Below are positions 1-64,000 of a DNA stretch of 64,000 nucleotides, one piece after another (positions within the stretch are counted from its first letter, which is position 1; each line of letters opens with the position of its first letter). The notes beneath the pieces are model-generated. The model ran no database searches. It had not been told where the DNA came from and saw only the letters and a program-made list of their open reading frames with translations. The stretch is from the NCBI GenBank assembly GCA_039028615.1, contig JBCCHT010000018.1, positions 64,001 to 128,000 on the forward strand, in the 5' to 3' direction. A program made the position numbers and the translations under genes. This DNA is from Myxococcota bacterium (lineage in GTDB: Bacteria; Myxococcota_A; Polyangia; Nannocystales; Nannocystaceae).

Positions 1-183
1 CCCCCCATCGAAGCCCAAGTGCCCGCTCCCAGGTCTCCCCTTCTTCGCCCACAAGAAGAACTCAGGTTGCGGTCCCTAAGTCGAGCTTCGACGGTGCGTG
101 CCCCACAGGTCCTCAACGGTTCGCTCGCAAGAAGGAAACCGGGCCTCCGCCGAACGCCTCCCGTTCCGCGATCAGAGCACCCA

Positions 184-1077
184 TCACTCATTCACCCGAG
201 TCGCTCCACCTCGAGCCGCCGCCACCAACATCTTCTCCCGCCGCCTCCGCCTCCAAGCCCGCGCCCCCAAGATCCACCCCGGCATCACCAAAACCGCAAC
301 CGGCGACACCGCCCCCACAAACCGAATCACCCCCACCAACCCCCCAACCAACCACCCCCCCGCATCCTCGACCGCCCGCCCAATCCGACTCCCAGCCCCC
401 TCGGCCTCCGTCACGCTCACCCGACTCGGCGCCTCGACGACGAGCCCGATCGTAGCCATCGCCGCCCGCTGCTCCATGCCTCGCACTCGCGCATCGAGTC
501 GCTCGATCTCCGTCCGCACCAACACCAAGCGCCCCTCGACCTCCAGTACGTCCTCGACGGACTCGGCCGTCTCGAGGATCGCGAGCAAGCGCTCCTCGAG
601 CCCTCGCTGACTCCGTAGCCGCGCACCGAGATCGGCATGCTGCTCGGTGACGTCTTCTCCCGTGATGGTCTCCTGCAACAGCTCACCATGCTCACGCAGC
701 TGCGCGAGCACGTGCTGGAAGCGATCGGCGGGCACCCGCACGGAGGTATCGATGCGGTACACGTGCTCGCCCGCACCCTGGGTGTCGCTCGAGGCCACGA
801 AGCCACCGACCTGCTGGGCGAGCGCGGCGGCGGCTGTGGCTACGGCGCCCGGAGACTCGGCGCGAAGATGGAGGCTGGCGTTGCGAATGACGAGGCGCTC
901 GTTATCGGGCATGTCCTTGCCTTCGAGCTTTGCCTGTCGATCGTCGGACGCGAAGGTCGCCGCGTCGGCCTTGGTGGCTTCGGCCGTGGGGGTGGCGGCG
1001 ACGGCCTCGTCTTTGGCTTGCTGACCGCATGCCGTGAGCAAGGAGGCGACCAGGGCGATTTTCAGGGGAGCATGCAT
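184..1077 (-). CDS. DUF4349-like lipoprotein with C-terminal TM helix
   Basis: Lipobox LLTAC; 'LVIRNASLHL', 'VRVPADRF', 'EDVTEQHADLGARL', coiled coil and hydrophobic C-terminus match the DUF4349 pattern. Start taken at the second Met (1077). Confidence 0.8.
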   Translation of the reverse strand: MHAPLKIALVASLLTACGQQAKDEAVAATPTAEATKADAATFASDDRQAKLEGKDMPDNERLVIRNASLHLRAESPGAVATAAAALAQQVGGFVASSDTQGAGEHVYRIDTSVRVPADRFQHVLAQLREHGELLQETITGEDVTEQHADLGARLRSQRGLEERLLAILETAESVEDVLEVEGRLVLVRTEIERLDARVRGMEQRAAMATIGLVVEAPSRVSVTEAEGAGSRIGRAVEDAGGWLVGGLVGVIRFVGAVSPVAVLVMPGWILGARAWRRRRREKMLVAAARGGATRVNE

Positions 1078-1177
1078 GCTCCCAGCATGGCCAGCACCGC
1101 GCATGGGGAGGTCATGCCCGCATCATCCGACGGTCATGGTTTGGTCATCGAGCCAGGGTCGCTACACTGCGCCTCGA

Positions 1178-1783
1178 ATGTCGCCCAAGGTCCTCATCGT
1201 TCAGGGAACCACCGCCCACAAGAGCCGCCTGACTTCGGTGGCCACCATCGCTCGCGAGGCGGCGGAGGCGACGGGTGGCGACGTGCGGATCTGGGATCTG
1301 GTGGACTCTCCGCTGCCCGTGATGTCGCTGACGGATCCTCGCCAGCGCCGACAAGCGGAGGTGGTGGCGGTGCGCGAGGCGGCGGCAGAGGCCGATGGCT
1401 TCATCCTGATCACGCCCGAGTATCACGGGAACATGAGCGGGGCGCTGAAGAACTGGTTCGACTTCCTGTACCTGGAGCTGGCGGGCAAGTTCGCGGGAGT
1501 GCTGGCGGTGACGGGCGGCGGCAGCGGAGACATGTCGATCATGTCGGTGAAGAACAGCTTCAACTGGTGCCACGGGTTCACGCTGCCCTTTCACGCGGCG
1601 GCTCGACCCGACGACTTCGATGGCAACCAGCTGGTGAACCACCGGGTGATCGAGCGGGTGCGTCGAGTGAGCTCGGACGTGGTTCGCTACGCTCCGCTGA
1701 TTCGCGAGACCTTCGAGGGTGCGCGCACCGATGGCGACGACTGGCGCACGGGCGTGGCGGGGATGCACCCGAAGACGACGTAG
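1178..1783 (+). CDS. NADPH-dependent FMN reductase (flavodoxin-like fold)
   Basis: 'ADGFILITPEYHGNMSGALKNWFD' is the FMN_red family signature; ATG at 1178. Confidence 0.88.
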   Translation: MSPKVLIVQGTTAHKSRLTSVATIAREAAEATGGDVRIWDLVDSPLPVMSLTDPRQRRQAEVVAVREAAAEADGFILITPEYHGNMSGALKNWFDFLYLELAGKFAGVLAVTGGGSGDMSIMSVKNSFNWCHGFTLPFHAAARPDDFDGNQLVNHRVIERVRRVSSDVVRYAPLIRETFEGARTDGDDWRTGVAGMHPKTT

Positions 1784-1792
1784 CCCTTGGCG

Positions 1793-2689
1793 CTAGGCCG
1801 GGCGGGCTTCGTCGGCGATGAGCGACGACTGCAAAGCGTCGACCAGCGCTTGCACCCGGGCGCTGCGGTGCTTGGAGTGGGGGTAGACGGCGAAGAGCGG
1901 GAAGGCCCCCTGTACGTAGTCGGGCAGGACGCGCTCGAGGTCGGCGCCGAGCCGCAAGAATCGAGGGGCGACGCGGCCGATGCCCAAGCCCTGCGTGAGG
2001 GCATCGGCCATGGTGCGCGAGGAGTCGACCTCCAGGCGGGCATCGACGGGCACGACGTGCTCTCGACCATCGGCTCCGGTGAGGACCCACGAGGAGACGG
2101 GAGGCTCGCGAACGAAGGAGACGAGGTGGTGATCTCCCAGGTCCTGCGGGGTCTTCGGTTTGCCGTGTCGCTCGAGGTAGTCCTTGCTCGCGACGAGCAC
2201 GGAGCGCACTTCGAGGAGCTTGCGGGCGACCAAGGCACTATCGGGGATGGCACCGCCGACGAAGGCGACGTCGAGTCCGGCGGTAACCGGGTTGATGGAG
2301 CGCTCGTGGGTCCGTAGCAAGATCCGGAGCCCAGGATGCTCGGCCATGAGCGGGCGGGCGGCTCGAAGCACGTCTTGGGCCATGGCACTGATGACGCTGA
2401 CCCGGATGGTGCCGCTGAGCTGCTCTTGCTCGCGAGCCATGAGCTGCTCGGTGTCTTCGACTTCTTCCAAGATCCGTCGCGCACGAACGAGGAACACCCG
2501 CCCGGCTTCGGTGAGGCTCTGGCTTCGCGTGGAGCGATTGAGCAACTTGGTGGCGAGCCGTTCTTCGAGCGCGACGAGGCGGCGGCTGACGGTGTTGGCG
2601 GGCAGGCCCTGCGCTCGCGCGGCCCCGACGATGCTCCGCGACTCCACGATCTGGACGAAGACGCGAAGCTCCTCGAGGCTCTCGAGCAT
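1793..2689 (-). CDS. LysR-family transcriptional regulator
   Basis: N-terminal HTH 'SIVGAARAQGLPANTVSRRLVALEERL..LLNRSTRSQSLTEAG'; ~300 aa; divergent from an SDR gene. Confidence 0.92.
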   Translation of the reverse strand: MLESLEELRVFVQIVESRSIVGAARAQGLPANTVSRRLVALEERLATKLLNRSTRSQSLTEAGRVFLVRARRILEEVEDTEQLMAREQEQLSGTIRVSVISAMAQDVLRAARPLMAEHPGLRILLRTHERSINPVTAGLDVAFVGGAIPDSALVARKLLEVRSVLVASKDYLERHGKPKTPQDLGDHHLVSFVREPPVSSWVLTGADGREHVVPVDARLEVDSSRTMADALTQGLGIGRVAPRFLRLGADLERVLPDYVQGAFPLFAVYPHSKHRSARVQALVDALQSSLIADEARPA

Positions 2690-2935
2690 GGCGTCGATTA
2701 TCTCGAATTTTGGAGTTCTGATTCTCTAATTGCTCCTCTTTTTGGTTGAGTCGATCGGCGCTAGGTTGATGATGCGGCGCCGCTGGATAGGCGAACGACT
2801 CGCACTCAAATCGCTGAAATCACGAAGGTATGTCTCCTGTCGTCGTCGTCGGGTGGCAGTTCTTCGAGGGCTTTGGCCGGGGTAGCCGAGTTTCGCGTGA
2901 TGACCGCACGGCGCGGAGAATCAGGAGACGATCGA

Positions 2936-3913
2936 ATGTCGAGCAACGAAGGAAAGCGAATCTTCATCACCGGAGCCAATGGCGGGATCGGGGCGGCGAC
3001 GTGTCGGGCGTTGCTGCGGGAAGGGGCAGCGGAGGTGGTGATGGCCTGCCGGTCGGAGGCCAAGGGCGAGGCGGCACGCGAGCAGATCCTGGCGGAGACG
3101 GGCGCGGACCCGGAGCGCCTGACCGTGTACGGCGGCTTCGACATGCTGGATCCGGAGGCCATCCGGGCCGCGGTGGCGAAGCTTCCCAACGCACCCTTCG
3201 ACCGCGTGTTCTTGAGCGCGGGCGGGTGGGTGTACAGCGACGACTATCAGACGATGGTGTCACGCGGCGTGACGGTGGAAAAGACGGTCTTCATGAATGC
3301 GCTGGGCGGTCACGTGACGCTGGCGCAGTTGCTGAACCGAGGGTTGCTGACACCGTCCGCGCGCATCGTGGTGATGGGTGGTGAGGGCGGCCGCGGGGTC
3401 CCGGGCACGCCGCTGGTCAAGCCGGACTTCTCGGACGCGGCGGCATTCATCGCCTATGCGCACGGCGAGGGCAGCAATCGTCCCGCGTACGAGCCCCCGG
3501 TCGCGTTGGGAACGTCGAAGCTCTACGCATCGGTGTGGTCGCAGCGGCTCGCTCGCGAACTCGAGGGGCGCTTCGAGGTGGTGTGCATGAGCCCCGGCCT
3601 CACGGGAGCGACGGCGGGTACGGGCGGATTGCCGAAGTGGAAGGAGTTCGTGTTCCAGAAGATCGCGTTCCCGATCATGGTGTGGACCGGCAAGGCGCAG
3701 TGGCCCGACGCAGCGGGCCAAAAGTGTGCGGATGTGCTGTCGGGCAAGCTCGGCACCCATGGCGACATCTTGGGTGCACCCGAAGGCAAGGCGCTGGGAC
3801 CTCTGGTCGATCAAAAGCCGATGCAGGAGGCGTACACCAACGTCGCGTTCCAGGATGCGCTATGGGACCTGGCCACGCAGGCCGTGGGCCCTCTGGAAGC
3901 CCGCGCAGCGTGA
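2936..3913 (+). CDS. Short-chain dehydrogenase/reductase-like oxidoreductase
   Basis: 'IFITGANGGIG' Rossmann motif and 'VVMACRSEAKG'; RBS GGAG upstream of ATG 2936. The catalytic YxxxK appears as LGTSK (atypical). Confidence 0.8.
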   Translation: MSSNEGKRIFITGANGGIGAATCRALLREGAAEVVMACRSEAKGEAAREQILAETGADPERLTVYGGFDMLDPEAIRAAVAKLPNAPFDRVFLSAGGWVYSDDYQTMVSRGVTVEKTVFMNALGGHVTLAQLLNRGLLTPSARIVVMGGEGGRGVPGTPLVKPDFSDAAAFIAYAHGEGSNRPAYEPPVALGTSKLYASVWSQRLARELEGRFEVVCMSPGLTGATAGTGGLPKWKEFVFQKIAFPIMVWTGKAQWPDAAGQKCADVLSGKLGTHGDILGAPEGKALGPLVDQKPMQEAYTNVAFQDALWDLATQAVGPLEARAA

Positions 3914-3935
3914 GGGTCTCGGCGCGGGGCGGCCT

Positions 3936-5255
3936 TCAGTCGACGGGTCGACCGCTGGGCACGGAGGCCGGCGCGATGGTGGTGATGTCCCAGACGACGT
4001 CGGGATCGGAGGTCGACTCGAGGAACTGCACGATGTCGGCGATCTCTTCGCGACTGAGGTTGATCGGCGACTGAGCGATCGGATCGGCGGTCTGCTCGAT
4101 CTCGGCGAAGAGCTCCTCTTGGGAGACGAGCAGCTGCTGGAAGCGCGGCTCGAGGTCTTCACCCGTGTACGTCCGCATCTGGGTGCAGGGGTCGATGTGA
4201 TACTCGACCAGCTCTTCGAGCGAGCGGTGCGTGCCCGCGTGGAAGTAGGGCGCGGTGAAGCTGACGCCACGCAGCGGCGGCGTTCGGAAGGCATAGCGCT
4301 CGCTGGCGAGGCCGGTGTAGCCCCCGCGGCCCCAGTCGAGGCCGGTGCCGACCTGAGGGGTGCACACGTTGTGGAAGTCCTGGTCGGTCATCAGCGTGCC
4401 GGAGTGGCACTCGCCGCAGCGTGCGTCGCCGTAGAACAAGATGCCGCCGCGCTTGGCCGCGTCGACGAGCGCCCCGTCCTCACCTTCGATGAAGCGGTCC
4501 CACTGGCTGTTGGGCAGCGAGAAGGCGCCGACCTGATAGGCGGAGATGGCCAGGGCGGCGTGCTCGAAGCCCAGCTCCGCCCGCGGGACGTCGGGGAAGG
4601 CATCGGCGAACAGCGCGACGTACTCGTCGATCGCGAGCAGCCGGGCCATCACCGCCTCCCAGATCACGGGCAGCGCGTTGTCGTCGTTGTTGGCGTGGCT
4701 GTTGGTGGTGCCGTCGACGTCGACGTCGCCCGGGTAGCCGCGCATGGTGTCGCGGTGGGCGATCTGGGTCATGACCTGAGCGGCGAGCAGGTCGTCGCCG
4801 ATCGCGGTGGGCATGGTGACGCCGTCGGGCAGAGGCCAGGGCTCGCCGAGCTCGATGCGGCCGTCCCAGAACAAGGTCTCCCATCCGTCGGCACCGCGGT
4901 CGAACAGGTCGGGCGCGTTGCGAAGCAGGTAGTTGCCCGAGCCGAGCTGACGGTCGGTGCCGACTCCGACACCACCCGTGCCGATGGACAGCGACAGGCC
5001 GTCACCCGTGCGCGAGGCGGGGTGATGACAGGTGCCGCACGAGACGTCGCGGTTGCCCGACAGCTCTTTGTCGTAAAAGAGCGCCTCGCCGAGTGCCACG
5101 AGGTCTTCGTCGGGTCGGCGACCGTGGTCGAGCGGCTCGATCCTCTGCTCTGCGATCGCGTCGCGCAGCTGATCGGTGAGACTGCCTTGGCAGGCTCCCG
5201 TCAGTCCGATTGTCCCGATGAGCGCGATTTCGCGCAGTCGATGATTCCGCCTCAT
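3936..5255 (-). CDS. Di-heme cytochrome c peroxidase/MauG-family lipoprotein
   Basis: Two heme motifs CGTCH and CGECH; 'LGEALFYDKELSGN', 'FRTPPLR', 'PYFHAG'; lipobox LTGAC. Confidence 0.88.
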   Translation of the reverse strand: MRRNHRLREIALIGTIGLTGACQGSLTDQLRDAIAEQRIEPLDHGRRPDEDLVALGEALFYDKELSGNRDVSCGTCHHPASRTGDGLSLSIGTGGVGVGTDRQLGSGNYLLRNAPDLFDRGADGWETLFWDGRIELGEPWPLPDGVTMPTAIGDDLLAAQVMTQIAHRDTMRGYPGDVDVDGTTNSHANNDDNALPVIWEAVMARLLAIDEYVALFADAFPDVPRAELGFEHAALAISAYQVGAFSLPNSQWDRFIEGEDGALVDAAKRGGILFYGDARCGECHSGTLMTDQDFHNVCTPQVGTGLDWGRGGYTGLASERYAFRTPPLRGVSFTAPYFHAGTHRSLEELVEYHIDPCTQMRTYTGEDLEPRFQQLLVSQEELFAEIEQTADPIAQSPINLSREEIADIVQFLESTSDPDVVWDITTIAPASVPSGRPVD

Positions 5256-5425
5256 CGCCGTTGTGGGTCCCCTTCGGTCCAGCGGCCGATGATAGCGGGT
5301 TTAATGCAGGGGGCCACGCTTTGTTGCGAGCACGATGGATGAGTTTGCTGCGCGCCCCGGTCGCGCGAGGTCGATATTTCGGCGCTTTCGCACGACGGAT
5401 TCGTGCGCTCACGCGGCGGCCCGTG

Positions 5426-5944
5426 TCAGTAGTCGGTGGAGCGAAGTGTGGCGTCGTAGCGCGAGACGAAGTTTCCTTCGCTGGTCTCGGCCGTGGCGGT
5501 GATCACCACCGGCATGCCGTCGAGGCCGGCGAGGGTCACCGAGCTGTCGAAGCCCACCGGTAGGTTGTCGACCACCAAGACCTCCTCCTCGGTACATTGA
5601 AGCGGCAGGCCTTCGCCGAAAAAACGCACGGTGGCGAGTGTGTCGCCGCTGCCGTCGGACTCGATGGTGACCCATAGTGCATCGAGCTCGGAGGCGGCCA
5701 TGTCTTCGATGGTGACGTCGAACTCGGTGAAGACACCGCCCTGGGGCGGCGGGAACACCTCGACGTCGTCGCCGTCGACGAGCGGGGCCTCACCGTCACG
5801 GTTGGCGAGCGCGAGCACGGGGTCGCCATCGCCCGCGCAGGGCTCGGGCTCGGGTTCGGGGTCGGGGCATGCGCCCACCAGGAGCAACGCGGCGACGAGC
5901 GACAGGCGGGTACGGAGGGCGGCGCTGGAGTTCGACCGTTGCAT
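5426..5944 (-). CDS. Hypothetical acidic lipoprotein
   Basis: Signal peptide with LVGAC lipobox followed by a PEPEPEP linker; its ATG overlaps the upstream stop (TGATG at 5942-5946). Confidence 0.7.
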   Translation of the reverse strand: MQRSNSSAALRTRLSLVAALLLVGACPDPEPEPEPCAGDGDPVLALANRDGEAPLVDGDDVEVFPPPQGGVFTEFDVTIEDMAASELDALWVTIESDGSGDTLATVRFFGEGLPLQCTEEEVLVVDNLPVGFDSSVTLAGLDGMPVVITATAETSEGNFVSRYDATLRSTDY

Positions 5945-7473
5945 CAGCGTGGAGGCCCCGTGACGACGAGGCGCCCCGAGACGAGTGACTGTCGCACGAA
6001 GTCGAGCACGGCGGCATGGACTTGGGCCGGTTCGGTTTTGCACGCGGCGGCGTAGCGCTCGACGACATGGGCGATCGGGCTCGGGGTGCGCAACAGGTCC
6101 ACGAGCACGGCGGCGGCTTCGCTCAAGATCTCGTCGCCGCCGCGCCCGGGCGGCAGCCGCAGCTTGATGCGGGCCTGCTCGCCTTGACCCGCGTGCTCGT
6201 GCACGAGCCACGTGTCCGGGGGCAATCCGACGGTGCGACCGAGCAGGTGCTCGTCGGGCTCGGAGGCGATCACCATCGACAGCCAGGTAGAGTCGATGGC
6301 ATCGGCGTCGACGCGCTCGAGCTTGTCCTGCTCGATGGTCACGGAGAGGCCGGGCGCGCCCGAGACCTTGCCGAGCACGACGAGCGCGTACTCGGTGCGT
6401 TCGATGCCCTGGGCCTGCAGGTGATCGCGGTAGGCCTGGGCATCGCGGGCGTAGGCGTCGTCGAGGGCGGGGTGGTGACTGGCGGCCGAGCCGAGGGCGA
6501 GGATGTTGGGTGAGCTGCCGCGCGCGACGAAGAGCAGCTGGGCGATCTCGCTGCTGCCGTGCGCACCCTGGACGCGCTGCCACAGAGGAGACTCGGGTCG
6601 CGTGGCGCTTTCGAAGATCAGCCGGGCCTCGCCCGCGGGGGCCAGGATGCCGGGGAGCTCGCCGATGAGCCGCATCGCGACCTCGTCCCCCATCGCTCCG
6701 CCGTGCAGGTAGGTCGCGGTCTTCACTTCGGGCGGCGCGACGACGAAGGGGGGCTGCGAGACGACCAGGTCGAACTGGCGATCCTTCACGGGCACGGTGA
6801 GGTCACCCGTGTGCAGCTCGATGGGCAGCTCGTTGAGCGCGGCGTTGAAGCGGCTCCACGCGGCGGCGCGCGGGAGGACGTCGACGCCGACGGCTTCCTT
6901 GGCCCCGCGCGAGGCGGCGATGAGCGCCAGCGTGCCCGCGCCGCAGCCGACGTCGAGTACCCGCCCGGGGTTTTCGGGAATCGCTCGCGCCAACGCGATG
7001 GTGGTGGGACCGGGGCCCATCACCGGATCTTCGTCGCGACGGTGCAGCTCGTCCGAGCCGATCCACAGTCCGGCGATCGGACACAGGCGCATGTTGCCTC
7101 GCCACCCGCCGTCGACCTGCCGCAGCATGCCGTACTCGCGAAGGCGACCGATCAACGCCTCGGGGAAGACCATCGCCAGCATCGAGCCGTCGACGTCGTC
7201 GCCGTACAGAAACAAGCGGGCGAGCAAGGCGGCGGGTCGTTCGAGTCGACGCAGCGACCACTGCACCATCGGGTTGCGTACCGCGGGCAGCATGTGCGGG
7301 GCGACGCGCTCGCAGTCGCGGTAGAAGTCGTCGTCGAAGGACGAACCCTTGAGCACGGTTCGAAGGCCCATGAGCAGGGCCTTGTCGTCTGCGGCGAGAT
7401 CGGGTCGGGCGGTGGCCACCGACATGCGCGCAAGGGTAGCGCGACGGACGGATCGCTCCTCGTCGTCGAGCAC
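5944..7473 (-). CDS. Class I SAM-dependent methyltransferase (HemK/PrmC-like) with C-terminal winged-helix-like domain
   Basis: 'VLDVGCGAG' SAM motif and 'FDLVVSQPPF' (NPPF variant). Start is uncertain (7473 or 7425). Confidence 0.8.
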   Translation of the reverse strand: MLDDEERSVRRATLARMSVATARPDLAADDKALLMGLRTVLKGSSFDDDFYRDCERVAPHMLPAVRNPMVQWSLRRLERPAALLARLFLYGDDVDGSMLAMVFPEALIGRLREYGMLRQVDGGWRGNMRLCPIAGLWIGSDELHRRDEDPVMGPGPTTIALARAIPENPGRVLDVGCGAGTLALIAASRGAKEAVGVDVLPRAAAWSRFNAALNELPIELHTGDLTVPVKDRQFDLVVSQPPFVVAPPEVKTATYLHGGAMGDEVAMRLIGELPGILAPAGEARLIFESATRPESPLWQRVQGAHGSSEIAQLLFVARGSSPNILALGSAASHHPALDDAYARDAQAYRDHLQAQGIERTEYALVVLGKVSGAPGLSVTIEQDKLERVDADAIDSTWLSMVIASEPDEHLLGRTVGLPPDTWLVHEHAGQGEQARIKLRLPPGRGGDEILSEAAAVLVDLLRTPSPIAHVVERYAAACKTEPAQVHAAVLDFVRQSLVSGRLVVTGPPR

Positions 7474-7721
7474 CCGACCTTCGAAAACATCGAAGCCGAG
7501 TCCCAGGGGAGGGGGACTCGGCTTCGGCTTTCAGATCGGAGGGGACGGGGTCAGGGATGACGGAAGAAGGGACGTCTTCCGCTCGGATAGACGAACCGGG
7601 CCCGGCGAGGCTTCATTCCGGGGGCGACGAAATTTCTTTGCGGAGCCGTCGCGAACGGCGCAGGCCGGCCTTGGGGCGGGCCACTGCCTCTGAAGCGCCC
7701 TCGGGCGCGGTCTCGAGGCGA

Positions 7722-8969
7722 TCAGCCGAGCAGGGCGTAGCCCAGGCCCGCAGCCACGATCAGCGCAACTCCCGCCCAAACCCAGGTCGAGGGCGGGACG
7801 CCGCCGCGCTGCGCGATCACCGAGCTCCCGGCCGTCACCGGGCTGGTCCCCGTGGTCGAGGACAACGAGGCGCCGGTCTGGCTGCCGTCGGCCGCGATCT
7901 CGGTGGGCCCGGTCTCGCCCAGCGCCCGTCGCTTGGCCTCGCGCAGGGTCTCGCCGAACTCGGCCATGGTGCCGTAGCGATCGTCGGCGTCCTTGCGCAG
8001 CGCCTTCAAGATCACGTCGTCGAGCCACTTGGGCAGCTCGGCCGCGACCGGAGCGACTTCGCTCGGCGGCGTGGGGTCGTCGTTGAGCTGCTTGTAGATG
8101 ACGTCGTACTCGTTGGCGCCTTCGAAGGGCGGCCGACCCGTGAGCAACGCGTACGCACTCGCGCCGAGCGAGTACACGTCGGCGCGGTGATCGACGTGCT
8201 TGCCCATGGCCTGCTCGGGCGCCATGAAGTCGGGCGTGCCCATCACCACCCCGGTCTGGGTGACGATGCTGTCCTGCGGGTTGGCGAGGCGGGCGATGCC
8301 GAAGTCGAGGATCTTGATGAAGTCCGGATCCTTGTGATTGTCGACCCGGAAGAAGTTCGCCGGCTTGACGTCGCGATGGATGATTCCCGCGTCGTGGGCG
8401 GCCTGGAGCGCTTCGCAGAGCTGTTCCACGATGTGGACGACGCGGCGCCAGGGCAGGAACTTCTCGCGCTTGAGCCACGAGGAAAGATCCTCGCCCTCGA
8501 GGTTCTCCATGACCAGGAACACCGAGCCGGTGTCGGTGGTGCCGAAGTCGGTGACGTCGACGATGTGCTTGGAGCCGATGGAGGTGGCGGAGCGAGCCTC
8601 GCGACGGAAGCGGCGGACGGCCTCGGGGAGGCGGCACAGCGACGGACGCAGCACCTTGATCGCGACGCGCTTGCCGATCTCGATGTGCTCGGCGATGAAC
8701 ACCCAACCCATCGCGCCTTCGCCGATGCGGTTGAGCAGCTTGTAGCGATCGGCGAGCACGGAGCCGATCAGCATGTCGGCCATCGACAGGCTCGCGCTCT
8801 TGGACGACCCCGAGCTGCTCGGGATGTTTCCCGGTTGCTTGGGGGCCTTCGCGGAGGCCTTGGACGCCACGGGACTGCCACCGATGACTCGACCCTCTCG
8901 CCGTCCGGCGGGAGGGGAGCGCTGGGGCAGGTCGTCGTCGGGGGCGTTCGGCGGCGTGGTGTCCGTCAT
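7722..8969 (-). CDS. Membrane-anchored Ser/Thr protein kinase
   Basis: [31 protein letters not shown] motifs; C-terminal TM segment. Confidence 0.93.
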
Positions 8970-9112
8970 CGGAACCCGTGTTCTCGTATCACGCTTCGGA
9001 GCCAATCTCCATGGCTGGGACGCCGTCCCGCCCACCCTGGGGACCAGGGCGTGGTAGCGTCCGGCCGGTTTCGAACCGCACATGGCGCGCCCACGCGCAT
9101 GGAGAGCGAACG

Positions 9113-9598
9113 ATGACGATCAAGGTTGGAGACAAGATTCCCGACGCGACCCTCAAGCAGCTGAGCGCCACCGGCCTGGGCGAGGTCAACACGACCTCGT
9201 TCTTTGCCGGACGGACGATCGTGCTGTTTTCGGTGCCGGGTGCATTCACCCCCACGTGCTCCAAGGAGCACCTGCCCGGCTTCGTCTCGCAGGCCGATGA
9301 CATCAAGTCCAAAGGCGTCGACGAGATCGCCTGCCTGGCCGTCAACGATCCCTTCGTGATGGCCTCGTGGGCCGCAGAGCAGGGCGCCGACGGCAAGGTC
9401 ACGATGCTTCCCGATTGGGACGGTGCCTTCACCAAGGCGATGGGCCTCGATCAGGACATCTCCGTCGCGGGCCTCGGCGTTCGTGGCAAGCGCTTCTCGA
9501 TGCGAGTCAAGGACGGCGTCGTCGAGACGCTCGACATCGAAGAGGGCAAGGGCGTGACCGTCAGCGGCGCCGCGCACTGCCTGACGAACCTCGCCTGA
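9113..9598 (+). CDS. Peroxiredoxin (Prx5 type)
   Basis: 'PGAFTPTCSKEHLPGF', 'VNDPFVM'; RBS GGAG upstream of ATG 9113. Confidence 0.93.
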   Translation: MTIKVGDKIPDATLKQLSATGLGEVNTTSFFAGRTIVLFSVPGAFTPTCSKEHLPGFVSQADDIKSKGVDEIACLAVNDPFVMASWAAEQGADGKVTMLPDWDGAFTKAMGLDQDISVAGLGVRGKRFSMRVKDGVVETLDIEEGKGVTVSGAAHCLTNLA

Positions 9599-9612
9599 AA
9601 CGGCCACATCTC

Positions 9613-9678
9613 GGTCGTGGTGGTGAACACCACGACCTCGGACGACCCGCGGAGCGCCCCCGGTGCCCGCGGGTTTTT
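9613..9678 (+). terminator. Double hairpin ending in a Rho-independent terminator
   Basis: GGTCGTGGTG-gtgaa-CACCACGACC (9613-9637), then ACCCGCGG...CCGCGGGT followed by TTTT. Confidence 0.7.
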
Positions 9679-9787
9679 CGTGCCCGGATCACGCAACGGG
9701 GCGAAAAACGGGCCCCTGGCGGGGGGCCCCTGCCCGGGCCCTTGGCGCGGGAGCCGAAGGCGTCGGGCGTGCTACCGTCCTCGCCCC

Positions 9788-12274
<2,487 letters not shown>

Positions 12275-12323
12275 CGATGTCGCGCGTGCGCGCGCCTCGG
12301 CCCCAATCTTCTATAGTCCAGCC

Positions 12324-13886
12324 ATGACGTGGCTTCGTGGACTGGGTGCGGGGGCGGCCGTGCTCCTGGGTACGCTCGCAATGGGGTGTGCGGACGATGC
12401 TCCGCAGTGTCCCGATGGAACGTGCGGCGCGGGCTCGACGGGCGACTCGACCGGTGCGATCGAGACGGACACCGATGCGGGGGCGACGTCGGTGGCCACC
12501 GGAGCCACGACCGAGGGCGTCGACTCGACCGGGGTCGCGAGCTCGGGGGAGACGGGCCCGACCTGTGAGTGTGGCGATGGCGAGGTGTGCGTCGAGGCGA
12601 TCTGCACGCCCATCGTCAACGATCGATGCGAGGTGCTGTGGGCTCCGGCCGACGTGCCGCTGCAAGACACGGTGCGACTGGGCCTGCTGATGCCGAGGGA
12701 CCGTTTCCTGACGGCCGACTTCGAGGCGGGGGTGTTGCTGGCGGCCCAAGACCTCGCGGCGCTCGAAGGGGAGGACGCGCCCGCGTGGATCCTCTGCGAC
12801 ACCCAGTTCATGCCCGAGCTGGAGACGGCGGGCGCGGAGCACCTGCTCGAGGTCGGCGTGGTGGGGCTCGCCCACTGGGCGCTCGGGTCCTCGGTGGACG
12901 CCCTCGCCAACGAGGCCGGAGTGCTGACGATGTCGCTCGAAGTCGAATTCTCCGAGCCGCTCGATCCGCTGCGCTGGAGCATGGCGCACGCGCCCGTCTT
13001 CGAGGCGGCGGCGGTGGCCGAGCGAGTCACCCTCGCCGGCCCCACCGCGGGCCCGGGAGAGACGGTCGTGTTCGCCATCGACGACGAAGGCGGCCAGGCC
13101 TGGGCCGATGCGCTGACCAGCCTCGCGGAGGGGCCGGCCCCGGTGGTGGCGAGGGTGACGGACCCGGCCGACCTTCCATCGGCCGAAGAGGTGTTCGTCG
13201 AGATCGCGATGGCGGTGCAGACGGCCTGGGCCGAGAACGGAGGCCCGGCCGCCACCATCATCATCATCACGGGCGGGCTGCGGTACGAGATCGTCAGCAG
13301 CTACCTGGCGGTGTGGCTCGGCGACGGCAGCCCTGGTCCCTTCCCTCGCTTCGTGGTGACCAACACCTCACAAGACGCCCTCGAAGACGTGGTCCAGGGC
13401 GTGCTCGAGACACCCCCGATCACCGACTCGTTCGAACCGCTGCGCGACTCCATCGAGGGCACCCGAGCGGGCGTGCCCGATCCGACCGTGGTGGCCGAGC
13501 TGCAGGCCCGCTACAACGCTCGCTTCGGCGGTGTGCCCCCGGCCTCGACCGCGTTGGCCTACGATCTCGCACAGGCGCTGAACCTCGCGGTCTGTGCGAG
13601 CGAGGAGCCGAGCGGCGCGGCGCTGGCCGAGGTGCTGTCCCGGCTCGACGGAGCGGGCGACGCGGTGCGCGGCGGATTCCTCGGTCAGTGCGAGGCCCTG
13701 GCATCGGGCGCATCGCTCACCGCCGGAGGCGCGTCGGGAAGCCTCACATGGGATCCGGACCGGCAGCTGCGGCGCGACGACATCTTCGGCTACGGCTTCG
13801 TGCCGCCGGGGACCACACCCGCGCCCGTTCGCCGCTTCGTGCTGGATCCGCCCCCGGCCGACAGCGGGACGTGGATCGAGCGCTGA
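12324..13886 (+). CDS. Lipoprotein with periplasmic-binding-protein type I-like domain
   Basis: Lipobox AMGC, Thr/Gly-rich linker, Cys motif, 'VRLGLLMP', 'LCDTQ', 'ALAYDLAQAL', 'GASGSLTWD' resemble ABC substrate-binding (LivK-like) proteins. Confidence 0.62.
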   Translation: MTWLRGLGAGAAVLLGTLAMGCADDAPQCPDGTCGAGSTGDSTGAIETDTDAGATSVATGATTEGVDSTGVASSGETGPTCECGDGEVCVEAICTPIVNDRCEVLWAPADVPLQDTVRLGLLMPRDRFLTADFEAGVLLAAQDLAALEGEDAPAWILCDTQFMPELETAGAEHLLEVGVVGLAHWALGSSVDALANEAGVLTMSLEVEFSEPLDPLRWSMAHAPVFEAAAVAERVTLAGPTAGPGETVVFAIDDEGGQAWADALTSLAEGPAPVVARVTDPADLPSAEEVFVEIAMAVQTAWAENGGPAATIIIITGGLRYEIVSSYLAVWLGDGSPGPFPRFVVTNTSQDALEDVVQGVLETPPITDSFEPLRDSIEGTRAGVPDPTVVAELQARYNARFGGVPPASTALAYDLAQALNLAVCASEEPSGAALAEVLSRLDGAGDAVRGGFLGQCEALASGASLTAGGASGSLTWDPDRQLRRDDIFGYGFVPPGTTPAPVRRFVLDPPPADSGTWIER

Positions 13887-13934
13887 GCTCGGTCGCGGCG
13901 GCGCGCGGCCGGACGCTGCGCTATCCTCCGCCGC

Positions 13935-14267
13935 ATGAGCGAGTTCGACATCGCCTCGATGATGGGTCAGGTCCAGCAGCTGCAGGAGCAGATGACCCAG
14001 ATGCAGCAAGACCTCGACAACGTCACCGTGGAAGGCGCGGCCGGTGGCGGCATGGTCAAGGTCACCGCGACGGCGGGCCTCAAGATCAAGGGCATCGAGA
14101 TCGACCCCGCCGTGATGAATGAGGAGCGCGACATGCTGCAAGACCTCATCACCGCGGCCGTCAACAACGCGCTCGACAAGGCGCGGGAGAAAGCGGGCGA
14201 GGCGACGCAGCAGCGGCTCGGCTCGATGCTGCCGCCCGGCATGGCGGGGCAGTTCCCCGGCCTGTGA
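13935..14267 (+). CDS. ybaB: YbaB/EbfC nucleoid-associated protein
   Basis: 'VEGAAGGGMVKVT', 'MLQDLITAAVNNAL'; directly upstream of recR. Confidence 0.93.
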   Translation: MSEFDIASMMGQVQQLQEQMTQMQQDLDNVTVEGAAGGGMVKVTATAGLKIKGIEIDPAVMNEERDMLQDLITAAVNNALDKAREKAGEATQQRLGSMLPPGMAGQFPGL

Positions 14268-14899
14268 GCGAGCGAGGCAAGACGCCGGCCGCCCCGGGCG
14301 GAGATCCGCTACGGCGCCTGGCCGGCCTGCTGGCAAAGCTACCCGGCATCGGTGACAAGTCGGCGATGCGCCTGGCCTTGGCCATGGTCAAGGCGCAGCC
14401 CGACTACCTGCACGCGCTCGCCCAGGCGATCGACGGCGTGCACACCCAGCTCACCTTGTGCCGGATTTGCTGCGACTTCACCTCCGAGGAGATCTGTAGT
14501 CGCTGCTCCGACGCGCGTCGCGATCACACCGTGATCTGCGTGGTGGCTCAGCCCCAAGACCGCATGGCCATCGAGCGCACCGGGGTCTTTCGCGGCGTCT
14601 ATCACGTGCTGCACGGGGTGCTCGATCCGCTCGGCGGGGTGGGACCCGGCGATCTCCGCATCGAGGCCCTGCTCGCTCGGCTGCAATCGCAAGACGATCG
14701 CCCCGACGTCGAGGAGCTCATCGTCGCCACCAGCCCCAACGTCGAAGGCGACGCCACGGCCCTATACCTGTCGAAACTGATCGGCCCGCTCGGGGTCAAG
14801 GTCAGCCGCATCGCCTCGGGCGTGGCGGTGGGTGGCGAGCTCGAGTACGCCGACGTCACCACCCTGCACCGGGCCCTCGAAGACCGGCGGCAACTGTAG
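14264..14899 (+). CDS. recR: Recombination mediator RecR
   Basis: 'LPGIGDKSAMRLA' HhH, C4 Zn finger, 'YHVLHG', 'NVEGDATA', 'GGELEYAD'. Confidence 0.96.
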   Translation: MSERGKTPAAPGGDPLRRLAGLLAKLPGIGDKSAMRLALAMVKAQPDYLHALAQAIDGVHTQLTLCRICCDFTSEEICSRCSDARRDHTVICVVAQPQDRMAIERTGVFRGVYHVLHGVLDPLGGVGPGDLRIEALLARLQSQDDRPDVEELIVATSPNVEGDATALYLSKLIGPLGVKVSRIASGVAVGGELEYADVTTLHRALEDRRQL

Positions 14900-15224
14900 G
14901 TCGAACCGCTCCCTCGCCCGGGCTGCCCCGGGCTCGGTCGGTTCGTGACGCGGGTCATTTAAGAAGGTGTCGTCAAGGCCCGGCCGAGGCGGGACCCGTG
15001 ATGGGCCACTGCTGCGCCGCAAATCGGGCCCAGGGGCGTTTTACCGGGGTTCGGCGGGCCCGGACCGATGGGCTCCGGTGGCCGTGGACTTGCCTCAGGG
15101 AGTCTGATAGCGTGTGCCCGCATTCGGCCCTTGCCGTCCCCGTGGGCGTGTTGGGGCCAGGCTATGCACCCTGGCACGAGGGATCTCGCCCAGGGGTCGA
15201 GCCTTGTTTCCGAGGAGTTTCCCC

Positions 15225-15713
15225 TTGAGCAATCTCAGCCCTTCGCTCGTGATGTACGAGGAGGAAGTGCGGCGGATCCAGACCGTGGCCGACCGCCTTC
15301 AGCAAGATTCGCGCGCACGGGCGATTTTGGTCGTCGACAAGAACGGCCAGTTGATCGCTGCTTCGGGCTCTGCTTCCGACCTGGACACGACTTCGTTGAG
15401 TTCGCTGGTCGCAGGCAACGTCGCTGCGACCGGTGGCATCGCCAAACTCATCGAAGAGGAAGAGTTCACCGGTCAGTTCCACGAGGGTCAGGGCGTCAGC
15501 GTCCACATGACCATCGTGGGCCGTCGGGTCATCTTGGTAGTGCTCTTCGATAAGAACACCACCCATGGCCTGGTCCGGTTGCGGGTCAAGAAGGCCAGTG
15601 CCGATCTCGAAGCCATCCTCGACGATGTCTCGAAGAAGGCCGAGAGCCCTCAGCAGGCCAACGTGTTCGCCGAGATCACCGACGCGGACATCGACAACCT
15701 CTTCAACGACTAG
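15225..15713 (+). CDS. mglB: MglB roadblock-domain GAP of MglA
   Basis: 'LVMYEEE', 'LVVDKNGQLI', 'DTTSLSSL.AGNVAA', 'GLVRLRVKKAS', C-terminal 'DIDNLF' as in myxobacterial MglB; RBS GAGGAG before TTG 15225. Confidence 0.94.
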   Translation: MSNLSPSLVMYEEEVRRIQTVADRLQQDSRARAILVVDKNGQLIAASGSASDLDTTSLSSLVAGNVAATGGIAKLIEEEEFTGQFHEGQGVSVHMTIVGRRVILVVLFDKNTTHGLVRLRVKKASADLEAILDDVSKKAESPQQANVFAEITDADIDNLFND

Positions 15714-15752
15714 TCGCGGCTTCGCTACGGTCGAGACAGCCAGGCGTGCGCC

Positions 15753-16340
15753 GTGTCCTTCATCAACTACAGCTCCCGCGAGATCAACTGTAAGCTGGTC
15801 TATTACGGACCCGGGTTGTGTGGAAAGACCACCAACCTTCAGTACATCTACAACAAGACCAAGCCCGACGCGAAGGGCAAGATGATCTCGCTCGCCACCG
15901 AGACCGAGCGGACCTTGTTCTTCGACTTCTTGCCGCTTTCGCTCGGCGAGATTCGTGGCTTCCGCACTCGGTTCCACCTGTACACGGTGCCGGGCCAGGT
16001 CTTCTACGACGCGAGCCGTAAGTTGATCCTCAAGGGGGTCGACGGGGTCTGCTTCGTGGCCGACTCCCAGATGGAGCGCATGGAGGCCAACATCGAGAGC
16101 CTCGAGAACCTGCGCGACAACCTGACCGAGCAGGGCTACGACCTCGACAAGCTCCCGTACTGCGTGCAGTACAACAAGCGAGATCTGCCGAGCGCGGTGC
16201 CGGTCGAAGAGCTCTCCGAAGTGCTCAACACGACCAAGGTCCCCGAGTTCGAAGCGGTGGCGACCACCGGGGTCGGCGTGTTCGACACGCTCAAGGCTCT
16301 GGCCAAGCAAGTGCTCACCGAGCTGCGTAAAGGCAGCTGA
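15753..16340 (+). CDS. mglA: Gliding-motility small GTPase MglA
   Basis: '[28 protein letters not shown]', '[11 protein letters not shown]', 'TVPGQ', 'NKRD'. Confidence 0.98.
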
Positions 16341-16531
16341 TGCCGGCACGGGCCCCGCGGCTCGTGTAGGCGATTCCCCGTCGTGTGTGTCTAGTTCGAT
16401 CCGCGCGGATCCCTCGGTCCGCGCCGGTACGATCGTGACCGGAGCGAGGCTCCGTACCGATCATTGCGGAAGTTCGCACGAGTCGCACCGCTTCGGTTCG
16501 GCTCGGCTATGATTCTGGCGCCTGCCTGCAC

Positions 16532-16837
16532 ATGGCTTCCACTCCGACGACGTCAACGTTCGCCAGCGAGCAATCGTCCTCGCGTCAGTCACAGACGCTG
16601 CGGGTGAAGCCGTTTCAGCAGATCGATCTGCAGCCGCCGCCTTCGAACAAGAACTCGGGCTTGTTCCCCGCGGTCGCGGTCGCTCCCACGCCGCCCAACG
16701 ATCGCGCGCTCCGGCTGCGCCGCGCCGTGTTGTTGACGGTGGTGGTCGGTGGGCTCGGGTTGTTGGCGTACGCGTCGTGGCAGCGGGTCGCTCATGCGCG
16801 AGCGGGCGATGCCGATGTCACGGTCCGCTCGAGCTAA
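16532..16837 (+). CDS. Small hypothetical single-TM protein
   Basis: 101-aa ORF with one hydrophobic stretch; TATGAT (-10-like) at 16508. Confidence 0.5.
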   Translation: MASTPTTSTFASEQSSSRQSQTLRVKPFQQIDLQPPPSNKNSGLFPAVAVAPTPPNDRALRLRRAVLLTVVVGGLGLLAYASWQRVAHARAGDADVTVRSS

Positions 16838-17363
16838 CGTAGTTGGTCCGCGGTCGATCGGGGTTCGTCGATCGACGTTGTCGGTGGACCTTCGAGACGA
16901 TCGCGTTCGCGTCGATGCATCGGCCGGTCGGTGCTCGGGCGTCGACGCGTGAGTGCCGAGGTGTTCGAACGCGCTCGCGATCGACCCGCGATGCATCGTC
17001 GACGGCCGGCCCAAAAGAGGCCCTGCGTGATCTTCATTGGTTCGCGCTCGCGCGGCGATGGGGCTCACTCGATCTGCGCGGGTCCGCAGTGCACACGCGT
17101 GGTCTCGACGAACCAACGCACGAGCGCGACGTCGAAATGTAAACGTTGCGTCAAGCCAGCACGGAATCTCGCGGTGCAAGACGACACGTTGGGGCACCGT
17201 GCCCCCGTGCACGAACGGTCGTAGAAAATTCTCGCGGAGCAAAACGATCACCGTGCTTGCTCGCCCTGCCAGCGCGGCATAGCTTCGGGCGAGGGCGAGT
17301 CTTTGGTCGTTGCGTAGTGCCATCGCTCGTCATCGGACCCCACCACGAACAGAGGAATCGACC

Positions 17364-18329
17364 ATGATTCGAAGCACCCTAGCTCTCGCCATGGGCATCG
17401 CTCTGGCCCTGCCCGCGATGTCCACCGCGTGGGCCGAGCCCGCGACGGACCTGACCGCGAACCCGGCCGAAGGCGAAGAAGAAGACGTCAGCGACGAGGA
17501 AGCGCTGGAAGACGACATCTTGTTGGTGATCGACCTGCCGGTCGCAATCGCCGACGCCCGCGATGCCGGAGTGGAAGAAGAAGAGCTCGAAGAAGCTCTC
17601 ACCACCGCCGAGGACAGCGGCATCAGTGCCGGTACGGCCACCGAGATGGTGCTGGCCGAGACCGAGACGACCAAGACCAAGGGCAAGCGCAAAGGCCTGC
17701 ATCGCTTCATTCGCAAGCAGATCGCGGCCGGAGCCACGCCCAAGGAAATCGCCGAGAAGATCCGCGAGCGCAAAGAAGAGCTCGAGGACATGACGCCCGA
17801 GGAGCGCAAGGCCTTCGAAGAGAAGGTGCAGACGCTCAAGAAGAAGAACAAGAAGCGTCGCAAGGCGCTGCACGCCAAGCGCAAGAAGCTCAAGGGCGAG
17901 GGCAAGGTCGTGCAGCTGCTCGCCAAGGCGGCGCACAAGAAGCGCAAAGAAGAGCTCAAGGAGCGCAAGGACGAGCTGAAGGAAGCTCGCAAGGCGCACC
18001 GCAAGTCCAAGCGTGACCATCGGGAAGCCAAGGGCGACGCCAAGGAAGCCCGCGAAGATCGCAAGGAAGCGCGAGAAGATCTGAAGGCGGCCGAGACTCC
18101 CGAGGAGCGCAAAGAGGCACGCGAGGATCTGAAGGAAGCTCGCGAGGAGCACAAGGAAGCTCGCGAGGATCGCAAGGAGGCCAAGGGCGATCGCAAGGAA
18201 GCCAAGGGCGATCGCAAGGAGGCCAAGAAGGCCCACGCCGAGGCCAAGAAGGCCGCGGGCAAAGGCAAGGGCGGCCCCAAGGGCAAGGGACCCAAAGGCG
18301 GACCCAAGGGCAAGAAAGGCAAGGGCTGA
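17364..18329 (+). CDS. Secreted Lys/Glu-rich coiled-coil protein
   Basis: Signal peptide, RBS AGAGGA, acidic N-half, KEAREDR-type heptad repeats, GKGKGGP tail; strong host-like codon bias. Confidence 0.8.
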   Translation: MIRSTLALAMGIALALPAMSTAWAEPATDLTANPAEGEEEDVSDEEALEDDILLVIDLPVAIADARDAGVEEEELEEALTTAEDSGISAGTATEMVLAETETTKTKGKRKGLHRFIRKQIAAGATPKEIAEKIRERKEELEDMTPEERKAFEEKVQTLKKKNKKRRKALHAKRKKLKGEGKVVQLLAKAAHKKRKEELKERKDELKEARKAHRKSKRDHREAKGDAKEAREDRKEAREDLKAAETPEERKEAREDLKEAREEHKEAREDRKEAKGDRKEAKGDRKEAKKAHAEAKKAAGKGKGGPKGKGPKGGPKGKKGKG

Positions 18330-18332
18330 TCC

Positions 18333-18728
18333 ATGACCATGCATCGACTGTTGATCACGGGAGTGATGGGCCTGGCCCTGTCCCTCGGTGCCTGCGACTC
18401 CGGCGAGAAGAAGGACGACGGCAAGACCGCGAAGGCCGACGGCAAGAAGGCCGACGGCAAGAACGCCGATGGCAAGAAGGCCGACGACGGCAAGAAGGCC
18501 GACGGCAACGCGGACGGTGGTGACGCCGCGGACGAAGCCGACGATGCGTTCGACGAGCGCGTCGTGAAGGCGGCGGGCCTGGCCAAGAAGATCGAGGCCG
18601 AGCCCGAGAAGACCGACGAGATCCTCGCGGAGGCGGGGACCACTCGCGAAGAGTTCGAGGCGCTCATCTACGAGGTGAGCCGCCCCGAGCTGGCCGAGCA
18701 GTACCGCTTGGCCATGGCCGAGGGCTGA
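18333..18728 (+). CDS. Small lipoprotein with KADGK repeats
   Basis: Lipobox LGAC; 3 nt after the previous stop. Confidence 0.78.
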   Translation: MTMHRLLITGVMGLALSLGACDSGEKKDDGKTAKADGKKADGKNADGKKADDGKKADGNADGGDAADEADDAFDERVVKAAGLAKKIEAEPEKTDEILAEAGTTREEFEALIYEVSRPELAEQYRLAMAEG

Positions 18729-18967
18729 CTTCCACCCGCGGGCCGTTGCTCGCGCAGCGGCCCGCAACGGCCCACATGCAATGAGCCGAGATGCACACAA
18801 TGTGTGCGTCTCGGCTTTGTCCGTTTCCGAGCACGAGCCCTGGGATTTCCACCCGGCCAGTTGGCCGCAGCGCGCGAAACGGCCCAGAACGCGCCTCTTG
18901 GACTCATTCAACCTGCACTGCGGCGTCAGGAGATCACGGAACGGCCCTTCGCTCGGTCTGGGTGGGG

Positions 18968-19417
18968 GTGCTATTGTCCCCTACGATTTTGGAGAAGCTA
19001 TCGGTCCCGGTGGCCTCCGATACCGACCCCCTCGTGGTCAGTAGCTTGGCCAAAGATTTTGCAACTCGCCTGGGTTTTCCCTCGGTCGAGGTCGCTCAGG
19101 TTGCTCTCGCGGCCGGTGAGCTCGCGAGCAATTGCTGGAGACACGCCGGCGGTGGGCGCGTCGAGATTTGGGCCGTCGAGTGCGGGATTGAACTACGCGC
19201 GATCGATCAGGGTCCGGGAATCGCCGACCTCTCGCGTGCCAGCGAAGACGGCGTCAGTCGCGGTCGCAAGCACACCGCGTACACGCCGATCCGCGACAGC
19301 CTCGGCGCAGGCCTCGGGTCCGTCCGCCGCTTGATGGACGAGGTCGAGGTGCAGACCGAAGTCTCGCGGGGCACCACCGTCATCGCGCGTAAGCGCCTCC
19401 ACGAGTGCACCGGATGA
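18968..19417 (+). CDS. rsbT: RsbT-like serine kinase (GHKL), copy 1
   Basis: 'ELASNCWRHAGGG' N-box, 'DQGPGIAD' G1, 'SLGAGLGSVRRLMDEVEV', 'GTTV'. Start is uncertain (18962-18989). Confidence 0.8.
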   Translation: MLLSPTILEKLSVPVASDTDPLVVSSLAKDFATRLGFPSVEVAQVALAAGELASNCWRHAGGGRVEIWAVECGIELRAIDQGPGIADLSRASEDGVSRGRKHTAYTPIRDSLGAGLGSVRRLMDEVEVQTEVSRGTTVIARKRLHECTG

Positions 19418-20031
19418 AGGACAAGGTCCTCGAGGTTCTCGCGCGCTACATGTCTCGGCTTCACGCCGAGATGACGCTGCGTCGCGCGATGAACAAGGTC
19501 GGGATGGATTCCCGGCTCGAGGACACTCGTGCATACCCCAAGCTCGCGGCGGCGCTGGAGACCAGCCTGCGCCTGTTCACCAGCGAGTCGCAGATCGACA
19601 CCGCGGTCGGTGAGCTCCGAGAGGTGCTCACCCCGGACCAGCCGTCGTCCGTGCTCGTCGACCTCCACTCCGAGGCCGACATGAGCCTCGCTCGCCAGGC
19701 CGCGCGCACCCTGGCCGAGAAGATGGGCGCCCGCAGCTTCGCCGCGCAGAAGTTCACCACCGCCGTCAGCGAGCTGGCCCGGAACATCGTGCAGTATGCC
19801 GGGCGCGGCAAGGTCGAGCTGGTGCCGCTATCCGAGGGCCTTCGCGGCCTCAAGGTGCTGGCGACCGACGACGGCCCCGGCATCCCCAACCTCGACGAGA
19901 TCCTGGACGGGCGCTACAAGAGCCGCACCGGTCTCGGCAAGGGGATCTTGGGCGTGCGTCGCCTGATGGACCGCTTCGAGATCAGCAGCGGTGAGCAAGG
20001 AACCCGAGTCGAGGCGGAGCTGCACCTGTGA
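19414..20031 (+). CDS. rsbT: RsbT-like serine kinase, copy 2, with ~80-aa N-terminal extension
   Basis: 'AVSELARNIVQYAGRG', 'DDGPGIPNL', 'GLGKGILGVRRLMDRFEI', 'GTRV'; ATGA overlap with copy 1. Confidence 0.85.
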   Translation: MKDKVLEVLARYMSRLHAEMTLRRAMNKVGMDSRLEDTRAYPKLAAALETSLRLFTSESQIDTAVGELREVLTPDQPSSVLVDLHSEADMSLARQAARTLAEKMGARSFAAQKFTTAVSELARNIVQYAGRGKVELVPLSEGLRGLKVLATDDGPGIPNLDEILDGRYKSRTGLGKGILGVRRLMDRFEISSGEQGTRVEAELHL

Positions 20032-20603
20032 GACTCGAGCTCGCCCACCGCACGCGTCCTCACCCGGATGAGACGGAGAACGGCGACGCAGTGTGGCTCG
20101 GCGAGTGGATCCATCGCCCGGCCTTCGCCGTGTTCGACGGCTCGGGTCACGGACGCGAGGCGGCCGAGGCCTCGGCCCGGGCCTGCGCCGTGCTCGATGA
20201 GTGGGACGGCACACTCGATCTCCCTGGGTTGGTCGACCGGCTGCATCGCGACCTCCGGGGCTCACGGGGCTGCGCGGCCCTCGTGGCCGTGCTCGACGAG
20301 CGAATGCTGCGGGGCTTCGGGGTGGGCAACGTCGAGCTCCGTGCGCTCAATCGCACAGTCACCGCGCTGCTGACCCCCGGCATCCTGGGGGCTCGGCTCC
20401 GACGCAAGGTCAACCTGTTCGAGATTCCCCTGCGGGCCGGCGATCGCCTCCTGGTGTCCTCCGATGGCGTCAAGGCCCGCGTCGAGCGCGAGTACCACGA
20501 AGGCTTGAGCCCCGCGGACTTGTGTGATTCGCTTCTACGGGACTTTGCCCGGTCCACAGACGACGCGACCGTTCTCGCGGCCGACGTTCACGAAGATCCA
20601 TGA
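20028..20603 (+). CDS. rsbX: RsbX-like PPM/SpoIIE-family phosphatase
   Basis: 'ENGD', 'VFDGSGHG', 'GVGNV', 'SSDGV', 'DDATV'; GTGA overlap. Confidence 0.8.
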   Translation: MRLELAHRTRPHPDETENGDAVWLGEWIHRPAFAVFDGSGHGREAAEASARACAVLDEWDGTLDLPGLVDRLHRDLRGSRGCAALVAVLDERMLRGFGVGNVELRALNRTVTALLTPGILGARLRRKVNLFEIPLRAGDRLLVSSDGVKARVEREYHEGLSPADLCDSLLRDFARSTDDATVLAADVHEDP

Positions 20604-21019
20604 CTGAGACCCGCCCCACGATCCCGGTCCTCAAGATGTGGGACCAGCTCCTCGTCGCTCTCCAGGGCGATGTCTCCGATCGTCAGGCGGACGATCTGTC
20701 GCGCTCCGTGCTCCGGCGCATTCGCGACGTCGACGTCAGCGGGCTGATTCTCGATGTGACCGGGGTCCATACCCTCGACTCACACCTGTGTGCCGTGCTC
20801 GCTCGCCTGGCCGCGTCCGCGCGGCTGATGGGCGTGCGCTCGGTGATGTGCGGGCTGACGCCCGAAGTGGTCATGACCCTCCAGGCGATGGACATCGAGC
20901 TCGACGAGATCGAGACGATGGGCACGATCGAGGAGGCCATGGAAGCCGCGGGCATCCAACACACCCTGCTGGGCGATCGCGACTACGATCTCAACGAGTT
21001 CTTCGGAGTGAAGTCATGA
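20600..21019 (+). CDS. rsbS: RsbS-like STAS protein
   Basis: 'IPVLKM..LLVALQGD', 'LILDVTGVHTLDS' (phosphoacceptor Ser), 'ARLMG', 'GLTPEVVMTL'. Confidence 0.85.
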   Translation: MTETRPTIPVLKMWDQLLVALQGDVSDRQADDLSRSVLRRIRDVDVSGLILDVTGVHTLDSHLCAVLARLAASARLMGVRSVMCGLTPEVVMTLQAMDIELDEIETMGTIEEAMEAAGIQHTLLGDRDYDLNEFFGVKS

Positions 21020-21723
21020 GCGGCGATGATCTGATTACCCTATCGCGGGCCCGACTCGAGTCGTTGATGTCGGCTGTCTCCGCCGCATCGGTGGCCGCCT
21101 ACTCCGAGGCGCTCAACGAGGTCAAAGTCCGAGAGGAAGACGACTTCGGCGAGCTCGAGCACGTCGTCGCGCTGTTCATCGACGAGCTTCGCACCGCGGC
21201 CCAGCGCCGCGACGACGCGATGAAGGCGATGACCGAGGCCCGGGCCTCGCTCGAGGAGAAGCTCGACACCATTCGCCGCCAGCAGATCGCCATCCGCGAT
21301 CTCTCTGCGCCGATCATCGACCTGTGGGAAGGCATCCTCACCCTGCCCATCGTGGGCACGGTGGACTCGCAGCGCGCGGTGGACATCACCGAGAAGCTGC
21401 TCCAGCGCATCGCCGACACCAACGCGGCCTGCGTCATCATCGATCTGACCGGCGTCGACGTGGTCGACACGATGACCGCCGATCACCTCATCAAGCTGGT
21501 GAAGTCCGCTCGCCTGCTGGGCACCTTCTGCGTGGTGACGGGCATCGGCCCCGAGATCGCCCGCACCCTGGTCGACCTGGGGGTCGAGCTGCACGAGCTC
21601 ATCACCCTCAAGCGCCTGCGCGAGGGCTTGCAGGCCTGCCTGGTGCATCTGCAGAGCCGCAAGCGCAAAGCGGGCAACTGGAAAGAAATGCACAAGAACG
21701 GCACCTCGTCGAAGGTCGGCTGA
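21016..21723 (+). CDS. rsbR: RsbR-like STAS protein with N-terminal helical/coiled-coil region
   Basis: 'IRDLSAPII', 'LPIVGTVDSQRA', 'IDLTGVDVVDTMTA', 'TGIGPEIARTLVDLG'. Confidence 0.87.
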   Translation: MSGDDLITLSRARLESLMSAVSAASVAAYSEALNEVKVREEDDFGELEHVVALFIDELRTAAQRRDDAMKAMTEARASLEEKLDTIRRQQIAIRDLSAPIIDLWEGILTLPIVGTVDSQRAVDITEKLLQRIADTNAACVIIDLTGVDVVDTMTADHLIKLVKSARLLGTFCVVTGIGPEIARTLVDLGVELHELITLKRLREGLQACLVHLQSRKRKAGNWKEMHKNGTSSKVG

Positions 21724-21874
21724 GCCGCCCGTCGTCGTGGTGCGTTGGTGCCGTCTGCGCCGAACGCCGGGGACCGGCTCGCTCCGGCGTCGAAAAGCGG
21801 GCTCCGGGATGGATAGACCCGGGCGTGGCGCCTTCCCGTGTGGAACCGGGCAGCAAGGCGGCGTACAGTAGTCC

Positions 21875-22510
21875 TTGGTGCAGAGTGGAAGCCAGTGGGT
21901 TGCCGCGGCCGCGATGGTGCTCATCGCGACGACGACCGGCTGTGTCGAGCGTTTGATCTACGACACCGGTGCCTTTGGCGATGGCAACGGGGACGGCGGA
22001 CAGATCGATACCGAGACCGACGGGTTCGGCGTCACCGACCAGATCACCACCGCCGATAGCACGGTCGCCACCACGACGACCCCCGGCACCGGGTGCGAGA
22101 TCGAGGCCGACTGCGACAATGGCCAGACCTGCTTCGAGGGGGTGTGTGTGGGCGAAGGCTCGCTTCGCATCTCCCTGTCGTGGGAAGAAGTGACCGACTT
22201 CGACCTGCATGTGTTTGTGCCCAACGGCGACTGGATGAGCTACGAGAACCCGTTGACCGACTACGGGGAGCTGGATGTCGACGACTGCGTGGGCGGCACC
22301 TGTATCAATCAGAACGGGACCCACGTCGAAAATGTGTTGCTCTACTCCAACGCACCACGCGGCACATATGGCATCCGGGTGGTGAACTTCGATGGTCGTG
22401 CGGGCGCCGACTACCGGATCGAGGTCGCGGGAGCAGTGTCCGGGTCGTTCAGCGGCTTCGTTCCCGGAATCGACTACGCCGAGAGTCCGGTCCATCAGAT
22501 CACCTGGTGA
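21875..22510 (+). CDS. Lipoprotein with YfaP/DUF2135-like beta domain
   Basis: Signal ending TTGC; Cys cluster; 'LRISLSW..DFDLHVFVP', 'LDVDD', 'ENV', 'GTY'. Confidence 0.7.
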   Translation: MVQSGSQWVAAAAMVLIATTTGCVERLIYDTGAFGDGNGDGGQIDTETDGFGVTDQITTADSTVATTTTPGTGCEIEADCDNGQTCFEGVCVGEGSLRISLSWEEVTDFDLHVFVPNGDWMSYENPLTDYGELDVDDCVGGTCINQNGTHVENVLLYSNAPRGTYGIRVVNFDGRAGADYRIEVAGAVSGSFSGFVPGIDYAESPVHQITW

Positions 22511-22627
22511 CATCGTTGGGGGGCAGGCCCCGCGGCTGGGCCCGGGGGTTTCCCCACGACCGTGGTTGGGCCGCAAAGGGCCCGAGTATTGAACCCGACG
22601 GGCAAAAAGGGCACGCTGGCTACACGC

Positions 22628-25600
22628 GTGGGTGTGGAGCGCAGCAAGCAGCCTCCGGCAGGCGCGGGAGACGATGAGACCCGCGAGGTGTTGCGGGCGC
22701 CGAGCCTCGGCACCACCGAAGACGTCGTCGGCCAAGGGCCGCTGCCGCCCGAGGCTTCCGATCCCATCACGCTCGGTCGCTTCGAGATCGTCAAGCGTCT
22801 CGGCAAGGGAGCCATGGGCGTCGTCTACGAGGCGATGGACCCGCGGGGCAAAACCGCGCTCGCCATCAAGTCGGTCAGTCGCCTGAGCCCCGAGGCGCTC
22901 TATCGCTTCAAGCAAGAGTTCCGCTCGCTCGTGCGATTGCAGCATCGCAACGTCGTGCAGCTGCACGAGCTGCACTTCGAAGGCGATCGCCTGTTCTTCA
23001 CCATGGAGCTGATCCACGGGGAAGACTTCGTGTCCGCATTGTGTGGTCCGAAGATCGCCGCCGACTCGTCGCAGCGCCGGCCCTGCCGCGACTACCCGCG
23101 CTTGCACGATGCCCTGCGGCAGCTCGCCGAGGGGGTGCATGCCATCCACGCCGGCAAGATCCTCCATCGTGACATCAAGCCTTCGAATGTCTTGATCTCC
23201 AACGAGGGTCGAGTGGTGTTGCTGGACTTCGGCCTGGTGCGCCAGCACGACATCAACGTCGACCTCGGGGTGACCGACGACGGGGCCGTGCTGGGCACGC
23301 CGCTGTACATGTCTCCCGAGCAGGCGCTGGGCGAGCGGCTTGGTCCGCCCAGTGACTGGTACGGCGTCGGCGAGATGCTCTACCAGGCGCTGACCGGGCG
23401 CACGCCCTTCCAGGGCAAGGGCATGCTCGCCCTGCTCGCGGCCAAGCAAGACGACACCCCGCCCGCGCCTTCGACCGTGGTCTCCGGCATCCCGCCCGCG
23501 CTCGAGGCCTTGTGTGTCGACCTGCTGCAGCGCGAGCCCGAAGCCCGCCCCAACGGCGAAGAGGTCCTGCGGCGCATCGCCGCGCTCGACATCGACGGCG
23601 GCTCGTCCGACGACGTCCCGCGCCCCGTCGATCCCTCCTCCTCGGCCGAGACGCTGTACCTGGGCCGCGAGGTCGAGCACCAGGCGCTGTGTCAGGCGGC
23701 CGAGGCCACCCGTCGCGGTCGTCCGGTGGTGGTGCTGGTCGACGGCACTTCGGGCATGGGCAAGACGGCCATGGTCGAGCGCTTCCTGTCCGAGATCGGC
23801 CGGGACGAGAACACGGTGCTGCTCCAGGGCAAGTGCTCGGAGCGCGAGTCCATCCCCTACAAGGCGCTCGACTCGGTGATGGACACGCTGTGCGTGCACC
23901 TGCGAGGGCTCGCGAGCCCGGGCGACATCGAGGCGCTGCTGCCCCGCGACCCGCGGGCGGTGGCGCGGCTGTTCCCCGTGCTGCTGTCGATCCCCGCCGT
24001 GGCCAGTGCGCCCGAGCGCGACGAGCTCGGGCTCGATCCGACTCAGGCCCGGCGCCGCGCCTTCGGTGCCCTGCGCGAGCTGCTGGGGCGCATCGCCGAC
24101 CGCCGCCGCCTGGTCGTGCACATCGACGACCTGCAGTGGACCGACCTCGACTCGGCGATCCTGCTCGACGCGATCCTGCGCGACGCCGATGGCCCGCCGA
24201 TGCTCCTGCTGGCCACCTACCGCACCGATGCGGACGAGGGGGACGGCCCCTTGGCGCGCCTGGTGGGGGAGCTCGAAGAGGACGAGCGGGTCGACGTCCG
24301 CCGCATTCGCGTGGGCCCCATGACCCGCACCGAGGCCTCCGACCTCGCGCTGCGCATGCTGGGCGATCGCAGCAAGCGTCACCGGGCGCTGGCCGACGAG
24401 GTCGCGCGCGAGGCCGAGGGCAGCCCCTTCTTCGTGGGTGAGCTGGTTCGCTATGCGCAGCGGCTGGCCGAAGAGGCGGAGATCCCGGTGTCCGATTCGG
24501 ACTCGTCGGTGAGCCTCGACAGCGTCATCCGGCATCGCCTGCGCTCGCTCCCCGAGGCGGCGCGCCACCTGCTGGGCGTCATTGCGGTGGCGGGTGGTCA
24601 GGTGAGCCAGGGCATCGCGGTGCACGTGGCCATGGGCGAAGAGCCCGCTCGCGGGGCGCTGTCCCAGCTCCGGGCCGAGTCGCTGGTGCGCATCCACGGC
24701 CCCCGCGACCACGATCTCGTCGAGATCTATCACGACCGCATTCGCGAGACGGCGCTGCGGACCATCGAGCGCGACCAGATCGCCGAGATCCACCTCGCCT
24801 TGGGTCGCGCCCTCGAGTCTTCGGGTGATGCCGATGCCGTCGCGCTGTCGCATCACTTTCGCCAAGCGGGCGAGGACCAGCGGGCGACCCGGCACACCCT
24901 CGACGCGGCCGAGCAAGCCGAGGCCGCGCTCGCCTTCGATCGCGCGGCGCAGCTGTATCGGGCGGCGCTCGACCTGTCGGCGCTGCCCCCCGAAGAGGTC
25001 CCCGAGACCGAGGCCCGGCTGGCCGAAGCGCTGGCCAACGCGGGGCGCCTGTACGACTCGGCCCAGGCCTACTTGCGGGCCAGTGATGGCGGTCGCGATC
25101 GCGAGAACCTCGAGTGGACCCGCCGCGCGGCCGACCACATGCTCGCCAGCGGGCACAGCGAAGAGGGCCGCGTGGCGCTGCGAACGGTGCTCGAGTCGGT
25201 CGGCCTGGGCCTGCCCAAGTCCACGGGGCGCGCCATCGCATCGCTGCTGCGGCACCGCGCCGCCCTGGGGATGCGCGGGCTGAAGTATCGCCTGCGCGAC
25301 GCCTCGGAGATCTCGGCCAGCGACCTCGAACGGCTCGACGCGGCATGGACCGCCTCGCGCGGGCTCGTCTACACCGAGGGCATCCTCGGCGCCGACTTCC
25401 ACGCCCGGCACCTCCGCATGGCGCTGCGCTGCGGCGAGCCCATGCGGCTGTCTCGGGCCTTGGCCATCGAGGCGCACATGCAGGCGATCTTGGGGGCGGA
25501 CAAGAAGCTGCCCAAGGCCCAGGAACTGCTCGCCGACGCCGAGCAGCTCGCCGAGCAGACCGACAGCGCCTCCGCCCGCGGCTTCGTGATCGAGGCGCGG

Positions 25601-26473
25601 GGCCACGTGTGGATGGCGGTCGGCCACTGGCCCAACGCGGTCGAAGACCTCGAGCGCGCCACCAAGATCTTCCGCGAGCAGTGCACGGGCATGACCCAAG
25701 AGCTGTCCTACTGCGACGGCCACGGCAGCCTGTGTCTGTGGTTCATGGGTCGAGTGCGCGAGGTCGCCACCCGGGCCCCCATGCTGCTGCGGGAATCCAC
25801 CGATCGGGCCAACCCCTACGTCCAGGGCTATGCCCGCGGCCTGCTCGCCAACGTGATGATGGCCGAGGACCGGGCCGAAGAAGCGGAAGAGCAGCTGGCG
25901 ATCTGTCGGCGAGAGGCACCGCGTCACTTCGAGGCGCACAAGCTCAACTACGTCTCCGGTACCGGGGCGCTGCGGCGCTATCGGGGAGACACCGAAGGGG
26001 CGTGGTCGGTCTGCGAGCGGGACTATCCCGAGGTTCGCAAGCTCACCGTGCTCTCGGCGGCCCTGGCGAAGGCGGAGTTCCTGCTGTGGCGCGGCTCCTG
26101 TGCCCTCGCGGGAGCGACCACTGCCGCCGATCCGGCACCCTTGCTCGGCGAGGCCAAGAGCTGCGCGAGCAAGCTGATGAAGATCCCCGCCGTGTTCACC
26201 AAGGCCTACGCCCACCTGATGCGGGCCGGGGTCGCATCGCTGCAGGGCAACGAAGAGGCCGCGATCGCCGACCTCCGCGAAGCCATCGAGCGCGCGTCGT
26301 CCCGCGGCATGGCGATCCACGTGGCGGCGGCGCAGCGGCGACTGGCGGCCATCGTGGGCGGAAGCGAGGGAGAGACGCTGCTCGCCGACAGCGATGCGTT
26401 CATGGAAAGAGAAGGCGTCGTCCGACCCGACCGCTTCACCGATATGGCGGCGCCCGGCTTCGTCCGTCGCTGA
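22628..26473 (+). CDS. Ser/Thr kinase-AAA ATPase-TPR multidomain protein
   Basis: LGKGAMG, HRDIKPSN, DFG, GTPLYMSPE; Walker A 'GTSGMGKT' and Walker B 'IDDLQW'; helical-repeat C-terminus. Start uncertain (22562-22628). Confidence 0.9.
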   Translation: MGVERSKQPPAGAGDDETREVLRAPSLGTTEDVVGQGPLPPEASDPITLGRFEIVKRLGKGAMGVVYEAMDPRGKTALAIKSVSRLSPEALYRFKQEFRSLVRLQHRNVVQLHELHFEGDRLFFTMELIHGEDFVSALCGPKIAADSSQRRPCRDYPRLHDALRQLAEGVHAIHAGKILHRDIKPSNVLISNEGRVVLLDFGLVRQHDINVDLGVTDDGAVLGTPLYMSPEQALGERLGPPSDWYGVGEMLYQALTGRTPFQGKGMLALLAAKQDDTPPAPSTVVSGIPPALEALCVDLLQREPEARPNGEEVLRRIAALDIDGGSSDDVPRPVDPSSSAETLYLGREVEHQALCQAAEATRRGRPVVVLVDGTSGMGKTAMVERFLSEIGRDENTVLLQGKCSERESIPYKALDSVMDTLCVHLRGLASPGDIEALLPRDPRAVARLFPVLLSIPAVASAPERDELGLDPTQARRRAFGALRELLGRIADRRRLVVHIDDLQWTDLDSAILLDAILRDADGPPMLLLATYRTDADEGDGPLARLVGELEEDERVDVRRIRVGPMTRTEASDLALRMLGDRSKRHRALADEVAREAEGSPFFVGELVRYAQRLAEEAEIPVSDSDSSVSLDSVIRHRLRSLPEAARHLLGVIAVAGGQVSQGIAVHVAMGEEPARGALSQLRAESLVRIHGPRDHDLVEIYHDRIRETALRTIERDQIAEIHLALGRALESSGDADAVALSHHFRQAGEDQRATRHTLDAAEQAEAALAFDRAAQLYRAALDLSALPPEEVPETEARLAEALANAGRLYDSAQAYLRASDGGRDRENLEWTRRAADHMLASGHSEEGRVALRTVLESVGLGLPKSTGRAIASLLRHRAALGMRGLKYRLRDASEISASDLERLDAAWTASRGLVYTEGILGADFHARHLRMALRCGEPMRLSRALAIEAHMQAILGADKKLPKAQELLADAEQLAEQTDSASARGFVIEARGHVWMAVGHWPNAVEDLERATKIFREQCTGMTQELSYCDGHGSLCLWFMGRVREVATRAPMLLRESTDRANPYVQGYARGLLANVMMAEDRAEEAEEQLAICRREAPRHFEAHKLNYVSGTGALRRYRGDTEGAWSVCERDYPEVRKLTVLSAALAKAEFLLWRGSCALAGATTAADPAPLLGEAKSCASKLMKIPAVFTKAYAHLMRAGVASLQGNEEAAIADLREAIERASSRGMAIHVAAAQRRLAAIVGGSEGETLLADSDAFMEREGVVRPDRFTDMAAPGFVRR

Positions 26474-26578
26474 CAGCCCCGCCGAGCCCTCGCCTCACTG
26501 AACAGGCGCCCTCCCCTGAGGGATGACTACGCCATTTTCGACGCCGACGCGCGGTTCGGGACTTACAATGGCGGGAGC

Positions 26579-29500
26579 TTGGCCGACTTCAGCAACGAGG
26601 AACGTCGCCGCTTCGAGGAGCGTGCGTGGACGCTGGCCGTCTCCGGGGGCGCCGAGCCGCTCGAAGCACTGACCGACCTGGCGGGGTCCGACGACTCGAC
26701 GCGCGAGGCGGTAGGCGCTCGCGAGGGCACCTCGGGCTCGCTCGAGGGCTACGTGGTCATTCAGCTGCTGCCCCGCGAGCAGGCGCAGCGCTTGTTGCCT
26801 CGCGGCCTCGAGCTCGCGCCGCAGCCGATCTGTGCCCCCGATCGTCACCCCGTGTTCCTGCTCTTCGCTCGCGAGCAGCTGCAGTCCCGCGCGTGGGGCC
26901 GTGACTACGCGGGCGTGACCCTGGGGGTGCCGTTCGTCCAGCACGCCGATCCCCACGTGCCGCATCGCGGCCCCTTCATCTATCGACCGCAGCAATACGT
27001 CGACGATCTCATCCCGTGCATGATGGGGCGCCGCGTCTACGGCTTCGAGCGCGACCGGGCCAAGATCGAGGTCGACGACAACGCCTACCGCATCTACGAC
27101 CGCGACGACGGCGAGATGGTGATCGAGGCCTGGTTCGAAAAGAAGGGCGACCCCGTCGCGCCGACCACCGTGCCCGGCTTCGATGCGGTGCGGCAGATCT
27201 TCGACCAGCCCACGATCTCCCAGGCGTTCCGCATCATCGACGAGCACGCCCTCCACGAGCGGGGCGGGCCCTTCTTGGGGTGCATCCATCGCCTGCTCTT
27301 CGACGACTCGGGCGCTCAGCTGACCCACGTCAACGCGGTCGTGCAGATCAAGGGCGAGGTGTCACCGCCCGCCTTCCCGCGCGAGCGCATCGTGTCGCCT
27401 TCGCTCGCCGCCCAGGAACTCGGTGCGTTTCACATCCGGGTCCCGCAGGAAATCTCGCTGCCCACCCAGAGCGTGAAGCTGCGCTTTCCCAAGGCGCCGC
27501 TTTTGTACAAGAAGCGGGTCGCGGTGCTCGGCGGCGGTCCGGCTGCGTGTGCGGCCGCGTTCTATCTCGCCAAGACCCAGCGCTACGACGTCACCCTGTA
27601 CACGCTCGGGTATCGCCTCGGCGGCAAGTGTGCGGCGGGCCGCAACCCCGAGCTGGGTCATCGCATCGAAGAGCACGGCCTGCACGCGTTCCTCGGCTTC
27701 TACAACAACGCCTTTCGCACCCTTCGCGAGGTCTACGAGGCGGCCGACATCCCCATCAACCTGGGGCAGGGGCCCTGGTCCGCGCAGCGCCTGGCGGACG
27801 GCGAAGGCCCCTACGCCCGCGCCTTCGAGGGCACCAACACGGTGGGGCTCATGGGGCGCTGGACCGACGCCGAAGGCGAGAAGCACTGGCGCTATTACGC
27901 CACCTCGAGCGAGGTCAACGACGGCGTGCCCGGGGAGGTGCCCTTCGAGCCCCGCGGTCCGCGAGGGCTGGCGCGCGCGGTCAAGGTGACCGTCGACGAG
28001 GCGCGCCGCCAGGCCCGGGAGCTGCGTCGTCGCAATCGCGGGGCCGCCGACGAGTCGTCCGACGAGCTCAAGGTCGAGCGACAGAGCTGGCTCGAGCGCA
28101 ACTTCGGCCGGATGGCGGTGCCCTTCGCTCCCTCCGACGATCCCGAAGACGACGATCAGATCTTCGACGTCATCGACACCCTCGACCGGATCAAGAACTG
28201 GGTCGAGCAAGTGGTCTTCGAGGAGATCACCGACGACATGGCGGCCGGCACCCGCTTCATGAACTTCGTGGCCGACCAGCTCGCGGGCGTCCGTCGCCGG
28301 GCGGGGAAAGACTACGAAGAGCGCATCTTCCAGGACCCCGACGCGTGGTTCGAGTGGAGCGGCCTCGACATCACCGTCACCATCGCCATCGGCCTCATCC
28401 GCGAGCGGGTCTCTCACCTCGAGGAACTCGACGGCTACGACCTGGTCGAGTGGCTACAAAAGCACGGGGTGACCGAGGGCAACGAGCGCAGCCCCATGGT
28501 GCTGTTCTTGTACGACTCGAGCTTCGCGACCAGCAAGACCAAGCCGGTGGTGGCCGATCACCTCGCGGCCGGCGTGGGCATTCGGTGGCTGCTGCTGCTG
28601 CTCGACTACCAGGGCTTCCAGGCCTACGAGTTCCGCTACAGCTGCCCCCAGACGCTGATGAGCCCCTACTACCACGCGCTCAAGAACCTGGGCGTGAAGG
28701 TCAACTTCTTCCACAAGGTCGAGGCGCTCCACGTCGAGCGCGACGGGGACGAGCGTCGGCTCAAGTCCGTTCGCATCCAGCGTCAGGCCACGGTCAAGGG
28801 CGGGCCCAGCAACTACGACCCGCACTGGCTGCCCGAGCTGCCCAACAACCCCCGGGGCTTCGAGCCGTGGGGCAACCGCCCCGACTACCGCCAGCTCGAA
28901 GAGGGCGAGGCGCTCGCGCAGTACGACCTCGAGGACGCCTGGACGCCGTGGCAAGGCGCGGAGACCATCGAGCTGCAGGTCGGCCGCGACATCGACCTGT
29001 GCGTCTGCGGCATGTCGCTGGGGGCCTTGCCCGCCGTGACCCAGGACCTCATCGAGCCGAGCAGCCCCGCCTACTGCGCGGCCTGGGCCGACATGATCGA
29101 CGGCATGGCGCTATGCCAGACGGTGTCGTTCCAGCTGTGGATGGAGTGCCCGCAGGAGCAGGTCTACGGCCCCGACGGGGTGCGAGGCATTCCCGATCGG
29201 CTCGGCCTGTTCACGCAGTTCGCCGAGCCCGAGGGCAGCTTCGGCAATTTCACCCACCTCATCCAGCGCGAGGACTGGGCCAACGCCGACGGCGTCTCCA
29301 CCCCGCCCGCGTTCCTGGCCTACCACACCGGGGCATGGGAGTCGGGCCACCCGCTCGAGGGGCATCCCTTCACCGACCACGAGTACACCGCACGCACGCA
29401 GGCGCAGTGGAAGGCCGAGGCGATGGAGTGGCTCGAGGCCAACTACCAAGACCTCTACAACCGCGCGCCCAAGCCCTTCTTCGCGTTCTGTGAGCAGCTC

Positions 29501-29776
29501 GTCGGGCCCGACGGGAGCAGCGGCGAGCAGCGGCTGAAGCTGCAGTACTTCAACGTCGGCATGCAGCCCTGGGACCTGTACGTGCTGAGCCACCCGGGCA
29601 CGGGCAAGCTGCGGCTCGGTCAGAGCGAGTCGTGGTGCAAGGGCCTGTTCCTGTGCGGTGACTGGACCACCACCGACATCAACGCGGGCTGCGTCGAAGC
29701 GGCGACGCAGTCGGGCATGCTGGCTTCGCGGGCGATCAGCCAGCACCCCCGCTACGTCTGGTACACGGGCTACTGA
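26579..29776 (+). CDS. Acetoacetate-decarboxylase-like domain fused to FAD/NAD(P)-binding oxidoreductase
   Basis: N-terminal 'LLPRGLEL..HPVFLLF..GRRVYGF' (ADC-like); 'VAVLGGGPA', 'LGGKCAAGRN', 'RIEEHGLH', C-terminal 'LFLCGDWT..NAGCVEAA..SG'. Confidence 0.75.
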   Translation: MADFSNEERRRFEERAWTLAVSGGAEPLEALTDLAGSDDSTREAVGAREGTSGSLEGYVVIQLLPREQAQRLLPRGLELAPQPICAPDRHPVFLLFAREQLQSRAWGRDYAGVTLGVPFVQHADPHVPHRGPFIYRPQQYVDDLIPCMMGRRVYGFERDRAKIEVDDNAYRIYDRDDGEMVIEAWFEKKGDPVAPTTVPGFDAVRQIFDQPTISQAFRIIDEHALHERGGPFLGCIHRLLFDDSGAQLTHVNAVVQIKGEVSPPAFPRERIVSPSLAAQELGAFHIRVPQEISLPTQSVKLRFPKAPLLYKKRVAVLGGGPAACAAAFYLAKTQRYDVTLYTLGYRLGGKCAAGRNPELGHRIEEHGLHAFLGFYNNAFRTLREVYEAADIPINLGQGPWSAQRLADGEGPYARAFEGTNTVGLMGRWTDAEGEKHWRYYATSSEVNDGVPGEVPFEPRGPRGLARAVKVTVDEARRQARELRRRNRGAADESSDELKVERQSWLERNFGRMAVPFAPSDDPEDDDQIFDVIDTLDRIKNWVEQVVFEEITDDMAAGTRFMNFVADQLAGVRRRAGKDYEERIFQDPDAWFEWSGLDITVTIAIGLIRERVSHLEELDGYDLVEWLQKHGVTEGNERSPMVLFLYDSSFATSKTKPVVADHLAAGVGIRWLLLLLDYQGFQAYEFRYSCPQTLMSPYYHALKNLGVKVNFFHKVEALHVERDGDERRLKSVRIQRQATVKGGPSNYDPHWLPELPNNPRGFEPWGNRPDYRQLEEGEALAQYDLEDAWTPWQGAETIELQVGRDIDLCVCGMSLGALPAVTQDLIEPSSPAYCAAWADMIDGMALCQTVSFQLWMECPQEQVYGPDGVRGIPDRLGLFTQFAEPEGSFGNFTHLIQREDWANADGVSTPPAFLAYHTGAWESGHPLEGHPFTDHEYTARTQAQWKAEAMEWLEANYQDLYNRAPKPFFAFCEQLVGPDGSSGEQRLKLQYFNVGMQPWDLYVLSHPGTGKLRLGQSESWCKGLFLCGDWTTTDINAGCVEAATQSGMLASRAISQHPRYVWYTGY

Positions 29777-29875
29777 GGCGGTTTTGCGTGAGGCACGCGG
29801 CGGCGGGCCGGGGCGATCGAAAAAAAATCGCCGCCTACGGTCACAGTCGATGCGGGCGCGTGTCTCCGCCGTGCA

Positions 29876-30361
29876 ATGGGAAACCGAGCTCAGAACACAC
29901 AGCAGATCAACGCTGCCATCGCCCCCACCTGGGCCGCAATCTCCGACATGGGGGCGGTGGAGCACTGGCACCCGAACGTCGCGCGAGTCGACGTGTTGAC
30001 CGACCACCATCGCGGGCTCGGTGCCTCACGCCGCGTGGAGTTCCACGATGGCAATAGCGTCATCGAGACGGTGGTCGAGCAGTCGGAGCCGAACGCCATC
30101 GCGATGACGTTGCCGGATTTTGGACCGCTGAAGAACCTCGTCGTCACCATCCGCATCGTCGAACGAGCGAACGAACGGCTCGAGGTCACCTTCTCGATCG
30201 ACTACGACCTGCGCTTCGGCCCCCTGGGATGGTTGCTTCACGCGTTGGTGATGAAGCGTGCGTTCCGAAAGATCTTCGGCATCTCGCTCGATGGGCTTCG
30301 CTACCATCTCGAGACCGGCAACCTCGTGGCCGACTCCGTCCCCGCCCTGGCGGCGAGCTGA
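29876..30361 (+). CDS. SRPBCC/polyketide cyclase-family protein
   Basis: 'INAAIAPTWAAISD..WHP', 'GLGASRRVEF', 'GPLGWLL', 'LRYHLETG'. Confidence 0.8.
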   Translation: MGNRAQNTQQINAAIAPTWAAISDMGAVEHWHPNVARVDVLTDHHRGLGASRRVEFHDGNSVIETVVEQSEPNAIAMTLPDFGPLKNLVVTIRIVERANERLEVTFSIDYDLRFGPLGWLLHALVMKRAFRKIFGISLDGLRYHLETGNLVADSVPALAAS

Positions 30362-30388
30362 TCGACGTGAGCACCAGATCGTGGGCAC

Positions 30389-31297
30389 TCAACCTCGCTC
30401 GTCGCGCTCGTCCGTCTCCCGCAGGGCGGTCTCGAGCGCCGCGACCGTGGCATTGAGCCGACGGCTTCGTGGACCCGAGTGGGGGTAGATGGCGTGCAGC
30501 GGATAGGTGCCCAGCGAATAGCCCGGGAGCACCCGGCACAGGTCGGGTCGACGCTTCAGCACCCGCGTGGAGGTGGGGGCGATGCCCAGGCCCGCGCTGA
30601 GGGCATCGATGAGCGTACGCGAGCCATCCACGCTCACCCGTGAGGTCAGCTCCACGGAGGTCGCGCTGCCGTCGGCCGCCTGCAGGGTCCACTCGGTCGT
30701 GGGCGACTCGGAGATGAGCGGCACGGTGTAGTGGTGCTTCAGGTCCTCCGGGTGCTCGGGGGTCCCCATCTGCTCGAGGTACTCGCGGCTCGCCGCGAGC
30801 ACGACGTGAGCGTCGAAGAGCTTGCGGACGATCAGGTTCGAGTCCGTCAGCCGCCCCGCGGTGATCACCACATCGGCTCCGGCCGCGTTGGGATCGACGA
30901 GGCGATCGATGACCCGGACCTGCAGCTGCAGCCGCTCGTGGCGGCGAACCAGCGCGCGCAGAGCATCGAAGAACTGATGTGCCAGCGCGCTCATCACCGA
31001 GATGCGGACCAGGCCCGCGATCTCGGTTCGATCTTCTTCGAGGAGGTGATCGACGACGTCCACCGAGGCCAAGATTCGTCGCGCCTGCTCGAGCAGCACC
31101 GTGCCCGCTTCGGAGAGACTCTGGCTTCGGGTGGTGCGAGAGATGAGCGTGCGATCGAGCCGAGCTTCGAGGGCGGCCAGACGCCGACCCACCGTGTTCG
31201 CGGGAAGACCAAGCGCTCGGCTGGCGCCGACGATGCTCCCGGAGTCGACCACTTGGACGAAGACTCGGAGCTCTTCGATGTTCTCGATGCCGGCCAT
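30389..31297 (-). CDS. LysR-family transcriptional regulator
   Basis: HTH 'SIVGASRALGLPANTVGRRLAALEARL'; close paralogue of 1793-2689. Confidence 0.92.
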   Translation of the reverse strand: MAGIENIEELRVFVQVVDSGSIVGASRALGLPANTVGRRLAALEARLDRTLISRTTRSQSLSEAGTVLLEQARRILASVDVVDHLLEEDRTEIAGLVRISVMSALAHQFFDALRALVRRHERLQLQVRVIDRLVDPNAAGADVVITAGRLTDSNLIVRKLFDAHVVLAASREYLEQMGTPEHPEDLKHHYTVPLISESPTTEWTLQAADGSATSVELTSRVSVDGSRTLIDALSAGLGIAPTSTRVLKRRPDLCRVLPGYSLGTYPLHAIYPHSGPRSRRLNATVAALETALRETDERDERG

Positions 31298-31500
31298 CTC
31301 GCGGTGTCTGCCCGTCGAAACTCACACAGAACTTGGTGGATTGCCACGGTTCGAGGCCACGCTAGGCTGAAACGGCGTGTGTTTCGCTCGTTCTAGGCTT
31401 CGATTCCATCAAATAGTGGTGGAAAGACCCTCCGATCTTGTCCAGGACTCCATCCGGTCTCGGGGCTATCCCAAAGGTGAGCCAACGAGGAGCCCATCCC

Positions 31501-31977
31501 ATGAAACTCACCGTCACCGAGACTGTTGCACGACCCGCCAGCGAAGTCTGGCACGCCCTGGCGCACGAGTTCGACCAGATCAGCCAGTGGTACACGCCCG
31601 TCGTCAAGTCCTACTCGCTTCCCGACGCCGCGCCCGTCATGGGGGCCGCGCAAAACGGCCGCATCTGCGAGTTCGACGAGCAGGGATCGAAGCGCGCCAT
31701 CGAGACCATCACCCGCTGGGACGAGGACGCCCGCGAGCTGGATGTGAACGTGGAGTTCGAAGGCGCCTCGGCGGCGCTGCCCGTCGCCCGCAACGTGGTG
31801 CGCTTCTCCGTCGAGGAAGTCGACGAGGGGCACTCGGTCGTCCGCTTGGACTCCGACCTCGAGCTTCGCTTCCACGGTTATCTGCTCTTTCCCCTGGTCA
31901 AGCGCGGCCTGTCGAGCAGCTTCAGCTCGCTGCTGCAGGACCTCAAGGGGCACGTCGAAGCCAAGGCCGCAGCATGA
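31501..31977 (+). CDS. SRPBCC-family protein
   Basis: 'VARPASEVWHAL', 'GRICEF', 'LKGHVE'; RBS GAGGAG. Confidence 0.8.
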   Translation: MKLTVTETVARPASEVWHALAHEFDQISQWYTPVVKSYSLPDAAPVMGAAQNGRICEFDEQGSKRAIETITRWDEDARELDVNVEFEGASAALPVARNVVRFSVEEVDEGHSVVRLDSDLELRFHGYLLFPLVKRGLSSSFSSLLQDLKGHVEAKAAA

Positions 31978-32846
31978 CCACCCTGGATGCCGTGGTGGCG
32001 AGCAAGGAAACCGCCGACCGACGCCCCACCGCGTGGCAAGCGTTTCGGTCCGCGCTCCCCTACGAGTCGTTCCCCGCGTCGCCGCGACGGGGCACGGTCG
32101 TGGCCGACGACGCGGGCGGGATTCGCTACTGGGCCTACATCCCCGAAGAGGCCAAGCGCCGCCCGCTACCGGTCCTGTATCACTTGCACGGGGCCGGTGT
32201 TCGCTGGACCTGGGTCCGCCGCGACGTCACCTGGATCGCCCAGCAACAGGAGCTCGCCGTCGAGGCGACGCAGGGCGTGCCCATGGTGGTCATCGCCCCG
32301 TACGACCCGACCCACTTCAGCATGTGGGCCGACGATGTCCGCGGGTCGCACTCCACCGCGCACCTCGTCACCGAGGTGCTTCGCCGGCATGTCGAGTCCA
32401 CGTACGATGTCCTGCGGGGCCGGGCCAACACGCACATCCAGGGCTTTTCCATGGGTGGGTTCGGGGCGGCCACGCTGGGTCTGAAGCACCAGGATCTGTA
32501 CGGCACCGTCGGGATCTTCGATGGGGCCATGCACGACTGGTCGACCTTCACCGAAGGCCATCCCACGCTCGCCGCCGAGCAATTCGGCGGAGACCCCGAC
32601 GTGTTCGCCCGCTGGTCCCCCTGGGCGTGGGCCCGCCGGGCCGACCTGTCCTGCACCCCGGTGTTCATCGCCGAGGGATTGATGGCCAACTTCAACCGTC
32701 GCTACCGCGACCACCTGCGCGGGTTGGGGGGCGACGTCGAGTACGTCATCACCAACCGCCTGCACGACCTCCGCGGGCTGCAAAGAGACACCGGACTGGC
32801 CGTGTACCAGTTCATGGCCAGCGCCCGCGCAGCTCGTCGACCCTAG
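31974..32846 (+). CDS. Esterase (alpha/beta hydrolase, Fes/antigen-85-like)
   Basis: 'PVLYHLHG', nucleophile elbow 'GFSMGG'; ATGA overlap with the upstream gene. Confidence 0.82.
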   Translation: MTTLDAVVASKETADRRPTAWQAFRSALPYESFPASPRRGTVVADDAGGIRYWAYIPEEAKRRPLPVLYHLHGAGVRWTWVRRDVTWIAQQQELAVEATQGVPMVVIAPYDPTHFSMWADDVRGSHSTAHLVTEVLRRHVESTYDVLRGRANTHIQGFSMGGFGAATLGLKHQDLYGTVGIFDGAMHDWSTFTEGHPTLAAEQFGGDPDVFARWSPWAWARRADLSCTPVFIAEGLMANFNRRYRDHLRGLGGDVEYVITNRLHDLRGLQRDTGLAVYQFMASARAARRP

Positions 32847-32983
32847 CTTCTTCCCCAGGACGACGAGCATGGGGCTCGTCGCCCACCTTCAACCGAACAC
32901 TCCGGTGGCCGTGCGCCGAGCCGCCGTAGGCAGTGACAGTAGACACTTTGATTCGAGCCCCGCGGGGCTCGGGAGATCCTCCC

Positions 32984-34087
32984 ATGCGACACACGATTCC
33001 TTTCTTCCTCGCCTTGGCCGTGGGCTGCCAGTCCGACGCAGACGACACCAGCATCGAGGACACCGACGTCGGCGAGACCGGCATCGAAGACACCGACACC
33101 GATGCGACGGGGGCCGACGAGACCGGCGAAGAGCCGGACGTCGCGTACGACGGCTACGACTACCTCTCCCACTACGCGGTGATGCCCGACGGGCTGAACA
33201 TGCACTACCTCGACGAAGGCGAGGGCGACCCGATCGTCATGGTGCACGGCCTGCCGACCCAGGCGTATATGTGGCGCCGCGTGATCCCGACGGTGGCCGA
33301 CAAGGGCCGCGTCATCGCGCCCGATCTCATCAACTTCGGCCTCTCCGACAAGACCGATCCCGTCACCCCGGGGCAGGAGGTCGAGTACCTCACCGCGCTC
33401 ATCGACGAGCTCGAGCTGGAGAACGTCACGCTCGTGCTGCACGACTGGGGCGTCGCCATCGGTCTGGCCTACGCCGCGAACCACACCGACAACATCAAGG
33501 GCGTGGTCTTCTTCGAGGGTCCGTTCTCGCCGCTTCCCGGCCTGGCGGGCATTCCCGAGTGGTTCGTGCCCAACATGCTCGACCCGGTCACCGCTCGGCC
33601 GAACCTCGTCGACGACAACTGGCTCATCGAAGGCTTCTTGCTCGATCCCGCGGGCGGGGCGACGTCGCGGATCTACACCGAGGCCGAAAAGGAGGTCTAC
33701 CGTGCGCCCTTCACCACGCCGGAGGAGCGCGAGCAGATCTTGCTCTTCCCGCAGTACCTACCCTTCCTCGACACCACGGGTCACCCCGTGCTCGACCCCG
33801 ACGGCCCGGGCGGTGAGCCACCGATGCCTGCGCCCGAGATCGAGATCTCGATGGGCAACGCCCAGTTCCTGCAGACCGCCGATGTGCCCAAGCTGTTCAT
33901 CTACGGCATGCCGGGCACGTGGGCCAACGGCAACGGTGCGATGCTGGCAGGCAGCCTCGAGTCCTCCATGCTCAACTTGAGCTCGGTGCAGGTCGGTCGC
34001 GAGGACACGCCCAACTACCACTACATCGCCGAGGACACCCCCGACGAGCTGGCGGACGCGGTCGTGACCTTCGTGCAGGGTCTGTGA
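32984..34087 (+). CDS. Haloalkane dehalogenase-like alpha/beta hydrolase, lipoprotein
   Basis: 'MHYLDEGEGDPIVMVHGLPT', 'IAPDLINFGLSDK', 'LVLHDWG', 'FFEG', 'YRAPF', 'PKLFI', 'HYIAEDTP'; lipobox LAVGC. Confidence 0.8.
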   Translation: MRHTIPFFLALAVGCQSDADDTSIEDTDVGETGIEDTDTDATGADETGEEPDVAYDGYDYLSHYAVMPDGLNMHYLDEGEGDPIVMVHGLPTQAYMWRRVIPTVADKGRVIAPDLINFGLSDKTDPVTPGQEVEYLTALIDELELENVTLVLHDWGVAIGLAYAANHTDNIKGVVFFEGPFSPLPGLAGIPEWFVPNMLDPVTARPNLVDDNWLIEGFLLDPAGGATSRIYTEAEKEVYRAPFTTPEEREQILLFPQYLPFLDTTGHPVLDPDGPGGEPPMPAPEIEISMGNAQFLQTADVPKLFIYGMPGTWANGNGAMLAGSLESSMLNLSSVQVGREDTPNYHYIAEDTPDELADAVVTFVQGL

Positions 34088-34104
34088 GCGATGGCGTTCC
34101 TCGG

Positions 34105-34149
34105 CACGGTCCGCGACCCGACCGTACGTCGGTCGGTCGCGGGCACGTG
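34105..34149. repeat. Long palindromic hairpin downstream of the dehalogenase-like gene
   Basis: ccgcgac-c-cgaccg-tacgt-cggtcg-gtcgcgg inverted repeat; possible terminator or mRNA stabiliser. Confidence 0.5.
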
Positions 34150-34441
34150 GTGGGGTCTCGCATCAGCGCTCGAACGAGCAGCCGCCAGTGCCACAGACCA
34201 AGAACCCATCACGCAGCTGTCGGTACGACTCTTGGGTCCTTCCGCAGGGCGGGCACCCGAGTCCCTTCGTGAAGTCGACGAAGACCGGCTCGATCGGCGG
34301 AGGCGGTACGAAGGGCGGCAGCGGAGCAGGGAGCGCCCACGGACCCGCGTCGGGGATGGGCATGGCCGCAGATGGCTCGAGCGTGCCCGGCGGAGCGGCG
34401 ATCGACCATGGGCGAGTCTGACGATGTGCCCCGGCCCTCGG

Positions 34442-35368
34442 CTACGACCCGCGTCGAACACCCTCGGCCGGCCGTCGCGGCTCCTGCCATGAGTCGGACG
34501 CAGCACGCTCCCGATGCGGCCCAAAGCCCTCGTAGAGGTGATCCATCAGCGCTCGAATCCTTCGGTTGTCTCGCAGGTCCGAAAGCGTGAGCGCCCACAG
34601 GTCCCGAGTCGCGGAGTCGAGCGGAGCATCCAGTCGCACCAGGTTCGGATCGCCATCGCCGTCGTCGCGCGTGAGCACCGAGACCCCGATGCCCTCACCG
34701 ACCGCGTGCCGCCACACGGCGTAGTCGTTGGAACGCAGCACGACTCGAGCCCCGGGGGCGTGCTTGCCCATCCAGCTCCGCATCCACGACGATTCATCGG
34801 AAGGGTCGACGCCGACCCACGGGTACGTGCTCAACGGAGCATCGGGGCCCACCCGCTGTACGAGGCGGTACGCGGCATAAGCCCCGAACGCCACGCGGCT
34901 CACCTTGCGACCGAACAAGTGCTCGGCCGGGCGATCGCCGACTCTCAACACGACGTCGGCGTCACGGCGCGACAGCGACACATTGCTGATCGCGGTACCG
35001 ATGGTGAGCTCGACGTCGGGATACCGCAGTAAGAAGCCATCGAAGATCTCTGCGAACCCGGTGAACAGAAAGCTCAGCGTCGACAGTCGCAGCGGGCCGC
35101 GCAGGGCGGCATCGCGGCCGAGCACATGGGCGTGAGCGCTGACGACTTCTTCTTCGACTCGCGTTGCAGTCTCGGCCAGCTCCGCGCCCGCGGTGGTCGG
35201 TACCCACCCGTCCGGCGTCCGGTCGAAGAGGCGAACCCCGAGCGCCTCCTCTTCGTCGCGAATCCGTCGCCCGACCGTTGTCCGTGCCACGCCGAGCGCG
35301 GTCGCGGCTCCCGTCAGCGTTCCCGTGCGAGCGACGGCCAGAACGAAGCGCAGCGCGTCCCAGTTCAT
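34442..35368 (-). CDS. LysR-family transcriptional regulator
   Basis: 'MNWDALRFVLAVARTGTLTGAA..LGV..TTVGRRI..LFDR'. Confidence 0.92.
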   Translation of the reverse strand: MNWDALRFVLAVARTGTLTGAATALGVARTTVGRRIRDEEEALGVRLFDRTPDGWVPTTAGAELAETATRVEEEVVSAHAHVLGRDAALRGPLRLSTLSFLFTGFAEIFDGFLLRYPDVELTIGTAISNVSLSRRDADVVLRVGDRPAEHLFGRKVSRVAFGAYAAYRLVQRVGPDAPLSTYPWVGVDPSDESSWMRSWMGKHAPGARVVLRSNDYAVWRHAVGEGIGVSVLTRDDGDGDPNLVRLDAPLDSATRDLWALTLSDLRDNRRIRALMDHLYEGFGPHRERAASDSWQEPRRPAEGVRRGS

Positions 35369-35458
35369 GCGTTCATTTTCGCACGCTTGAAGGCCTCTTT
35401 TGCACCTTGGCGGAGCGTATGCGCACGACCATGGTGAAGGCGAAGAGAGCCAAAAATC

Positions 35459-36097
35459 ATGAAAATTACGCTATTTGGGGCCACTGGAGGCGTCGGGGGA
35501 GAGTTGCTCCGGCAAAGCGTGGACGCGGGCCATGAGGTCACCGCCCTGGTACGCACGCCGTCGAAGCTCCCCGCCGACCTGCGCTCGCGCGTGCAGGTGG
35601 TCGAGGGCGATGCGCTCGACCCGGCCGATGTCGAGCGGGCCTTGGCCGGAGGCACCGAAGCGGTGCTCTTTGCCCTGGGTGCGAGCCGCAAGTCTCCGCC
35701 GAACCTGTGCACCGAGGTCACCCGACACATCCTGGCCGCGATGCCGAAGCACGGGGTCGACCGCTTCATCTGGTGTGGTGGAGGCAGCGCGCCGATGCCC
35801 GACGAGCAGCGGAACTTGGGCGCGCGGATCGTGACGTGGACGGGCGAGAAGTTCTTCGGCTTCCTTCACCACGACAAGGTCCACCAGCTCGAGCTGCTCG
35901 ACGACAGCCGCAGCATCCGATGGTTCGGGGTTCGTCCCATCGCGATCAAAAAGGGGCCGCGCACCGAGTCCTATCGCATGGGCTACGACGACTTCGGCAT
36001 GTTCTCCAGCATCACCTATGCCGACTGCGCTCACGCGATGATGAGCATGCTGGCCGGCGAGCGCTGGCTGCATCAGGCACCCATCGTCCGCTACTGA
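35459..36097 (+). CDS. NAD(P)H-binding flavin reductase (BVR-B/NAD_binding_10-like)
   Basis: 'ITLFGATGGVG', 'VTALVRTPSKL', 'GDALD', 'ITYADCA'. Confidence 0.85.
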   Translation: MKITLFGATGGVGGELLRQSVDAGHEVTALVRTPSKLPADLRSRVQVVEGDALDPADVERALAGGTEAVLFALGASRKSPPNLCTEVTRHILAAMPKHGVDRFIWCGGGSAPMPDEQRNLGARIVTWTGEKFFGFLHHDKVHQLELLDDSRSIRWFGVRPIAIKKGPRTESYRMGYDDFGMFSSITYADCAHAMMSMLAGERWLHQAPIVRY

Positions 36098-36103
36098 TGC
36101 GAG

Positions 36104-37033
36104 CTAGGCACGCAGGCCCTCGGCCACGACTCGCTCGATGAAGTCGGCCACGGTCGTGACCTTGACCGACAGCTGCCGATGCTTGGGGTACACGAGGCTG
36201 ACCGGCATCCGCTGCCACACCTGCCACCTGGGGAGAAGCCGCACCAGCTGTCCCTCGCGGATGGCCGGGCTCGCGAGGAAATCGAACACCGCGATCACGC
36301 CTTCACCCAGCCGCGCCAGCTCCACCAGGGCGTCGCCGCTGTCCAGCGTCACGTTGCCCGACAGCGGGACCGCGCGGCGTTGATCGTCGCGCTGAAACTG
36401 CCAGGTCCGCATCGTGTTGCCACGGTGAGAGCCATAGAAGTAGATGTTGTGCTTGGCGAGGTCTTCGGGACGTCGCGGGCGCCCGTGGCGTTGGATGTAG
36501 CTCGGGGAGGCGCAGAGCATCCCCTGGCTGTGGGCGATGGTGCGTTGCACCAAGCGGCGGTCCGAGCCCCGCGGGTCGGCGCCCATGCGCACCGCGAGAT
36601 CGATGCGTTCACCCACCACGTCGACCCGGCGATCGGTCAGCTCCAGGCGGACCTCGAGGTCGGGATGGCGTCGCAGCAGCTCGGGCAGGGCGGGGACGAT
36701 GACCCGCCGCCCCAGTTCGGCGGGCACGCTCGCCAGCACGGTGCCGCGCGGCCCGGCCTGGGCTTCGGTCAGCTCGGTCTCGGCTTCCTCGATGTCGGCG
36801 ACGATCTGCCGACAGCGTTGGTAGAAGCGCCGACCTTCCTCGGTGATCGCGACCTTGCGGGTGGTTCGATCGAACAGCCGCACCCCGAGCCGTTCCTCGA
36901 GTCGCGAGATCGTCTTGCTCACCCCCGAAGGCGAGATGCCCAGCTGGCGTGCCGCCTCGCTGAAGCTCTCGGTCTCGGCGACGCGAACGAGAACGGGAAT
37001 GCCGGCGAGGGCCTCGGTCGACGCGGTGCTCAC
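36104..37033 (-). CDS. LysR-family transcriptional regulator (CrgA-like)
   Basis: 'SFSEAARQLGISPSGVSKTISRLEERLGVRLFDRTTR'. Confidence 0.93.
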   Translation of the reverse strand: MSTASTEALAGIPVLVRVAETESFSEAARQLGISPSGVSKTISRLEERLGVRLFDRTTRKVAITEEGRRFYQRCRQIVADIEEAETELTEAQAGPRGTVLASVPAELGRRVIVPALPELLRRHPDLEVRLELTDRRVDVVGERIDLAVRMGADPRGSDRRLVQRTIAHSQGMLCASPSYIQRHGRPRRPEDLAKHNIYFYGSHRGNTMRTWQFQRDDQRRAVPLSGNVTLDSGDALVELARLGEGVIAVFDFLASPAIREGQLVRLLPRWQVWQRMPVSLVYPKHRQLSVKVTTVADFIERVVAEGLRA

Positions 37034-37034
37034 C

Positions 37035-37050
37035 TGTGAATCATTTCATA
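37035..37050. promoter_or_regulatory. Putative LysR operator (dyad TGAA...TTCA)
   Basis: tgtgaatcatttcata immediately upstream of the LysR start, in an AT-rich divergent spacer. Confidence 0.5.
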
Positions 37051-37108
37051 AATCTTATTCTGTTCGACCCCATTATCACCGAATGGGAAACAACCTACGT
37101 TGGCGTCC

Positions 37109-38086
37109 ATGGACATCCCCAACACCATGAAAGCCCTCGAGATCACCAGCTGGGACGGCCCTTCGGCGGCCCACGTCGTGGAGGCACCCGTGCCCACCCC
37201 CGGCCCCGGCCAGCTGCTGCTGAAGATCGGCGCCGCCGCCATCAACTTCGCCGACACCATGCAGTCGCGCGGGCGCTACCCGGGCGGGCCGCAGGCACCC
37301 TACCTCGCGGGCTACGAGGCCTCGGGCGAGGTGGTGGCCGCGGGCGAGGGCACCAAGTTCAAGCCCGGCGACCAGGTCATCGGCTTTGGCCGTGGAGCCT
37401 TCGCCGACTACATGGTGTGCCAGGACGCGATGGCGCGACCGCTGCCCAAGGGCTGGACGCCGACCAAGGGCGCCGCGCTGTGGACGAGCTGGTACACGGC
37501 GGCGGGAGCCCTGCATCACCTCGGGCAGGTGCAGGAAGGCGAGACCGTGCTGATCCATGCGGCGGCGGGAGGCGTGGGCCAGGCCGCGGTTCGGCTGGCC
37601 AAGCACCTCGGCGCGCGAGTCATCGCGACCGCGTCGTCGGCCGAGAAACTCGCGGCCGCGCAGCGCCTCGGCGCCGACGTGCTGATCAACTACCGCACCG
37701 AGGACTTCGTGCAGGCGGTCAAGGACGCCACCGACGGGCGCGGTGCCGACCTGATCTTGGAGATGGTGGGGGGCGAGACCTTCCGTCGCAACTTCGAGGC
37801 GGTCATCCCCCAGGGGCGCATCGTCGTCTACGGTCTGTCGAGCGGCGAGCGAGCGTCGATCGACAATCACCAGCTCGTGTTCGAGTACCCGGTCAAGCTG
37901 ATGGGGCTCAACATGGGCAAGCGCCCCGAGTACTTCGCTCCGCTCTTCGGCCTCATCGAGCAGTGGATCGCCGAGGGGGTGATCGATCCCGAAGAGCCCG
38001 AGCGTCACTCACTCGAGGCTCTGCCTACCGTGCTCGCGAACCTCGAGGCTCGCAAGACGGCGGGCAAGCAGGTCTTCGTCCCGTGA
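37109..38086 (+). CDS. NADPH:quinone oxidoreductase (MDR family)
   Basis: 'INFADT', 'GRYP', 'GYEASG', 'VLIHAAAGGVG', 'GRGADLILEMVGG', 'GKQV'. Confidence 0.9.
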   Translation: MDIPNTMKALEITSWDGPSAAHVVEAPVPTPGPGQLLLKIGAAAINFADTMQSRGRYPGGPQAPYLAGYEASGEVVAAGEGTKFKPGDQVIGFGRGAFADYMVCQDAMARPLPKGWTPTKGAALWTSWYTAAGALHHLGQVQEGETVLIHAAAGGVGQAAVRLAKHLGARVIATASSAEKLAAAQRLGADVLINYRTEDFVQAVKDATDGRGADLILEMVGGETFRRNFEAVIPQGRIVVYGLSSGERASIDNHQLVFEYPVKLMGLNMGKRPEYFAPLFGLIEQWIAEGVIDPEEPERHSLEALPTVLANLEARKTAGKQVFVP

Positions 38087-38100
38087 ATCGGCGACGTCGA

Positions 38101-39192
38101 CTACGCGAGCGAGACGAGCTGCTTCATGATGTTGCCGACTGCGGGCTGCAGGGCGCCGGTCATCTGGTCGGGGCTGCCCGAGCCGCAGTTGGACAGCGCG
38201 ACCACACCGAAGCCGAGCGCGGGGCACAGCTCGACCACCGCCGCACATCCGGGGAGCCCTCCGTTCTTCTGCAGCATGGTCTGGCCGCCCGCCTGGTAGC
38301 TCGTCCACGCGAAGCCCTGTCCCGCTCCACCCGAGGTCGTGGTCCACTGCGCTTGGGCCTGGGCCATGCCCTTGGTGAGGGCGCTGGGGACGGACTGGCC
38401 GTTGATGGTCGTGACCCCGAGGTTGGCCATGATGAAGTTCAGCATGTCGCTGACGTTGGACAGCGTGCGACCGGCCGTGCCCCATGGGGTCCAGGGCGAC
38501 TGTGGGACTGCGTCGTAGCTGCCGCTTTCGAACTTGTAGAACGTGGCGACATCGGCATTCGGCGGCGGGGTGTGGCCGCTCGAGCTCATCGATAGGGGAG
38601 AGAACAGGTTGGTGTCGTACCAGCTGTCGGCGGCGGTAGAGCTCGAGTAGTCGCTGATGCCCGCGGCGGAGATGAGGATCTGGCCGAGAAGGCCGATGCT
38701 CGAGTCCGAGTAGTCGTTGGCGGCGGGAAGCGAGCCGGGGTCGGGGCGATCGTCGATGAACTGGATGAACTGGGTCTGGTCCGAGTCTTGGGCGGGGGTG
38801 CTGGGGTTGATGCCCGCGGTGAACGTCGCCAGCTGCTCGTAGGTGATCTTCTGCTGCCACGATTGCAACGAGTAGGCCGAGGGCACCGCATCTTCGATGT
38901 TCGACTCGTAGAAGGTCTTGGCGTCGATGCCCTGCTGGTAGGGCGACGCGCCTAGCAGGCTGGTGGTGAATACCTTGGTCACCGAGCCGATCTGAAACAG
39001 CGTGCTCTCGGTGGGAGCCGAGCCTCCGATCGACGAGACGCCGAACGGAAAGAAGTACGGCGTGCCGCCAATGTAGACCCCGACCGCCGCGCCCACGGTG
39101 AGCGTGGCCGAGGGGGTGTCAGAGTAGATGAGCGGAGAGATGGCGTCGTCGACGATGCTCTCGACGCTGGTGCTCGAGGGGGAGGAGGTCAT
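38101..39192 (-). CDS. Serine hydrolase, beta-lactamase (class C-like) family
   Basis: 'LFQIGSVTKVFT' SxxK, 'YSDSSIGLLG', 'QKNGG'; RBS AAGGA before ATG 39192. Confidence 0.85.
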   Translation of the reverse strand: MTSSPSSTSVESIVDDAISPLIYSDTPSATLTVGAAVGVYIGGTPYFFPFGVSSIGGSAPTESTLFQIGSVTKVFTTSLLGASPYQQGIDAKTFYESNIEDAVPSAYSLQSWQQKITYEQLATFTAGINPSTPAQDSDQTQFIQFIDDRPDPGSLPAANDYSDSSIGLLGQILISAAGISDYSSSTAADSWYDTNLFSPLSMSSSGHTPPPNADVATFYKFESGSYDAVPQSPWTPWGTAGRTLSNVSDMLNFIMANLGVTTINGQSVPSALTKGMAQAQAQWTTTSGGAGQGFAWTSYQAGGQTMLQKNGGLPGCAAVVELCPALGFGVVALSNCGSGSPDQMTGALQPAVGNIMKQLVSLA

Positions 39193-39434
39193 GAGTCGTT
39201 CCTTTGGTGTGCGAGTCGGGCGGGTTTGAGCGACCGCGCCTCGTCCGTTCGAGTCAGTCGGTCCCGCGTCGCGTTTGATCACAAATAGGCGCTCTCGGGC
39301 CCAATTCGGCCGCAGATGGGAAGACCGCGAGGGATGGTGTCCGGTTGGCGACCGCTCGGTGCGGTGGCGGGCGCGCCCCTGCGACGACGCGACTGCGGGG
39401 GTAACCAAGCTCGAGCGCCGTGCGTACCCCGAGC

Positions 39435-39956
39435 GTGCTGAACGTGCGCGCGTGCTCGATTCGTTTCGCAACGCTCTCGCTCATGCTGGTCATGGCCTGC
39501 GGCGACACCAACGGTGGCGACGATGGTCTGCCGGCCGCGGCCGAGGATCCTGATCCGCTGGTCGTACCCACCAACAGCGACGACCTGTTGGAGTGGTTGG
39601 TCGCCGAGCCCTACCTCGACTGGCCCAGCGAATCCGGGATCCATCGATCGACCGGGCCTCACTTCGGAGACGTCCAGACCTGGGTGACGCCCGCGCTGCT
39701 CGATTCGCTCGAAGCCGGGAATGCCGAGCACCCGGCCGGCTCCGCGACGGTCAAAGAGCTCTACGGCAGCGGCAGTGAGCGCCGCGGGTGGTCGGTCTCG
39801 GTCAAGCTCGCCGACCTCAGCCAGGGCGGCGAGCAGTGGTACTGGTACGAGTGGTTCAACGGCAGCATCGTCGCCTCGGGCGATGGCATCTCGGTTTGCA
39901 CGGGCTGCCACTCGGGCGGCCAGGACTTCGTGCTGACGCCGATCCCGTTGCAGTAG
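39435..39956 (+). CDS. Mono-heme cytochrome P460-like lipoprotein
   Basis: C-terminal CTGCH, 'PAGSATVKELY', 'WYWYE'; lipobox VMAC. Start approximate. Confidence 0.68.
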   Translation: MLNVRACSIRFATLSLMLVMACGDTNGGDDGLPAAAEDPDPLVVPTNSDDLLEWLVAEPYLDWPSESGIHRSTGPHFGDVQTWVTPALLDSLEAGNAEHPAGSATVKELYGSGSERRGWSVSVKLADLSQGGEQWYWYEWFNGSIVASGDGISVCTGCHSGGQDFVLTPIPLQ

Positions 39957-40008
39957 TCGCTCGTCGTCTCGGTCCGGCTACAGGCGTCGGGTCGCGTATC
40001 ATCCGGCG

Positions 40009-41268
40009 ATGGCCGATGAACTGCGCGCTCGCATCGATGCACGACTCGATCGGTACCCGGGCGACATCATGCCGTTCGCTCCGTACATGCCGGTGCCGGC
40101 TCCCTTGCACTCGTTCGAGGAGCACAAGGCCATCGCGATCCGCGAGATGAACGAGCGGCTCGCCGCGGCCAAGGCCTCGATTCGCACGCCGCCCGATCCT
40201 TCGCTCATCTCCATCAAGTCCTGGCAGTTCGGCTTCACGGGCAGTGAGTCCGACGACGCGGCCACTCGGAGCGCACGTGATGGGCTGTACCTGCGCCTGC
40301 AGTCTCATCGTGGTGACTACGTCTCGTCGGAGCAGTGGCGTGGGTTCTTCGAGGCCATCGACAATCCAAAGCGGTGGGTCGAGTTCGGCGAGGCGGCCGA
40401 AGCCGAAGGGTGGACTGTCGAGGCCAACGCATGTTTCGCGGCTGCCCGCTGGCTCGATCCCGGTGTCGAGGAGCGCATCGCGACGGCGATCGCCGGGCGT
40501 TCGAACGATGCTCTCCCCGCTCGCCTCGTCCGTCAGCCCGACGCGGGCCTCGCCACGCAGCCCTTCATGCAGCGTCACTGGCTGGCTTGGGACATGAAGA
40601 ACTACGGGCGCCTCGATCTCCCCACGCTCATGCGCTGGGCCTGCGATCCCAACTTCTCTGTGCGTGCCCGGATCTATCGTTCGCTCGGTCAACGCCCGCA
40701 TCCCGCATCGATCCAGACGCTGCACGAGGGGCGCTTCGATCCCCATCCCTTTGCTCGCGCCCAAGCCCTACGTTCGCTCGGCTGGTGTGCCGACCCGACC
40801 GCGCTCGAGTTCCTGCGTACGATGGCGGCGTCCGATCCCGACGCAGAGGTCCGTCGCACCGCGGCCAAGGCCGCCCAGCGCATCGAGGGGTATTGGTGGT
40901 TCTACGGCGAGTGGAATGCGATCGCGGGGTCTGCGGAGCGCATGCTCGAGGTTGCCCGGTTCCTCGTCGACAAAGGCTTGCCCGCGTTCGTGTACAACAT
41001 CGTGGTCCTGTGCGATCGGGGCGACGACGGTGCGCTCGGTGAGCTCGTCGATTCGATCGAAGCCGACGCCCTCGAGCGCGACCGCGAGGACGAAGAACTC
41101 TACGCGCGCTCGCAGTACCACCACTGGTTTTCCGAGGCCCAAGAGCACGAGGCTCGGCGAGACTCACTCACCGATGAGGAGGCCCGGTCCGACGCGCGCC
41201 AGCCGGGAGCGGCGGGATTCGAGGGTCGGCGCACTCTCCGTCATCGCGGGCTGGCCGTCCCCTCATGA
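40009..41268 (+). CDS. HEAT-repeat-containing protein
   Basis: Three HEAT-like units: 'DPNFSVRARIYRSLG', 'DPHPFARAQALRSLG', 'DPDAEVRRTAAKA'. Confidence 0.7.
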   Translation: MADELRARIDARLDRYPGDIMPFAPYMPVPAPLHSFEEHKAIAIREMNERLAAAKASIRTPPDPSLISIKSWQFGFTGSESDDAATRSARDGLYLRLQSHRGDYVSSEQWRGFFEAIDNPKRWVEFGEAAEAEGWTVEANACFAAARWLDPGVEERIATAIAGRSNDALPARLVRQPDAGLATQPFMQRHWLAWDMKNYGRLDLPTLMRWACDPNFSVRARIYRSLGQRPHPASIQTLHEGRFDPHPFARAQALRSLGWCADPTALEFLRTMAASDPDAEVRRTAAKAAQRIEGYWWFYGEWNAIAGSAERMLEVARFLVDKGLPAFVYNIVVLCDRGDDGALGELVDSIEADALERDREDEELYARSQYHHWFSEAQEHEARRDSLTDEEARSDARQPGAAGFEGRRTLRHRGLAVPS

Positions 41269-41369
41269 CCTCGACGGTCGGGCCCGACCCGAGGTTTGCT
41301 GCCCTCGCATGACGTCGCCTGCCGGATGCGACTCGGGCGCGCCCGCGTTGGCCACGCGCGACAACCAAT

Positions 41370-41404
41370 AAAAAAACCCTTGGCACCGGGGGAGGTACCA
41401 AGGG
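41370..41404 (-). terminator. Rho-independent terminator of the candidate sRNA
   Basis: Minus strand CCCUUGGUACC-UCCCCC-GGUGCCAAGGG-UUUUUUU (11-bp stem, U7). Confidence 0.85.
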
Positions 41405-41533
41405 AAGGGGTCGGGGTGTTCCCTACAAGGCAGAGAGAGTTGGGCCCGCTGTCGGGGGAGACTGAGAGCCCACCGCCTCGTGGAAATCGTTGTCTTGCGT
41501 CGTTCGCTACCGTTCGTCCCTCGCCAGGGACAG
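41370..41533 (-). ncRNA. Candidate sigma54-dependent small RNA (~165 nt) with C-rich loops
   Basis: Bounded by a -24/-12 promoter and an intrinsic terminator; several hairpins whose G.U pairs form only on the minus strand; two UCCCCC loops; no credible ORF. Confidence 0.7.
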
Positions 41534-41543
41534 CCCCTTAGAA

Positions 41544-41559
41544 TGCGAGCGGTGTGCCA
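41544..41559 (-). promoter_or_regulatory. Sigma54 (-24/-12) promoter
   Basis: Minus strand TGGCACACCGCTCGCA has exact GG-N10-GC spacing and a perfect TGGCAC. Confidence 0.75.
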
Positions 41560-41649
41560 CGGGGTGCACGCGCCTGGCATTCTTTTAAAGTGTTTTGAGA
41601 TCAAAGAGATGCTTGGGGCTCGGCGGAACCATGACCGGGGGCCACAGCC

Positions 41650-41733
41650 GTCAATCCGATGACAAACCGACGGAGGTTCGACGGCTTGTCAGAAACTTGA
41701 CGCCGGATGTCGGGAAATCGTCGACACTTTGAC
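41650..41733. promoter_or_regulatory. Three palindromic GTCA-N6-TGAC boxes (putative enhancer-binding-protein sites)
   Basis: GTCAatccgaTGAC 41650-41663; GTCAgaaactTGAC 41688-41701; GTCGacacttTGAC 41720-41733. Confidence 0.6.
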
Positions 41734-42050
41734 GGCTAGGGGGAAACCTGGTGTGAAGTTCAATACCGCCCTCCCTTGCATCCAGCTCAACGTTCGGGCC
41801 GAACCGATTGAATTAGGGCGAGAAGGCTCGAATTCGATCGGTTCGGGCGCCGGCGACATTCGCGATCGACGGAAGAGATCGTCGGGCCGGTCCGGCCGTT
41901 GGCAGGGCAAGACGCCACCTTGCCATGTCGAACACGCATACCGCGCCAACCTACTGGGGGGGCCCGACCGTGGGTCCGACCCCGAACTGGGCGGACTCCG
42001 CTCTCGCCGTCGTCCGAGGAACGGCGGCCTCTCCCCGCTGTCTAGCTCAC

Positions 42051-42704
42051 GTGATGCGCACTCCAGAACAGGACGAAGCTCGCAGCGACGAGTCCCTCAT
42101 GGAGGCGTTTCGCCTCGGCGATGCCGACGCCTTCGAGGTGCTCGTCACACGCCATAGCCGCGGGCTGTACAACTTCTTGCTGCGGAGCGTCCATTCGCCT
42201 GCCCGCGCCGAGGAGCTGCTGCAGGACGTGTTGTTCCGAGTGATCCGCTCCAAGGACCGCTACATGCGTTCGGCCCGGTTCACCACCTGGGTCTATACGA
42301 TTGCGCGTAACCTGTGCGTGGACGAAAGCCGTCGCGCCCGGTTCCGCGATCACGAGTCGCTCGATGCGCCGCTGCGCGGCCGCAAGGCGCACGAGAGTTC
42401 TTCGAACATGCTGTCGACCTTGGCCAGCACCACCCCTTCGCCCGACCTGGGCGCGGACAGCCCTCGCCTGCGGGAGCGGCTCAACCGCGCCGTGCATCGG
42501 CTGCCGGTCGATCAGCGCGAGGTCTTTGTGATGCGGCTGATGGCGGGTATGTCCTTCCGAGAGATCGGCGAGACGGTGGGCGCCCCCGAAAATACGGTGA
42601 AGAGCCGCATGCGTTATGCGCTCGACAAGCTCCGCGACGAGCTGGCCGACCTGCGTCACGCGGTATGCTCGGTAGTGTCCGAGGAAAGCCTCGCCCATGG
42701 CTGA
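42051..42704 (+). CDS. ECF sigma factor
   Basis: 'SDESLM..GDADAFEVLV', 'AEELLQD', 'FTTWVYTIARNLCVD', 'LP.DQREVF', 'TVKSRMRYAL'. Start could be 41925. Confidence 0.92.
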   Translation: MMRTPEQDEARSDESLMEAFRLGDADAFEVLVTRHSRGLYNFLLRSVHSPARAEELLQDVLFRVIRSKDRYMRSARFTTWVYTIARNLCVDESRRARFRDHESLDAPLRGRKAHESSSNMLSTLASTTPSPDLGADSPRLRERLNRAVHRLPVDQREVFVMRLMAGMSFREIGETVGAPENTVKSRMRYALDKLRDELADLRHAVCSVVSEESLAHG

Positions 42705-43806
42705 GTGGAGTCCCGCGCAGCTCGATCGCCTCGAGGATGCCCTCGAGGAACTCGAGCAGGAGGGTGGCCTCGAGCGTTGGCTCGAGGACGAGCCCGGCGT
42801 GGGCGATCCTCTGCGGGAGCGGCTGACGGACTATCGCGACATCCTGGTGGCCAGCCGCGAGGCGCTGCCCATGGAAGAGGTGCCGTCGGGCTTGCTCGAT
42901 GGAGTGTTCGAAGAGGCGCGACGCGCCGCGGCCACGCCCGCGGTGGCGGCGGCCAAGGAACCCTGGTGGCGGCGCCTGCGACGGAGCTTCTTGGTGCCCA
43001 CCGTGGCCCTAGCCGGCACGGCGGCGCTGGTGTTTTGGATCGGTCGCCCCGAGAGCCAGCCCACGAGCGCGGACATGCCTTCACCCGAGTCGGCCGAGGC
43101 CGCCGCGGCGCAGCCCGTCGAGCGAGCCGAGAAGACGCGCAAGCGAGGCGATCGGGCGGTCGCACCCGCCGATGCCGAAGGCGACGCCGAGCAGAGCCTC
43201 GAAGAAGAAGAGCAGGCCAAGGCCGAAGCCGAGCCGGACGAGCCGCCGCCGCCGCCCGCCGCCGTTCCGCAGTCGGCCGCGCCCACCCGCGCCCAGACCT
43301 ACGACGAAGGCGAGCTCGGGGTGAAGATCGACGGCAAGCTCGACGACGCCAAGGGAGCCGACACCGACAAGACGGGCAAGGTCCTCGGCGGCGTGCCGAC
43401 GGAGCCCGAGGTCGTGCCCGGCTCGGGCTCGGCGGGTCGCTGGGACTTGATCACTGCGGGCGATCAGGCGCGGCAGGCCGGCGACTGCGTGGGCGCGCGG
43501 CAGAGCTACGCGGTCGCGCTCGAGGACGATGAAGCCGCCGTACGGGCGCGGGCCTACGCGGGCATGGGCCTATGCGATGCCCAGCAGGGCAACTCCGCCG
43601 CCGCCGATTCGAACTACGAGCGGGCGCGGGAGCTCGACGGTGCATCCATCGACGACTTCCTCGACTCGCAGCGCGATCACGGTCCGCCCAAGACGAGTCG
43701 GCCCAAGCGCAGCAAGAAGAAGAAGGCCAAGCCTCGCTCGAAGTCGAGTTCGTCCAAGACGAACAAGGCGATCAACATGGACCAGATGAGCGACCCCTTC
43801 GGCTGA
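42697..43806 (+). CDS. Putative transmembrane anti-sigma factor with C-terminal TPR-like region
   Basis: Overlaps the ECF stop; N-terminal helical domain, 'PWWRRL' plus TM helix, low-complexity linker, TPR-like C-terminus. Confidence 0.68.
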   Translation: MAEWSPAQLDRLEDALEELEQEGGLERWLEDEPGVGDPLRERLTDYRDILVASREALPMEEVPSGLLDGVFEEARRAAATPAVAAAKEPWWRRLRRSFLVPTVALAGTAALVFWIGRPESQPTSADMPSPESAEAAAAQPVERAEKTRKRGDRAVAPADAEGDAEQSLEEEEQAKAEAEPDEPPPPPAAVPQSAAPTRAQTYDEGELGVKIDGKLDDAKGADTDKTGKVLGGVPTEPEVVPGSGSAGRWDLITAGDQARQAGDCVGARQSYAVALEDDEAAVRARAYAGMGLCDAQQGNSAAADSNYERARELDGASIDDFLDSQRDHGPPKTSRPKRSKKKKAKPRSKSSSSKTNKAINMDQMSDPFG

Positions 43807-43818
43807 GTCAGCCGCGGG

Positions 43819-44802
43819 TCACAGCCACTGGTCGAAGCACGTCGCCATGTGTCGAGCCCCGCGTCGGCTCGTCATGATGGTGAAGTGATTGCGTCGCGGC
43901 ACGATCAGCGACTCGCAGGGACCGTGGAACTGCGCGGCCAGGCGCACCGCTTCGCTGGGCGGCGCAATGGCATCCCAGGCGCCGTTGACCAGGGCCACGG
44001 GGAGCTTCGACAGTCGCGCCGCGCAGCGTAGAGGACCCAGCTCGTCGATGGCCTCCTGGATGATCGGCTCGGTGACGCGGTCGAACAGATCGATCTCGCG
44101 GGCACCCAATGACGACGGCACCTCGGGCAGCCGGATGCGGGCTCGCAGCGAGCGGAGCAGGGCATGCGGCGGCACCTGGGCCCAGCCTTCGAGGGCTTCG
44201 GGGTTGAGGGTGGAGACGAACTCGCGCAGACGGGCGCGGCCGTTCATCGACACGGTGACCGGGGTCGAGACCAGGCCGATCGCCCTGGCGAGGCCGGTGT
44301 CGGCGGCGGCTCGCAGGGCACACGAGCCGCCGAGGCTCACGCCCATCACCCCGAGGCGATCGGGCAGCACCTCGGGTCGATCGGCGAGCCAATTGAACGC
44401 CGCGGTGGCCGTGTGGGCGAGGCCGGTGCCGCTGAGCGGGAAGGGGTGTCGCCCGTGGCCATCGAGGTCGACGTGCAGCACGCCGATCTCTCGCTCGAGC
44501 AAGGCCTCGATGAAGAACAGGTAGGCCAGCGGCATCCATGCCGAGGTGCCGTGCATCAGCAGCACGCAGGGGCGTGGCTCGGGCGTGGCGGGCAGGTACA
44601 GGATGCCGGGGGTGTGGGCATCGGCGACGGGAATGTCGACCTCGTGCGCTCGAATGCCCGGCAGACGCGCGGCGAGCTTGGGCGTGGCGTCGACCGCGGT
44701 GGGCAGCGCGGTTACGGTGCGGAGGACCAGCCGAATCGAGGCGGTAATCAGGGAGCGGGGCGCGTAGCGTCGCGGAGCGAGCGAGGTCGTGGGCTCGGGC
44801 AT
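43819..44802 (-). CDS. Alpha/beta hydrolase
   Basis: 'LLMHG', 'DLDGHG', 'GVSLGG' nucleophile, 'GAWD', 'RNHF'. Confidence 0.85.
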   Translation of the reverse strand: MPEPTTSLAPRRYAPRSLITASIRLVLRTVTALPTAVDATPKLAARLPGIRAHEVDIPVADAHTPGILYLPATPEPRPCVLLMHGTSAWMPLAYLFFIEALLEREIGVLHVDLDGHGRHPFPLSGTGLAHTATAAFNWLADRPEVLPDRLGVMGVSLGGSCALRAAADTGLARAIGLVSTPVTVSMNGRARLREFVSTLNPEALEGWAQVPPHALLRSLRARIRLPEVPSSLGAREIDLFDRVTEPIIQEAIDELGPLRCAARLSKLPVALVNGAWDAIAPPSEAVRLAAQFHGPCESLIVPRRNHFTIMTSRRGARHMATCFDQWL

Positions 44803-44940
44803 GATGAGCGGACGGGCCCCACGATACACGAGCGCGCCCTATTGAACCTTCGGCGCGTCGATCGGGGATGGTCGCGCTCGGCGCTTTGTTCTATTTTACG
44901 CCCCTCTTCACGTTCCCAACCTGCGGGGGTTCTGAAAACA

Positions 44941-46785
44941 ATGTCCGATAAAACCCTGGGCCAGATGGTGCTCGAGCGCATCGCCAGCAGCCCCAACGAT
45001 CCCGCCGTCCGTGCTCGTCGGGAGCCGGGCGGGCCCTACCAAGATACCAGCTGGAAGCAGCTGGGCGATCGCATGGAGAAGATCGCGGCCGGCCTCCTCA
45101 CGGCAATGCCGGAGCCGCTCGCCGACGATTGCCACATCGCGATCCTCGGCAACTCCAGCGAGGACTGGATCGCCTGCGACTTTGCCTGCCTGGCCATCGG
45201 CCTGCGCACCGTGCCCGTGTACGCGACCCTGCTCGTCGACGAGGTGGGCTACGTGCACGTGGACACCAGCTGCGTCGTTTCCATCGTCGACAACGCCGCG
45301 CAGCTCGAGAAGATCCGCGAGATTCGCAACGGCTTCACCTTCTTCGAAAAGGAGTACGGCGCCGACCAGGTGCTGGTGAAGCACATCGTGGTCATCGATC
45401 CCACCGGGCTCGAGCCGGCCGACGACTGGGAGAGCCTGGCCGACCTCGAAAAGCGTGGCGCCGAGAAGCTCGAGGAGACCAAGGCCGACCGCGAGCGTCG
45501 GGCCTCGGCCGTCAAACGCCCGGACACGGCGACCTACACCTATACGTCGGGCACCACGGGGCCGCCCAAGGCGGTGATCCAGACCCATCACAATCACATG
45601 TCGATGGTCGAGAACATCGAGGCCACCGGCATCCTGACCAACGCGGTCGCCGACGGGGGCTTGTTCCTGTTCTTGCCGCTCGCTCACAGCTTCGGGCGAC
45701 TCATCGAGATCTCCGGGCCCTACTACGGGGCGCCGATCGTGATCGCCGAGATCCCCACGCTGGGCGACGACCTTCGCGACACCCGGCCCGGCTTCATTCC
45801 TGCTGCGCCGCGTGTGTACGAGAAGATGAAGTCACGCGTGGAGACGCTGGTGGCGGGGGCGCCTCCGCTGCGCCAGAAGCTGTTCCACGCCGCGATCAAT
45901 GCGGGCAAGGCCACGATCCCGTATCGCGCGGTGGGCAAGCCGCTGCCCTTTTTCACCAACCTGAAGTTCAGGCTCGCCGATAAGGTCGTGCTGTCGAAGC
46001 TGCGAGCGCGGCTGGGCATGGACCGGGCGCACACGCTGCTTTCGGGTTCGGCTCCGCTGTCGGTGCCCGTGCACGAGTTCTTCTTGGCGATCGGGCTGAG
46101 CTTGCTCGAGGCGTATGGGCTCACCGAGACGTGCCCGGGCCTCACCACCAACCTGCCGGATCGCTTCAAGCTCGGCACGGTGGGGCGGGCGTTCCCGGGG
46201 GTGCAGATCAAGATCGCCGAGGACGGGGAGATCCTGGCCAAGGGGGCGAACATCACCAGCGGCTATCTCAATCGGCCGGATGCGACGGGCGATGCGTTCG
46301 ATGATGATGGCTGGTTCCATACGGGCGACCTCGGCTCGATGGATGGGGACGGGTTCGTCAAGATCACTGGGCGCAAGAAAGAGCTGATGAAGACGTCGGG
46401 CGGCAAGTACATTGCGCCGGCGAAGCTCGAGGGGCGGCTGAAGTTGCTGCCGCTGATCCAAGAGGTCGTCACGGTGGCGGATACGCGGAACTATGTGACG
46501 GCGTTGGTGGCGATCGACCCGGAGGAGCTCAAGGAGTGGTCGGAGCAGACGGGGAATCCGAACGACATGCAGAGCAAGGCGCTCAATGATGCGGTGCAGA
46601 AGCATGTGGATGAGGTGAACTCGAGTCTCGCGAAGTTTGAGACGATCAAGTACTTTACTTTGATTCCGCCGTTGACGGTGGAGGATGGGTTTCTTACGGC
46701 TTCGTTGAAGGTGAAGCGGAAGGTCGTGTACGAGCGGCACGAGGAGGAGATTGACGCGATGTATAAGAAGACCAAGGCGTCCTGA
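44941..46785 (+). CDS. fadD: Long-chain fatty acyl-CoA synthetase (AMP-dependent)
   Basis: 'YTSGTTGPPK', 'LPLAHSF', 'YGLTET', 'GWFHTGDLG', 'ITGRKKEL.KTSGGK', 'LKVKR'. Confidence 0.9.
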   Translation: MSDKTLGQMVLERIASSPNDPAVRARREPGGPYQDTSWKQLGDRMEKIAAGLLTAMPEPLADDCHIAILGNSSEDWIACDFACLAIGLRTVPVYATLLVDEVGYVHVDTSCVVSIVDNAAQLEKIREIRNGFTFFEKEYGADQVLVKHIVVIDPTGLEPADDWESLADLEKRGAEKLEETKADRERRASAVKRPDTATYTYTSGTTGPPKAVIQTHHNHMSMVENIEATGILTNAVADGGLFLFLPLAHSFGRLIEISGPYYGAPIVIAEIPTLGDDLRDTRPGFIPAAPRVYEKMKSRVETLVAGAPPLRQKLFHAAINAGKATIPYRAVGKPLPFFTNLKFRLADKVVLSKLRARLGMDRAHTLLSGSAPLSVPVHEFFLAIGLSLLEAYGLTETCPGLTTNLPDRFKLGTVGRAFPGVQIKIAEDGEILAKGANITSGYLNRPDATGDAFDDDGWFHTGDLGSMDGDGFVKITGRKKELMKTSGGKYIAPAKLEGRLKLLPLIQEVVTVADTRNYVTALVAIDPEELKEWSEQTGNPNDMQSKALNDAVQKHVDEVNSSLAKFETIKYFTLIPPLTVEDGFLTASLKVKRKVVYERHEEEIDAMYKKTKAS

Positions 46786-46886
46786 GGGGCGGGTCTTTTC
46801 GCGGGATTCGGGCGGGGTTGGCGGGAGCTGGCCTCGCTCGAGTTGATTTTGGGGGTGGGTTTTTTGGCGCTTTGCGGACGGGTGGG

Positions 46887-47755
46887 TGCTTGGAGGGGGG
46901 TCGAGTTGGTTCGAGCGGAGGGCTCGCCTGTTGACGGCTGGAACCCTCCCCGGACGTGCTCGGCGGCCGTGGTAGCAGGGTGTTTCGCGAAGGCTGTACG
47001 GGGCCGCCTCCGCGCGACCGGGCCCCCTCCATCCTACGCGGCTTCGCTTCAGCCCTCCCCGCACTCGGTCTCGCGTTCGGAAAGTGGTGTGGGTCCTGCC
47101 CGATCGTAGGCAGATCCTCGAACGGGCGAGGGAGGGTTTAGCCTTCTGCGTACTTGGTCTCGAGTTCGAAGGGCGGTGTGGGTCTTGCTCGGTCGCAAGT
47201 AGACTTGCTTTGCGGTTGCTCGGTGGTGGTTGGGCGAAGGGGGCTTGCTTGGAGGGCGTTGTGGTTGGTTCGAGCGGAGGGCTCGCCTGTTGATGGCTGG
47301 AACCCTCCCCGGACGTGCTCGGCGGCCGTGGTAGCGGGGTGTTTCTCGGAGGCTGTACGGGGCCGCCTCCGCGCGACCGGGCCCCCTCCATCCTACGCGG
47401 CGTCGCTTCAGCCCTCCCCGCACTCGGTCTCCCGTTCGGAAAGTGGTGTGGGTCCTGCCCGATTGTAGGCAGATCCTCGAATGGGCAAGGGAGGGTTCAG
47501 CCTGCGCGTACTTGGTCTTCTGTTCGGATGGTGGTGTGGGTCCTGCCCGATTGTAGGCAGATCCTCGAATGGGCAAGGGAGGGTTCAGTCTGCGCGTACT
47601 TGGTCTTCTGTTCGGATGGTGGTGTGGGTCCTGCCCGATCGTGGGCAGGCTTCTGAACGGGCAGGGGGTTCAGCCATCGCGCACTCGGTCTCAATTGGAG
47701 CGGGGGGGGGGTGGGTTGTGCCTGATTGTGGGGGGTTCCCGAGTGGGCGCGGGTT
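46887..47755. repeat. Nested intergenic repeat: 359-bp direct duplication containing ~88-bp palindromic subunits
   Basis: Copies start at 46887 and 47246; subunits start at 47048, 47137 (degenerate), 47407, 47496, 47584 and 47669 (degenerate); the intact ones carry a gggtcCTGCC-cgatcgta-GGCAGatcc-type hairpin. Confidence 0.9.
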
Positions 47756-47780
47756 GGTGTCGCTATGTCGACGAGGGCGT

Positions 47781-48425
47781 TTAGAAGAGGGAGAGGTTGG
47801 GTTGTTTGGTGGCGCCCCAGCTGCGGCGGGCTTCGGGGGGGAGGGTGCCGTAGCGTTGTTGGTAGGCGGAGAGGAAGGTCTTGGTGGCGGGGTTGAGGTA
47901 GCCGCCGCCTTTGATGGGGCCGAACTCTTGGGTGTAGCGGGTGGCGATGACGTGGAAGGCTCGGTCGCGGGCGTCTTTGGCGATGATGGAGGCGGCGGCT
48001 ACGGCGAGGTGGGCGGACTCGCCGTCGTTGAGGGCTTGGAGGTTGGGGTAGTGGGCGCGGAGGGGGGCGAACATGGTGGCGCCGTCGCAGATGATGCGGG
48101 CGTGGCGGGGGGCCTTTAGGGCGTCGAGGAGCTCGAGGACGACGCGGCGTTCTAGGGCGTTGAGGAGGCCGCGGTAGGTGTAGTGGTCGATCTCTTCGAC
48201 TTCGACGGTGCGGAGGCGGTGGTGGGGGACGATGGTGATGATCTGGGCGGCGAGGTCTTGGCGACGTTGGCGGGCTTCGTTGCCGCTGCCGAAGCGCTTG
48301 GAGTCGGCGACGCCGAGTTTGGCGAGGGCCTTTTCGGCGGGTTTGTCGACGGCGACGACGGCGATGGTCATGGGGCCGAGGATGGGGCCGCGGCCGGCTT
48401 CGTCGGCACCGAAGACGAGGGTCAC
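47781..48425 (-). CDS. rnhB: Ribonuclease HII
   Basis: 'GADEAGRGPILGPM', 'DSK', 'VAAASIIAKDARD', 'GGGY', 'RRSW'; GTG start overlaps the upstream stop. Confidence 0.92.
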   Translation of the reverse strand: MTLVFGADEAGRGPILGPMTIAVVAVDKPAEKALAKLGVADSKRFGSGNEARQRRQDLAAQIITIVPHHRLRTVEVEEIDHYTYRGLLNALERRVVLELLDALKAPRHARIICDGATMFAPLRAHYPNLQALNDGESAHLAVAAASIIAKDARDRAFHVIATRYTQEFGPIKGGGYLNPATKTFLSAYQQRYGTLPPEARRSWGATKQPNLSLF

Positions 48426-51424
48426 TGGGTGGCCTCGTGCTCGGCGTCGGCGGCTTCGATCAGGGCATCGATGGCGGTGAGGACGGCGCTTCGCAGGCGC
48501 AGGGCCTCGGCCCGAGGGGCACTGCTGGCGGCGCGATCGAGGCGGGCGCGGGCTTGCTCGACGGCGCGGGTGAGCTGGCGGGCGCGCTGGGCCCAGGCGC
48601 GGGCGACGGGGCGCAAGGCTTCGCGGAAGGCGGAGCGCATGGAGGCTTCGCCGCCGCCGATCTTGGAGCCGTGCTCGCGCAGCAAGGCGGGGAGGAAGCC
48701 GGCGTGCAGGAGGCCCTCGACGTGGCCCTGGGCCCAGGGGACGAGCTGCTGGTCGAGGACGTGGGCGGCAGCGGGGTCTTCGTGTCCGAGCGGGGCCAAG
48801 GCGCGGCGCAGGGCGGTCATGCTGCCCTCGCGGAAGGCGGCGGCGAGGTAGTCGGCGTCTTGCGGATCGAGGGGGCCCTTGGCGAGGCCTTTGCCCGCGA
48901 CGAGCACGCCGAGGCTGAGGCCTTCGCGGGTGAGCTGGTCGTCGACGCCGAGCAGTTCTTGCTCGATGGAATCGCCGAAACGCAGCAGCAGGGGATGGGC
49001 GGCGACTCGCTCGCCGCGGATGCCCTCGAGGGCGGCGTCGGCTTGCTCTTCGAGGGCTTTGACGGCGACGGTGACAGACTCGCGAGCGGCTCGCAGGGCC
49101 TCGCTGAGCCGACGGGCGGTGAGGCTGCGCTTGAGCTCGCGGGCGCGCTGAAGGAAGTGGCGCTCGAGCGCTTTTTCGACGTCTTCGAAGGGGTCGGGGC
49201 CCTTGCTCTCGCCGCTGCGGTGCTCGAGGGCATCGCGGGCACACAGGGGCACGACCTCCACGAGGACCTCGCCGAGTTGTTGACGCAGGTAGTCGGCCAG
49301 CTCGGTCTTCTCGTCGTCTTCGAGGGTGTCGACTTTGTTGAGCACGCCGAGTACTTGGCGTCCGCCCGCGCGGAGGCTGGCGAGCATGCCGGCCTCGGTG
49401 GCGGCACCGCTGCGGGTGGCGGAGAAGATCCACACCACGGCGTCGGCCTCGTCGAGGAACTCGCGGGCGACCTGCTCGTGGAAGGCGTCGAGGGCGTTGA
49501 GGCCGGGAGTGTCGACGACGGCGGCTTCGCCCACGCGACCGCCCGTGCGCTCGATCTCCACGTGGCGGATGCGAGCGGCGGCGGCATCGTCGAGGCCGTG
49601 CAGGAAGGACTCGACGTCTTCGGCGGGCAGGGTGGCGATGCGACCGTCGCGGTAGTGCACCTGGGCGCCGCTGGGGCCCCGACGAAACACGTTGATCGTG
49701 CTGGTGGTGGGCAGCACGCCCATGGGCGCGACGGCCTGGCCGAGCAGGGCGTTGACGAAGGTGCTCTTGCCCGCCGAAAACTCGCCCATGATCGCGATGG
49801 TCAGCGGTCGGGCGAGGCGCTCGCGGGCGGCGACGACCTGGGCCATGGCGGTCTGTACCCCGGCCAGCGAGACCCCGAGGATTCGATTGGGTACACCCGC
49901 GAGCAGGGTGGTGGCGGAGCCGAGGCGATCTTCGAGCCGGGCCGCCTCGCCGCTCTGCGACAGGGCGGCGAGCAAGGTGCGGGCGCGCGGCAAGGTGGGC
50001 GACTCGATCAACGCTTCGACGAGCAGGTCTTGCGCGAGCTCGTCTTGCTTCTCGAGCTGACAGCGCTCGGCTGCGGCCAGGGCACGCTGGCTGGCGAGCA
50101 CGGTGCCGCGGGCATCGGGGTCGCGCACGGGGCTGGCGGGATCGGGGCCCGCGGGGCCGCCGAGATCGGGGTCGGCCCGGAAGCGCGGGGGCATGCCGGG
50201 CTGGAAGTCTTCGGTGGAGGGCTCGCCGCCCGCGATGCGGTGCCGCGCGCGGACGAGTCGTAGCTCCTCGGGGGCGGTGCCCTCTTCGCGGCGCAGGCGA
50301 TCGAAGATGGGGTCGCGCACGGGCGGCGGAAACCAATCGAGCCGCAGCGCGACGTGGGCGAGCTCTTGGAGGTAGCGGTCGCGGACGGCTCGCGGCGCTT
50401 GTTGGGCGGCGTTGGCCAGCGCCTCGACGACTTCGCGGCGACGATCGGGTTGATCGGCTAGGTCGTGCGACTCGTCGTTGGCCAGCTCGACCAAGGCCCA
50501 GCGCCGTCGATGCTCGGGGTTGGTGGGGTCGGCCTGGAGGTGCCGCATGGCGACGGTGGACAGGTCGTCGCCGCCGTCGTCGGGCAGGCCCACGGTGAGC
50601 CCGACCATGAGCCGGGTCTCGTCGAGGGCGGGGTCGTCTCCCATGGCCTCCAGGCGCGCCTGAGCACCCACCGCATCGCCCTTGGCGGCGAGGACCCGAA
50701 TCCACAGCTCGGCCGCGAGCGCGTCGCCTTCGTCGTGCTCGAGCGCTTCTTCGACCCACCGCTCGGCCTCGGGGGCTTGGTCGGCGGCCAGCAGCAGGGT
50801 GATGCCATGGCGCAGCAACATCGCGCGCAGCGGGGCCCCCAGCTCGGGGGGCAGCTGGGTGCGAGCCTTGTGGAACTCGCGGAGGGCACGGTCCTGCTCG
50901 CCGCGCCGAAGCTGAGCCACGCCGCCGAGCAGGTGCAGCATGAGCCGAGTCTCGTGGGCGTCGGTCTTGGGGATGTCGGCCAGGCCGCGGGTGGCCCGTC
51001 GCAAGGCATCCAGCGCGGGCTCGGGGCGGTCTTCGTACAGGTCGTGCGCGCCCTGCAGCAGGTTGCGCGGGGTAGAGCCGAGGGCGTCGTCGCCCAGCGC
51101 GGCGATGACATCGGCGAGCGGCCGCAGCGGTCGACCGCCCATGATCAAGTCGTGCACGAAGGTCAGGCCCAGGGCGTAGCGCAGGTGCGGCTGACCGGGG
51201 TGGGCTTCGACCAGCGAACGCAGCGTGCTGCGAGCGGCCGACAGCTCGCCCGCCAGGCGCTGGGTCCGGGCGGTGGCCAGCGGCTCGCGCAGCTCCTCGG
51301 GCACGGTGGGTGTGCCCGAGACCTCGGCCACCAGCTCACCCACGCGGCGGGCCCAGCCGCCCAGTGCATCGCCTACGGAACGTAGCCGTGCTCCCGGTTT
51401 GCCCTGCTCCTGCTCGTCGCTCAT
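48422..51424 (-). CDS. TPR-like N-terminal region fused to dynamin-family GTPase
   Basis: G1 'GEFSAGKSTFVNALLG', G2 'PTT', G3 'DTPG', G4 'NKVD'; ~500-aa helical-repeat N-terminus. Confidence 0.82.
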   Translation of the reverse strand: MSDEQEQGKPGARLRSVGDALGGWARRVGELVAEVSGTPTVPEELREPLATARTQRLAGELSAARSTLRSLVEAHPGQPHLRYALGLTFVHDLIMGGRPLRPLADVIAALGDDALGSTPRNLLQGAHDLYEDRPEPALDALRRATRGLADIPKTDAHETRLMLHLLGGVAQLRRGEQDRALREFHKARTQLPPELGAPLRAMLLRHGITLLLAADQAPEAERWVEEALEHDEGDALAAELWIRVLAAKGDAVGAQARLEAMGDDPALDETRLMVGLTVGLPDDGGDDLSTVAMRHLQADPTNPEHRRRWALVELANDESHDLADQPDRRREVVEALANAAQQAPRAVRDRYLQELAHVALRLDWFPPPVRDPIFDRLRREEGTAPEELRLVRARHRIAGGEPSTEDFQPGMPPRFRADPDLGGPAGPDPASPVRDPDARGTVLASQRALAAAERCQLEKQDELAQDLLVEALIESPTLPRARTLLAALSQSGEAARLEDRLGSATTLLAGVPNRILGVSLAGVQTAMAQVVAARERLARPLTIAIMGEFSAGKSTFVNALLGQAVAPMGVLPTTSTINVFRRGPSGAQVHYRDGRIATLPAEDVESFLHGLDDAAAARIRHVEIERTGGRVGEAAVVDTPGLNALDAFHEQVAREFLDEADAVVWIFSATRSGAATEAGMLASLRAGGRQVLGVLNKVDTLEDDEKTELADYLRQQLGEVLVEVVPLCARDALEHRSGESKGPDPFEDVEKALERHFLQRARELKRSLTARRLSEALRAARESVTVAVKALEEQADAALEGIRGERVAAHPLLLRFGDSIEQELLGVDDQLTREGLSLGVLVAGKGLAKGPLDPQDADYLAAAFREGSMTALRRALAPLGHEDPAAAHVLDQQLVPWAQGHVEGLLHAGFLPALLREHGSKIGGGEASMRSAFREALRPVARAWAQRARQLTRAVEQARARLDRAASSAPRAEALRLRSAVLTAIDALIEAADAEHEATQ

Positions 51425-51530
51425 CGGCAGGGAGCTTAGCAGCCGGGGCCGCGGGCGCAGAGGCTCCGTGCACCATGGGCCCGATCCCGCCCGGGCGGGC
51501 ACGGTCTGGGCCTGCTACCGTTGGTTTTCG

Positions 51531-52241
51531 ATGCGCATGCACGTGGGCACCAGCGGCTTCAGCTACGACGAGTGGGTCGGGCCCTTCTATCCGGCGCAGC
51601 TCGGGTCCGATCGGCGGCTGGCCTACTACGGCGAGCGCTTCTCCACGGTGGAGATCAACAACACTTTCTATCGCATGCCCAAGCGCGAGGTGCTCGAGCG
51701 CTGGTCGGCGGCGGTGCCCGACTCGTTTCGCTTCGTGATCAAGGCGTCGCGGGCCATCACCCACAAGGGTCGGTTGGCCGGGGTCGAGGACTCGGTGGAG
51801 TACCTTTTGGGGCAGCTGCAGTCGCTGGGCGACAAGTGCGGGCCCATCCTGTTCCAGACGCCGCCCTACCTGCGCAAGGGCGTCGAGCGGCTGAGCAACT
51901 TCGTCGCGCTATTGCCCGAGGGCGTGCGCGCGGCGTTCGAGTTTCGCCACGAGAGCTGGGACGACCCCGAGGTCCACGAGGTCTTGGCCAAGGGTGGCCA
52001 CGCGGTGTGCATCGGCGAGCTCGACGAGGTGAACCCGAAGCGCTCGCTACCCCGCACCGCGCCGTGGGCCGTGCTGCGCCTGCACGTGCGCAGCTATACC
52101 GACGAGCAGCTCGAGGCATGGGCCGAGCGCATCGCCGAGACCTGGGACGAAGCGTTCGTGTTCTTCAAGCACGAGACCACGGGGCCACAGCTCGCCAAGC
52201 GGATGATCGCCATCGCCCAGCAGCGGGGGATCGAGGCCTGA
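51531..52241 (+). CDS. DUF72 family protein
   Basis: 'VGTSGFSY..W.GPFYP', 'VEINNTFYRMP', 'ILFQTPP', 'FEFRHESW'. Confidence 0.9.
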   Translation: MRMHVGTSGFSYDEWVGPFYPAQLGSDRRLAYYGERFSTVEINNTFYRMPKREVLERWSAAVPDSFRFVIKASRAITHKGRLAGVEDSVEYLLGQLQSLGDKCGPILFQTPPYLRKGVERLSNFVALLPEGVRAAFEFRHESWDDPEVHEVLAKGGHAVCIGELDEVNPKRSLPRTAPWAVLRLHVRSYTDEQLEAWAERIAETWDEAFVFFKHETTGPQLAKRMIAIAQQRGIEA

Positions 52242-52244
52242 GCG

Positions 52245-52544
52245 TTGCCCGTCCAGCTCAAGATGCACGCCTTCCGCAACGACGAGTGGGAGACGCTCGA
52301 CACCTGCTGGAGTAGCCCGCTGTCGTTCTGGTCGCAGAAGAGCTTGCGCATCGAGCCGCCCCTGCCCCTGCGCGTCGTCGTACTCGGCGCCGTGATCGCC
52401 GAGTCCGAGCAGGGGTGGATCAACTACGGCGGGCTCAGTGCCATGTTCATCCAAGCGGTGCAGGCACGCGGGCGAGCGGGGCAGCGGGTTCGTGCCGAGA
52501 TCCACGACGAGCCGGTCACCGAAGAAGAGATCGACGAGGAGTAG
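52245..52544 (+). CDS. Small hypothetical protein
   Basis: Fills the gap in a co-directional run; host-like codon usage; TTG start. Confidence 0.55.
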   Translation: MPVQLKMHAFRNDEWETLDTCWSSPLSFWSQKSLRIEPPLPLRVVVLGAVIAESEQGWINYGGLSAMFIQAVQARGRAGQRVRAEIHDEPVTEEEIDEE

Positions 52545-52565
52545 TCGCGACTCGGTTGCGGTGGT

Positions 52566-53012
52566 ATGCGGGGGGCCGTGTTCGAGCGCAAGATCCACAC
52601 CGAGATCGTCATCGCTGCCTCCCCCGAGAAGATCTGGGCTGCCCTGGCCGATCTGAAGACCTGGTCGGAGTGGAACAAGGTCGTGCTCGGCGTCGACTTG
52701 AAGGGTCCCCTGCAAGAGGGCACCAAGGGTCGGCTGTCCATCCGCACCCCGGCGGGCAAGACCAAGCTGAGCGTCACGCTCGTGACCGTGCGCGAGAACG
52801 AAGAGCTGGCGTGGCAGGGCGGTGTGTCCGGGTTGGTCACCGGTTGCCACGGCTTCCGGCTCGAGCCCACCGAGGGCGGCACCCGGCTGATTCACACCGA
52901 GGTGTTCCGCGGTTTCTTCGTGCCCCCGCTCATCGGCATGGTGCGCAAGGGCATGGACAAGGGCTACCAGCAGCTCAACCGCGGCCTGAAGAAGCACGTC
53001 GAGTCGAACTGA
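52566..53012 (+). CDS. SRPBCC-family protein
   Basis: 'IHTEIVIAASPEKIWAAL', 'WN', 'ELAWQG', 'H.FRLEP..GGTRL.H.E', 'LKKHVE'. Confidence 0.85.
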   Translation: MRGAVFERKIHTEIVIAASPEKIWAALADLKTWSEWNKVVLGVDLKGPLQEGTKGRLSIRTPAGKTKLSVTLVTVRENEELAWQGGVSGLVTGCHGFRLEPTEGGTRLIHTEVFRGFFVPPLIGMVRKGMDKGYQQLNRGLKKHVESN

Positions 53013-53018
53013 TCGGCG

Positions 53019-54512
53019 TCACTCGTCGGGCTGCACGTGGCGCTTGACCGTGCGTCGATCGAGCTCGGTGCGGCGGGCGACCTCTTCGTAGGTGCCGTGC
53101 CGGGCGTAGAGTAGGCGGCAGTAGTCTCGCACCAGGGTTCGGGCCGGGAGTGCGCCCGCGTCGATCGCCTGGTGCAGACGTGTGCGGTCGTCGTGACCGA
53201 GGCCGGCGTGGTCACCTTCGTAGTGGCGGGTCATCAGCACTCGCCGCACGCATTGCTCGAGCTCGCGGACGTTGCCGGGCCAGGCGTAGTCGCGCGGCAG
53301 GTCGCTGGCGATGGCGGCCGCGATCTCGTCGACCAGCTCGGGCGCGGGCTGGCCCAGGGTGCGCTCCAGCACCGTGCCGATGAGCAGGGGCAGCTCCTGC
53401 GGATCTTCGGCCAGGCGCTGCTGCAGACTCGGCATCTCGATGACGTCCGAACAGAGCCGATAGTAGAAGTCGTTGCGGAAGCTGCCGCGGGCGCGCTCGG
53501 TGGCCAGGTCGCGATTGGTGGCGGCGATGACTCGCCCGGAAAAGCGCTGCGCCTGGTGGCTACCCACGGGCGAGAACTCGCGCTCTTGCAGCACGCGGAG
53601 CAGCTTGATCTGCACGGGCACGCCGATCTCTCCGATCTCGTCGAGGAAGATCGCACCGTGCGGGCTACAGCGACTGAAGGCCCCCGCGTGGCGCTCCACC
53701 GCCCCCGTGAACGCCCCTTTGACGTGGCCGAACAGCTCCGACTCGAGCAGGCCGGCCGAGAACTGCGACAGGTTCACGGACACGAAGGCCTCGGTGAAGC
53801 TCTCCAAGAATCGGTGCTTGCGAGGGTCGTAGGGGATGAAGCCCGCGCGACCGATGGCGGCGGCGGCCGTGCCCTTCCCCGTGCCGGTCTCGCCCAGCAC
53901 GATGGTGGAGAAGTCCTCCATGCGATTCCACAGCCAGCGATCGTAGCGACCGATGTCGTGGGTGAAGATGTTGTTCCACAGCGCCTGTCGAAGGGCGCGC
54001 ATGCAGGGGCTGCGACCGGGCAGCGAGCGATCGATGAAGCGAAAGGCGCGACGCATCTGAAAGAGCACGGCCACCATGCGCACCGCGTCCTCGCGCGGCA
54101 TGCCGTGTCCCTCGAGGAAGGTGAGCAGGCGCGGGCCGAAGGCGGCGGGGCAGGGTTGGGCGCCCGCGTCCAGCTGGGCTTCGATGTGCTCGTCGATCTG
54201 CGCGGCGAAGTGGTGGAAGCACGAGAACAACATCGCGCGCTCGACCAAGGGGCGGACGGTGGCCGAGCGCTCGTGCAGTCGCAGCGAACCCTCGGTCATC
54301 AACGGCTCGAGTCGGCCGTCCACCTCGGCGACGACGCGGTCGAGTAGCGCCTGCCGTCCCGTGGCTCCGGTGACCTCGGCCAGCTCGATGTCGATCTCGT
54401 GCCGACGGTCGCCGAAGGGGTTGGAGAACACCGCCTCCGACACCCGCTCGAGGAAGGCGCGATTTTCGCCTTCGATGTCCGCATGTACATCCAATGCACA
54501 TTGACCATGCAT
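53019..54512 (-). CDS. Sigma54-dependent enhancer-binding protein without receiver domain
   Basis: 'GETGTGKG', 'ESELFGHVKGAFTGA', 'FLDEIGE', 'ATNRDL', 'WPGNVREL', C-terminal HTH. Confidence 0.92.
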   Translation of the reverse strand: MHGQCALDVHADIEGENRAFLERVSEAVFSNPFGDRRHEIDIELAEVTGATGRQALLDRVVAEVDGRLEPLMTEGSLRLHERSATVRPLVERAMLFSCFHHFAAQIDEHIEAQLDAGAQPCPAAFGPRLLTFLEGHGMPREDAVRMVAVLFQMRRAFRFIDRSLPGRSPCMRALRQALWNNIFTHDIGRYDRWLWNRMEDFSTIVLGETGTGKGTAAAAIGRAGFIPYDPRKHRFLESFTEAFVSVNLSQFSAGLLESELFGHVKGAFTGAVERHAGAFSRCSPHGAIFLDEIGEIGVPVQIKLLRVLQEREFSPVGSHQAQRFSGRVIAATNRDLATERARGSFRNDFYYRLCSDVIEMPSLQQRLAEDPQELPLLIGTVLERTLGQPAPELVDEIAAAIASDLPRDYAWPGNVRELEQCVRRVLMTRHYEGDHAGLGHDDRTRLHQAIDAGALPARTLVRDYCRLLYARHGTYEEVARRTELDRRTVKRHVQPDE

Positions 54513-54596
54513 CTAGTGGACTGAGCTGGCAACGGGAGCCGGCTTCTCTATGATCGAAGATCAATAAAAACAAAGAGTTGAAGGCACGCCCCCGGG

Positions 54597-54612
54597 CGGC
54601 ATGGACGGTGCT
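54597..54612 (+). promoter_or_regulatory. Possible sigma54 promoter upstream of the MFS-acyltransferase gene
   Basis: CGGCATGGACGGTGCT has GG-N10-GC spacing; IHF-like AAACAAAGAGTTG at ~54568-54580. Confidence 0.45.
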
Positions 54613-54624
54613 TTGTCCTGGGGC

Positions 54625-56478
54625 ATGAGCACGCCTGCCCCTGGTCTGCTGAGGTCCCGTCGCTTCGCGCCGTTCTTCTTCACCCAGCTTCTGGGTGCGC
54701 TCAACGACAACCTGCTGCGCAACGCGATGATCGTGATGGTCACCTTCGGTCTGGTCGACCTGGGCGGCCTCGATGCGCAGACGATGGTCAACCTGAGCGC
54801 GGGCTTGTTCATCCTGCCCTTCTTCTTGCTCTCGGCCACGGCAGGTCAGCTCGCCGACACCCTCGACAAGGCCCGACTCATCCGCGGCCTCAAGCGACTC
54901 GAGATCGCGTTGATGGTGGTCGCCTCGATCGGCCTGGCCACGGGCAGCATCGTATTGTTGCTGGTGACCCTCATGCTCATGGGCGCTCAGTCGGCGCTCT
55001 TCGGTCCGGTGAAGTACTCGATCTTGCCGCAGCACCTGCGGTCGAACGAGCTGGTCGCGGGCAACGGCTGGGTCGAGATGGGCACCTTCATGGCGATCAT
55101 GGGCGGCACCATCCTCGGCGGCATGCTCATGACCCGCGGCACCATGGCGGTGTCGGTGGCCTTGATCGCGGTGGCGACCTTGGGGTGGTGGACGAGCCGC
55201 AGCATTCCCGAGGCGCCCTCGCAGGTGCCCGCCGCCAAGGTGCGCTGGAACCCGGTCGCTCAGACGCGGCAGGTGATGCGCTTGGCTCGAGCCGACCGGG
55301 GGATCTTCGATGCCATCTTGGGCGGCTCCTGGTTCTGGCTCTACGGCGCGATGCTGCTGGCGTTGTTGCCCGCGGTCGGGACCGAGATCTTGGGCGGCGA
55401 TGCGGGGGTGGTCACGGCGCTGCTGGTGACCTTCTCGGTGGGCATCGCCGCGGGCTCGCTATTGTGCGACCGACTCTCGGGCGGCACCATCGAGCTCGGC
55501 CTGGTCGCGCTGGGAGCCGCCTTGGGCGGGGTGTTCGGCCTCCACCTGTTCTTCGTGCTGTCGGGCCTCGAGGCGCCCGTGGGCACCATCGGCGCGGGCG
55601 CGGTGCCCTGGATGGTCTACGCCGACCTCGTGGGTCTGGGCGCGGCGGGAGGCCTGTTCATCGTGCCGCTGTACGCCTTGATGCAGCACCGCGCCAAGCC
55701 GGCCGAGCGCTCGCAGGTCATCGCCGCCAACAACGTCGTCAACGCCTTGTTCGTGGTGGTCGCTTCGGGCGGCGCGATCGCCCTGCGAGCCATGGGCCTG
55801 GGCACCACGGGCATCTTGTTGTTGGTCGCCCTGGGCAACGTGGCCGTGGCCGTCATCGCTTATCGCAAGCTCCCCGACCTCACCCTGCGCCTGGTCATCA
55901 GCGCCATGATCCGCGTGATGTATCGGCTGCGTGTCACCGGTCTCGACCGCATCCCCGAGCAGGGGCCCGCGGTGCTGGTCTGCAACCACATCAGCTTCGT
56001 CGACGCGCTGCTCATCGGCGGGCTCTCGCGGCGACCGGTCCGCTTCGTCATGGACCACCAGATCTTCCGCAACCGCGTGCTGTCCTGGTTCTTCCGCACG
56101 GTGGGCACGGTGCCCATCGCCCCCCGCCACGTCGACCTCGACGTCTATCACTCGGCCCTCGACCGCGTGGCCGAGCTGCTCGAGGCGGGCGAGCTAGTGT
56201 GCATCTTCCCCGAGGGCAAGATCACCTACACGGGCGAGCTCAACGAGTTCCGCCAGGGCGTGGAGCGCATCGTGGCCCGGACCCCCGTGCCCGTGATCCC
56301 CATGGCCTTGCGTGGCCTGTGGGGCAGCGTGTTCAGCCGCAAGGACGGGCCCGCCATGCGCAAGCTGCCGCGACGCTTCCGGGCGCGCGTGGAGCTGTGC
56401 TGCGGGGAGTCGATGGCGCCGCAGCAGGCCAGCGCAGGGGCGCTGCAGCAGCGCGTGCAGCAGATGCTGGCCGCGTAG
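54625..56478 (+). CDS. MFS transporter fused to PlsC-type acyltransferase (LplT/Aas-like)
   Basis: 'RRFAPFF.TQ.LGALNDN', 'FGPVKYSILP', many TM helices; 'NHISFVD' and 'IFPEG' acyltransferase motifs. Confidence 0.9.
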   Translation: MSTPAPGLLRSRRFAPFFFTQLLGALNDNLLRNAMIVMVTFGLVDLGGLDAQTMVNLSAGLFILPFFLLSATAGQLADTLDKARLIRGLKRLEIALMVVASIGLATGSIVLLLVTLMLMGAQSALFGPVKYSILPQHLRSNELVAGNGWVEMGTFMAIMGGTILGGMLMTRGTMAVSVALIAVATLGWWTSRSIPEAPSQVPAAKVRWNPVAQTRQVMRLARADRGIFDAILGGSWFWLYGAMLLALLPAVGTEILGGDAGVVTALLVTFSVGIAAGSLLCDRLSGGTIELGLVALGAALGGVFGLHLFFVLSGLEAPVGTIGAGAVPWMVYADLVGLGAAGGLFIVPLYALMQHRAKPAERSQVIAANNVVNALFVVVASGGAIALRAMGLGTTGILLLVALGNVAVAVIAYRKLPDLTLRLVISAMIRVMYRLRVTGLDRIPEQGPAVLVCNHISFVDALLIGGLSRRPVRFVMDHQIFRNRVLSWFFRTVGTVPIAPRHVDLDVYHSALDRVAELLEAGELVCIFPEGKITYTGELNEFRQGVERIVARTPVPVIPMALRGLWGSVFSRKDGPAMRKLPRRFRARVELCCGESMAPQQASAGALQQRVQQMLAA

Positions 56479-56514
56479 TCGGAGGCGGCCGTCGTGCTAT
56501 GGTCCGCGGCCGAA

Positions 56515-57552
56515 ATGGACGTGCCCGTGCCCTCGACTCGGATTGCCCGCAAGACCTCCTGGCTCCTGTTCGCGATGCTCGCGGTGGGCTGTGACCGAGG
56601 CGAGTCCGCGGAGGCCAAGCCCACCGCGGCCCAAGCCAAGCCGACTGCAGGCGACGCGAAAACCGAGGGCGAGGCGAAGGGCACGCCCGCGGGATCGGAC
56701 GCCAAGGCGAACGCGGGCACGCCCGTGGCCAAGCCCGACCACTGCGATGCGGCCTACGGCAAGACGCTCGAGGCCGAGATGCAGGCGTGGTGTCCGTTGA
56801 ACGAGAAGGTGCTCACCATCGACGTGCCCGACGCTCCGTGGCCGTCCGAGCCCGCTGCACTCTCTCGGACGCTGCTGCCGCTCGAGATGACCAAGGCAGG
56901 GGTGGTGGTCGGCTGGGGACCCCCTGGGCCGGTCTCCGGGGTGGCGACGCGCATGGCCGAGTTCAGTCGGGGACAGTCCGCGGCGGTGGCCCATGGCGCG
57001 GAGCCGCAGGCGGGCTGGGGGCTGCGGATCGCAGGCGACGTTGCGCGGGCCGATGTGGCGGTGCTGATGCAGGCGCTGGTCGATGCCAAGCAACCCAAGG
57101 TGGAGCTCGCTCTGGCCACGCCGATGACGGGTGAGCCGCCGAAGCCTCGCGACGCAGCTCTGCTCACCGAACTCGGGGGTCGCATCACGGCCAAGGACGT
57201 CGGCACGCGCACGATGGTGCTGGCCAAGGAAATGGCCGGCCGCATGCCGCCGTGCCCCGAGCTGCAAGAGTCCTTCAACTCCGCGGCCACCGTGCCGCCG
57301 GAGAAGCGCTGCGGGATGCTGGCCCAGGGCTTCGCCAATGGTCTGGTCCAGTGTGGCTGCCAGAAGGAAGACGAGGTGCTCACCTTGCTCTTCGGTCTGA
57401 CGCTGGGCTTGGAGCCGCCGACTCGGCTGGGCACGGTGGCCGAGGCGACCCTCGATCCCGCCGGGCCGTCGCGCGCGGGGGCGACGTGGGCCGAGATCGT
57501 CGCGGGTCTCGACCAGGCCGCGCTCGCCAATCTCTGGGTCGCGCCCGAGTAA
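56515..57552 (+). CDS. Hypothetical lipoprotein
   Basis: Lipobox LAVGC, Ala/Lys linker, several Cys. Confidence 0.7.
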   Translation: MDVPVPSTRIARKTSWLLFAMLAVGCDRGESAEAKPTAAQAKPTAGDAKTEGEAKGTPAGSDAKANAGTPVAKPDHCDAAYGKTLEAEMQAWCPLNEKVLTIDVPDAPWPSEPAALSRTLLPLEMTKAGVVVGWGPPGPVSGVATRMAEFSRGQSAAVAHGAEPQAGWGLRIAGDVARADVAVLMQALVDAKQPKVELALATPMTGEPPKPRDAALLTELGGRITAKDVGTRTMVLAKEMAGRMPPCPELQESFNSAATVPPEKRCGMLAQGFANGLVQCGCQKEDEVLTLLFGLTLGLEPPTRLGTVAEATLDPAGPSRAGATWAEIVAGLDQAALANLWVAPE

Positions 57553-58029
57553 AAAGGTCGCTCGCTTGCGCGACGACTTCGTGTCGTTCGCGTTGCAAAC
57601 ACGCGCGTTGAGAAGGCGTGTTCGATCGAACGATCGACCGCGTTTCATGCCGGGAATTCGCATGGGCGTAGCGCGTTGATGCGCCCCCGATCGCAATCGA
57701 TCCCAGGCCCTTTGGCCGTCTCGCACGACCCTTCGTGACGTCCCTCGCGGGGTGCAGCACCGCCCGTGGATAGGGGAGTTGCCGCTGAAACCTTCGATCC
57801 GATCGCTATCCCCACGGGCGGTTGCGAATTCCACCAAAAGCAACAGTTGTAGCCACCGCGACTCCACCGTTTGGGACGGTTTTTTGCGTGACGTTTCCGG
57901 GTGCCAAAGGCCTTGTACAACGCTCAAACGGTCCTCTAGGTTCCGCCGCGCCTCCCGCCCCGGTATCCGTCAGTGCGCAGGAGAGGCGCCGGATACCGTG
58001 CGCAAAAACCAACAAAACGACACCTGCTC

Positions 58030-59040
58030 ATGAAGACTCAGATCACGTTCATTGCCGCCCTCGCCGCCCTCGCCGGAGCCTGTGACCAGGGAGACGCCGA
58101 GCCCCAGGCCGTCTCGATCGAGGACGTCGCCGAGCACCGCTCGGCCGAGCTGCCCGCCAACGTCAAGGACACCGACGACTACTTCATCGCCCGCCAGGAC
58201 ATGCGGCGCTGCGCCTACCCGGCCTGCGGCGGCTACTTCCTCGACGCCGTCAACTACAACCTGATGGTCTGCCCCGACGGCAGCGTCGACAGCGAGTGCT
58301 ACGTCTCCGACCTCGACACCCCGGTGGGCATCACCGTCGAGACCGGCGACCTGGTGCACGGCTGGTTCGGCACCCACGACGTCAACGGCTCCACCTGGGC
58401 CAACTTCGAGTCGGACTTCGTCTACGAGTCCACCGCGGAGGAGCCCTGGCCCGTCGGCGGTCACGACCTCATCTACAACACGGGCGTTGTCTGCGTGACC
58501 ACGCCGTGCCCGAGCCAGGCCCTGGCGCACCTCAACCACGACTGGACCCTCAACGACTTCGGGTTCTTCTTCTGGGGCAACGACGCCGCCGAGGACCAGC
58601 TGCTCGAGGACGCTTTCTGGGCCGAGTACGGCGCCGACACCAGCGAGGCCGGCGGCGGCGCGCTGACCTTCGGTGACTTCTGGATCATCTTCGGCAACGT
58701 CTTCTACTCGGTCTACGACGTCTACACGCTGAAGGTCGCCGACGCCCCCGTGTGCGTCGTGCACGATCTCGACAACACCGCCACCGCCTGGACCTTCGCC
58801 AGCGAGGCCGCGGCTCAGGATCTCATCGCCGCCCTCGAGGGCACCGTCACCATCTACGACGGCACCTGCGGCGAGCAGCTCCTGTTCTGCCCCGCCGTCT
58901 ACATGCCGGTCAACGGTGAGATCGACGCCAACGGCAACGTCTGCGAAGACCACGGCAACGCCTGCGAGTTCCGCTCCGCCGTGATCAACGCGGCCGGCGA
59001 CTCCAAGGCCTCGGGCGAGTACTCCGACGGCCCCTGCTGA
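58030..59040 (+). CDS. Cys-rich acidic lipoprotein (DUF6748-like N-domain plus Kazal-like tail)
   Basis: Lipobox LAGAC; 'RQDMRRCAYPACGGYFL', 'CVTTPCP', 'CPAVYMPV..NACE'; extreme C-ending codon bias. Confidence 0.75.
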   Translation: MKTQITFIAALAALAGACDQGDAEPQAVSIEDVAEHRSAELPANVKDTDDYFIARQDMRRCAYPACGGYFLDAVNYNLMVCPDGSVDSECYVSDLDTPVGITVETGDLVHGWFGTHDVNGSTWANFESDFVYESTAEEPWPVGGHDLIYNTGVVCVTTPCPSQALAHLNHDWTLNDFGFFFWGNDAAEDQLLEDAFWAEYGADTSEAGGGALTFGDFWIIFGNVFYSVYDVYTLKVADAPVCVVHDLDNTATAWTFASEAAAQDLIAALEGTVTIYDGTCGEQLLFCPAVYMPVNGEIDANGNVCEDHGNACEFRSAVINAAGDSKASGEYSDGPC

Positions 59041-59076
59041 TTCCTTTTCTTTGCCTCGTTTCGTCCCATCCCAAAT

Positions 59077-59146
59077 GTGCGACCCGTGACCCCTGCGGGT
59101 CGCACCGCGGCGGCCGCCTCTCTCGAGAGGCGGCCGTTGTCGTTTC
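59077..59146. terminator. Double hairpin/likely bidirectional terminator between convergent genes
   Basis: gtgcgacccgt..gcgggtcgcac and cggccgcctct-ctcg-agaggcggccg followed by ttgtcgttt. Confidence 0.6.
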
Positions 59147-59157
59147 GAACGCGGGAC

Positions 59158-60753
59158 TCAGCGCTTACGCTGCTTGTTCGGTCGCAGCCGCGGCACCATG
59201 GGGCGCGTGAGCGCAAAGGCCAGCAGCACGAGGTCGTCGTCGATGATCCGCGGGTAGGCGTGGATGTCGACGGGGTGTGTCAGCGAGACCCAGCTCCCGC
59301 GCCCGGGCAGCTTGCCGTCGAGCGCCTGGGCCAAGGCGGTGGGCGTGGCGGTGGTGACCCACAGCCAGGTGGCGGCGGCGGGCTGCACGACCTGGAGATA
59401 GAGCTTCTCGAGGACGTTGGGCGTCGAGGCTCGCCACGCGGCCAGCACGAGGAAGACGGCGATCGCGACGAGGTCGACCACCAGGGAGCCGGACACCAGC
59501 AGCACGAGGCTGACGGTGAGCACGGCGAGGATCGGCAGGGCCTGCTTCCATCGCACGGCGCGATGGGTGCGGATGGAGTGCATGACCGCGGTGGCGGCTT
59601 CGTCGAGGGTGGGCCGATAGTCGGCGGGCAGGCCCTCGCCCAGGACCTTGCCGTAGTGCGTGGCCCAGCGCTCGGCCATGGCGACGAACAGGGTGACGAT
59701 GCCCGGGGCCACGCGGGCAGCCTGCTGCAGGGCGGCGAGGAAGCTGGGCGCATGGGTCGACGCGCGCTTGCCCAGGCGTAGACCGAGCTCGGCCTCGGAC
59801 ACGGCACGCAGGCTGGAGCCCATGGCGACGAAGCGCTCGAGCTCGGGCCACTCCCGCACGGCGTGACGCCAGCCGGGGAGCTCGTCGAGCAGGGTACGGC
59901 GGTGCAGCAGCGCGCCGTCGCGGTACTCGGTGTCGTGCTCGGCGATGAGGTCCCCGTAGCGATCGCTGAGCTTTTGGAACTGTCGCGGGGCGGTCCAGAC
60001 CACGGCACAGCTGACCTCCAGCAACAGCGTGGCGAACAAGGGCTCGCCCGCGAGGCGATCGGTGTCGGTGGCCAGCAGCAAGTCGGCCGCTTCGGCTTCG
60101 CGATCCTCGTCGAGGGCTTCGTGCACCGCACACGCGAGGTCGACGACCTGCTCGCCCACGGAAGGCTCGGCGGGGGGGCGGTCTTCGTCGTAGAGAGGAT
60201 GGTCCTGGCCACCGAAGTCGCCGCCGGGGGTCTCCATCTCGAACTCACCCGCGACGGCGTCTTGCGTTGCCACCGAGCCCGGGTTCATGTCGCGCCACGG
60301 GTCGGCATCGAGATCGGCGACGGGCGGCTCGCCGGGCGTTCGCTCGGGCGGCGGGCTCTGGACGGGCGTGCTCGGTTCGAGGGGGGCCGCGGCTTCGTCT
60401 GCAGGGGCCGGCTCGGCGTTCGCGTTCGCTGGTTCACTGGCCTCGGCGGGGGTCTGCTCGTCAGAGCTGGCCTCGCCTTCGGCGTCCGCCTCGGCTTCGG
60501 CGGTGTCGGCTACCGCCTGCCGGATCACGTCGCCGGCCTGACGCCACGCATCGAACCATGCCTCTCGCTCCCGCAGCCGATCGTAAGCCTCGCGGATGCG
60601 CCGGAACTCGGCCGGGTGCCGATCGGGCTTGTAGATCTTGATCCTCCGCAGATAGGCGCGGCGGATCTGCTCGGTCTTGGCCCCGGGCCGTACGTCGAGC
60701 AGGACGTACGGATCGTCCGACTCCGGCAGCGGATTGGGCGGCGGGCGGCTCAT
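59158..60753 (-). CDS. J-domain co-chaperone with C-terminal TM segments
   Basis: 'DPYVLLDV..IRRAYLRRIKIYKPDRHPAEFRRIREAYD' (KPD rather than HPD); ATGA overlap with the Hsp70 stop. Confidence 0.8.
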   Translation of the reverse strand: MSRPPPNPLPESDDPYVLLDVRPGAKTEQIRRAYLRRIKIYKPDRHPAEFRRIREAYDRLREREAWFDAWRQAGDVIRQAVADTAEAEADAEGEASSDEQTPAEASEPANANAEPAPADEAAAPLEPSTPVQSPPPERTPGEPPVADLDADPWRDMNPGSVATQDAVAGEFEMETPGGDFGGQDHPLYDEDRPPAEPSVGEQVVDLACAVHEALDEDREAEAADLLLATDTDRLAGEPLFATLLLEVSCAVVWTAPRQFQKLSDRYGDLIAEHDTEYRDGALLHRRTLLDELPGWRHAVREWPELERFVAMGSSLRAVSEAELGLRLGKRASTHAPSFLAALQQAARVAPGIVTLFVAMAERWATHYGKVLGEGLPADYRPTLDEAATAVMHSIRTHRAVRWKQALPILAVLTVSLVLLVSGSLVVDLVAIAVFLVLAAWRASTPNVLEKLYLQVVQPAAATWLWVTTATPTALAQALDGKLPGRGSWVSLTHPVDIHAYPRIIDDDLVLLAFALTRPMVPRLRPNKQRKR

Positions 60754-62477
60754 CCTTTGAACCGGTCGATCACGGCCAACAGCTCGCCGCGCGCGGTGGC
60801 GATGTTGGCCGGGTCTTGTTCTTCGAGGGCGAGACGGAAGATCCGCATGGCGGCACCCAGGCGCTCACGGGCGGGCCCTCGCAGCTCGGTGTAGAGGCTC
60901 TCGGCGCGGGCGAGGGCCGTGGTGTTGGGCAGGGCCTCGCGCGGGTGGAACTTGAGCTTCTCGAGCGCCTGACGGGCGGTGGTGACCTGCTCGGGGCTCA
61001 TGCGACCGGGCGAGCGCTGGATGAGCAGAGTGGAGGTCTCGCTCGTCGACACGATGGTCATGTCGACCTCGAGGATGCCGTTGAGGTCGTAGGTGAACCG
61101 AACGTCGATGGCCTCGTCGCCCGCGGTGCCGGCGGGGATGCCCTGCAGGGAGTACTCGCCGAGCTTGGTGTTGTCGCGGCACAGCGAGTGCTCGCCCTGG
61201 AACACCTCGACGCGGATCTGGGTCTGGCCGTCGGCCGCGGTCACGAAGCGCTCGACTCGACTGGCGGGCAGCACGGTGCCGCGCTCGAGGATGGGCGAGA
61301 ACACGTCGTCGAGGCGCCGACGCCCGTGGCTCTCGACGGTGGAGACGCCGAGCGAGAACGGGGCCACGTCGGTGGCGACCATGTCGTCGAGCTGCTCGTC
61401 GCCGGCCTTGAGCGCGACCTGAACCGCGGCCCCCTGCGCGACGGCTTCGTCGGGCGAGATGTTGCGCAGGGCCTCGCGACCGAAGAGGGACTTGGCGAGT
61501 TCACCGATGACCGGCATGCGGGTGGCCCCGCCGACGAGCACGACCTCGTCGATTTGGCCGGGCTCGAGATCGGCGTCGCGCAGCGCCCGGCGAATGGGCG
61601 GGTGCAGGCGCTGGAGCAGCGGCTGCCACAGCTCGCGGGCCTCGTCGAGACCGAGGCTGAGCATCAGCGGCGCGGTGGGGCGATGCGGACCCGGGCGCGG
61701 CACTTCGAGCTGCACGGTGTCCGTCTTGGACAGCGCGCACTTGGCCTTTTCGCACGACTCCCAAAAGCGGGCCCGGGCGTGCAGCACGGCGCGGGGATCG
61801 ACGTCCCATTGCTCCTTGGCGCGCGCGGCCAGGCCTTCGAACAAGCACTCGACGAAGTCTTCGCCGCCCAGCTGGGCATCGCCGGCCGAGGCCTGGATCT
61901 CGATGACGCCCTCGATGATCTCGAGCACGCTGACGTCGAAGGTACCGCCGCCCAGATCGAGCACCGCGATTCGACACTCGCGGTCGCGGTGCTGGAGCCC
62001 GTAGGCCAGGGCGGCGGCGGTGGGCTCGTTGATGAGTCGCTCGACGTTGAGCCCCGCGATCTCGCACGCGTCGCGGGTGGCCCGGCGCTGCAGCTCGCCG
62101 AAGTACGCGGGCACGGTGACCACCGCCTCTTCGACCGGCAGGCCCAGGGCCGCCTCGGCATCGCGCTTGAGCTGGCGCAGGACCAGGGCGGACAGCTCCT
62201 CGGGCCGAAACGCCTGGTTGCCGTAGCGGAACACCCGGTCGGTGCCCATGTCGCGCTTGAAGTTGCGGAAGGTTCGGTCGGGATGGGTCAGGGCTCGGGC
62301 CCGCGCCGAGGCGCCGACCAGGATCGTCCCGTCGTCGTCGATGCTGATCGCACTCGGGGTCTGCCGCTCGCCGAGGCCGTTGGGCAAGATCTCCGCCTGG
62401 CCTTCGCGGAGAACACCGACCAGCGAGTTCGTGGTCCCCAAGTCGATTCCGATGCGCGCACCCGTCAAATCGTCCAA
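60750..62477 (-). CDS. hscC: Hsp70-family chaperone, HscC-like
   Basis: 'IGIDLGTTNS', 'FKRDMGT', 'TVPAYF', 'INEPTAAA', 'DLGGGTFDVS', 'RFTYDLNGILEV', short C-terminus 'LKFHPRE'. Start approximate. Confidence 0.82.
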   Translation of the reverse strand: MDDLTGARIGIDLGTTNSLVGVLREGQAEILPNGLGERQTPSAISIDDDGTILVGASARARALTHPDRTFRNFKRDMGTDRVFRYGNQAFRPEELSALVLRQLKRDAEAALGLPVEEAVVTVPAYFGELQRRATRDACEIAGLNVERLINEPTAAALAYGLQHRDRECRIAVLDLGGGTFDVSVLEIIEGVIEIQASAGDAQLGGEDFVECLFEGLAARAKEQWDVDPRAVLHARARFWESCEKAKCALSKTDTVQLEVPRPGPHRPTAPLMLSLGLDEARELWQPLLQRLHPPIRRALRDADLEPGQIDEVVLVGGATRMPVIGELAKSLFGREALRNISPDEAVAQGAAVQVALKAGDEQLDDMVATDVAPFSLGVSTVESHGRRRLDDVFSPILERGTVLPASRVERFVTAADGQTQIRVEVFQGEHSLCRDNTKLGEYSLQGIPAGTAGDEAIDVRFTYDLNGILEVDMTIVSTSETSTLLIQRSPGRMSPEQVTTARQALEKLKFHPREALPNTTALARAESLYTELRGPARERLGAAMRIFRLALEEQDPANIATARGELLAVIDRFKG

Positions 62478-62649
62478 AGCGTAGCATCGCGCGCGGGTCG
62501 GCTCGAAGCACACGCGGACCCGCGTCGAACGGCCCGCTGGTTCAAAGGGCCTGAGTGCAGCCGGATGCCGCCTTGGTACGCCGATCGTTCGGGTTTTTCG
62601 TGGCCGCGAGTTGGCCGGGTCCGCATCGACCGACTATCGTCGGGCAACC

Positions 62650-63450
62650 GTGACGCGGGCCACGCTTCGTTACACGATCGACAACGGGATCAAGCCAGTC
62701 AACAAGACGGTGGGTCCGGGAGGGCGGCTTCGCGAGCGCAGCGGGGGCCTCGAGGACGACCACGAGGTCGAGGTCGCCGACGGACGCGCGGCGGCGGACT
62801 CGCTGGTCCTCGACCGCGAGGGGTTCGAGCTGGTCTCCCATCCGACGGCGGTGTCCGACTTCTGGGACGAGCCCGCCCGCCGTGCCGTCTACGACGCGGA
62901 GGTCGAGCGGCTCGTCGCCGATCGAACCGGAGCCTCGCGCGTCGTGGTCTTCGATCACACCGTGCGCTCCACCGACCCCTCCAAGCACGAGGCTCACCAC
63001 GCGCGCGAGCCGGTGCAGTTGATCCACAACGACTACACGGAGTGGTCGGGACCGCAGCGCGTTCGCGATGTGCTGCCGGACGAAGCGGAGGCTCTGCTCT
63101 CACGTCGCTTCGCCATCGTGCAGGTGTGGCGACCGACGGGGCCGCCCATCGAGCAGTTTCCCCTGGCGCTGTGCGACGCGCGGTCGCTCGACGCCGCCGA
63201 TCTCATCGCGGCCGAGCGACGCCATCCCAACCGCGTCGGCGAGATCTATCAAGTGTCGTACTCACCGCGTCATCGCTGGTACGGCTTCGCGGGCATGCGG
63301 CGCGACGAGGCGCTGGTGTTCAAGGTGTTCGACTCGCGTCGCGACGTCGCCCGGTTCACGGCGCACACCTCGTACGCCGACCCGAGCACTCCGGCGGAGC
63401 CTGCCCCGCGCGAGAGCATCGAGGTACGCACCCTGGCGTTCTTCGACTGA
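62650..63450 (+). CDS. CmcJ/NvfI-family oxidoreductase
   Basis: 'LDREGFEL', 'VVVFDHTVR', 'HNDYT', 'VWRP', 'PLALCDARS', 'HTSY.DP', 'RESIEVR'. Confidence 0.8.
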   Translation: MTRATLRYTIDNGIKPVNKTVGPGGRLRERSGGLEDDHEVEVADGRAAADSLVLDREGFELVSHPTAVSDFWDEPARRAVYDAEVERLVADRTGASRVVVFDHTVRSTDPSKHEAHHAREPVQLIHNDYTEWSGPQRVRDVLPDEAEALLSRRFAIVQVWRPTGPPIEQFPLALCDARSLDAADLIAAERRHPNRVGEIYQVSYSPRHRWYGFAGMRRDEALVFKVFDSRRDVARFTAHTSYADPSTPAEPAPRESIEVRTLAFFD

Positions 63451-63604
63451 TCACCGCCTTAGCTCACGTCTGCGGGGCGATCCCGCCCGCCGCTGGATCC
63501 GCGAGTTCAGCCTCCAATCACCCTGTAGCTGGCTCCTGAGCCCATTTTTGGCGCGGTCTTGCCAAGCCTCCGGGGCTGGTCTAGGGATCGCCCCCCAACA
63601 ACCC

Positions 63605-63650
63605 CTCCTTGCTCCCGCCTGCGTGCGGGGGCCCACCAGTCCGAAAGGAG
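63605..63650 (+). promoter_or_regulatory. S6:S18 ribosomal-protein leader (rpsF 5'UTR)
   Basis: CUCCUU (63605-63610) pairs with SD AAGGAG (63645-63650); upper stem GCUCCCGC/GCGGGGGC; unpaired CCG just 5' of the SD. Confidence 0.72.
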
Positions 63651-63655
63651 TGCCC

Positions 63656-64000
63656 ATGGCCGAAGCAACTGCTAAGGGCGTCGTGCGCTCGGTATCCTCC
63701 AAGCAGGGAACCCAGCGCGAGTACGAGTCCGTCATCATCCTCCGTCCTTCCACCGGCAAGCCCGAGATCAGCCAGCTCATCGAGCGGATCCAGGGCATGT
63801 TCGGCGACTTCAGTGGTCGCCTGATCAAGATCGACAGCTGGGGCACGCGCATGCTCGCGTTCCCGGTCCGCCACGAGCGCAAGGGCATCTACCTGTACTG
63901 GCGCTTCCTGGGCGGCTCCGACATCGTCGCCGAGTTCGAGCGTCTGATGGGTCTGTCCGACAAGGTCATGCGCTGCTACACGATCAAGATCGACGAGGAC
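63656..64000 (+). CDS. rpsF: 30S ribosomal protein S6 (runs off the window end; absent from the ORF track)
   Basis: Translates MAEATAK...QREYESVIILRP...IDSWGTRMLAFPVRHERKGIY...EFERLMGLSDKVMR; strong SD. Confidence 0.93.
   Translation, partial: MAEATAKGVVRSVSSKQGTQREYESVIILRPSTGKPEISQLIERIQGMFGDFSGRLIKIDSWGTRMLAFPVRHERKGIYLYWRFLGGSDIVAEFERLMGLSDKVMRCYTIKIDED

Follow-up and report, generated by a model that had tools for sequence, protein, structure and literature searches.

On the minus strand of the window, i.e. the whole 64,000-nt stretch of DNA analysed here, we find at positions 41370–41533 an element that, judged from its sequence, is almost certainly a real gene and is predicted to be transcribed into a small RNA (sRNA) of ~164 nt. 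It represents an uncatalogued gene family of part of the Nannocystaceae and is an sRNA of the C-loop kind. The explanation that we favour, with moderate confidence, is a trans-acting C-loop sRNA that would belong to the regulon of a flagellar regulator resembling FgrM and FleQ.

The putative gene is preceded by a sigma54-type −24/−12 promoter motif, TGGCAC-N5-TCGCA (41544–41559, minus strand), which was read from the sequence and aligns in all five full-length copies of the genus found by BLAST, with varying spacer letters; its GG-N10-GC spacing places the transcription start (+1) at ~41533, and a sigma54 gene is found in the host genome. The predicted transcript consists, all on the minus strand, of a 5′ hairpin 1 (41516–41531; a short hairpin is present here in every genus, its sequence varying by genus), an A-rich linker that is mostly unpaired in the predicted fold (41487–41515), a hairpin 2 with a long bulged stem (41419–41486) for which fold and alignments reveal compensatory changes, a C-rich linker whose conservation is limited to the genus (41405–41418), and an intrinsic terminator (41370–41404) made up of a hairpin (41404–41377) with a second, genus-specific UCCCCC loop and of a U7 tract (41376–41370). 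The apex of hairpin 2, GUC-UCCCCC-GAC (41451–41462, loop 41459–41454), is the predicted seed. A first-pass annotation of this DNA had described the promoter, the 5′ hairpin, the long stem with its cap, the terminator and the U7 tract at these minus-strand positions, and all of them are present there. Its additional AGGGAA/UUCCCU element exists as letters but not as a conserved hairpin: in the predicted fold and the alignments the partner of the AGGGAA 5′ arm is the UUUCC at the foot of the long stem, and the UUCCCU 3′ arm overlaps the terminator. The minus strand folds with z = −2.28, better than 196 of 200 shuffles, and the opposite strand with z = +0.61. The four G·U wobbles previously taken as an argument for this strand all lie within the predicted fold, but the argument from strand stability is a local one and fails beyond the locus, because only 4 of 29 copies have a sense strand that is more stably folded than the antisense strand; the strand is set by promoter and terminator. 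In agreement with the earlier statement that there is no credible ORF, the window copy is devoid of an ATG ORF and no ORF is conserved across the 29 copies. A small peptide was rejected on these grounds: an AUG precedes the loop in 13/29 copies, with ORFs 11–81 long that show no coding signal. A leader or riboswitch was likewise rejected, as the gene that comes next is convergent, or the same strand shows no coding signal downstream; no gene lies behind the sRNA on its own strand. The sRNA gene is present as a single copy, with no paralogues in the window genome.

Searching all 73 genomes of the order with a pattern and a sequence-only profile, and checking weak matches by synteny, we found the sRNA in 30 genomes of the Nannocystaceae family, belonging to seven genera, in one copy each and adjoining the same ECF sigma gene. 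It is present in 6/6 genomes of the window's genus (g1), in 11/11 of g10, 7/8 of g15, 1/1 of g13, 2/3 of g8, 2/2 of g5 and 1/2 of g16; it was not found in g2 (5 genomes), g4 (7), g14 (11), g17 (11) and six single-genome genera. BLAST, which the first-pass annotation had named as a check in relatives, gave positive results for five of five genomes of the same genus and for none of 55 others. The copy of G003 is cut by a contig end, leaving 29 full copies for analysis. Weak profile matches in G033, G006 and five class-level genomes were discarded for want of an ECF neighbour, promoter or seed, and other weak profile matches (E > 0.009) were dropped uninspected; G024 was retained on synteny. In a class sample of 151 genomes there were five matches outside the family, all weak and without promoter, seed and neighbour. 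An exact pattern searched over 185,579 species genomes yielded 72 matches, 14 of which look real; these are titled Nannocystaceae, Nannocystales, Myxococcales, Myxococcota or Deltaproteobacteria MAGs, plus Paraliomyxa miuraensis SMH-27-4 (L053), whose copy has the twin-loop form seen in the window. The remaining 58 have no ECF neighbour and were taken as chance occurrences (seven were inspected). As the exact-pattern records come from the same kind of collection, they are left out of the count of 30 among 73. Rfam, Pxr included, returned five matches at the locus with E values of 0.9–7.1, all far below the cut-off, and none at 20 homologue loci. Our literature search, for which subscription literature was mostly outside reach, returned no paper on this sRNA or on flagellar clusters of Nannocystaceae. 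In G007, the syntenic position (L043:780–1040) carries a sigma54-like motif, after which come different hairpins and a short tandem repeat, but no C-loop; this element is possibly a replaced or decayed RNA gene.

The structure is conserved beyond the window. In the alignment of the window's genus 99% of the cells are paired (32–52% in slid controls), a score favoured by the derivation of the genus structure from the same sequences, and 5 of 37 pairs have changed on both sides. For two other genera these numbers are 4/18 and 5/38; the stems covary in the alignments of all three genera. The 29 full copies, with 3′ ends placed by an automatic procedure that misses in a few cases, have a mean z of −3.2, with 25 of them below −1.5. 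Most constant is the central loop, (G/U)UC-UCCCCC-G(G/A)C, which is kept in 26/29 full copies and is unpaired with a probability >0.8 in 28/29. In 24 copies the sequence of the 12-base apical hairpin is GUCUCCCCCG(G/A)C, in 2 it is UUCUCCCCCGGC and in 3 a variant; the closing stem of 3 bp is fixed in sequence along with the loop. The loop count is partly circular, because the pattern searches required the loop, but the set found by synteny is free of that: in the search guided by the ECF gene, with no loop required, the sRNA was found at 14 of 30 loci and carried the same loop in 13. The 'twin UCCCCC loops' described before are a property of the window's genus (6/6), the only one to keep the loop in the terminator; other genera keep the central loop only. 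The earlier proposal of an undescribed sigma54-type sRNA gene that has a conserved, exposed C-rich loop and is analogous to Pxr is supported.

The gene is divergent, as had been noted, from an ECF sigma factor gene (41925–42704, plus strand; start at 41925 or 42054) and its partner, a possible anti-sigma factor (42697–43806, plus strand; a weak NCBIfam match below cut-off, E 5e-4, and no Pfam match). The ECF gene is preceded by the motif GATC-N16/17-CGTT(G) (41877–41901, plus strand), which probably is an ECF-type promoter and occurs in 13/17 RNA-bearing and 6/14 RNA-lacking ECF loci. Since the ECF gene has this motif of its own also in genomes lacking the RNA, the link between sRNA and ECF gene looks positional. 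On the other side, a HEAT-repeat gene (40009–41268, plus strand) is convergent with the sRNA; in most other genera mutM takes this place. The linkage of mutM and the ECF gene extends to other families of the class, and the window genome has a second, paralogous ECF sigma/anti-sigma-like pair without an sRNA (L192, G000:C65:29919–31650). Elsewhere in the window, at ~46790–47780, a long non-coding stretch after an acyl-CoA ligase gene contains blocks a few hundred bases in length that are repeated, as the duplicated text of overlapping ORF translations shows.

Upstream of the sRNA promoter, a motif search places three predicted activator sites: CGTCA-N6-CGACG with one mismatch (41719–41734), CGTCA-N6-TGACA (41687–41702), the best-scoring site of the genome by a matrix trained partly on it, and TGTCA-N6-TGACG (41649–41664). 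The palindrome CGTCA-N6-TGACG is found 66–205 nt upstream of the sRNA promoter in each of the 28 loci with upstream DNA, and these 28 regions contain 65 sites compared with 2.3 in shuffles. Exact palindromes number 31 at a spacer of 6 and zero at spacers of 3–5 or 7–10. Among the 843 sigma54-like motifs in the genome, that of the sRNA is the only one with two or more sites upstream (again with the matrix trained partly on it), and the tandem-site pattern has matches in 17 of the 73 genomes, in nine of them at the sRNA locus. No palindrome is present in 39.6 kb of RNA-lacking ECF loci; this, together with the promoter-like motif that the ECF gene has in both groups, assigns the sites to the sRNA. 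Between the activator sites and the promoter there is an AT-rich stretch (41577–41612), the expected place for a DNA-bending protein like IHF. Two further occurrences are mentioned for completeness. A sigma54-like motif and a gene in L435 (1290–1560, G179:C12) are preceded, at ~150 nt, by tandem CGTCA-N6-TGACG-like sites; by eye the start of this gene is PAS-sensor-like, and it is a possible second target of the same activator. One palindrome-like site is found upstream of a degenerate sigma54-activator-like gene without GAFTGA (G000:C6:248971–249693, minus strand).

The same palindrome leads to a candidate regulator. Of 27 sigma54 activators in this genome just one has it upstream, namely G000:C44:13647–15221, a protein with receiver, AAA+ and Fis helix-turn-helix domains. 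In 20/29 orthologues the palindrome overlaps TTGAC of the activator's own predicted −35, so that half of the palindrome is the −35 itself; its left half is found at 6 of 603 other upstream TTGAC. It is absent in 9/29 orthologues; within the window's genus, 4 of the 5 genomes that could be scored lack it. A repressor site over the gene's own −35 is the usual layout of self-repression. A strict first search found activator orthologues in at least 33 of the 73 genomes. Both genes occur together in 29 genomes, the sRNA only in 1, the activator only in 4 and neither in 39, i.e. 5 genomes are discordant. Of the four activator-only genomes, one has a contig break just past a palindrome, one is without an ECF match, one has a paralogue-type ECF match only, and in G179 no sRNA is found at the ECF match. 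As a single clade (98/91 in the ECF tree) unites four of the seven genera, the 73 genomes are not independent and this is co-occurrence among kin. A deeper search in five RNA-lacking genomes came up empty in one and gave best matches of 45–47% in the remaining four, where the proteins found are orthologues of two other activators, and no match at E 1e-115 or better was found in 100 other genomes of the phylum. Two other core activators are present in RNA-lacking genera at 68–79% identity while the C44 activator is absent there, a control that compares just these two. In 25/26 orthologues in which the motif was read, GAFSGA replaces GAFTGA. On these sequence data, the C44 protein probably is the activator of the sRNA.

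In six of six relatives (g10, g8, g5) a complete flagellar cluster of ~37 kb, spanning flgBC to csrA, fliW and flagellin and with sigma54 motifs inside, opens with the activator. In G019 (g15, L298) it is followed by flhG, fliA, csrA and fliW only, and in the window genome (L261:1385–3722, G000:C44) by csrA and fliW only; these gene orders suggest that the cluster decays stepwise, with activator-flhG-fliA-csrA-fliW left in one genus and activator-csrA-fliW in the window's genus. Thirty-nine cluster proteins compared with the window genome (96.7% complete) matched no flagellar structural gene, only weak paralogues. It would thus appear that the window genome lost its flagellar genes yet kept the activator, csrA-fliW and the sRNA. 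Flagellar FlhA is above cut-off in 22/73 genomes, 19 of them RNA-bearing, and in none of g1, g13, g2, g4, g14 and g17; in five g15 genomes a flagellar-type FlhA is encoded elsewhere. Strong palindromes number 21 in 247 kb of flagellar clusters vs 2 in 181 kb of other loci. There are 13 intergenic cluster palindromes vs 0.9 expected, five of the 13 being the activator's own promoter, and 24 in genes vs 11.8 after synonymous shuffling; most cluster palindromes are inside genes or off enhancer distance from sigma54 motifs, and some are on conserved codons. Nannocystaceae are regarded as gliders. Complete single-cluster flagellar systems are seen in uncultured members (L292–L297, L299–L300 and L302–L306 of G012, G014, G024, G034, G009 and G211), within which no motAB or fliD was recognised. 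FleQ (FleQ-FleN) is an enhancer-binding protein that depends on RpoN and is needed for flagella. The C44 activator resembles FleQ/FlrA and FgrM of Geobacter in its domains and gene context: it is an AAA+ sigma54 activator with a Fis-type DNA-binding domain, it is encoded with sigma54-promoter flagellar genes (in relatives), where it is the leading gene of the cluster, and in one genus flhG and fliA have stayed with it. It differs from them in the GAFSGA variant and in being kept in genomes without flagellar genes. FgrM is described, in the part of the source available to us, as an enhancer-binding protein dependent on RpoN and essential for flagella (PMC8844916). The evidence favours a flagellar-type activator instead of the link to starvation and development suggested in the first-pass annotation.

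In the mechanism that we propose, the flagellar-master-type enhancer-binding protein would bind the upstream CGTCA-N6-TGACG sites, whereupon sigma54 would transcribe the sRNA, and it would repress its own gene from the site over its −35. The exposed UCCCCC loop of the sRNA would then pair with G-rich mRNA leaders and repress them without Hfq. In flagellated relatives the sRNA would serve as a post-transcriptional arm of the flagellar regulon; in the window genome it would have outlasted the flagellar genes together with the activator and csrA-fliW. Action by base-pairing is likely by analogy, as C/U-loop sRNAs work with just such a loop, C-rich, exposed and fixed on a stem that varies, and as the window genome uses GGAG-type Shine-Dalgarno (SD) sequences, has sigma54 and gave no match to Hfq; the same analogy suggests G-rich ribosome-binding sites as partners. 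According to the portions consulted, the C/U-loop sRNAs CJnc190 and RepG pair their loops with G-rich leaders (PMC8687705), and Pxr is described as pairing near SD sequences (bioRxiv 10.1101/2025.09.11.675593). With CJnc190 (Campylobacter) and RepG (Helicobacter) our sRNA shares a conserved single-stranded C-rich loop, but no sequence relation was seen, and RNase III processes CJnc190, for which an antisense partner exists. The loops of the UCCC-motif RNAs of Staphylococcus aureus (RsaE) and of cuckoo RNAs are C-rich and proposed as seeds as well; in contrast to them, the Nannocystaceae sRNA has no Rfam match, one family-wide loop instead of repeats, and predicted sigma54 control. Cuckoo RNAs are repeated hairpins with CCUCCUCCC loops, and a cuckoo identity was rejected for our sRNA on its loop (UCCCCC), the one family-wide copy and the lack of an Rfam match. 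Among the sRNAs of flagellar control are FlaX (Vibrio), FlmE/FlmR (Campylobacter) and UhpU/MotR/FliX/FlgO (E. coli), most of which derive from flagellar operons; the Nannocystaceae sRNA, in contrast, stands as a gene by itself at a distance from the cluster and has predicted enhancer sites of its own.

None of the target searches found a site conserved across genera, though complementary sites exist. Of the 486 sites with GGGGGAGA in the window genome only 1 precedes a called start, the lowest of 28 permutations, and the duplex ranking covered 9,180 roughly called genes of one whole genome. Pattern counts in the 73 genomes gave no split between RNA-bearing and RNA-lacking genera, and among 30 of 78 candidate sites and 87 loci checked there were only two pairs of orthologues, both within one genus. 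In six flagellar clusters no flagellar gene pairs consistently with the sRNA, and an apparent excess of lipoprotein genes was dismissed as not significant (P 0.30). The loop is altered in three of the 29 copies, which we count against the favoured explanation.

Several other explanations have to be weighed. The sRNA and its base-pairing might be as proposed while a different regulator, either another sigma54 activator or one of CRP/MrpC type, reads the palindrome, the flagellar link then reflecting shared ancestry. The motif given for the CRP-family protein MrpC in the part of the paper accessible to us is TGTYN8RAC (PMC4320627), and the palindrome contains GTC-N8-GAC, which fits its core; moreover, ~11 activators are common to G000, G012 and G029, and the kinship of the genomes weighs on the co-occurrence. 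However, the motif is rare genome-wide, with 95 strong sites of which 18 are intergenic, unlike what is expected of a global regulator, the upstream site is unique to the C44 activator, and the two other core activators, unlike this one, occur in RNA-lacking genera; we consider this alternative unlikely. The constant position of the sRNA, with a convergent gene on one side (mutM in most genera) and the ECF gene on the other, could be read as action in cis, the mutM-ECF sigma region being subject to interference or to antisense transcription. Yet there is no overlap with either gene, the window's genus has a different convergent partner, the ECF gene possesses a promoter-like motif of its own, and cis action would not fix the sequence of the loop, which makes this the least credible of all the alternatives.

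Slightly less probable than a different regulator is a decoy function, in which the 12-base hairpin would bind a protein, CsrA being one candidate, or sponge an RNA instead of pairing with mRNA leaders. The fixation of the closing 3-bp stem along with the loop and the empty target searches are in line with this, and csrA-fliW directly follow the activator in the window's genus; CsrA is a candidate because csrA-fliW travel with the activator. For CsrA itself, the copies contain 0–5 GGA, nearly all of them paired, unlike CsrB/RsmZ, and csrA is found in 63/73 genomes, RNA-lacking genera included; a CsrB-type decoy role is therefore unlikely, and a CsrB/RsmY/RsmZ identity was rejected on the same GGA counts and the lack of an Rfam match. 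That the sRNA is a highly diverged homologue of Pxr (RF01812) gating development appears very improbable, in spite of a considerable likeness: both have a sigma54 promoter, a dedicated activator (a predicted one in the Nannocystaceae), three hairpins, a U-CCCCC apical loop on a long bulged stem and an Hfq-less host. Pxr, an sRNA of Myxococcus and relatives, blocks the development of fruiting bodies and occurs in long and short processed forms. In Pxr, according to the parts of the two reports available, a C-to-A change in the loop abolishes function (PMC5568312; PMC5684412). The loop of Pxr, UUCCCCCC, is however on hairpin 1 of three and that of the Nannocystaceae sRNA on hairpin 2, the lengths are 108 and ~140–165 nt, and pxrK-pxrR lie directly upstream of pxr where the Nannocystaceae sRNA has the divergent ECF gene instead. 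Five true pxr loci that we fetched scored 111–127 bits on the Pxr model; they have a sigma54 motif, kinase and activator genes directly upstream in the three with genes read, and by eye a TTTCA-N4-TG(A/C)AA repeat, and none has the CGTCA-N6-TGACG palindrome. The Pxr covariance model (membership at ≥80 bits) gave no match at the locus or in 20 homologue loci, its best score in the window genome being 26.9 bits and away from the sRNA; a scan of 121 phylum genomes with this model, also without a match, had no positive control and is set aside. Conversely, our family profile scores 5.4 bits at best on true pxr, under background. In the window genome PxrR is without a clear orthologue (best 45%), and the gene following pxr in L202 is without a match. 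Thus, the Nannocystaceae sRNA resembles Pxr but is not a member, with another activator motif and belonging to another family.

Returning to the C-loop sRNA under a flagellar-type activator, its significance lies in the comparison with Pxr, the sole regulatory sRNA that our literature search found characterised genetically in myxobacteria, and one confined to another branch. The present sRNA adds a second myxobacterial family, with promoter, predicted activator, binding site and predicted seed defined and with a cultured carrier, Paraliomyxa miuraensis SMH-27-4, and it suggests convergence on a design of sigma54 and C-loop in Hfq-less bacteria. More speculatively, and in our view doubtfully, the Nannocystaceae could have been ancestrally flagellated, and gliding lineages, that of the window genome among them, could have kept the top of the flagellar cascade (activator, sRNA and CsrA-FliW) rewired as a lifestyle switch, a second and independent Pxr-like checkpoint from a dead flagellar regulon. 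The tie of the sRNA to complete flagellar gene clusters in uncultured Nannocystaceae makes the role of a flagellar regulator after the loss of flagella testable. What surprises most is the likely place of this sRNA under a flagellar master activator, and the likely survival of both after the flagellar genes were lost.
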